DNA of 64,000 bases, taken from NCBI RefSeq assembly GCF_048593235.1, contig NC_133620.1, positions 373,393,261 through 373,457,260 on the forward strand, given 5' to 3'. Of the stretch, positions 1 to 64,000 are shown piece after piece (position 1 is the first letter of the stretch; each line of letters starts with the position of its first letter). The translations under genes were made by a program, and so were the position numbers. The notes beneath the pieces were generated by a model that had not been told where the DNA came from, did no database searches, and worked only from the letters and a program-made list of their open reading frames with translations. The stretch is from Sminthopsis crassicaudata. Taxonomy: Eukaryota.

Positions 1-3000
1 GGGCATCGGCTCCTATGGCACTGCCGGGGTTTGAACAAAGTGGGCTTCTGGCTCTGATTTGATTCTGTGCTCCGTTCTTCTCTTGCCTTCTACCCTCTAG
101 TAGAGAGATTGAATGGGTCTGGGAGAGATACCGCGGAGGATTCAGTGGGAAAGATGGGGACGGGTCGCAGGAAGGGCCTGAGGGGGATGAGAGTGGACAG
201 AAGGAGGGAGAGGAAGAGCTGAGAACAGGGATCTTCCAGAGAACCAAAGGGAGAAAATGGAATGGGGAGGAGTGTGGTGAGGAGAGACAGAAGGAAGGGG
301 AAGAGAGGGTAGGGGGACACTCCATGAGGGCCATTGCAGAGAAGTGAGGGCTTTCTTAACCTAGGCACCCCCTGCCCTCCCACCACCATCCTCTTCCCTC
401 CTATCTCCCCTGCTGGGAACCTGGGCTGCCGGGGGCTCGCGGCATGATGAGACTAAGGTGGGTGCACCAAGGTCTTTCCCTTTTGGATGCCTGGGATGAG
501 AGGCTTAGGGGGAGGTGGACTCCCCCCCCCCCCAGCACCGGGAAGCAGCCAGCTCCTCTCACCTCCTTCCCCCTTCGTGGCTTGCGGTCTCTCCCCTCCC
601 TGTCTTGGCCCCCAGGAAGTGTGAGTTCTGGGGGTGGTGAGGTTAGGAGGGGGAAGGGATGGGGGGAAGCAGCAGAAGCTGGAGGGGCTAGGGCTGGAGG
701 GCACCACTCCTTTGTGCACCTTGGGATAAAAGGCCTTCTCTGAAGCGGCCATGGCAAGCAGAGCAGCAGATGAGATTTCTATCCCCTCTTCTCCTCAGGC
801 TTCTCCATCTTACCGAGCGGCCTTGAGATGCAAGGTTTGAGAATGGGTCAGAAAGTCTCGTGGAGGCAGCGGCCCGAGGTCTTTGGGGAAACCAGTCTGG
901 CTCTTTGGTCATCCCTCCCCCACCCCCACCCCTATCCCCTGGTCCAGCCGCAGGCCAAAGCCTGGGCTTCGTGCAAGTAACTCCACAAAAACAGGAAGAA
1001 AACCTGAAGCTGGAGATGGGTGGGGGTGGGGGAAGCATGGGGGAAGAGGTGCTCAGGGAGGCAGTGCTCAGTCTGCCCCATCTCTAATCTTTCTAGCTCG
1101 CTTTGAGGGTCTGTTTTTATTCCAAATCTGTGGAATCTTAAACACTTCTCTCGGAAAAACCGGGCAACTCTAGCAGCTTCTCTAGAACTAAACCTGGCGG
1201 CCCTGCCTCCACGCCATCCTCCGTGCCCAGCCTTCCCAACACCAGAATCTGACAATATTGGGGGGTGGGGAAAAACGAGGGAGGGAATGGACTCTTGTGT
1301 CTTAGTCCAGTATCTATTTTCTCCCTCACCCCGTAATCCTGGCTCCACCCCGCTAAGCTGTTTCCCCTAATCCCAGAGGTGGGGGAGGTGGTGGTCAGCT
1401 TGCTTTATTCAACTGTCCACCCAGAGCTTCCTAAACCTGCCCGTCAGCTGGCACCGACCAGCATCATTGGCCCTGCCGTTTATTATAACCCGCAAGTCCC
1501 TTGCTGCCTGGTATTGGCACCTGGGGCAGGGCACGAAACTTTGCTTTATCCAAATCCTGGGGCCGACGGCCTCTGCCCTTTTGGCTCCAGAGAAGTCGGC
1601 ATGCCCTGGTTAGTGCCCACTGGCACCAAGGAGGCTAGCTGGCGATATTGGTCTCCCCCTCTTCATCTCTTTATTGCACCCCCCCCAAACCAAGATGGGG
1701 CAGATTTGACTCAGGGCCCAGTTTCAAGAGAGCTGCCCACCTGCCCGGCCGGTCGAGCAGGCCTGACAGTGAGGGGAGCCTGGGGGGGTGGGGGTGGGGG
1801 GTGGCTGGCAAGGGGGGAAGATTGGGGCGGGGCCCCCAGCTTCCCGTCCCCCCCCAAGGCAAACAGACCAAACAGACCTCGCCTGGTTCCCTGGCACCCC
1901 CAGCACAGCTGCCCTCCCCACCCCCCAACTACCACCACACCCGTCCATGCCCACGAGGTCTTAGCAAGAGGGGGCATGCCAGGCAGGGTGGGGATGGGGC
2001 CGCCCTCATGGGGCGTTGGGGGCTGGGCGCTCTGGGATGGAGAGGTGGGCAGGTTGCCCGAGGGGGAGTGGGCACACCGGCACCAACACCCTGCCCCAGG
2101 AGAAAGAAAGGTCTCCAGTGGCCATATACACTCCCAGAAGCTGGGACTGTGCCCCCTTCCCTGGTTGGCACCAGCCTAGCACCAGGTATTATTCAGATTG
2201 GTGTAGGTGCCAGGATTCTGGGGGAATCTCCCTAGGGAGGGAAGGTGGGCTGGCCTTATTCCTCATCGGGCTCTCACCCGCTCTTGCTTTGCCCCTCACT
2301 CCCATGACCAGTATCCCCTTGGAATGGGCAGTGGTGTGGCTCTAAGGAGTTAAACACCCACTCCTGCCTGAGCCTGTGAGAGCTGCGTGGTGAACCAAGC
2401 TGCGCCCGTGACCTGAGAGTGGGGTCAGCCAATCAGCACCCCCGCCACACCAGGTTGCCAAGGAGATCGCCCCTGGGGTGGGAGAAGGAGGGAGGGCTCA
2501 GCAGAGAAAACTAGGGGGGGGTGGCAGGAGTAAGGGAATGGAAAGAGCCGAGTGCCCTCCGGTGCCCGGCTCACAGCCAGTGCACCTCCAGGACAGCCCC
2601 ATCCCCCCTCGAGGGTAAGCCTGGGGTCCCCTGGCTGCCCACCTCAGGCTCTGTGTATGTTCTGCTTCTGCTAAGCCTCAGGGAGAGCCCTGAGAGCCTT
2701 TTACAAAGGGCCACAGCCAGGCAGGAGAGGCTCCCCTCCTGGGGAAGGGGATACCTGCAGATGGTAGGGCACGCCGGCTCCCTTACCCCCCAGAAACCCA
2801 TGTGGGCAGCTGCTTGCTTAAGGCTTGGGGGCGGGAGAGCCTCCTCTGGGCTCTGCAATCAGGGAGGTGCACAGGAGAGCAGCGCACAGACACAATGCTG
2901 CTCTTGTATCTTAAGGAGGAAACTCGGGGCCCCGCCTCATCCCCCCTCCCCCAAATAGCGAGTCCCCACTGCTGGCCAGGGCTGGGCAGCTGCTGTGGGC

Positions 3001-4506
3001 GTGGCGGAGGTAACAGACACATAAAACGTGGAGCTGGAAGGGACCTTGGCCATGGCCGCCTTCAAGGCCTTCACTGGCAGAGAGGAGTCGACAGGCCCAA
3101 GGTCACACTGCCAGCAGCTCTCAGGGCTGGAACTTGGATCCAAGGCCTGGCTTGGTGGAGAGAACTGGGGGCGGTGTCCATAGCCCACACTAGGAGATGG
3201 GGAAATCTGGCCTCCACAAAGGCAGGGGCCTCTCCATTAGAGAGGGGAAAGTTTGGAGTCAAAGGGGCTTGGATCCGGGCTCTGCTGAGTGACTTTGAGC
3301 AAGCCAGGTTGCCTCTCTGAGGCCCAGTTTCAAAATGAGGAGAGTAACCCTTATGCAACCTGCCTCGCAGGGTCACTGTGGGGAAAGCACCTTGGAAACT
3401 GTAAATATCTTGTAATAGGAGACCCGGCCTGCCTTCCTACCTGCTCTCCTGGGCACGACCTGCGGGACGCTGTGCCCACCCCACACCCCCGTGGGTGCCC
3501 TCCTCAGTGCAGTGTGGGAAGGCGTCTTGGGTCCCCAGTTAATCCTCACCCTACCTAGGCTAACCAGAGCAGTGGCTTCAGAGGTGAAGAGGATATATTG
3601 GTGCTTGTGTGGCCACTTCCAGGGCCTGCCTGGGAATGGGGGAGGGGAAGATGGAATCTGTGAGGAGGGGGTAGGAGCAGGGAGCCTAGTGCATTGTCAG
3701 TGGGGGAGGGGTCGGGCAAGATGCTTATCTTCTGGGCAGGAAGCACCAGAGACACCCCAGCGCCCTTGGTGGCTGTTCCCCGGGCCCCATTGTTGGAGGG
3801 GGGAGAGGATGTAGGGGGGCCCCTGGGAGCTGCACATTTCCCGTCCACTAGATAGGGAGGGGCGCTCCAGATGGAGAGAACCTGATGGAGGGAAAAATTT
3901 AGGGTAAAACTGCATTCGATTTGTGATTCCTTTTGTGGTCTTTCTTCTGTGTCCATCACCTCATTTGAGCTGCCCCAACCTATGGGAGAAGTGAGGTAGT
4001 CTGAAAGGAGGCTGGGAGAGCAGAGATCACACTATGATAGCACATTTGAAACAGCTTAGAGATCACTTAGAAGCGCAGCAAGAGGTAAAAGTCCTGAGCT
4101 CTGGAGTCGGGGCGCACACCCAGAGCTGGGCTGCTTGTTATCTGTGTGACGTTGAACGGGTCACCTTTGTACCTCAGTTTCTACATTTGTAAAGGGTTGG
4201 ACTATTAACCTCCTCTAAAGCTGTAATCCCATGATGGCTCACAGACGAGCAAACTTGAGTTTTGGTGACCTGGGCAAAAATCACACGGTAAATTTAGTGG
4301 CAGAGCTGGGGTTAGATTCCAACTCTTCTTTTTGGCCAGTATTTTTTCCCTAGGGATTCCCAAGAGATGGCTTCTTAGAGGGAGAGGGAATGAATGGAGC
4401 TGCTGAAGCTGGGGCTTTGGTTAAACAAACTCCCCTACACTCCTTCCCTAAAAAACCCCAAGCTTCCCCTCTTAACCCTGTCTTTTCCCCCTCCCTGCAG
4501 GTGAGG

Positions 4507-5627
4507 ATGGGGAGCCCTGAAGATGATCTCATTGGGATTCCCTTCCCAGATCACAGCAGTGAGCTCCTCAGCTGTCTGAATGAGCAGCGCCAGCTGGGCC
4601 AGCTGTGCGATCTCACCATCCGAACCCAAGGCCTAGAGTACCGAACCCATCGGGCAGTGCTGGCTGCCTGCAGCCACTATTTTAAGAAACTCTTCACTGA
4701 GGGAGGCGGGGGCACAGGTACCAGTGGTGGAATGGCCGCCTCCGCGGGTGCTGGCGTCTGTGAACTGGACTTTGTGGGGCCTGAAGCACTGGGGGCCTTG
4801 CTTGAGTTTGCCTACACAGCCACCCTCACCACCAGCAGCGCCAACATGCCTGCTGTCCTCCAGGCGGCGAGACTGCTGGAGATCCCCTGTGTCATTGCTG
4901 CCTGTGTGGAAATCCTGCAGGGGAGTGGGCTGGAAGCCCCTGGTCCTGATGAAGATGACTGTGAGAGAGCCCGCCAGTACCTGGAGGCCTTTGCAACTGT
5001 GGGCACTCGGGTGCCCAATGGGGATGACAGTCCCCTCCCAGCCCCTCTTCCACCACCACCGCCCCCGACACGGCCTGTTCCTCGACGAAGCCGAAAGCCC
5101 CGAAAAGCCTTTTTGCAGACAAAGAGGCCTCAAACCAACCATCTGGCAACTGATGTGGCTGCCATTCACCCCCACCCCTTTACCTACCCAGATGAGGAAG
5201 AGGCAACAAGTGGCATTGGGCTAGGTGATGGCTATAGCCCCCCTGGTGGGGCCAGGTCACCCCCTGAGGGGCACCCGGGCTATGAAGGATATGAGGGGGA
5301 GGAAGAAGAGGAAGACCTGGTGTATCCGCCAACATATGGTCTGGCTCAGAGCGGAGCGCCCCCCCTATCCCCTGAAGAGCTGGGCTCAGATGAAGATGCC
5401 ATTGACCCCGACCTGATGGCCTATCTGAGTTCCCTGAACCACGAAGCCCTCACACCGGGGATAGATGGCCAGGACAAACTGGTACGCAAGCGTCGTTCCC
5501 AGATGCCCCAAGAATGTCCTGTTTGCCACAAGATCATTCACGGGGCGGGCAAGTTACCCCGACACATGCGGACCCACACTGGTGAGAAGCCTTTTGCCTG
5601 CGAAGTCTGTGGAGTCAGATTCACCAG
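4507..5627 (+). CDS. ZBTB7B: ZBTB7B first coding exon (BTB domain to ZF2)
   Basis: ATG at 4507, 6 nt after the acceptor; ends ttc acc ag|gtgaat. Confidence 0.97.
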
Positions 5628-6822
5628 GTGAATTTCCGCGGGGGTAAAGAGGGGCAAGAGGGTACAGGAGAGTGCCATACTCACTGAGGACCCAGGAAGG
5701 GGAGGAGCCCCGGGTGGAATCCCCAGCCTAGGGAGGACTATACAGGGATGTAGAGGAAGTGGAGAGAGGGACAGAGGAAGGGGGCAAAAAGGCCAAAATG
5801 AACAGTTTGGATACTGCAATAGGGCAGATGGGGACCAGGCAGATGAAGAACAGAATGAAGCTAAAATGGATTGTTGTTTATCCTTTCTCATAGTGGGGCA
5901 GGACACCAGGGAGGCAATCCCATGAAATGCTAGGGAGGTGGCTTAAGTCACCGGCCTCACTTCCCCCTCCAGAGCCATTCGGGTCCAGGAGGCCAGATGA
6001 AGATCAGGACAATGCACGTGGCTCTGGATGCAGTGGGAGACCTTGGCCTTTTAAACTGAGGTCCCCCCAGATCTCACTTTGAGGCAATGCCTTTCAGTGA
6101 TTAAGGCTAGGTACAAATGAGGCCAAAATGGGAGGGAAATCAGGAAGCCCAGTGCCTGAGGACAGAGCTACAGGGAGGAGGAGGAGGAGGATGGTGGTGA
6201 TGATGGAGCAGAAGTGAGAGCAGGGCTGAGGGGAAAGGTAAACATGTACAGAAATCAGGTTAGTGGGGCGTCTGCGAGGCCACAAGGACTTTTCCAGGCC
6301 TTATTCTCACCTGCAGATGCTTACCCTATCTCTTCTACCCCCCCACCCCTCTCTAGGAACGACAAGCTGAAGATCCACATGAGGAAGCATACTGGTGAAC
6401 GGCCATACTCGTGCCCACACTGCCCGGCGCGCTTCCTCCACAGCTATGACCTCAAGAACCACATGCACCTGCACACAGGCGACCGGCCCTTCGAATGCCA
6501 CCTGTGCCACAAGGCCTTCGCCAAGGAGGACCACCTGCAGCGCCACTTGAAGGGCCAAAACTGCTTGGAGGTCCGGACCCGCCGACGAAGAAAAGATGAT
6601 GCACCTCCCCACTACCCCCCACCCCAGGCACCCACCCCAGCCGGCCCTGGCCTTGACCTTTCCAACGGGCATCTGGATGACTTCCGCCTCTCTCTGGCAC
6701 GTTTCTGGGAGCAGCCAGCCAGGGCCGTGCCTCCTCCTCCTCCCCCAGGGCCTCCCGAAGAAGATGAGGAGGAGGGGGCACCAACCACCCCCCAGGCCGA
6801 GGGTGCCATGGAATCCTCTTAA
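4507..6822 (+). CDS. ZBTB7B: ZBTB7B (ThPOK/cKrox), BTB-POZ plus four C2H2 zinc fingers; join(4507..5627,6357..6822), 528 aa
   Basis: [42 protein letters not shown] (BTB domain); zinc fingers [21 protein letters not shown] onward; C-terminus EGAMESS*. Acceptor ctgcag ends at 4500; phase-2 GT-AG intron 5628-6356. Confidence 0.98.
6357..6822 (+). CDS. ZBTB7B: ZBTB7B last coding exon (ZF2 end to ZF4, acidic/Pro tail)
   Basis: ctctag|g aac gac aag: [18 protein letters not shown]...; TAA at 6820-6822. Confidence 0.97.
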
Positions 6823-6988
6823 ATGGGAAAAGGAGCTGGACTAGGGCGGAGTCCCAGGGTGGGCACCGATGCCAAGGAATGGGAGGGCTCTGGAGCAGAC
6901 TGTCCTGGGTGGGTCAGGGGAACTTTGCCAGACTCGGCTCCTCTGTAACTTGGCAGCTCCCAGTTTGTTCCCCCCACCAAGGGGCGAT

Positions 6989-6990
6989 AA

Positions 6991-7025
<35 letters not shown>

Positions 7026-7035
7026 GAATATTTTG

Positions 7036-7066
<31 letters not shown>
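6989..7066. repeat. (TA)n/(CA)n microsatellite in the ZBTB7B 3' UTR
   Basis: Seen directly. Confidence 0.95.
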
Positions 7067-7379
7067 GCTCTATTGTAAAAGGCGGGGTCTCCCTCCCCAG
7101 CCCTGGGCCTTCCCAGGGATTAGAAGCAATAATATATTTCTGATTTGTGGGGGTTCCCTCTTCGGCTATGCGGGTTTTTAGGGGGGTGCGGGCTGTGGGA
7201 CCAAATCCCTGCCCCACCCGCCCGAGGGGCGGGGCTGTGTGCTTGGGCGGACGCTGCCCCTCCTCTCCCGACCCTCTTCCTGCTTTCTGTTCCCCTTTTC
7301 CTGGCAGTGGATTATGCAAAAGTCGGGGTGGGGGTCGCGGGGAGGACCGGCCTGGGAGCGGAGGGGGGACTGCAGGGAG

Positions 7380-7940
7380 GGAAGGCCGGGGGCTGGGGGC
7401 GCCGGAGGGAGAGTGGGGCAGGCGGCTCCCGGCGCTGAGTCACGGGGTCCGAGCCGAGAGCGGAGGGGGCGGGGTGCCCAGATGCTCTCGCCCGCCCCCG
7501 GGGGCAGCAGGAGGAGCCCCACCCGCTCCCCTCCCTCCCGCTTCCCCAGGCAGGGAATGTCTTGTTCCCGCCGCTCCCCGCCCGCGGCCAGAGGGCTGGG
7601 CGGGCCGGGCTCCGTCCCATCCTAGCCCTGCCCTCCCTCCCCGGGCCCTCTCCCTTCCCCGCCCAGGTGCGGGCCGCCGCCGCCGCCGCTGCCCCTGGTG
7701 CGGCCGCCGCCGCGCCCCTGACTCACGCCGCCCCCGGGCTGGCGCTGCAGCTGCTACTGCCGCCGCCGCCGCTGCCGGCCGGGGGGGGGGGGAGGGGGGG
7801 GCGAGGGACGGGGGCCGGGAAGGGGAGGGGGAGGCCGGGCTGGTGGGCGAGCGCCCCCTCGCGGCCGCTTTGGGCGAGTAGATTCCACCCCCCCAACCCC
7901 CGCTGCCTGTGGGCGGGCGCCCCCTCGCGGCGGCGCCGTA
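7380..7940. promoter_or_regulatory. CpG island inside the ZBTB7B 3' UTR
   Basis: Very GC- and CpG-rich with (GCC)n runs; TGAGTCA at 7436 and TGACTCA at 7719. Confidence 0.7.
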
Positions 7941-8705
7941 ATGGCTTGAATGTGCTGCAGGTCCCTGGAGGGGCTGCACAAATACTTGTCCCTGTTCTGC
8001 CCCATTTCTCGGGGGCTTCTCCTGTGTTAGGTAGGGGGTCTCTTCCCGCCCTCTCCCCACCCCCTTCTCCTTTAGGATCCAATCCACCCATCCTTCTGTA
8101 CATAGTATCTTCTGTTGGTCTTGTTGAAATCTAGTTTGAAAATTTTAATTCCCTCTTGATTTCTGGGGTGACGGGAGGGCGCTGGGGACTCTCTCCAGCC
8201 CTCTTCCTCGCTGGGTGCTGGACCCCCACTGTGGCCTGGGCTCTGCTGATTGGGCTGGTGAGGGGGGTCCCTCCCTCCCCCACCCCAACTCTGCCTTGCA
8301 CTATTCCCCTCCCTGGCCTGGTGGCCCCTCCCCCTCCCGGGGGGCAGGTTCAGGGGCCGGTGCTGTCTTCCCTTCCTCCCCCTCCCACTGTGCCCCATGC
8401 CCATTTGCACAGCTGCTCAGGCCTCTCCCCCCGGGCTAGGGGGGTCGGGGAGAGGGTAGCGGGACCAGTCCCTGTATCTATTTAAGGCGTGATGATGTAA
8501 TATATTGGGGGGTTGGGTGCCCCGGGCCTCATCTTAGCATTTCAGGTGGTGGGGGGCCCAGGGCTGGGGGGGAGGGAGACTGGGGACACCTTGGCCTCCC
8601 CTCCCCCTTCCCTTGGCTTTTCCAGTCAGTGCCTTAGGGTTGGGGGGGGCAGTTCCCCCTCTCCTGCCCCGTTCCCTTTCCCTCCCCTCGGGTGTAAGCA
8701 ACAGA

Positions 8706-8764
8706 AAGAAAATAATAATAATTTAAGATTCGCAGTTGTCTTGGTGGTCTCTTCCTTCTTTAAT
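8706..8764. terminator. Convergent polyadenylation region of ZBTB7B (+; AAGAAA/AATAAT at 8706-8722) and DCST2 (-; ATTAAA at 8764-8759)
   Basis: No canonical AATAAA/ATTAAA seen on + between the ZBTB7B stop and here; GT/T-rich tract at 8735-8761; tttaat on + at 8759-8764. Confidence 0.6.
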
Positions 8765-8819
8765 GGGGGTGGGAGACTGAGAGCAGGCTGGGTGGGAGGG
8801 GAAGCCGAGGAGAGCGCGG

Positions 8820-20541
<11,722 letters not shown>

Positions 20542-20611
20542 ATGGGAGGTAAACTGAGTCAAGCCAAGGAAACTGGCCTGAAAGAACAGAAAAAGAAACC
20601 ACCCAATACCA
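20542..20611 (+). CDS. DCST1: DCST1 coding exon 1
   Basis: [23 protein letters not shown]|gtaagt; phase matches the next exon; the sequence itself is poorly conserved. Confidence 0.8.
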
Positions 20612-23600
20612 GTAAGTCACCTTCTCAATTACACTTTCCCCTTCTTCCTCTCCTGATACTGTCTATTAATGTCCCCTCAGTCCCTGCCCCTTTTCCTTGG
20701 ATGTTCTCTCAGCCCCTGTGTCTGGGTGCTTACACTTTTACCTATAGTATCTCTACCTATTTTATATCCAGTTGAACACATCCAACCAAAGAAAAGTCAC
20801 TGGTTGTGTACTTTAGCTGACATGCCCATGTCAGTGAGGGGGCATTTTAGCAAAACATTCCTCCATAGCTCTGAATCGATTCCTGAGATGGATGCTGCCC
20901 GTTCCCTGTGCCCGGTTTGTATGGAGAAAGCCGGGAGAGTTTCCTGTCACTTCATTCCTACTGGGAGCTGGCACTGGAGGGCTCCTAGCTGTGGGTAAGT
21001 AGGTCACAGAACCACAGAATCCAAGAATCTGGGAGCTGGAAGTGACCTAGGTTTCCTTCTAGTCCAGCACATAACAAAAGACCTTCCTACTATAATGTAT
21101 CTGATAAATGATCATCCACTTCAAGGCCTCAAATGAGGGAGAAACTCACCACTTCAATCAATTCTACTTTTCACTGATTGTTAGGAAGTTCTTTCCTGAC
21201 ATCAAGCTTAAATTGAACACTTTGCAACTGCTACCCTTTATTTCTATTTATGCCCTCTGCCATTCACACAGCAGCCTTTCAAATATTTAGAGACAGCTAG
21301 AGTCTCTGGGTCTTCCGTTCTCCAAATGCCTTCAGTCCAGTTGTTTCAGCCTATCCTTTTATATCATGAACTAAAGACTCTTCATCTTGGATGTCCTCTA
21401 AACACTCTGCAAGTTCTCAATTTCCTTCTTAAAACATCTCTTCCTCATCCCACTAGGGGTTATTTATAAGCAGAGAAGAAGGATTAAGTAAATAGCAGAC
21501 AGGGCTGGTTTCCTTTGAATGTTGACCTCTGATTCTCAGGTCTCACCCATATTTTGCTGACCCCCATAAACCTCTATGAAGAGCAGAAGATAATGTTGAC
21601 ATACGGCATAGTGGGTAAGTGAAAAAAAAAAAAGGGTCTGCAAGGGCCCATGTCATGGCAACAGTGTCCAAAGCAGTAAGTCTGCACTTAGCCATGAAGA
21701 TGCTTCCTGAGTCAAAACCTCCTCTAATGTGTGCTATGGGGAATCCAGATGTCCAAAGACAGAAGGCGTAGGGAAGCTCCCAATCTGATAGAAGTGACAG
21801 AATACTTCTGCCTAAAACACAGTGGAACACTGGAAGTAGGGCAGAATCATGGGCGGACAAGTGATTGAGTTGGATAAGTGATGCCGATGGTGGTGGTGTA
21901 GTAGTAGTAGTAGGGACAACATTTAAGGTTAACATTTAAGTGCTTTCACTTTACACATATTATCTTATTTGATCCTCAAAATGATTTTGCTAGGCTCTTG
22001 TTCACTTGTGTCTGCCTCTTCATTTGGGATTTTCTTGGGAAAAATACTGGAGTGGTTTGCTGATTCCCTCTGCACCTCATTTAATAGATGAGGAAACAGG
22101 ATTAAGTGACTTGCCCAAGATCATACAGCTGGTAAATTTCTGAAGTAGGATTTGAAATCAGGTGGTCTTGTCTGAAATCCACCCCGAGACACCTCTGGGG
22201 TGGGAGAAAGCAATAATGAGGGAAATGTTCTTAGGAAATGGGAATGGAGAACAGTTTTGTGAACAAGGAATCAGGCAGGGAAGAGAGGAGGAAGAGTGCC
22301 TTGGGGAAGACAGATTACAGAAATGAGTGTATGAGGTCTAGCTTCTCCTGCCTGAGATAGAGAATTAAATTGGAGCTCCTAATGGAGTAGAATTTCATGG
22401 ATCAGAGAAATGTGTAGCCAGAAGAAGCAGCAGCCTTCCAGCACTTGGGGTGGATTCCATGTGGAAAAATTAATCAGAGAGAGAGAGGATGGAAGTGATC
22501 TGTACTGTAGGAGAGAATGTCCATATCCATGAGTCTGTGGATCTATTGATTATGTTTCTTTGTGCCTAGAAGTGTGCTTGACATTAAAGGAGGTATAGAA
22601 AACACCTCCCCTACTTCAGTGCTAGGGCAGGTAAGGGAGAGCTCTTAGCAGGTTGAAATAGCCAAGGAACAAGACCAGCTGCAGGGTGGCAAAGCTCAGG
22701 AGGAATCTTGTAGATGGTCCAATAGATATTTGTCACCCCCCCCCAACTCTATTCTCTTATCTACTCTCTGGACAGGCTTGGGAGCCCTGGGCTGGAGCAT
22801 TTCCCCCTATATTCGTTGTGCCAGCATTCTGCTGGTCCCCAAAATGCTGGGCAAAGAGGGAAGGCTACTGATGCTCGGCTATGTACTGGCTGCTCTCTAT
22901 GAAGGTGAGTATCTGCCAGAAATTCAGCTGGGACGTGCTCTCAGGCAGTGGGCAGTCACTGGGAGGGCATTCAGTGGGAGAAGATGGAATGATAATAGAG
23001 CTAGCATCCCTTAATTTTCTAAAATTTACAAATAAAAAATAAAATTTTACAAATATTATTTCATTTTATCTTTACAACAACTTGTTGTTATTACCCCCAT
23101 CTTACAGATGAAGAAACCAGACAGCCAGAAATTATTGACTTACCCAGAGTGACTTAGCTAGCATGCTTCTGAGGCAGGATTTGGGCATCCAGATCCCAAG
23201 TCATGGGCGCTCTCTACTGTATCTCCTAGCTGTGTAAAGAACTCATCAGGATCATAGGATCTTAGATATTAGATCTTCAAGACATATTACAGATCTTTGA
23301 ATCCAAACCGCTCCTTTCACAAGGGAGAAAAATGAAAGCATGAGAGATTTGGCCAGGGTCACATTTCTGACAAGATTTGAAGAAATGCAAAGTATATTAT
23401 ACCCCAGGGTCACATATCCCGGGGTGCTGAGACAGGGATCAAGGTCAAAGTTGTAGCTAGTTAAAGGAAGAATTTTGGCCCCTCTCCCTCTGCCCCTTTC
23501 CTCTTTCAGGGCCTGTGGCCAATCTGCGGCACAATTTGAATGAAGTGGTGTTATCTCTGGGCTGTACGGTAGAACTTCAGATCAACCATACTCGAATGGC

Positions 23601-26600
23601 CTGGAGAGTCTCTACTTCTCCTCTGAGGACTGTGTTCAAGGACCTTCTGGTCAGGGGACAAAGCTGGGAAGAGGGGGATAGAGGAGGGCTGGGAGTCCTG
23701 GGAGGGAGGGCATTTATAAGCCTAAGGGGTTATAAAGTTTAGTTGCTGGGGGAGCTGGAGGATTTAAGATGGGGCTGAGGAATTAAAGCAATATAGACCT
23801 GGATAGTGATGTGGTGCAGTGGATAGAGGGTGGGTCTGGTATCCAGAAGACTGGAGCTCAAATCCACTTTCACTCTGGATTACCCTACCAGATGTGTTAT
23901 CCCAGACAAATTGTCGCTTAATCCTATTTGCCTCGGTTATCTCATCTGTAAAATGAACAGGAGAAGGAAATGGAAAACCACTCCCATAGATCTGCAAATA
24001 TATATATACACAAAGAGAGAGAGAGAGAGGCAAGTTGTGTCAGTTAGATACAACTGGAAAAAAAAAAAAAAACCTCAACAATAAGAGTTGAGATCCTGGG
24101 AATCTGGAAACCTGAGCAAATAGGAAGTTAGGACTTTAGAAATAGAGGGATTTCGGAATTGGAAGGAGTTGGGAGAATAGTATAGAAAAGATACAAGGAA
24201 ATAAACCCCTTGAAGGTAAGGGCTGTTTGGTTTTCTGTCCCTAATACTTAGTACTACAGATGGCACAGAATAGTTATTTAATATGTAAATGCTTGCTGAA
24301 TTGTCCTAATTGACGGTTGAGGAATTGGAAGGCTGAAGGTATCTCCTGAAGTGGGAAGGGTCAGGGGAGGTTAGGAGGACTGGGAACTCTGCAGCTGGAG
24401 ATTGGAGATAGAAAAAACAAGAGAGGCTTTTTTTTGGAGGGCGGTGATGGTGGAATTAGGGGGAAAGAATGATGGAATCCCATCAATGGAACTTGGGACT
24501 GGAACTTTCTTTGTTAAGATGGGGAGACTGGAGGTCAGGACAGAGATTTAACTCTTAGAACTCTTAGAGGGTTGAGGGCTAGAGGGACAAGTTGCTGAGT
24601 CAGGCCCCCTAGGGATCTGGGGAAGGAGATGGAGATTCTCTGTGTAGAGGTTAGGAGAGGGAGGTGTTTGGAGGCAAGGGGAGCAGGAGTGGGGAACTTA
24701 AAATTCTGAATATTCCCTTCTTCAGCCTCACCTCCATTTTCCCCTCTCCCAGAGTAAAAAAGAAGAGCTGAAATTAGATGCAAAAAATATCTCAAACTCT
24801 TTTAAAGAACTGGATGCCCAAATAAAGAGTACTGAGGGCTACGACCCAGATGCATCTGGGGGACTAAAGAACGAGGACACTGAGGTGCGAGGAGTACTTA
24901 AAGGAATGAAGTTCTCCACTCAGAAGCTCTATGAAATCAAGACCAAGCTCCGTTGCCATTGTGAGTGGGGAGGCCAGAAGGGCTCCTGGTTGGGGCCTCC
25001 AGTGCTGGTCTCCAATTGTACATGGAAGGAGATAATGAGCAGGTCTTCTGAGCTTTGGATGGTTTGGGGGTATCAGTCCATCCTGGAGGAAGCTGTAGAT
25101 TTGAGAGAGGAGATGAGGGTGGGGATGGGGACCTGGATTTATATTAGAGACCCAGACAATCTCTGAAATACGCCTTCCCTCCTCCAGATATCGTGGGTGC
25201 AGCCGTTCGAAGTTGCCATCAATGGTTGGATCATAAGCATACCCAATGCATGCAGACGATCAAAGTCCCACTCCTTAACCATCTCCTGTGTCTCCCCATG
25301 ACATTCAAGTTCTTGTGCAGCATTGCTAGGGGTTAGGACGTGGGGCAATCAGTGCAAAGGAGGGAGTCACCAGGGCATGGGGTCAGAAGGGTAACAGCCA
25401 GGAATGGATTTGTGTGGCCCCTGGAACCTCTGTATGTGTGTGAGTGGGGGGTGATAATGGTGGTAGTGATGCTGAGGGTGAAAAGGGAAGGGGGGAAGAA
25501 TCTCATCTATTCCAACCTCCTTCCTAAAGCATGCTTGCCAATTATATAATCCTCCCTAACTGATCATGCAGATCCTTATATTTGTCTGAAGGCTAGAAAG
25601 GAGGGCGAGAGGGCTGGGGGCAGAGAATGAGGGGTCCTGGCAAGGAGCGTTGCAGCAGCAGAGCCCTAGGGTGGAAGGTAGCTCTCCTGACTTATTTTTC
25701 CCATGCATTGCTTCCTCTCCTCATTAGTAATGGAACCCTGGTGCCGGAATAGAATCCCAGTGGAAGGCAACTTTGGCCAGACCTATGATTCACTCAACCA
25801 GTCCATGCAAGGGATGAAAGGGGAGTTCTCTGCCCAGATAGAAATCAAGGTAGTTGTTGAAGAGTGAAAAGAGATCAGCCCGGTGATAGATGTGAGGGGT
25901 AATGGAGGAGGAAAAGGGAGGTAGGGTAAGTGGCAGCCTAGTGGATAAAGTACCTAGTCTGGAATCTGGAAGGCTCATGTTCCCGAGTTCAAATCCAACC
26001 TCAGACACTTATAGATTGTATGACCATGGGCAAGTCACTTAACCCTGTTTGTCTCAGTTTCTTCATCTGTAAAATGATCTGAAGAAGGAAATGGTAAGCT
26101 GTCAAGAAAACCCCAAATAGAGTCTTGAAGAATTAGACATAGCTGAACAATGACAAAAGCATTTATATAGTGCTTTAAGGTTTACAACACACTTTATCAA
26201 TATATAATTTAATCCTCACAAGAATCCTAGGAGGTAAATGCTGCTAATATCCCCATTTTATAGATGAGGAAATTGAGAGAGGTTTAGTGAATCGCCAGAG
26301 TTACACAGCTGGCAAGTGTCTGGGGTTGGATTTGAACTCAGGCCTTCCTGAATCCAGACCTATCACCATGCCCAGCTGTTCCAAGGAATAACATTTACAG
26401 GAATTGAGGGACCAGGGGTCATCTCAAGCTGGACCAATTTGTCTTTTATTCCTCACCCTCTTTAAACCTCCCTTTTTATTCTAGAAAGAGAAGCAAACAG
26501 CCCTGTTGGGCATCAATGTGAGCAAGGCCCAGCTGAGGGAGGAAGTGCGGGACTATGTTGAGTATCAAGTGTCCCAGCTGGATGGAGCCTTGGGGCTGCT

Positions 26601-29600
26601 TCGGATCCTGCTTTCCTGCACATTCCTGTTGGTTTTCCAGGCGTGAGACAATCATCATCTATAGTATAACCATCACATGCACCAGAACCCCTCACTTGTG
26701 CACGATCTTCTCTCTCCTCCTAGTCCCATCACACCCACAACCTCGTGGGTACAGAGGGGCAGTCCTGGGACCTCAGGGAGGGAAAGAGGGAAGTACATGA
26801 ATGCTTATGCATGTTGGGAGACCTACATTAGACAATCCAAAGCCCAATGGACTGTCTCAGCGCCCCCCACCCCACCCCACAGAGGGTTATAGAACTATTA
26901 CATCTTGCAGCTGAGAGAAATCTCAGGAACCATTAAGTCTCATTCTCTCATTTTAACACAACAGAGATCAGAAACCTAGAGAGGGGGATCCATAATTTGC
27001 TATGGGTCACACAGCTCCTGAGCAACAGATCAGGAAGGGAGAATCCAGATCTTCTGAATTCTATTCTAGCAGTCATGGAATCATTTAATCATTGATCTTT
27101 AGAGCTCAAGGGGAAATTGAAATCATCTACTGACCAATCTCATTTTATTGAGGCTTATAAAGGCTCCTTGGCTTGTTCAAGGTCATGAATCTAACTCAGA
27201 AGTCAACTCCTGCTCTTCTAAGTCTGAATTCCAATCCTTGTCCTACTATGGCAAACTGCCTCTACTTGACTGCATCTAAAGCCACCTTTATCCCTTATTT
27301 TGGATTTTGGCCACTTTTCCATTTACTTAAAAAAAGTAATAATCCTTGGAATCTTCTTTTGTCTTGATTGTTGTTTCATCTGTAAAGTCCAAAGCCTGCT
27401 TTCATTTCCTCTTGAATGATGACTGGTCAGCAATTTTCCCTCCATTTGGACCAAAGTCCTGGGCTCTTCACCAAGGCACCACACCCACCTGGGAGCAAGC
27501 TATTCCTGGGAGATTGCTTTGGGCTTCTCCCTCCACCCACCTCACTCCTCTCAAAGACTTTTGGAATCTCTGACCTTCAACTCTCACTGTTCTCCTCTTG
27601 GACACTACTCTTTACCCTTAAGTGCTGTGTGGGGGTGTTTGGGATATTAGTTCTTAGTGTTAGCTCCCTAACCATAGGAATGGTTCCTTTAGAGAAAATT
27701 TTGGAACACACGATTTTGCAAAGGTGAAAAATATCTTTGCATGCATTTGGAAAAATAAAATACTATGAAAATTTAGGAAAAAAAAGTTGGTAGTGCAGGT
27801 GGAATAGTTCTATGGATATGTTTAGCTAGAATCTAGGAAGGTAAGCAATCTAGAGAAAGATTAGAATGAGGAGCATAGCTTTGGAATCCAATTGCCTAAA
27901 AGAGATAACTAAAAAATGAGAGCAAATGAGATCCCCCAAGGAGAACGAGAGAGAAGGGAGAGAAGGGCTTCCCTGTGGAAAAAGTTAGGAAACAGCTGGG
28001 AAAAGGAAGCAAGGAAGGAGACGAGTTATTCTCTGAACTTCAGGGCCTTCTCCTACACGGACAGCTATTGCCAAGACATCCGTTTTGACAACATCTACAT
28101 CAGTACCTACTTCTACCAGATTGATCATAGAAGAAAGAAGCTGGTGAGCAGATATTGCCCAATGGTCAGCTGTAGGGCTTAAACATGATCCAGGACCCTA
28201 GAAACCTCCAGAAATCTTTCTGTGTGCCCCAGGATGGTTTCTATGTGGGTGGGGATGGGTTCAGAGGGCTAAAATGACACCTGATACTCCTTGGTGTTGC
28301 TCTATAGGGCAGAAGGAGTCTCTTGCCTCTCCGGAAAGCTGAGAAGGCCACCGTCATTTTCCCCTGCAAGCTGACTGTTCAGGCAACTGAGATTAAAAAT
28401 GTGGTGAGGAGGGCACTGCCAGATCTAGGCAGGCCTAGGCAGAGAAGGGGGGATCTTGTCTCTAGCTGGTAGGTGCCATAGGCCTCCAAAGGGATAGGAG
28501 GGATGGAGGAGCAACTTGAAGGTTCTGTCCTTCAGCCACTGTTCTCCAAGGCTAAGTGGGGGTCAAAGTCTTGGGTTCTGATTGGTGCTCCTCCAGACCT
28601 GGCAAGTCCTCTGGCGGTCTTCACAGCCATGTAATCTTGTAGTTTCGGGAGTTGCTGGAATCCTTGCCAGTGCTGATGCTGTTGCTGATTCTGTGTGTGT
28701 TGGACTGGACCTTCTATACCATCTTTGACACCATCCGCAGACACTCCTTCCTACAATACACCTTCAGCAGTAAGCCCTCTTCCCCCTCTGCCACTCCTTG
28801 CACCTCTAGCCCAATAACCCTAAGGTGTCTTTACTGGCTTCTCACTCTTTTTTTCCCTTCCCCCCTGAGGCAATTGGGGTTAAGTGACTTTCCCAGGGTC
28901 ATACAGCCAGGACGGGTTAAGTGTCTGAGGCCAGATTTGAACTCAAGTCCTCCTGACTTCAGGGCTAAACCACCTAGCTGTCCTGCTCCTCACTTTTTTG
29001 ACCAAGATATTCCTACTCTAGGAAACGCAGGAACCTTCTCTTGCCCTATCCCCACTTCTCTCCACCCTGCAGTGATAAGCAGCACAGCTCCCAGCAGATA
29101 ACTTTGCCCTCATCACAGGGACTCTCAAACACTGATTCTTTTCTCCCTTTACCCTAATCCTACTCCCAGGTAGTCACCATCTGGAAGTGAAGGTAGGGGG
29201 AGATACTATGTTGGCCAAGCTCCTAAGAAAAACGATTGGGGCCTTAAACACATCCTCTGACATTCTGATAGAATCAAGCAACACAGGTGAGTAGGTAGAG
29301 GAGTGCTCAGGTCAAAGTTAGCCAGGCTGGAAAATATTGTGGGGGATGGAATCTGAAATAACTGAGGAAACAAAGGCTGGAGCTTTTGAGCATATCGATT
29401 TACTACCATTGCATACCAATTGCATAACAAATCAGGACCAAGTTTCTCAACTTTGGCACTAGAACACGAATACAGAAGAGAGAGAATTTATTGCATTAAA
29501 AACAATAAATCAAAAGGACCAATTAATTAAATAAAAAGGGTTAACCCGGCTACAAAATTAGGTAATCTGATTTCTAATTGAAGGAAAAATGATGGGCTTT

Positions 29601-32600
29601 CTGAATCAGGGAAAAGAGCAAACAGGTGCAATTTCCTGAAACTAGAAAACAGACGTGTACCACAACCCCCAAGTATCTGTATTCAATCAAAGGGAAACAG
29701 AACTAATTGATCAGTTCAGGCCATTTTTCAGATAAGACACTTGGGTTGCTTGAGATACATAATTATAAGAAAATTCTTTGCCTCAATCTTCAGATCTAAC
29801 TGAGTTTCTAATCAGCATAATTTAGGTCCTTATCTAAGCATCTCTTAGCAACTGGTAGAGATGGTCCAGCTTTCTAGTCACGCAGGGCTAGGTTCAAACA
29901 ATGCACAGTTTTTTCACAATTCCCATAATTGAATAAGGTTTTCTCACAAGATAGAAATTGGACTAGACTCATAATTGAATAGAGAGCTTAGCTAGTTCCA
30001 AATCTGAGTCACAAGATTGGAGTCAATGTGATTCATTAAATTTCCACACTTCCTTTACTATACTGAGTTTAAAGAGCAACAACTGAGTAGTTTACAGGAA
30101 AGGAATAGGATATCAACGGGACGAGCTCTTAGTAAGTAGGGGATCAAGATCCCTCTCTCCTTCCTCAAATTGTGGTGAAGTAGGAAGAAGACTACAGAGC
30201 GGGTGGAATCCTATCTGTATTCTAGGGAAAGCCTTCTCTGTGGGGCTGCGTTTTCTCCTCCAAAAGAGTGAGGAGACTGAACTCTATGGCCTCTGAGGTG
30301 CTCCTAGGTCTAAGCCTACCGTTCTCTTTTTCTTCTGGGAAAAGGTGTAAATACTGTTTCAAAAGCTGTTCTTTTGGCAGGGCTTTTGGAAGGACTAATT
30401 CTTCTGGGTAAACTTATATCCTGCGCTCCTGCTCCTACAGCTTGCTTACCCAAGCCGATAGGCATGAGCTCCCAGGACTACATGAAGGTCTTTTTGCCTG
30501 CCGGCCTGCTGGTGCTACTCTGCCTGACACAGGCCTACAGTTATCGACTCCGAAGGGTCATTGCAGCCTTCTACTTCCCCAAGGTGACCAGGGCTCCCGA
30601 CCCTCACTTCCCTGGCTGTCACAGACTTGAACCCCTTTCCTTGAAGGCCTCAAAATGTATCTCTCCAGTCCTAAGCATGCCCAAGATGGTGGGAAGCAGG
30701 ATCGCTCCGTACCCTAAGACAGAGGCTAAGAATGATCTTGGCGTCCTGAAACTGTGAGTTGTGGGGGAGGCCCAAGCTACTCTCATCTCTCCTTCCCAGA
30801 GAGAGAAGAAGCGAATCCTGTTTTTCTATAATGAGCTCCTGAAGAAAAGACTGGTCTTCACCAAACTTCGGAGGACTATCATCATGCAGAGGGCTCAAAG
30901 GCAGGGGAAGCCTGTGAGTCCAGAACTTCCATTTTCTTCCCTCCTCCCCGGGTGGGGCTGGAAGGACCGGGATTGGATAAGAGAGGTTCTTACTTTCCAT
31001 GTTTCAGCGAGCACCAGCAAGTAAACCCCGGGATTTAGGGCTAGGAGAGACCCTTAGAAATCACCTACTCCAGTCTCACCTTGTACAGGAGAGGAAAGAG
31101 GAAGTCATTTATCCACGTTCATAAAAGAACCCAAATCTGAATCCAGGGCTTCTGACTCCCCATGGAATACTTGTTCTGGTTCATTAGCACTGAAAATAAG
31201 ATACGAAAGGAGCCTGGCGGTCCAAACTTCCTCTTTCTTCCCACACTCCCTACTGTCTTCTGGGAGTCTGCAGTCAGTTAGGACGCGGGGTAGCTTGGCA
31301 GAAAAGATCCGAGTGCTGAACTGGAGTCAGCAAAACCCGAGTTCGAACTCTGCTTCAGACCCAACAGCCCCGGACAGATCACTTGACTCAGTTTCCTCAT
31401 CTGTAAAATGAGAACACCTGTGGCAAAAGACTTGTGAGAATCAAAGGAGATGATATAGGGTAACCTTTCAGCCACTTTAATCTCCATAGGAAAGTTGATG
31501 TGATTCAAGAGACCTTTACTCTGGACTTGTTAAACTCAACTCCCTAAGTATTAAGTGCTGTGCTAGTGCTGAGGAAACAGTCCCCGCCCTGCAGGAGTGC
31601 ACATTCTAACGCGGAAAACATGGAAATAATTAGGCACATGGCAGAGTAGCTGGGAGGTTATCTCGGGGGCAGCTAGGTGGCGCCATAGTGCACAGGAAGC
31701 CGCCTGAAGTCAGGAAGGCCTCAGACACCTGTGATCTTGGGCAAGTCACCTAGCTGTTTGCCTCAGTTTCCTCATCTGTAAAATGGGCAACAGAAGGAAA
31801 TGACAACCCCCCCCCCCAGGATCTTTGCCAAGAAAACTCCAGCTGGACATGATTGAAACAACAAAACAAAAGAAGTTGAGATTTGAACTTCATCCCTAAG
31901 GAAGCCAGAAAAAGTAAGAGGTAAAAGCAGGCCTGGCGGACACAGTTCAAAGGCTCGAAGACAGGATATGGAGGACGCCAAACAGAAGACTCTATGTGTG
32001 ATTCCTGGAGAAGTGGGGAGAAAAGAGGAACTGAAACGGGGTCGGCCTACGTTTTAGGAAATTCATTTTGGCAGCGAAGCAAGGGATGGATTAGGGAGGG
32101 GGGGGAAGAGCCGAAGCGAGGGGCTAATTAGAACGCTCCTGCCACTGTGCGCCCACACTGGAGTAGCGACTGCGGGAATAAGCATGCATGCGTACGTGCG
32201 TGTCTCTGTGCACACGGCGCACATTTGTGTGCTTGCACTGCACCCGTTAGAGCCGTCATAATGACAAGATTTGGCTACGTGTGGAAGATGGGAGTCAAGC
32301 TAACGTTAGAATGACAGAGGCCTTGCCTCCGAGCCTTGAGCACACTCATGGTTAACTGATGACATGGAGACAGGGGGCAGTCGGAGAGACAGAGACTCGA
32401 GACCCTGGAGAGAAGAGTCACGAAAACTTAGAGAAGGATAAGCATGTAGTAGGCACCCCCCAGTGCCAAGCGCTGTGCTATTAGTGTGGGCATACAAAGA
32501 AAGGGCAAAAAAGTCCCTAAACTCACAATGGAACAGGGGAAACCACATGAAAATAACTACATACAAATGACGTATTCAGGACCACAGAGAGGTCAAGGAT

Positions 32601-33411
32601 GCAGAGGATTTTATTTTGTTTTATTTGGTTTTTTTAAATACATATTAAAACACATTATAATACACTGAAAAATCAGAAGAAAAGAGGAAAAGCCAAGAGA
32701 GAGAAAAATTCAGAAAAAAGAAGTGAACGTAGCATGTGTTCTACTTAACAATTAGAGATCCTTGGTTCCTTTGGAGAGGGCTGGATAGATAAAACGTTTT
32801 ACAGATATCTTCCCATTCTATCCCACAACCACCTGAGAGTAAGGTGCTATTAATATTCCCATGCTACAGATGAGGAAACTGAGGCTGCCTGAGGTCATAC
32901 AGAAAGTATTTGGGGCAGGATTTTAATTTGACCCTAAGGAAATGTGTAGGGTGAGGAATGGAGATGGACGCTAGACTTGCAAGTGTGTCTCCAGGAGAGG
33001 AAAGAGGCCGAGAGACCGGAAAACATTAGCGCGTGTTCACAGCCGGAAAATGTGAGGAGCAGAATTTAAACCCAGATCTCAGTGATTCCTTTCTGCCCCT
33101 TTCCGGTGAGAGTTCGCCATGGCAGGACAATGAGGAGCCGCTCTTTCTCTCCCTCACAGCGCCACCGTCTGGTGGACTTGTGTTACCGCCGCTGCCCTCT
33201 CTTGCGGTACCTCCTGCGCAGGCGCTGCGTGGTCTGCCAGGCCTCCGAGACGTCTGAGTCCTACGTGTGCCCGACCCCGGACTGCGGGGCTGTGTACTGC
33301 GCCTCGTGCTGGATAGACATGGGGAAGACGTGCCCGGCGTGCACTCCTCGCGACGAGCTCTCCTCCTCGGCCTACAGCAATAGCTCAGACGACGCCACCT
33401 ATGCGGAGTGA
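20542..33411 (+). CDS. DCST1: DC-STAMP domain-containing protein 1 (sperm-egg fusion factor), 16 coding exons, 706 aa
   Basis: Exons: 20542-20611, 20869-20994, 21540-21614, 22776-22904, 23510-23649, 24753-24960, 25188-25331, 25728-25849, 26485-26642, 28044-28143, 28308-28403, 28643-28769, 29170-29286, 30441-30583, 30800-30913, 33160-33411. All GT-AG, total 2121 nt. C-terminal finger CVVC..CPTPDC..CASC..CPAC intact. Confidence 0.96.
20869..20994 (+). CDS. DCST1: DCST1 coding exon 2
   Basis: [10 protein letters not shown]...[24 protein letters not shown]. Confidence 0.94.
21030..21435 (-). mobile_element. CR1/L3 LINE 3' fragment
   Basis: attgttaggaagttctttcctgacatcaagcttaaattg...cagcctttcaaatatttagagacagct matches the recalled L3 pattern. 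Confidence 0.65.
21540..21614 (+). CDS. DCST1: DCST1 coding exon 3
   Basis: [24 protein letters not shown]. Confidence 0.94.
21960..22175 (-). mobile_element. Mar1/MIR-like SINE, reverse
   Basis: ttttcttgg...aaaatactggagtggtttg...agatgaggaaac...ttaagtgacttgcccaagatcatacagct. Confidence 0.7.
22776..22904 (+). CDS. DCST1: DCST1 coding exon 4
   Basis: [29 protein letters not shown]... Confidence 0.95.
23510..23649 (+). CDS. DCST1: DCST1 coding exon 5
   Basis: [25 protein letters not shown]...FKDLL. Confidence 0.95.
24753..24960 (+). CDS. DCST1: DCST1 coding exon 6
   Basis: SKKEELK...[15 protein letters not shown]. Confidence 0.93.
25188..25331 (+). CDS. DCST1: DCST1 coding exon 7
   Basis: IVGAAVRSC...[22 protein letters not shown]. 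Confidence 0.93.
25728..25849 (+). CDS. DCST1: DCST1 coding exon 8
   Basis: [25 protein letters not shown]... Confidence 0.95.
25915..26150 (+). mobile_element. Mar1-like SINE, followed by an oppositely oriented MIR (to about 26380)
   Basis: ggcagcctagtggataaagtacc...gagttcaaatcc...gggcaagtcacttaaccc...gaaggaaatgg. Confidence 0.75.
26485..26642 (+). CDS. DCST1: DCST1 coding exon 9
   Basis: KEKQTALLG...EVRDYV...[11 protein letters not shown]. Confidence 0.94.
28044..28143 (+). CDS. DCST1: DCST1 coding exon 10
   Basis: [33 protein letters not shown]. Confidence 0.95.
28308..28403 (+). CDS. DCST1: DCST1 coding exon 11
   Basis: [21 protein letters not shown]... Confidence 0.95.
28643..28769 (+). 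CDS. DCST1: DCST1 coding exon 12
   Basis: FRELLESLP...[16 protein letters not shown]. Confidence 0.95.
28850..28985 (-). mobile_element. WSINE1-like SINE, reverse
   Basis: gaggcaattggggttaagtgactttcccagggtcatacagc...gtgtctgaggccagatttgaactcaagtcctcctgac...ccacctagctg. Confidence 0.75.
29170..29286 (+). CDS. DCST1: DCST1 coding exon 13
   Basis: [29 protein letters not shown]... Confidence 0.95.
29385..30363 (-). mobile_element. Probable solo LTR (ERV-like) insertion, antisense, in a DCST1 intron
   Basis: Ends TTTGA...TCAAA flanked by AGCT on both sides; minus-strand AATAAA at 29492-29487, about 100 bp from the 3' end; internal direct repeat CATAATTGAATA at 29924 and 29970. Confidence 0.55.
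30441..30583 (+). CDS. DCST1: DCST1 coding exon 14
   Basis: CLPKP...[14 protein letters not shown]. Confidence 0.95.
30800..30913 (+). CDS. DCST1: DCST1 coding exon 15
   Basis: [17 protein letters not shown]...QGKP. Confidence 0.95.
31665..31870 (+). mobile_element. Mar1-like SINE
   Basis: ggggcagctaggtggcgccatagtgcacag...gggcaagtcacc...cctcagtttcctcatctgtaaaatgg...tttgccaagaaaactcc. Confidence 0.8.
32620..32770 (-). mobile_element. L1 3'-end fragment
   Basis: T-rich start (poly-A in reverse) then ...gaaaaaagaagtgaacgtagcatgtg, as in recalled marsupial L1 3' UTRs. Confidence 0.5.
33160..33411 (+). CDS. DCST1: DCST1 last coding exon (Cys finger)
   Basis: RHRLVDL...RRCVVCQ...[26 protein letters not shown]. 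Confidence 0.95.
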   Translation, partial: RHRLVDLCYRRCPLLRYLLRRRCVVCQASETSESYVCPTPDCGAVYCASCWIDMGKTCPACTPRDELSSSAYSNSSDDATYAE

Positions 33412-33512
33412 GGGGGGATCGGGCAGGAACAGAGCAGTCGCCCTCGTGTGTCACGCTCATTCCCCACGTGCCCGGGTCGGCCCGGCCCGGCCTTCTCTCC
33501 CAAACCCCGCTC

Positions 33513-33518
33513 AATAAA
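33513..33518 (+). terminator. DCST1 polyadenylation signal AATAAA
   Basis: About 100 nt after the stop codon. Confidence 0.8.
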
Positions 33519-34191
33519 ACTGCCTAATTGCAAAGCGGGCCTGGTCAAACCGAGAACGGGGAGGGGCTCCCCAAGGCGCGGCCTGACCGCTCCCGATCCT
33601 TGGGGCTCTCTGGCTGACCCCGCCCGCGCTGGAGCGGGCCGGGCCGGGGAGCCACCGCGGTGAGGGGGGACGCTGTGGGGAGCCGTCACACGGGATTAGG
33701 GGCACCTGGGCCGGGCGAAAGGAGCGGCTGCCTCCTGAGCCGGTCCGACCGGGAAGCAACTTTGGGTCACGCCCCGGGATCGCCCACTGCGGGGGTTGGC
33801 CGGGAAGCTGGGGCCTGCAACCTGGCATAGGAGGTGGGGCTAAGGCGGCATCTAAGGCTGGGGGCGGGGCCTTAGCGGGAATCAGAGCAGGGAGCCTTGC
33901 TCCAGGAGGCAGGACCTAGTTTGGGGGGCGGGGTCTTGGTTGAGTTTAAGAGCTGGACCCGTCCTGATGGGTGGGGCTAGATTCATGGGCGTGGTCTGGG
34001 CTGGGGTCAGAGCTGGGAGCGCGGCCGACGGGGTGGGGCCAAATCCGGGGGCGGGGCCGGGCCTGGGAGAGGCGCTGGGCGGCCTCGGCCGCGGAGATCT
34101 CTGCGGAGCCGGCGCCTCGGCTGCCACAGCCGCCGCCGCAGCTTCACTGCCCAGCACCTGCTGCCCTCGCCCGGCCCCGGGCACCGCTGCC

Positions 34192-34270
34192 ATGCGGCTG
34201 GCGCTGCTCTGGGCACTAGGGCTCCTGGGCGCCGGGAGTCCCATGCCCTCGGGGCCCCTCTTGGACACAG
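34192..34270 (+). CDS. ADAM15: ADAM15 exon 1 (signal peptide)
   Basis: [26 protein letters not shown] g|gtgagc. Confidence 0.96.
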
Positions 34271-37200
34271 GTGAGCTCCGGCCCGGGGAAACTTGGGGCG
34301 AAGGATCCCGGAGGGATGGGGTGCGTCAGGAGAAGGGGGAGTCATCTCCCAGAGGGAGTCTAGCCTGTCCTGCACCCCCTGCCCTGGAGGGCCGGGACAC
34401 TGACGCGCAGCCGGGAGCTCGGCGGTGGGAGAGCCAGGGTGACAGCAGCCTCCGAAGGCCGGTTCTGATGGATGGAGCTCCGGATTCCGGCTCCACCCCC
34501 ACCCCTGACTGGGCCACCGAGATATGGCCCTGGTGCCAGGCACAGATGCCGTCCATCCCAGTTCTTTCCTGCCTGGGGTCGCAAGCCATCAGTGCCCCCT
34601 CTACAAGACAAACGTCCCGCCCTTCTCACTGGGGACAAGGAGGCCAGGGTCACTTGTCATCCACGGGGCCAAGAGCGTTAGCGGGCCGGGCCGGGGGGCG
34701 CTGGAGCTCTGGGGCCCGGGCAGGGGGTGTCCAGGGTCAGAACGCTTATGCCACCAAAGTTTGGGGATCCGGGAGGGGGAGCCACTAGAGGGAGGACTCA
34801 CTGGCTCTCAGAACTTTCACTTCCTACTCAGTGTCTTGGACTGGGGTTGGGTGGGGGGAGACGGCCGAGGGGGTGGAGTGTCCGGAGGAGAGAGGTCCAT
34901 TGTGTATGGGGGTGTGTGAGGAGGAAACCGAGCCCGAAGCTTCTTCGGGTGTGCCTGCTGCGGGTATGGGGGGGTGTTTGTTCTGCCGCCTAGAGATGGG
35001 TGTTCCCTTCCAAGATGCCACGGCGGGGGGGAGGGAGGGAGGGAGGGGAGGTGGGCACCCGGCCACCCTGGTGGCTGAGGACCATTGCCTGGGAGAAGGG
35101 GGAGGGGCCTGCTTGACTCAATGAGAGTGTTCCTTCTAAGGAAGGGGGATGGGACTATGGAAATAAGGAGGGGAAGGTGCCGGGAAGGGGGAGACTAGGC
35201 GAATGAGAGAGGAACTTTTTGAGGAGGTAACCGAGAGGAAGAGACCATGGAGGGACGTCCAGCCTACTTTCTCTACGCCCCAACATGCGATGGAAGCCCC
35301 CTTCCCTAAGCAAGCACGGTCCTCAGAAAGAAGCAAGTTCGGAATCCAGCGATAGGGACTAGAACCGCAGTCCCCCGAACCTTGGGATGTAGAACTTTGC
35401 TTCACACTTTGGGGGACTATTTGTTGTTTCAGGTCAAATGAGGGAGCACCTGCCCCTGTCAGAGGCACTTCCTCAAGGACACCCAGAGCCCCAGGTCCTT
35501 CGGGGCAACCTCACCGTCAGTCTCTCTGAAGCGCTGCGGGTAAATGTGCCTCTGTTCCCCTCTTTTCCTCCCTGACCTTGGACTTAGGCTGTGCTATGCC
35601 TGGACTCCTTCTCTGGGCAGATGGCATAATGGAGTTTTCCTATTAGGTTTACATCAGGAGAGTTTTGCATGAGAATCCCTAATTTGACTCTGAACAGCTG
35701 TGTGATCCTAGACAATTCACTTAACCTCTCTGAGCCTCCGTTTCCCCATGGGGAAAGATAAAATTACAGACTTACCTCATTGCTGTTCTAAGGAAGACGC
35801 TTTGTGAAGCTGAAACTGATTATTTTTGCCTGTCCCCTCCGAACTTTCCTGACTGAATCCTTTATACCTTCCCTGGTGACCAATTTCATTTAAGGATACT
35901 TTTATGCATCGCCCTCCTCCACTAATGAAACATCTGTTTGCTTGCTCCCCCCCCACACCCCAACCCTAACACTTTGTGTCTATTAGAAGAATTCTAACTC
36001 ATCCACTCGGAACCCCCACCCTCATGTTCTCATCCTAGAAAGAGTTGTTCAAGACCCTGAAGGAAACTTAGAGAGGAGGGGCTTCTCATTGCATCCCCCA
36101 CCCCAAAGCTGAGTCAGAGGAAGGGCTGGGGCCGGGAGTGGGTCCTCCTTACCATTTCCTCTTTGGGCAGGAAGCCGAGAAGGGGGCGGCTGAGATACCT
36201 CCTTTGACCCCCATGTGCCCCCCCTAAACAATGATCTCGGCCAGGTGGAGCTTCCTGATCTTTCCCTTGAGACTTCCCTACCCCCATCCTCATGATCTAA
36301 CCTTCAGGATTCCCCGGAGAGCCCGAGTCTGTCTGGCTTTTGGAGGGTTGGTAAGCATAGCAAGGAGTGCTAGGTGGGTGATGGTATCTTCCCCTACAGG
36401 ACAGGCTCCCCCAGAAATTACAGATCAGACTCGAACTGGAGGGTAAGAACCATATCTTGGAGCTGCAACAGAATGGGTGAGTGCATCAGAGGCTCACATA
36501 AAGGCAGCGCTCCTGGGGCTTAGCACTGCAAAGGGCGATAGCTCTCTGACCCACAGTTGTCTTTACATCATTATAGCCTTTAGCAGCTGAGCCAGTCCCT
36601 CCTGCCCACAAGATGCCGCTGACTCTGTCTCTTTTCTTACTTTGGTCTCTAGAGAGCTGGTCCCAGACACCCCGACTCTTGTGTGGTACCAGCCTGATGG
36701 CACCCAGGTGGTAAATGAGGGGAACACTCTGGTGAGTTAGGCACTAATGGACCAGGATTCACTGACTATTCAGGGAGCAGTGGATCTCTTTGGTTAAATT
36801 TCCCTTCTCTGGGTTGAAAGGTTATGTTATGTACTGTTATGATCCTTCTCTCAGATAAATTTGGTTCTCTATTGCAGGAAAATTGTTGCTACCAGGGGAC
36901 TGTACAGGATCACCCAGACTCCTGGGTCTCTGTTTGCACTTGCTCTGGACTCAGGTAGAGAGCAGCAGATGTGGGGAAATAGGGCAAGAGGGCTTGAGGA
37001 GCTGCTGTCCCATCCTGAATTCCTACTTCTCTCCCTAGAGGGCTGGTTGTCCTCTCTCCAGAGAAAACATATACCTTAGATCCCAGGCCATGGGGAGTCA
37101 CCCATGTCTCCAAAATAGAAGATATTCACCTGACAGGAGGCACTTGTGCCCTGAACCCAAGGCCCCATTCGTTCATCCAAGCACAGTCAGAGTTCAAACT

Positions 37201-40200
37201 GGGCCTGCATAGTCTTTATCGGGTAAGATTTAAATAGAAATGTCTTCCTCACCCATTGAGTATTCAAGTACTTATCAAATTGAAGTGGTTTCTTGGCCAT
37301 CAGTGACCCTTCTTTTGGTCTCCTCCCAGAGTAAACGGGATGTAGTGTCAGAGACAAAGTTTGTGGAGTTGGTGATTGTAGCAGACCACAAGGAGGCACA
37401 GAGATACCCAGACCTCCACCAGCTACAGACACGAATGCTAGAAGTGGCTAACCAGGTGGACGCGGTGAGTTTCCAAGGAGGGTGGGCAGGGAGAGCAGGG
37501 CATCTGCTGTGCCCAAGCACAGGATATCAGACAAGGCCTGACTCTTCTTCCCAACTAGTTTTTTAGGTTCCTAAATGTGCGTGTAGCACTGGTGGGCGTG
37601 GAGGTCTGGAACCAGGGAGACCTGATCACAGTGGATGGAGATGCGGGCGTCACGCTGGAAAACTTCCTCCGCTGGCGACAGACCGAGCTGCTACCTCGAC
37701 TGCCACATGACAGTGCCCAGCTGGTCACGTAAGAGCCCTTCTCCTTTGGCTGTTCTGACCACACCCTTATCAGGATGTGGCTACTTGAAGCCCTTGGAGG
37801 GTCCCAACCTTTGGCTGCCTTACTCCCCATAGGACCAGCCTATTCCTCAACTCTGCAGTGGGCATGGCAGTACAGAATTCCATCTGCTCCCCAGCCCTTT
37901 CAGGGGGTGTGAATGTGGTAAGTTTTCCTGAATCGCTTCTCTGTCTTTTGTACCCCCACCTATACCCCCGACTATTCAATTCAGTCAATTTAGTGCCTTT
38001 TACTGAAAGTAAGATAGTGTACAAAGAGAACTGTTTTATCATCACAGAACCTGTATTCAAATAACCCCTCTGTTATTCACCAGACTACCCTTGGACAAAT
38101 GATCTCATTTTGGGGGCCCTTAATTTCCTTATCCACAAAACGAAAAAGTTGGCAAACTACAATCCATCTATTTTTGTACAGAAGTAGGTTTTAATTTTCA
38201 TTTTTAAATAAAGTTTTATTATATTAAAAAATGTAATATCCCTGGCTCATGCTTTTACAATAACAGCACGTAGGCACAGGTCATAATGATAAAAAAATAG
38301 TAATAGCTAACATTGATGTAGTGCTCCCTATATGTCAAGCACTATGCTTATCTGTGTTGAGCCTCACAACAACCCTGGAGGTAGGTACTATTATTAATTG
38401 GTTCCCCCCCCCATTTTACAAATAAGGAAACTGAGGCACATAGGTTAAATGACTTGCCCAGGGTCACACAACTACTCCCTGAGGTCATATTTGAATTTGG
38501 GCTGCTGCACCAGTAGTTTGCTGAAGCTTGGACTAAATAGCTTCTTAGATCCCTTTTAGCTCTGGATGTATGTATATCCTCTGTGCCCTCTGATGTGGGC
38601 CCAGTTTGGATATAAGGGAAGTATAAGATAATGGATCCTGTCTTTGTGACATTTTGGAGAACCAGAAAGAAAATAGAAAGATGTAGGGGACAAATCACAG
38701 TATCAAGTCAGAAGTCCTGACTTAAGGGGAGCTAATATGACTTTGGGCCAGAGTTTCCCTTTGTGGGGCACCATTTCCCTCATTTTTAAAGAGATCTGGC
38801 TTTGACCAGCTGATCTCTGATGCCTTCCAACTTTAATTATTATTATATATTATTTTTAATATAAGCAGATGTTAACTGTGAAATACCAGTACTGATATTC
38901 TGTGGTCCAAGGTCCCTTCCAGCCCAAACGCACAATGAACTAGTTAGGCAGTAAAGGGAAAATGAGAACACCCTGTATAGGATGGCTTCAAGAAGGAGCT
39001 ATTTTCTCTCCCAAAGTGGACAATGAATCAAAGTTCCAGAGTGGTCCCCTCTTTCCTCCTTCCCTTGAGTTTGTGCATTCATCTGTCTACCCTGACTCTC
39101 TCTTCCCCTAGGACCACTCAGTGAGCATCCTGGGTGTGGCGTCCACCATGGCCCATGAGCTGGGACACAGCCTGGGTCTGGCACATGATCCCCCAGGAGG
39201 CAACTGCCCATGCCCAGGCCAGCCTCCCACCAAGAGCTGTATCATGGAGGCTGCCACAGCGTGAGTGACACCCTGCTCTCCAAATCGGGGAGTGAGGAAG
39301 GGCCCTGGATGGAGGGGACTAGAGGAAAGGGCTCCCTTTCACCTTGGTCCCCTTTTCCCTTCATCCTCAGGTTCCTGCCGGGTCTGAGTTTTAGCAGCTG
39401 CAGCAGAGAAGCTTTGGAGAAGGCACTTTTGAGGGGAGCAGGGGGCTGCCTCTTTTCTCGGCCTGCTCAGCTGGCCCCTCGCCCCCCTCGATGTGGGAAT
39501 TTATTTGTAGAGCCTGGCGAACAGTGTGACTGTGGCTTCTGGGAGGTGAGGGGCTCCCGCCTTTCCTTCTCTCCCTTGGACTCCCCCATTGCCACTCCTT
39601 GGCCCCAGCCTCTTGGAGAGTTATCTTTCAACGCTCTGGAGCTTGTCTCCCCTGAACCCTGAGTCTTCTCCCCAACAATATCAAGTTTACTTCTCCATCT
39701 TTCTCATCTGTGCTCTCTTTCCCGCCCCCCACCTTGCCTCTCTTTCTGTTCCACACCCAGGAATGTTCTGATCCCTGCTGTAATGCCTCCAGCTGCCAGC
39801 TGATGCCTGGGGCTCAATGTGCTTCCGATGGTCTCTGCTGTCAAGATTGCCAGGTTTGGGCCTAGGGTTGGCATAGAGGAGCGCTGGGAGCGTAACTGGG
39901 GTGGGGGTGGTAGTGAGGGTCCTAGTGACGTGACAGAGAAATGGCATCAGGACAGAAGGGTCTGCCCTCTGACTGGCGCCCTCTTTCCCCGCAGCTGCGC
40001 CCAGCGGGATGGCTATGCCGGCCAGCGCGGGGGGACTGTGACCTGCCTGAATTTTGCTCAGGGGATAATGCCCAGTGTCCCTCAGATGTCAGCCTAGGGG
40101 ATGGTGAGCCCTGTGCAGGGGGCAAAGCTGTCTGTGCTGCTGGGCACTGTGCCTCTTATGTTGCTCAGTGCCAGGCACTCTGGGGTCCTGGTGCTCGCTC

Positions 40201-43200
40201 TGCAACCCCTGCCTGTCTCCAAGCTGCCAACACACGAGGAGATGGCTTTGGGAACTGCGGGAAACAGTACAATGGCACTTATGTGCCATGTGCTGCTCGG
40301 TGAGTGAGTACCTCCTGCCCCAACCCCAGCCCTTGCTCCCTCATCTTTCTGACCCTTTGCCTTTCAGCCATCCCTTCCCCCTCCCCCCTATGATTCCAGT
40401 TCCTTCCCTTCCCCTGACTCTCTAGCCCATCCCTCATAGAGATGCCAACTGTGGGCAACTCCAGTGCCAAGGTGGTAGTGTCCACCCTCTATTGGGCACT
40501 GCTCAGGAGACACTCACAGAGACCATTGAGGCCAATGGAACACAGCAGACCTGCCGATGGACACACCTAGACCTGGGCAGTGATGTGGCCCAGCCCTTTC
40601 TGGCTTTGACCGGCACTGCTTGTGCCCCTGGCCGGGTGAGTGAGCCAGACATCCCTGTGGGCATCAGACCCGATGACCTTAGAAACCCATTCGATGCTGA
40701 GATTCTGTGAGATGTTAAAGGGTTGCCTCCTCCATCCGTTGCAGGTCTGCATTGACCAGCGGTGCCAGCCAGTGGCACTTCTGGGGGCAGAGGAGTGTCG
40801 AAGCAAATGCCATGGGCATGGGGTGAGCAGAGGGGAAGGCAGCAGCTTCCAAGAGCAGACTGGGGAAACTGAAGGGGACTGGGGAGGTGCTAGAGCTGGT
40901 TCTCTGTGCACTCTTGTTCTTGCAAATCCCTCTTTTCTTGACCTCCACAAAACTCCTGATGCTTGGACATTTTTATATTTGCTAAATTAGCTGGAATAAC
41001 ATTGGGGGAAATGCTTCCTAAGGGCCCCTCCTCCCTGAAGCACTTTTAGAGGCACCCAGGAAGAGCTGAGTTCAAATCCTATCTCAGACACCTATTAGCT
41101 GTGTAACCCTGGATACTGTCTTTCAGTTTCTTCTACTCTAAAATGGGGACAATAATAGCACCTGCTTCTTGGGGTTCTGGTGTGAGGAACAAGTGACCTA
41201 AAATTTATAAAGTACTCGACACATGGAGGGGCTTAATACGTGCTTAATTTCTTCCTCCCTTTGCTTTCCTCTTCAGGTTTGCAACAGCAATGGACACTGC
41301 CACTGTGACCATGGCTGGGCACCTCCAGATTGCTCCAAGGAAGGCTTTGGGGGCAGTGTGGACAGTGGGGCCCTGGGCCAGCAGCCCAAAGGTAATTCGG
41401 TGGGAATGAGGGTGCAGAAGGGTAAAGGAGGAGCAACATCACTAAAAGAGACTGATCCCCGGACCTAGATTTTAGATCTCCAGGATATCAGAGCAAGGAG
41501 GGACCTTAGAGAGCTTCTGGAGAGAGACCTAGGAAAATTCAGGGGGCCCCTGGCTAGTTAGTAGTGGCCACTCCTACCACCATCCCCTTTTTTCTGACCT
41601 ATTGACCTCTACCTCCATTCCTCTTCCTGGCTCTGGCTTTATGTCCGACAGCAAATAGTGGCCTGACTACAGGACTGCTCCTCAGCCTCCTCCTCCTGGC
41701 ACTGCTGATGCTTCTCGGAACTTGCTATTGGCACCGTACTCATCTCCGCCGGAGACTCTGCCAGTTTAAGGGGACCAGTTCCCAGTATAGGTATTGGACC
41801 CATAGATCTCCTAAGGCCTCTGGCTCTGAGCCTTCACCCTTGCTCCTGACTCCCTGTGCCACCAAAACCTTTTGTCCTTCCCCCTCCCACACTGACCCAA
41901 CTCCCATCCTCCTCAAACCCCTCCCCCTTTGTCCCCTCCAGGGATACGGCAGAGGCCCAGGTTCGATTTCTCCATGGGGGTGTCTGTGCCAATGGGTACA
42001 GGTAAGCAGGGCCCTTTGCTCCCATTCAGCCTGTCGGCCCTGTCTCAGACAGCTCCTCTCCATCCTGCCATGATGGGATGTTGCCTCCACACCCCTCCTT
42101 GATCTCTACAGATTTCACAAAGGGCGGACCTTCTCCAGAGATTGTTTCTGGGTAGATAATACTTGCTTCCCCTTCAACTACCCCAGGACATCGCCATCTG
42201 GCCCCCCTGAACGTCCAGGTCCCCCTCAGAGGACTCAGGCCACAGAACTCCAGCTGCTGTCCAGCACCAAGGTGGGTTCCAGGTCCTTTGTGGGGGAAAG
42301 GGGCAGGGAGACTAGCCCACTGAGCCCCAAGTCCAGCTGAGCTACCCTCCCCTATGTGGCGCCAGCGGGATTCTTAGTGCCTATTTCAGCAGGTTCTGGA
42401 TGGTCTGAGAGTGGCTGACACTGTCCCGATGCCCATTGCCGGCTCCAAGGAGGTTGAGGAGTCATATCCTACCTGGGGTGGGAAACCTAAGATGGGTGAC
42501 CAATGGAAGTGTTGTTTAGCACAACTCATTAATTGAGATGAGGGTGTTGTGCGTGGCACTTCAGGGATGCCATCCTGGATCTGGAGGCCCAGATGCCCTC
42601 TGACTACAAGATTGGGTAAAAGAAATTGGCACCACTCGGGGGCCCCCAACCTCAGAGGGACTGACAAGTGCTCCCGGATCCAGGGTGCACTGGAAGCGAC
42701 ACTTTAGTGGCTGTATGCAGTGGGGGATGGGTTTGCATGCCCACAGCCTGGCACGCCCCACTCTTGAATGTGGCTGAGTAATTGCATGATGCCCCTGCTC
42801 TCCTAAGGCCCTGGCTGCCCCCCCACCTTCAATATCTCCGACTGTAACTCTGATCCATCCTCCCCCACCACTGTTCTCTCCTCCCACCCCTCTTCTTTGT
42901 CTTCTCTCTGTGCTCCTTCTGCTTCTCCTGATCTTTCTGCAGTCTGGCGCTCTTGGTCACCCTGACCCCCCCTCCCGGCCGCTCCCGCCGGACCCTGTGC
43001 CCAAGAGACTACAGGTAAATCTAAGCAAAAGGCAAGGCCCAGCACAGGGTGGGCAGAGGGATAGAGGGATTTAGTGAGCCCAACTTCTGCCCACCCACAT
43101 GAGGAACATGACTGAGCAAAAAAGCGCCTATCCCTGTCCCTCCCAGCTGTGCTTTTGGGTGGGCAAGGGCACTCTTCTGTGCCCCGTTAGGCAGTGGAGA

Positions 43201-44091
43201 GTAGCTTCTAATTTGGTATGTATCTCCACCTGGTGGTATGTTGTGGTACTACAGCCTACCTGCCGTCAAATTACTTAATTACACCCCCCCTCCCTTCTCC
43301 TCCCACGACTCTGGCACCTGAAATCGCTAGAGCAAAACTGTGCCCCGCATGTATTCTCACCCCTGCGCATGTACCCAAACTAGCCGAAAGCTGCACGTTG
43401 GCACAGAACCCTATCGAAGGCAATCTCTGAATGTCACTCCCCCCCACAACCCGGCATGCCCACTTCCCCATGGCTTCCTCCTCACTGGCACTGCTCTCTC
43501 TGTCCAGGCTGCACTGACCGATCGACCCAACCCCCCCACCCGTCCGCTACCCGCCGACCCGGTGGTGAGGAGCCCACAGGTAACGGTGTGGGGGCGGGCA
43601 TAGCCCCTCCCCCCTCCTGGGCGGCAGCACTGATGGCCTGTAGCACTGGTTGCTGGAGCATGGTGCTCCTGGTGCCCCTTGGGCACAGTTCCAGGCCCTT
43701 TCCTAGCGGAGGTATCCCCTCAGGAGGTACCGTTGGCAGAAGTAGGTTTGTTAGGGGATGGTGGGTGACCTCTTGGGGTCATTCCCCTGATAAATTCTGC
43801 CTTCTCTCTGTCAGTCTCAGGGGCCTGCTAAACCCCCACCTCCAAGGAAGCCGCTGCCCTCCTACCCCCAGGGACGGCACCTCTCAGGGGAAGGGCCGGC
43901 TGAAGATAGCTCGGTGCCCCTGGTCGTCCCCTCTAGGTAGGTGAGGGGAGGGGTTGAGGATGAGGATGAAGAAAAAGTCCCTTTGGTGGCGAGATGTACA
44001 CATTTCCCCCTTTTTCTTCTGCCCTGTCTCCTTTATCTCAAGACCTGCACCCCCGCCCCCTGCGGCCTCTGGGGCAGCTCTACGCGTCTGA
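34192..44091 (+). CDS. ADAM15: ADAM metallopeptidase domain 15 (metargidin), 22 coding exons in the longest conservative model, 880 aa
   Basis: Exons: 34192-34270, 35433-35539, 36400-36476, 36653-36731, 36878-36954, 37039-37222, 37330-37464, 37559-37728, 37833-37917, 39112-39260, 39371-39545, 39761-39853, 39995-40299, 40440-40635, 40745-40822, 41277-41391, 41652-41790, 42187-42271, 42943-43014, 43508-43579, 43815-43936, 44043-44091. Signal peptide [17 protein letters not shown], furin site RSKR, zinc motif [12 protein letters not shown] (39154-39189), disintegrin RGD, transmembrane helix and Pro-rich tail. Confidence 0.96.
35433..35539 (+). CDS. ADAM15: ADAM15 exon 2 (prodomain)
   Basis: 107 nt, ...[20 protein letters not shown]. 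Confidence 0.88.
36400..36476 (+). CDS. ADAM15: ADAM15 exon 3
   Basis: [25 protein letters not shown]. Confidence 0.93.
36653..36731 (+). CDS. ADAM15: ADAM15 exon 4
   Basis: [26 protein letters not shown]. Confidence 0.94.
36878..36954 (+). CDS. ADAM15: ADAM15 exon 5
   Basis: [25 protein letters not shown]. Confidence 0.95.
37039..37222 (+). CDS. ADAM15: ADAM15 exon 6
   Basis: [13 protein letters not shown]...GGTCAL...LYR. Confidence 0.92.
37330..37464 (+). CDS. ADAM15: ADAM15 exon 7 (furin site, start of catalytic domain)
   Basis: [26 protein letters not shown]...QVDA. Confidence 0.94.
37559..37728 (+). CDS. ADAM15: ADAM15 exon 8
   Basis: [13 protein letters not shown]...LPHDSAQLV. Confidence 0.95.
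37833..37917 (+). CDS. ADAM15: ADAM15 exon 9
   Basis: ...[20 protein letters not shown]. Confidence 0.95.
38330..38510 (-). mobile_element. MIR SINE, reverse
   Basis: cctcacaacaaccctggaggtagg...cattttacaaataaggaaactgaggcaca...ttaaatgacttgcccagggtcacacaacta. Confidence 0.8.
39112..39260 (+). CDS. ADAM15: ADAM15 exon 10 (zinc-binding site, Met-turn)
   Basis: [26 protein letters not shown]...CIMEAAT. Confidence 0.97.
39371..39545 (+). CDS. ADAM15: ADAM15 exon 11
   Basis: [11 protein letters not shown]...[18 protein letters not shown]. Confidence 0.96.
39761..39853 (+). CDS. ADAM15: ADAM15 exon 12 (disintegrin)
   Basis: [31 protein letters not shown]. Confidence 0.96.
39995..40299 (+). CDS. 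ADAM15: ADAM15 exon 13 (disintegrin loop and Cys-rich domain)
   Basis: [21 protein letters not shown]...YVPCAA. Confidence 0.96.
40440..40635 (+). CDS. ADAM15: ADAM15 exon 14
   Basis: [10 protein letters not shown]...[11 protein letters not shown]...GTACAPGR. Confidence 0.95.
40745..40822 (+). CDS. ADAM15: ADAM15 exon 15
   Basis: [26 protein letters not shown]. Confidence 0.96.
41060..41250 (+). mobile_element. MIR SINE
   Basis: gctgagttcaaatcctatctcagacac...ctgtgtaaccctgg...aaaatggggacaataatagcacc. Confidence 0.7.
41277..41391 (+). CDS. ADAM15: ADAM15 exon 16 (EGF-like domain and linker)
   Basis: [38 protein letters not shown] g|gtaatt. Confidence 0.93.
41652..41790 (+). CDS. ADAM15: ADAM15 exon 17 (transmembrane)
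   Basis: [28 protein letters not shown]...SSQY. Confidence 0.95.
41942..42001 (+). CDS. ADAM15: Candidate extra ADAM15 cytoplasmic cassette exon (60 nt, phase 2-2)
   Basis: ctttgtcccctccag| acceptor, cag|gtaagc donor, CTGAC branch at 41892; open and in frame: (R)[19 protein letters not shown](R). Confidence 0.55.
42187..42271 (+). CDS. ADAM15: ADAM15 cytoplasmic exon (equivalent to human exon 19)
   Basis: [28 protein letters not shown]. Confidence 0.92.
42943..43014 (+). CDS. ADAM15: ADAM15 alternative SH3-ligand exon (equivalent to human exon 20)
   Basis: [24 protein letters not shown]. Confidence 0.92.
43508..43579 (+). CDS. ADAM15: ADAM15 alternative SH3-ligand exon (equivalent to human exon 21)
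   Basis: [24 protein letters not shown]. Confidence 0.93.
43815..43936 (+). CDS. ADAM15: ADAM15 penultimate exon
   Basis: [15 protein letters not shown]...PLVVPS. Confidence 0.94.
44043..44091 (+). CDS. ADAM15: ADAM15 last coding exon
   Basis: [16 protein letters not shown]; acceptor ctcaag|; AATAAA at 44380. Confidence 0.85.
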
Positions 44092-44379
44092 CTTCATCCT
44101 GGGACAGCAATCTCACATTGGAGAAGTCACTGTGGGCGCCCATTTCCCCAACATCGGACCTGAGAAGCCTGTGAAAGGGAAGCCTGCCCACCCTCTGCTA
44201 GGACTCAGAAGGTTCGAGTCCAGAAGCGGAGGTGCAGCCTTCTTATGGCACTATTGGGGTTCCCGAAGGCGAAGCACGAGATGGAACCCCGCATTGTTGA
44301 CTCTGGGATGGGGGAGGCGGGGAGAGGGTCCAGGTGTGGAGGGGTGGGAGTGGGCCCGGTGCCGCTTGGGCTCAGCCGC

Positions 44380-44385
44380 AATAAA
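44380..44385 (+). terminator. ADAM15 polyadenylation signal AATAAA
   Basis: First AATAAA after the stop, about 290 nt downstream. Confidence 0.8.
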
Positions 44386-55895: not shown

Positions 55896-58699
55896 TTACC
55901 CACTTCTCAGTAACCCATTTTTGCATGAAAATTCTTCTATTCCTAAATTTGGACACATACATGTTATGTACATATGATCTTCATGCTGATGTTTGTATGT
56001 ATATAGATCCAAGTCAAATGCATATCTCCTTATTAGGACTTACACACTTCTGAATATACATCTTAGTGTCAGGAGATAGTTGTGCTTCTCTTCTTGTTGG
56101 AACACATGTCTCCATATTATGACACACATGTGATTGTGTATTGGTAAGCATGTGTGGGTCCTGTGATAGAGGTGCAGAGCCTGTGAATATTTCATGCCCA
56201 GAGCTGGCGGCTGCCTCTCCTGCTTACACTCTTGCCTGCTCTTCTCTGTCTCCAGCGCCTGTGTTTATTTGTTTAATGAATTATTTATCCATAGCCCCCC
56301 CTTCCCCCTAACCTCCCCCTCCCCCAGGCCCCAGCCTCTATGATTTATTGAACACGGCTCAGCTCTGCGGTTGCCACCCGCTGTCCCAGGAGCTGCCTCT
56401 GGCCATGCCAGCCAGAGAGCTTCTCTTTCCCATAGACCTGCTCACCTCCTTGTGACTCTAGGCACAAGCTGGGAGATCACTACAAGCAGAATCTCACTAT
56501 TCTAGGTAGGAAGTCAGGAAAATGGGAGAATGCCTTGAAGGTTTTGGAGTCAGGAAGGGTGGAAAGAATACCTGAGGATTGTTGAGGGAGATGCTCTAAT
56601 AGCTAGATGCCCAGACCTTATAGAGAAAGTCTTAGATCTTGGAGAAGGCTGAAACTACAAAGAAGGACCTAACTTAGTTAATCATGGGACCAGGCCCAAG
56701 GAAATCTCCAATCTCACAGAGAGATATTAAACTCCATGGCAATGAGCCCAATCCCTAGAGAGAATTCAACCCCTATAGAAAAAGGCCTTCTTCCTCTCCT
56801 CTCTATCATTGGAAGAGATGAAATTAGGAGTAAGGAGAGAAGTGAAGCTCCATTGCTGAAGGTCTTGGACTCCTGAGAGGTAAGCTATATAACAGCTGGC
56901 AGCTGTTAACAAAAAAAGAAGAAAAAAAAAAAGACAATGTCTTATTGCCACAATATTTTAGTATTTACAAAATGGTCTCCCCCTAACAATCCTTCAAGGG
57001 AGGTCATGTAAGCATTATTACCATTTTTATTTTTATTATTTATTATCACTATGCAGAAAGAAACTGAGGGCCAGAGAAATACCTAGTCCATGGCACCCAG
57101 CTAGTAAGTATAACTGACAAAACTTGAATTCAGGTCTAATTCCTGGTCCAGTTCTCCTTCCATTATAGCCATCTGTCTTGGGAAAAACTATAAGAAGTTC
57201 TCAGGAGAGGGAAGGGGAGGCTGTTTGTGAAGTTCCCTCCAAATCACCCCAAGGGGCCTAATTTATCTTCTGATTTCTTAGGAGGGAGAGGAGATCCCCT
57301 AGAGGTAAGGGAGAGTCCAGGGACAACACTGTCAGCTCTTGCCTGCTTGCTGGGCAGCAACTGGGCACAGTGCCCATTCTGGTTGGCACTGCCTACCAGG
57401 CACTTATGGAAGGCACGTGATTCACACACCCTGATCCTGACGCTTTTTAATTGTGGGCATCAGGGTCAGGAGTATCCATGTGTGCCTATTTCTTGGGATA
57501 GCTGGGAATAGTGCCAGCTCCTGTGTGCACAGGGGTATGCCTAGGTTTCTAAGAACCATATCACCTCACCCACTAGCCCGAGTCTCCCCATAAGGGGAGT
57601 GGGGCATATCCTTATTCCACATTCTTCATTCTTCTTCCTGACTTTAGGGTTAAAGAAAGGGAGAGAAGAGGAAAAGGAAGAAAAGGGGGAGAAATGGAAG
57701 AGCAGGGTAAACAGAAGTGTGTGCCAGCTGTGGGCATGTGTTTCTGTTTTTTGTGTTAGAGGAACTGTATGTCTCAGCATAATTGCGTGTACAGGGACTG
57801 TGTTAAAAAACCTGATTTGTGGCCTATGCTCTGCCCTTTGTGCGTCTGCATTTGGGTGCCTGTGAGTGTGTGTGTGTGGAAAGTCCAGGTACCACTGGAG
57901 GGGGGAGCCCAAGGGGCCTGTGTCAGAGTAAGACTAACTACTTGGGTGTCCCTTCTTAATGACGCCTTCTGCATGTTTTAGGAATTGCCCCTGGACTCTG
58001 ACTCAGAATGGGTCCTGTTGAGCTTAGAGCTCCCTCCTCCTTTCCCATCACTACTGTACCCCTTTGCCTAGTCAGAGGGGTCTCCTCTCCTCAATCCTAG
58101 CATTCCTGGGACCCCAGTGACCCTTAGCTTACTGGCCTCCCCTATCCCACCCCTGCACCTCCTGCCCATCTGTCTGAGAAAGGCCACCAGCTCACCAGCC
58201 CTTCGGCCCCTGGGGCCAGCCAATGGCATGTAGCAACTTCTCCTGGGCCAGGGTGTCTGCCCACCGTCCTCCCTATATTTTGCCTCTCCCCTCTAAGGAT
58301 AGGCAAGGGGAGAAAACAGAAAGGGGAGGATTGTAGATATGTAAAGCGCCTTGCAAAGCTTAAAACTCTATAAAGGAGTAAGCTATCATTGCTGTGGTGG
58401 CCGATTTTGTTGCTCTGCTTCTCTACGTCCTCAAAAGACATCCGTCTCCCATTCCCAGTCATTTCCTAGGTTAGAGACCTTGGGGTTTTCTCCGGCCCTC
58501 CCCACCCCCCCCCCACCCCCCCCCCCCGCACTCAGATCTTCCAATTTAGCAGAGGGACAAACTGCTCAGTCTTAGGGCTGAAGCTTGAATTAGCTCAGAC
58601 CCACCCAGTCCCGGAGGGGAGGAGAGAGTCCTGGCTTCTAGCCTCCCAATCTCTTCCCTTGGGGAATTCCTTTTTGGAAGCGGAGGTCTGTAAACCCTT

Positions 58700-59700
58700 T
58701 TGGTAGCATCTCAAATCGAGGTAGGGGAAGAGGAGGAGGAGCATGAGCGCGTTCCCGAGAGGGGAGGGAAGCCCGGGTCTCCATCTCCCACGCGCCGCGC
58801 GAGCCCGGGCGGGGAAGGAGAGGGGCGGGGCCTTTGGGTGGGTGGGCGCGCGCCGGGGGCGGGGCGTCGGGGGCGCGCCGGGCGAGCGGAGGGGGAAGGG
58901 TGGGGGCGTGGCCTAGGGCTCGGGGGCCGGCGGCGGCGGCGGCGGCAGCAGCAGGGAGCTGGGAAACGGAGAAGCGGGGAGCGGAGCTCAGTCGGGGGGC
59001 GGCGGCGGCGGCGGCTCCGGGGATGGCGGCGGCTCCGCTGCTGCTGCTGCTGCTGCTGGTGCCCGTGCCGCTGCTGCCGCTGCTGGCCCAGGGGCCCGGG
59101 GGGGCGCTGGGGAACCGGCATGCGGTGTACTGGAACAGCTCCAACCAGCAGTGAGTCCGAGGGAACCCGGGGACCCCGGGGAGGGCGGGGGTTCGGAAGA
59201 AGCTAGGGCCCGGAGAAGGGCAGATCGGGAGGCGCCGGGGGCAATCTTGGAAGATGGGGGTGAGGGGCATCAGGAGTCTAGGAGGGATGCAAAGAGAGGC
59301 CTGGGAGGGGGGGTCGGAGTAGGTCGGAAAGAAGGGGGCGCTGGAGACATTGGGGGGCGCGCGGGGTGGAGAAGCCTGGAGAGCAGGGCATCGGGTTCTT
59401 GGGATGCGAGCGCTGGAGAAATCGGGGCCGGTTCGTAGGGAGGGAGGGAGAGGGCGCTGGGGGCGTCTGGGAAGACTCAAGGGGAGTATCTGAGGGCGCT
59501 GATTTAGGAGGTTGGGGAGCAGTAGCGTAGGGGGATGTGCTAAGGAAGCTGTTCAGATCCCGGAACCCCTTTCCCTCTCCATTTCTCCCGGCACCACACA
59601 GCGGGAGTCGCACGCCCCCGTCCTACATCCCCACCCTCCTTCCCCGCCCCCGCGCTTGGTCAAGGGGCCCGGATTTGGGGGTGTCTGGGAAGCCCTGGAA
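58700..59700. promoter_or_regulatory. CpG island: EFNA3 promoter
   Basis: GC boxes and (GGC)n runs upstream of the ATG at 59023. Confidence 0.85.
59023..59150 (+). CDS. EFNA3: Ephrin-A3 exon 1 (gene continues past the window end)
   Basis: MAAAPLLLLLLLVPVPLLPLLAQGPGGALGNRHAVYWNSSNQ ca|gtgagt. Exon 2 was not found before 64000. Confidence 0.96.
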
Positions 59701-61459
59701 GGAGAGACCAACTTAGGGAAGGCAGATTTCAGAAGGCCATTGACCTGTTTTTATTTAGGAGGATGTTTCAGAGCCATGTTTGGGGTTCTTTCTGTCTCAT
59801 CTCTTCAAAGTGGGGGGCGAGGGACGGGGGGGGGGGTTGAGTTGTCTCTATCTTTGAATCTTCCCGAGAGGACAGGAAAAATGTGTGTTATGGTGTCTAT
59901 GTGAATGTCAGCTTCTGAGTGTGTGGGTTGTGTCGCTGACTTGGGGTACCTTGCCTGGACTCGCTGTTCGCTCTAGAATGAGAGCTGTGGGGCAATGGAA
60001 AGATAGAGAGATATGGAGGATGAAGCGTTGGGGAGGGGGGGCTGTCATGTCACAAACACACTCAGCTTGGAGATGGTGTGTGTGTGTGTGTGTGTGTGCC
60101 TCTAAGTGTGAGCGGGCGTGCGCCGCTGTCAATGTGCGTGTGTCTGAGTGTGTGATTTGTGTGTCTGCGTCGACGATGGTGTCTGGGGGTAGGGTGGGGG
60201 TGATGGCAGGAGGGGGCTGTCAGCCTGTTGGGGAAGGGGCGGTCAGGGTCCATTTAGGGATGTGTGTGGAGAATGGAAGTGTGTGGTTATGCCTGAGTTC
60301 GTGCGGTTGTCAGTGTCTCGGTCTCCGGGATACGTGTGTGGTACGTCTGGGTCAGGTTGTGTATGTTTTCCTCGGGTGTGTATGCTGGGCGTTTGTGGTT
60401 GTGTGTTTCGGCTGGGCTTGTCACTGTGTCTGCTGTGCCCTGGCTATTCATCTTCGTGTGGTTGTGTGGCCCGGTTCTGTATGTCAGTCCTTGCTTCTCC
60501 CTCACTCTTCGCTGCCCTTGTTTCCTCCTCCCCACGGAGCTACTGTGTGTATCGCCCTCCCTTCTTCTGAGTGTTGAGTGTGTATGTGGGGGTGGGGGGT
60601 CTGTCCCTAGGGGCGCGAGGGGGGGGAGAAAGTATAAGGGGAGCTCACTGTCACACCTGCCTGGGCGGCGACGCGAGAAGCTCTGGATATTACCCCCCCC
60701 CCGCCCAAGGGAAGAGGATGGCTTGGGGAGCAAACCGTAATGCCCTAGAGGGAGGGGGCCCTGGAGAGCAGAGCAGTCCCGACCCCCAACCTCCCAGGGG
60801 AGGGGCTGCCTCGCGCGGCTTCGTTCTTTGTTGTTTTGGGCTCAGCGGCTCCCCCTCCTCCTAGCGCCCGGAGTGTCAGACTGGGGGGTGGGGTGGGGAT
60901 GAGCCAACACCCCCCCCCACAATCTTGGAAATCTGAAGTGGTGGAGCATTTGTCTAGGCGTGCCCCCTCCCCCAGCGAGAAAGGGAGCGCTCCTAAGGGC
61001 TAGAGGAAATGATGGGGGGATAAGATGGCTCCCCCTCCCCACTTTTCTCTTCTCTCCCCCACCCCTGGGCACGCACGCCTCTCCGCCCCTCTAGAGTCTG
61101 GTGGAGAGTCGGGAGCGCGTTGGTAAGGGGGCTCTCGGGTCTTCCAGCTGCCCTTAAGGGCCCGCCCGCTTTGAAAGGAGATGGTAATGGTGGGGGGACG
61201 CAGGATGTGATCCTAAAGGGTTGGTGGTGGGAAGGTCAGGGCCTCCCCCACCTGAGTACAGGTAATAATTCCAGGAAGGGAGTGGGGGCGATTTGGGCTG
61301 AGGTGGGGAGCTCTCCCCTTGGCTGCTCTGAATTGAAGAGTGTCGGGTGAGGAGGGGAACGTGTCCTAGGGGCGAGGAGGGCACCGCCCCCCCCTCCTTG
61401 CTTCCCTCGGCCTTTGTTGCCGCTGCGCCCGGGCTCCCCGGCTCCCTCACTGCGGCAGC

Positions 61460-61830
61460 CGCGGCCCCATAAATCGTGAGAGCGACGTGCTCCGGAGCCG
61501 GGAGAAGAGAGGGCCGGGGAGCTGGGGGCGGGGAGCAGGAGAGCTTGGGGGCGGGGCCCTACTGAGCCACAGGCTTCCACCCCCCCCACCCCCACCCCCA
61601 CTCACACCCCCCCACCTCCACCCGGGGTCACGTGGGGAGGGGCTTCATTTGCCACCCCCGGATCACGTGGGAAGGGTCTCTGGCCCCCTTGGGGGTCACG
61701 TGGGGAGGGCCCTTGCTATCCCGCCCCCTAGAGGTCACGTGGGAAGGGTCTTTATATCCACCCCCTCTTCAGTTTCCCCCCCCTTCAGTTAAGTTAAGAG
61801 GGTCTGTCACCTAATGAGGTCACGTTGGGG
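61460..61830. promoter_or_regulatory. E-box/HRE tandem array in EFNA3 intron 1 (candidate internal promoter or enhancer)
   Basis: TCACGTG-GG with the CACGTG at 61629, 61664, 61697, 61736; CACGTT at 61821; GACGTG at 61484. Confidence 0.6.
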
Positions 61831-64000
61831 GTGGGCAGCCAGGGGGCAAAGAGGCACACGTTTCTAGGTCCAAAAGCCTTTTATATATGTGCCCCATAGT
61901 GGGGGCACAGTCTGGCCAGAGGCTGCACCTGCTGGGCAGACTGGCCAAAGTGAAGAGGGCTATGTGTAAAGGGTATGGAAGTGGAGGGCGGTAAGAGGAG
62001 ATGGAAGGGACCTAGATTGTGGGCTAGCCCACAATTGTGGGTTGTTGGTAGCCCACAATCCCAGGAATTGAGGAGTTTGGCAGAGGACAAGGCTGGGGTT
62101 CTCTGGGTCTCCTATCCTTGTGCGTGTGTAGCTCCGGTCTCTTGGCTTTCCAACCCTGCCAATTTCTTGGTCTGTGTCTATTAGTATCTCACACCGAGCT
62201 TGTCTCTTTCTCTGCCTTGGTTTCGGTCTCTCCACCTTTGCCTACGCTTCGGTTCCGATTTCTGCCTCTGTTCTCTGCTTGCGAACCTCTGCCTCGCTCG
62301 GGCTCTTCTCCTATGTCCCTGGCAGCTTCCCTCGCTGTGCCACTGTCTTTGCTTCTGTTCCTGTCTCTCCTGTCTCTGACTCTCTGCTTCAGTCTCTGTG
62401 TGTCTCTCCGCTCCTCTCCGCCGCTGCAGATCAATAAACCTTCGCCGCCGCCGCTGCTGTCGCAGGGAGGAGGGGGCGGTGGGGGGCGGGCGGTGCTAAT
62501 TCTCCGCCCCCAGTCGGGGTAGGGGGAAGTCCGGGGCATAGACCCGGCGCTGTGAGGATGGGAGGGAGGCGAGCCTTTGCAGGGAAGAGGTTCTTCACGG
62601 TCTCCCGGGGATCTGGGGCCTTTCTATTGGGATGCTCCCGCGGGGATGTTGGGACGACCCAGGGTGGGGTGGGTTGGATAGGAGGGCGCCTAAACGTGCA
62701 CGCGCGCCCAAGGGAGCGTTCTCGCCCCCTCTCTTCTCCCACCCGGGAGAACGCGCAGACCCCCACGTCGCGCGCACGTGGCCCAAGCCTCTACCTGCTG
62801 TATGGAAAAACTGAAAGCGCTGCTGCGGGAGCGCGCAACGGAGCCGGCGCTCCAATGCCTAACGCCGGAGTAGGCAGATGAGAGAGCGACGTTTTGGTAT
62901 TCCTTCTCTCTTTCTTTAGTCGCCCTATTTCTCAGCTCCTCCCCTCTGCACCCCAGAGTTCTTCTTTGCTATTATGGTGGGGGCGTGTAGGGAATTTAAC
63001 AAGTCCCCAGGCATCCTCTTGGCCCCCTCTCGCCTCGCGCAGCCCAGCCTGGCCTCGTTAGATGCCCTGTTTGTGCATCCCTAATTGCCCCGAGGGGAGA
63101 GACCCAAGCCTCTCCCATCCCGCCACTTCCCTCTGGGGGCATCTTAGTGTTTTAGTGTGAGGGCGGGGCCACAGCTTGAAAGTCAGAATGCTTGAGTCTC
63201 TCAGTCCCTAATCTGATGAGGGGACGGTCAGTACTCTAGAGGTGGCCATGGAGTTGGGCAGGCGATAGAGGGAGTGGTCCGCAAGCTGGTTTATAGCTCT
63301 AAGTAAAGGGATAGAAGGTGATGCTGGAGTAGTGATGGAGAGGTGGAAAGTAGAAAGAAAAAAAGTATTCTCTGGATATGACCAGAGACCTGCGTGGTTG
63401 AAATAATGGGGTGAGAGGTAGTATAGCAAGAGGGGACTGTGCCTAGCCTTGATCTGAGAGGGGGAGGTGAGAGGTACCGGGCTAGGAGAACCCAATGTTG
63501 GGGCTCTCGGTGTTCATGGAGGAAAGAGAAGAGGAAAAAGTGGAATAAAAACAATTGGTTTTAAGGCGCTCGGGTCTGGGTCCCTCTTCCCCGCCTACAC
63601 ACCAGGCTCCCTTGAGGGCTTAGTTTAGCTTCTTTGGGAACTGGAAGGGGGTAGTCAAGGCAGTTCCCCTCCCCACAACCCTGGGAAGGGAGTAGGACTG
63701 ACAGTTTCAATTAAAGTGCTGAATTAAATCCTACGCCTCCCTGGCGTAGCGGCTGGGGAAGCCTGGCACCCGCCCCTCCCCCACCAGATGCCAATTGGAC
63801 ACAAATCTTTGACAGGGAGACTGTGATGGGCCCACTGCCCACTTGGTGGGGATGGGGGGGAGGAAATTTAGGGAATATTTTGAACGAGATTTACATTCTA
63901 TCCCATTCTGTATAAGGGGAGCTAACTGCTGCTGCTTAGGTCCCCTTTTATAAGGCTCTCATTGCCAGCTCCACTAATTAAGATGAGGCACCTGAAGAGT

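What the first reader, a model, noticed from the sequence alone, without database searches (positions are those of the whole stretch)
41942..42001. Candidate unannotated 60-nt in-frame cassette exon in the ADAM15 cytoplasmic tail
Seen between the transmembrane exon and the first Pro-rich exon: branch-like CTGAC (41892), long pyrimidine tract, ccag| acceptor, strong donor cag|gtaagc, length 60, phase 2-2, no stop. It adds [20 protein letters not shown], ending in tac ag|gt like the preceding exon (SQYR) and so supplying a second juxtamembrane Tyr and a Cys. Known: the ADAM15 tail is diversified by alternative exons 19-21 that set SH3/SH2 partner choice. I do not recall an exon at this position in human or mouse. 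Inference: an additional lineage-specific or ancestral splice module.
Basis: partly seen in the sequence, partly recalled or inferred. Interest (0 to 1): 0.7.

Follow-up and report, generated by a model that had tools for sequence, protein, structure and literature searches.

The report
Extra coding exon in dunnart ADAM15
A 60-base stretch inside an intron of the dunnart ADAM15 gene is very probably a real, in-frame coding exon, because RNA from one public run is spliced from its predicted end onto the next known exon; placental mammals show no such exon, but its upstream splice and its presence in other marsupials could not be checked here.

Summary
Window 41942-42001 is a 60-nt, stop-free, phase 2-2 segment between the ADAM15 transmembrane exon (ends 41790) and the first Pro-rich exon (starts 42187). 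It has a ccag|G acceptor behind a 110-nt AG-free pyrimidine tract and a CAG|GTAAGC donor.

By a crude scoring matrix its two sites beat nearly all real ADAM15 exons. It is the only such AG..GT pair in 64 kb, on either strand.

RNA contigs of one public run (X11) carry the joint 42001->42187, GT..AG, exactly as predicted. They also carry a second joint, 42001->42112. The contig layout suggests most ADAM15 RNA in that run passes through this donor.

The acceptor joint 41790->41942 was not seen. No contig over the transmembrane exon was laid in any of four runs, probably because of the tool's filter.

None of 120 placental ADAM15 protein clusters has an insert here. Intron 18 of elephant, pika and bat holds no relic and no comparable pseudo-exon.

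Marsupial relatives and the public dunnart annotation could not be reached.

Verdict: a real exon (about 0.7), possibly constitutive. It is a new member of a known kind, of moderate interest.

The parts
41652..41790 (+). ADAM15 transmembrane/juxtamembrane exon (equivalent of human exon 18). It ends ..SQY + ag and has a weak donor, TATAG|gtattg.
   Evidence: translation; donor score 3.4; match to placental ..CQLKG..CQYR
41791..41941 (+). Proposed upstream intron (151 nt). It has CTGAC branch-like sites at 41846 and 41892, an AG-free zone at 41831-41939 and a pyrimidine tract, and it ends ccag.
   Evidence: no RNA contig was laid here in any of 4 runs
41942..42001 (+). The 60-nt in-frame exon, adding 20 residues after ..SQYR.
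   Evidence: X11 contigs cover 41972-42001 and are spliced at 42001
42002..42186 (+). Downstream intron (185 nt), removed in X11 RNA. GT at 42002-42003, AG at 42185-42186.
   Evidence: joint 41998->42184 (cut +3 = 42001->42187), GT..AG, one contig, 27/30 letters on either side
42112..42186 (+). Alternative 5' extension of exon 19 (75 nt, in frame, open), used with the same 42001 donor through the acceptor ctctacag|A.
   Evidence: joint 41996->42107 (cut +5 = 42001->42112), contig continuous to 42213; (open frame)
42187..42271 (+). First Pro-rich exon (equivalent of human exon 19).
   Evidence: joints 42271->42943 in X5, X6 and X11
42943..43014 (+). Second Pro-rich exon (72 nt, equivalent of human exon 20a).

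Best explanation
Window 41942-42001 is a genuine internal coding exon of dunnart ADAM15. The weak donor of the transmembrane exon (41790) is joined to the strong acceptor at 41942. Candidate branch sites are the CTGAC motifs at 41892 or 41846, followed by a long pyrimidine tract and AG-free zone. The near-consensus donor CAG|GTAAGC at 42001 is joined to the exon-19 acceptor at 42187. The reading frame is kept, so the protein gains 20 non-proline-rich residues directly after the juxtamembrane ..SQYR. All SH3-binding proline modules move 20 residues further from the membrane, and a second ..GYR tyrosine and a cysteine are added. Shown here: the anatomy, the strength of the splice sites, use of the 42001 donor with the 42187 acceptor in RNA, and absence of the exon in placentals. 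Inferred: use of the 41942 acceptor, a high and possibly constitutive level of inclusion, and any effect on signalling.
For:: run X11 holds a contig joining 42001 to 42187 (GT..AG, 100% identical) and another joining 42001 to 42112. The same run shows the known joint 42271->42943, so it is spliced RNA. The X11 contig for exon 19 starts unbroken at 42184, letters shared only by the two paths that come from 42001. This argues that no comparably abundant 41790->42187 path exists in that run; the splice sites are stronger than those of nearly all real exons of the gene, and the pair is unique in 64 kb; a 110-nt AG-free zone lies before the acceptor; the frame is kept into the conserved tail, whereas the rival reading shifts it into a stop; within intron 18 no other in-frame AG..GT segment comes near (7.0/11.1 against at most about 3).
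Against: The acceptor joint was not observed. No contig was laid on 41942-41971, on the upstream intron or on the TM exon in any run. The tool warns that human-like records are dropped and that holes prove nothing. The evidence comes from one run of one study, labelled as a second organism although it is near-identical in sequence (1 intronic difference). Contigs cannot give levels, and the tool advises against reading depth. Runs X5, X6 and X9 show nothing at the exon, which is uninformative. No conservation evidence exists: word searches over the exon found nothing, and no marsupial relative could be fetched.
Confidence: 0.68

Rival explanations
1. Alternative 5' splice site: the transmembrane exon runs on through 41791-41941 to the strong donor at 42001. 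There is then no separate exon. The 151 extra bases shift the frame, so translation reads a different peptide and stops a few codons into exon 19. The result is a truncated tail or an NMD target.
For: One search shows only the donor side. The TM-exon donor is weak (3.4) and the 42001 donor strong (11.1). ORF 41708-42073 is open through the whole stretch in that frame.
Against: The X11 contig layout suggests that nearly all exon-19 RNA comes through 42001. A frame-shifted, tail-less product as the main form is hard to reconcile with the well-kept in-frame Pro-rich exons. A strong acceptor with an AG-free zone sits exactly where it makes a 60-nt in-frame exon. No contig was laid on 41791-41941.
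Confidence: 0.12
2. Internal transcription start: a short transcript begins inside intron 18 and uses 42001 as the donor of an alternative first exon.
For: Only the 3' 30 nt of the segment are seen in contigs.
Against: A contig made only of intron sequence upstream of 41972 would not resemble human DNA and should have been laid, yet none was. No contig branch was seen at 41942. The region has splice-acceptor anatomy, not promoter anatomy.
Confidence: 0.04
3. A recently exonised, selectively neutral intron piece. It is really spliced in, but confined to the dunnart or its close kin and has no function of its own.
For: There is no similarity to intron 18 of three placentals, no similar peptide in 269 ADAM proteins held and no placental isoform with an insert. 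Open frames of 20 codons arise by chance about 4 times in 10.
Against: The exon is not derived from a repeat or duplication within the window. Inclusion appears high in X11. Both splice sites are near-optimal, which is unusual for a young exon. Age cannot be judged without marsupial relatives.
Confidence: 0.12

Closest known systems
Human ADAM15 alternative tail exons 19, 20a/b and 21a/b (Kleino et al. 2007, PMC2148059)
   Same: Short exons in the cytosolic tail of the same gene. Several (72, 75, 72 nt) are in frame and act as modules. The intron 18 donor is weak in human too and in the dunnart.
   Different: This exon lies in intron 18, upstream of all the known alternative exons. It is 60 nt long and has no PxxP/SH3 motif. 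It is absent from 120 placental protein clusters and from intron 18 of elephant, pika and bat.
Human cryptic exons eC-19 and eC-20 of ADAM15 (same paper)
   Same: Intronic segments in the tail region, supported by transcript fragments.
   Different: Those lie in introns 19 and 20 and were not detectable by RT-PCR, so they were judged non-functional. Here the junction contig stands at about the level of the neighbouring exon in one run.
Dunnart EFNA4 60-nt exon at 48168-48227 of this window (scan note s1-153353)
   Same: A 60-nt in-frame exon present in the dunnart and missing from placental gene models, 6 kb away.
   Different: For EFNA4 another agent reports public annotation and a decayed placental relic. 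I did not test that. For ADAM15 I found no relic in placental introns and could not see the annotation.

Membership tests
Internal coding exon of a spliced mRNA | The 5' splice site (donor) is used in RNA | tested here: met
   joints 42001->42187 and 42001->42112, GT..AG, in run X11
Internal coding exon of a spliced mRNA | The 3' splice site (acceptor) is used in RNA, joined to the upstream exon | tested here: inconclusive
   no contig was laid on 41942-41971 or on the TM exon in any of 4 runs. The tool drops human-like records, and only one read-laying run is allowed.
Internal coding exon of a spliced mRNA | Keeps the reading frame without a stop | tested here: met
   phase 2-2, 60 nt, open
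Cassette (alternative) exon | Both inclusion and skipping forms exist | tested here: inconclusive
   the skipping joint 41790->42187 was seen in no run.
ADAM15 SH3-module exons (19-21) | Proline cluster with a PxxP-type SH3-binding motif | tested here: not met
   the 20-residue peptide has no proline
ADAM15 SH3-module exons (19-21) | Positional homology to human exons 19, 20 or 21 | tested here: not met
   dunnart exons 19 and 20 are identified separately, and the segment lies in the intron equivalent to intron 18
Unused intronic pseudo-exon | Splice-site-like flanks but no use in RNA | tested here: not met
   the donor is used
Exonised transposable element or duplicated exon | Similarity to a repeat or to another exon | tested here: not met
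   no second copy in the 64-kb window, and the alignment to the TM-exon end is no better than shuffles. No repeat library was on hand, so this test is partial.

The most novel reading that the evidence does not exclude
The exon is an old, constitutive part of ADAM15 (marsupial-wide or older) that the placental lineage lost, as reported for the 60-nt EFNA4 exon next door. The well-studied placental juxtamembrane tail would then be the derived state, and the ancestral protein would have carried two ..YR tyrosines ahead of the SH3 modules.
Probability: 0.2. Interest if true: 0.5.

Novelty: new member of a known kind. Interest (0 to 1): 0.33.

Why it matters
The ADAM15 tail is a textbook case of partner choice set by alternative exons, and its mis-splicing is linked to cancer. 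An extra juxtamembrane exon in a marsupial would show that the spacing between the membrane and the SH3-binding modules is evolutionarily free to vary, as is the number of juxtamembrane tyrosines. It would also give a natural variant for testing what that spacing does. In practice, gene models lifted from placentals onto marsupial genomes would miss 20 residues. If the public dunnart annotation already has the exon, the finding is only a confirmation.

Tried and rejected
- Word searches with the two unspliced ORFs over the exon (121 aa and 49 aa) found nothing. Only proteins of 67-212 and 27-86 aa were in reach, so this says nothing about full-length models.
- The big representative search with the disintegrin/Cys-rich ORF gave only a placental ADAM15 representative (P0043, Aotus).
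- The last word search, with the tail of P0043, gave 334 hits but listed only the best 120, all placental. No marsupial protein id was obtained, and so no marsupial locus.
- Five of eight encoding-contig look-ups failed because only the longest isoform is on record. Elephant, pika and bat loci were obtained.
- The MAFFT alignment of intron 18 seemed to line up a GGGGCCC block after the donor. However, blastn and nhmmer and Smith-Waterman against 395 GC-matched controls (ranks 140, 267 and 254 of 395) show no real similarity, so I rejected a placental relic.
- Rfam found nothing relevant.
- There is no repeat or duplication within the window.
- The peptide was compared with the 269 held ADAM proteins and gave only chance matches.
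- The scan notes hold nothing on ADAM15.
Exons were used one by one, by reference.
- No human contig was fetched or compared.
- Read laying laid no contig on the TM exon or upstream exons in any run, probably because of its filter for human-like records. I did not try to get round it.

Full report
**What is there**

The window carries an ADAM gene on the + strand. Its ORFs hit Reprolysin, Disintegrin and ADAM_CR. Its signal peptide, HELGH site, RGD loop and proline-rich tail exons match ADAM15 of placentals. DCST1 lies upstream and EFNA4 downstream, as in other mammals. Notes of the scan name the genome as a dunnart.

The transmembrane exon ends at 41790 with ..tcc cag tat ag|gtattg. The first proline-rich exon starts at 42187. 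The second is 42943-43014, 72 nt long. These correspond to human exons 18, 19 and 20a.

**The observation**

- the acceptor cccctccag|G at 41941/41942;
- the donor CAG|gtaagc at 42001/42002;
- a length of 60 nt, phase 2-2 and no stop, with the peptide as quoted.

CTGAC stands at 41892 and also at 41846. There is no AG from 41831 to 41939, and the last 80 nt are 79% pyrimidine.

I scored splice sites with a crude matrix written from memory, so the numbers are only relative. The segment scores 7.0 (acceptor) and 11.1 (donor). The TM exon scores 1.1/3.4 and exon 19 scores 4.7/9.7. The median over 16 ADAM15 exon matches is 3.1/8.5.

At thresholds of 7 and 11 this is the only AG..GT pair 40-250 nt apart on either strand of the 64-kb window. 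At 6 and 10 the only other pair is a true ADAM15 exon. So the segment is not a run-of-the-mill pseudo-exon.

**RNA evidence**

I laid four small ones from four studies on 41222-43021. X5, X6 and X11 carry the known joint 42271->42943, so they are spliced RNA.

In X11 one contig joins 42001 to 42187. It is reported as 41998->42184 with the cut 3 further right, GT..AG, with 27 and 30 letters on the two sides. A second contig joins 42001 to 42112 and runs on unbroken to 42213. Both are 100% identical to the window. The predicted donor is therefore used, with the known exon-19 acceptor.

The second form adds 75 nt that are also in frame and open.

The X11 contig for exon 19 begins at 42184 in one piece. 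The three letters before 42187 are shared only by the two paths coming from 42001, not by a 41790->42187 path. This suggests that the skipping form is absent or minor in that run. That is an inference from contig layout, and the tool warns that contigs drop rare variants and that depth should not be read.

**What the RNA evidence does not show**

No contig was laid on 41942-41971, on 41791-41941 or on the TM exon in any of the four runs, although ADAM15 is clearly expressed in them. The tool says that records matching human DNA are left out without notice. Contigs that run from the conserved upstream exons into this region would be such records.

The acceptor joint 41790->41942 therefore remains unseen. 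In X5, X6 and X9 the contig entering exon 19 is likewise missing. These runs neither show nor exclude the exon.

X11 is labelled as a second organism, but it differs at only one intronic base, so it gives no cross-species information. All of this is one run from one study.

**Choosing between readings**

If 41791-41941 were retained (an alternative donor of the TM exon), the 151 extra bases would shift the frame and bring a stop a few codons into exon 19. A tail-less product as the main form in a tissue is hard to square with the well-kept in-frame proline exons.

A strong acceptor with a long AG-free zone sits exactly where it yields an in-frame 60-nt exon. A transcript starting inside the intron would give purely intronic contigs. 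These should have been laid, and none was.

I put the genuine-exon reading at about 0.68, the alternative donor at 0.12, an internal start at 0.04, and neutral young exonisation (real splicing without function) at 0.12.

Given the site strengths, the short flanking introns (151 and 185 nt) and the X11 layout, the exon may be constitutive rather than a cassette.

**Comparison with what is known**

Kleino et al. 2007 (PMC2148059) describe human alternative exons 19, 20a/b and 21a/b, and two cryptic exons in introns 19 and 20. They describe nothing in intron 18. They also note a weak intron-18 donor, as seen here.

Of the 120 best placental ADAM15 clusters, none has an insert between ..QYR and the exon-19 peptide. 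One marmot model replaces exon 19 with 20 other residues.

Intron 18 is 398, 319 and 402 nt in elephant, pika and a leaf-nosed bat, against 396 nt in the dunnart. It shows no significant similarity to the dunnart exon and no in-frame AG..GT segment of comparable strength. So the exon is absent from placentals, with no detectable relic.

The peptide has no proline. It is therefore not another SH3 module, and I do not file it with exons 19-21.

From memory, the tyrosine of ..QYR corresponds to human Tyr735, reported as a Src-family kinase site. The exon would add a second ..GYR tyrosine 20 residues on. This is a lead, not a test.

**Limits**

- Marsupial relatives, monotremes, sauropsids and the public dunnart annotation could not be reached.
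- The collections of loci do not hold marsupial genomes other than by exact protein look-up.
- The joined spliced model was deliberately not built or searched.
- No human contig was used.

**Verdict**

This is most likely a real extra coding exon of dunnart ADAM15, with unknown age and unknown function. If not already annotated, it is a new member of a known kind, of moderate interest.

Noticed in passing
window 42112-42186: In run X11 the 42001 donor is also joined to an acceptor at 42111/42112 (ctctacag|A). This extends exon 19 by 75 nt, which is in frame and open (25 more residues).
   Followed up: partly
window 42393-42942: In run X6 a contig joins the exon-19 donor (42271) to an acceptor at about 42393 inside intron 19. 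Another contig runs from 42391 unbroken into exon 20. This looks like a long 5' extension of exon 20 or a cryptic exon, recalling the human cryptic exon eC-19.
   Followed up: no
window 42242-42271: In X5 and X6 a 33-letter contig leaves the end of exon 19 for a sequence outside the laid stretch. It is neither the intron nor exon 20. Exon 20 therefore seems to be skipped in part of the dunnart RNA, as in human.
   Followed up: no
window 39941-40303: Dunnart ADAM15 carries RGD both in the disintegrin loop and in the Cys-rich domain. Wei et al. 2010 (PMC3055250) proposed this state for the ancestral vertebrate ADAM15, and it is kept in dog and cow.
   Followed up: no
window 41222-42241: None of four RNA runs had any contig laid on the EGF-like or TM exons, although downstream exons are well covered. 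This is probably the reads tool's filter for human-like records and not biology.
   Followed up: partly
P0264 (marmot ADAM15 model): A public marmot model replaces the exon-19 peptide after ..QYR with 20 unrelated residues beginning with Y. It looks like read-through past the exon-18 donor to another donor.
   Followed up: no

Follow-up and report, generated by a model that had tools for sequence, protein, structure and literature searches.

The first intron of EFNA3 in the dunnart Sminthopsis crassicaudata contains a real, non-random array of four E-boxes, and sequence comparison indicates that the array is therian-wide and has been selectively maintained for about 160 million years. It is probably a conserved cis-regulatory module, a cluster of bHLH-ZIP E-boxes of the USF or MiT/TFE type that serves an internal EFNA3 promoter region. 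The array thus reads as a homotypic site cluster at an alternative promoter, and the element in EFNA3 is apparently undescribed; among the papers available to the search, none paired EFNA3 with the E-box terms used.

Gene context and loci compared

The analyzed DNA, hereafter the window, is a stretch of 64,000 nucleotides. A sequence-only reading of it had placed the array in EFNA3 intron 1, and this location is borne out by the coding sequence of exon 1 and by the opossum orthologue, which is in register:

59023..59150, + strand: coding part of EFNA3 exon 1, 42 codons plus 2 nt, with the donor GTGAGT at 59151

According to the list of open reading frames, this stretch encodes the signal peptide and the first conserved residues. 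The array lies 2.5 kb into intron 1, which is 7.9 kb long in the opossum orthologue, and EFNA3 exon 2 was not seen before the window ends at 64000. The peptide encoded by exon 1 does not differ between dunnart, rodents, and cetaceans, even in its signal peptide, and the exon 1 DNA of dunnart and opossum agrees at 96-97%; for a signal peptide, this is unusually strong conservation. Farther upstream, window positions 54774-54954 correspond, at 67-81% protein identity, to the exon with which the coding sequence of opossum EFNA3 isoforms X1 and X3 begins; that exon lies ~7 kb upstream of the canonical exon 1, between EFNA4 and EFNA3.

Orthologous loci were reached from the exon 1 open reading frame by way of a squirrel EFNA3 fragment, named EFNA3 proteins, and opossum isoform X1. 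The resulting set comprised opossum (L001), platypus (L002), eutherians (L003-L008), a turtle (L009), and a tenrec (L010), and held no human sequence. L003 and L004 are cetaceans, and L006 and L007 are Dipodomys merriami; L005 (GCA_030445035.2) we take to be armadillo. L003 carries the delphinid-specific N-terminal peptide of protein P0064 exactly and so comes from a delphinid or a very close relative. All comparisons of the window with the fetched loci were made by local alignment, with the runs of N in L010 and L004 kept, and exons were searched or mapped one by one, without a spliced protein model. Window positions 57910-64000 align to opossum 15829-21917 at 80% identity (over 6.3 kb), with the four CACGTG sites in register.

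Four tandem units derived by duplication

The array consists of the following features:

61621..61751, + strand: E-box array, four tandem units (U1-U4), orthologous in opossum, kangaroo rats, L005, tenrec, and cetaceans
61628-61634, 61663-61669, 61696-61702, and 61735-61741, + strand: TCACGTG cores of U1-U4, each followed by a G-rich GGGRAGGG
61798..61845, + strand: decayed fifth unit, GGTCACGTT in dunnart and GGTCATGTT in opossum, in a block common to the two marsupials only

The letters on which the sequence-only reading relied are present as placed. The four CACGTG sites start at 61629, 61664, 61697, and 61736 on the + strand, with spacings of 35, 33, and 39, and GACGTG (61484), AACGTG (61358), CATAAAT (61468), and gcg|gtaaga (61991) are found as well. 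Every E-box, read as GTCACGTGGG or ATCACGTGGG, is followed by a G-run, GGGAGGG or GGAAGGG; in terms of flanks, GT or AT stands 5' of CACGTG, and the 3' side is GGGGAGGG or GGAAGGG. The imperfect fifth E-box also exists, as GTCACGTT at 61819-61826 with a decayed CACGTT at 61821, and local alignment gave no alignable counterpart of this marsupial unit in eutherians.

Such a concentration of sites is far from what chance would produce. Across the window, CACGTG occurs 9 times against an expectation of 3.0 +/- 1.65, a count reached in 0 of 100 shuffles; between 61400 and 61900, 5000 dinucleotide-preserving shuffles gave a mean of 0.049 and a maximum of 2, against the 4 observed. A repeat search grouped U1-U4 as a single family of direct repeats, 24 nt long and 79-83% identical, which can be extended to 33 nt. 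As the shared sequence reaches 24-33 nt, well beyond the hexamer, the units arose by tandem duplication of an ancestral unit of ~35 bp and not independently. Tandem Repeats Finder, run on the window, did not call the array, since its copies are too degenerate and diverged.

Conservation of cores and spacing across mammals

The opossum intron, in which a count of E-boxes had been proposed as a check, contains four: CACGTG at 19574, 19609, 19641, and 19679 (spacing 35, 32, and 38), each unit matching that of the dunnart. The eutherian sites lie at 7062, 7097, 7127, and 7164 in L005; at 21812, 21846, 21876, and 21914 in D. merriami; at 21829, 21863, 21893, and 21931 in L008; and at 5006, 5044, 5074, and 5111 in the tenrec. 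In these four-box eutherian loci (L005, L006, L007, L008, and L010) the spacings are 34-38, 30, and 37-38. The array spans 101-107 nt in the therians compared, with spacing kept to about 3 nt, and copy number is four in all non-cetacean therians sampled. The two cetaceans retain U1 and U4 intact, 101-102 nt apart, while U2 has become CACTTG and U3 CATGTG; with two of the four cores gone in this group, not all units can be indispensable. The array was not found by local alignment at the corresponding place in platypus or turtle.

By this comparison, the array is present in marsupials, Euarchontoglires, Laurasiatheria, and Afrotheria, and also in Xenarthra if L005 is indeed armadillo. Of the two alternatives that the sequence-only reading had offered, that the array is conserved or that it was amplified in this marsupial, the first holds unit by unit from opossum to eutherians. 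The second falls, since the same four units with the same spacing occur in opossum and in at least three eutherian superorders, and for the same reason the suggested link to marsupial oxygen biology is unsupported. A fifth CACGTG does occur 23 nt after U4 in L005 (7187), L008 (21954), and the tenrec (5134); marsupials have nothing corresponding to it, and in D. merriami and cetaceans it has decayed.

Conservation is concentrated in the binding-site letters. The TCACGTG cores of marsupials and non-cetacean eutherians agree at 96-100%, and 25-28 of the 28 core positions match when either marsupial is set against any eutherian. Over the 113 spacer positions, identity between marsupials and eutherians is 50-58%, a significant difference from the cores among the non-cetaceans (Fisher p 1.2e-7 to 3.5e-5). 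High conservation extends over much of the first 2.7 kb of intron 1, however, and a broader constraint could account for part of the signal. The 5' T of TCACGTG is invariant in every intact unit of all therians aligned, and conservation of the adjacent G-runs falls well below that of the cores. Retention of cores and spacing beside freely diverging spacers is as expected of protein-binding sites under purifying selection.

The units have also kept their identities. The same unit compared between dunnart and opossum is 0.92-1.00 identical for U1, U2, and U4 and 0.79 for U3, against 0.67-0.83 for different units within the dunnart, and the units are in register in all therians aligned. Greater likeness across species in three of the four units, together with the register, argues against concerted evolution or conversion and indicates that each core was kept independently.

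These observations bear on one alternative, namely a neutral, degenerate minisatellite or a piece of some interspersed repeat with E-boxes in it by chance. Its tandem origin and its GC-rich, low-complexity surroundings would suit such a sequence. Its copy number is fixed, however, and nine other loci, ranging from opossum to tenrec, have orthologous units; the cores are conserved far above the spacers; and elsewhere in the window the only further copy of the unit is a single match with 1 mismatch, on the opposite strand. We regard this explanation as scarcely credible, and rejected it on the fixed copy number and the core-spacer contrast, Tandem Repeats Finder having found no array.

Two further candidates for the region were rejected. 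The open reading frame at 61487-61792 is broken between species by indels of 1, 4, and 23 nt, and as these are not multiples of three, a coding exon is ruled out. A structured RNA was rejected on a covariation term of +1.88 from RNAalifold, with 1 of 64 pairs compensatory; a search of Rfam returned only weak miRNA-like matches, far below the gathering score.

An older conserved core upstream of the array

Immediately upstream of the array lies a stretch of exceptional conservation:

61398..61475, + strand: 3'-terminal, invariant stretch of an alternative 5' exon ("exon B") with CAT AAA TC at its end, known from the N-termini of P0064 and P0034
61476..61490, + strand: GT splice donor GTGAGA followed by GACGTGC (HRE-type core); the exon modelled on L003 ends before this GT
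61547..61558, + strand: GC box GGGGGCGGGGCC, invariant in all seven therian sequences

Dunnart and opossum do not differ at any of the 108 nt of 61398-61505, and eutherians match 61370-61533 at 91-94%. This stretch is more conserved than the flanks of the neighboring coding exon 1. Some 2 kb into their intron 1, platypus and turtle also have the core GGCCCCATAAAT with GACGTGC after it: though without the array, both retain the upstream core CCCCATAAAT and GACGTGC. The GACGTGC at 61484-61490 is invariant in all therians compared, in platypus, and in turtle.

Exon B is known from annotated isoforms. Several EFNA3 isoforms begin with residues encoded outside exon 1. In white-beaked dolphin X3 and dromedary X2 (P0064 and P0034) these residues map to two additional exons, located on L003 at 6463-6645 (exon A) and at about 6853-6998 (exon B), after which both models go on in exon 2. 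In the window, the exon B boundary falls at 61475|61476, with GTGAGA directly after CAT AAA TC. Splicing of exon B is documented by cetartiodactyl gene models only, and a protein search for transcripts containing it returned the dolphin and camel isoforms and, beyond these, just two open reading frame calls without splicing. The cetartiodactyl exon B acceptor is absent in dunnart, L005, and kangaroo rats, and position +4 of the donor is C in L008 and platypus. Given the missing acceptor and the imperfectly conserved donor, the extreme conservation must reflect more than a splice signal. In the dunnart frame there is no ATG after the stop at 61348-61350, so any such exon would be non-coding in this species.

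Three elements of the sequence-only reading need qualification. The "TATA-like" CATAAAT is present, and in the dolphin and camel models it falls on the last codons and GT donor of an exon; besides marking an exon end it could act as a TATA-like box, though this is doubtful. Opossum has a deletion where the donor was proposed at 61991, and the opossum and therian alignments show no conservation of the AACGTG at 61358.

From the exon B donor to the start of the array there are 153 nt in dunnart and 97-98 nt in eutherians. This proximity raises the question of a role at the RNA level, with G-run intronic splicing enhancers or a structure aiding the donor at 61476. An array starting ~100-150 nt downstream of a conserved donor, after a stretch rich in GGG runs, would be in keeping with such a role. 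The conserved letters, however, are the palindromic TCACGTG cores and not the G-runs, a structure has no covariation support, and the donor itself is imperfectly conserved; we consider an RNA-level element very unlikely.

A proposed internal promoter region in intron 1

Two more conserved features lie on either side of the array:

60780..60908, + strand: highly conserved block just upstream of the exon A position, 98-100% identical to opossum
62775..62780, + strand: separate single E-box ~1 kb downstream of the array, conserved across therians

The block at 60780-60908 has long invariant runs among therians, and exon A of L003 lies immediately downstream of the orthologous block, which makes 60780-60908 a candidate core of the internal EFNA3 promoter. 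Other starts appear to exist in the intron. In pangolin, rhinoceros, and bats, EFNA3 isoforms use an N-terminal exon that maps to 63739-63859, a further alternative first exon, and other EFNA3 isoforms start just upstream of exon 2, outside the window. Since isoforms carry various intronic 5' exons, intron 1 holds several alternative start regions in mammals. An internal promoter, as the sequence-only reading had proposed, is thus favored by the 5' exons annotated just upstream of the array in other mammals, while the dunnart is without the cetartiodactyl exon B acceptor. The region is CpG-rich for a marsupial, and the array lies within ~1 kb of very highly conserved CpG-rich sequence.

Several other conserved sequences were seen in this part of the intron. 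The context of the single downstream E-box, CCACGTCGCGCGCACGTGG at 62760-62782, is kept in opossum and near-identical in the eutherians compared there, and 63584-63830 is 84-93% identical to opossum. An invariant therian block at 62417-62500 includes GCAGATCAATAAACCTT, which reads as an AATAAA motif or as a site of HOX/CDX type; after it come a CGC/GCC triplet repeat of species-dependent length and a conserved G-rich stretch. At 61250-61266, in the intron between exons A and B, CACCTG and CAGGT(G/A) form a facing, E2-box-like pair conserved in therians. Two invariant CTTTGTTG motifs, which we assume to be SOX-like, lie at 60820-60840 and 61408-61420, inside the conserved internal-promoter region.

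Factors that may occupy the array

The sites in question are class B E-boxes: palindromic, T-flanked CACGTG, four times over, in dunnart, opossum, L005-L008, and L010. T-flanked CACGTG (GGTCACGTGG or GGTCACGTGA) is the preferred site of USF1 and USF2, and TFE3, TFEB, MITF, and BHLHE40 also bind it. The 5' T separates sites of USF, TFE, and BHLHE40 from those of MYC/MAX and HES; MYC/MAX prefers C or G at the flank, and HIF prefers T or G before ACGTG. We assigned factors from these published preferences for USF, TFE, and HIF and not from a motif scan. The conserved letters, being the palindromic core and its 5' T and not the G-runs or spacers, point to recognition by a dimeric bHLH-ZIP protein. 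The bHLH-type E-boxes of the sequence-only reading fit these data: the sites are of class B with an ACGTG core, and their conservation unit by unit argues for function.

Our preferred model is as follows. A unit of ~35 bp was tandem-duplicated in the common ancestor of marsupials and placentals, either after the monotreme split or with later loss of the array in monotremes, to give four same-orientation class B E-boxes of consensus GGTCACGTGG, with a G-rich stretch after each. The four copies and their spacing (within about 3 nt) have been retained since then while the spacers diverged freely. The array would form the downstream, promoter-proximal part of the internal EFNA3 promoter region and would be occupied by dimeric bHLH-ZIP proteins, with USF1/USF2 the first candidates and MiT/TFE or BHLHE40 as alternatives. 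Bound factors would maintain the region in an open, active state and adjust the output of alternative EFNA3 transcripts. We rank constitutive USF-type occupancy first, with conditional factors possibly competing for the same sites.

The array resembles known clusters of USF and MiT/TFE E-boxes, such as CLEAR elements at TFEB targets and USF sites at CpG-island promoters, in having T-flanked CACGTG sites within ~110 bp, likewise near a transcription start region and in CpG-rich DNA. It differs from clusters of the CLEAR type in that EFNA3 is not a lysosomal gene and that its units are tandem-duplicated at a regular spacing of 30-39 bp. The sites also depart from the CLEAR 10-mer GTCACGTGAC, which U1, U3, and U4 of the dunnart (GTCACGTGGG) match at 8 of 10 letters and U2 (ATCACGTGGG) at 7 of 10; the eutherian U1, GTCACGTGAG, has 9 of the 10 letters of the CLEAR palindrome. 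Repeated CACGTG with conserved spacing is likewise a property of circadian E1-E2 elements (CLOCK-BMAL1) and of ChoREs (MondoA/ChREBP-MLX), but there the gaps are 5-7 bp and in the array the centers are 30-39 bp apart. With start-to-start spacing of 30-39 bp in all species, a circadian E1-E2 or ChoRE pair was rejected.

A different function for USF binding is suggested by analogy with the USF/VEZF1 barrier elements. Constitutive USF, together with G-run binders (MAZ, VEZF1, SP/KLF) on GGGRAGGG and GC boxes, would maintain a chromatin barrier or CpG island, keeping an internal CpG-rich region unmethylated and separating promoter domains while conferring no inducibility. An E-box and a G-rich run are indeed paired each time, the GC box upstream is invariant, and the CpGs of the E-boxes have survived about 160 My in a region that is CpG-rich for a marsupial. 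Because the G-runs next to the cores are far less conserved than the cores, we find such a barrier or maintenance role improbable.

The hypoxia response proposed by the sequence-only reading would have HIF-1/2 and ARNT act on the ACGTG cores of the E-boxes and drive hypoxia-induced internal EFNA3 transcripts, as for the human lncRNAs. Each CACGTG of the array includes ACGTG (the RCGTG core), and the array adjoins internal 5' exons. Human EFNA3 lends the idea further weight: according to reviews (PMC4880005, PMC5547530), the locus binds HIF directly and gives rise to lncRNAs from alternate promoters. The HIF-bound human promoters (Gomez-Maldonado et al. 2015, as relayed in PMC4880005 and PMC5547530) belong to the same gene and produce internal-promoter transcripts that share downstream exons, and the likeness extends to the ACGTG cores and to the internal 5' exons annotated beside the array in several mammals. 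In what those reviews relate, however, there is a single ACGTG HRE, ~295 nt from a human EFNA3 lncRNA start, as opposed to an array of four units. By its motif, HIF favors an ACGTG preceded by T or G, and a CACGTG flanked by T typifies USF and TFE. A better HIF-type candidate would be the amniote-invariant GACGTGC at 61484-61490, and HIF binding to the E-boxes, while possible, appears less likely than binding there. Taken as an account of the array itself, the hypoxia module is in our view doubtful, though less so than a barrier role, and a connection between the array and the human hypoxia-induced EFNA3 lncRNAs is tentative.

Conclusions

Homotypic clusters are common, but few are traceable unit by unit over 160 million years. 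In the EFNA3 array, cores and spacing are kept while spacers decay, a clean natural experiment on selection at each site, and the idea of the array as a marsupial adaptation is corrected. The element also narrows the search within EFNA3, whose internal hypoxia-induced transcripts are linked to metastasis in human, and offers specific letters for mutation, namely four TCACGTG cores and one older GACGTGC. On a more speculative view, which we put forward only tentatively, the four-copy USF/TFE-type array would be a therian innovation, added some 160-180 million years ago by tandem duplication beside an older amniote core (CCCCATAAAT plus GACGTGC) at an internal EFNA3 promoter, and would act with that core as an oxygen- or nutrient-sensing switch between coding EFNA3 mRNA and the internal transcripts known in human as hypoxia-induced lncRNAs. 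If this is true, the human hypoxia-lncRNA mechanism would gain a defined and deeply conserved DNA element.
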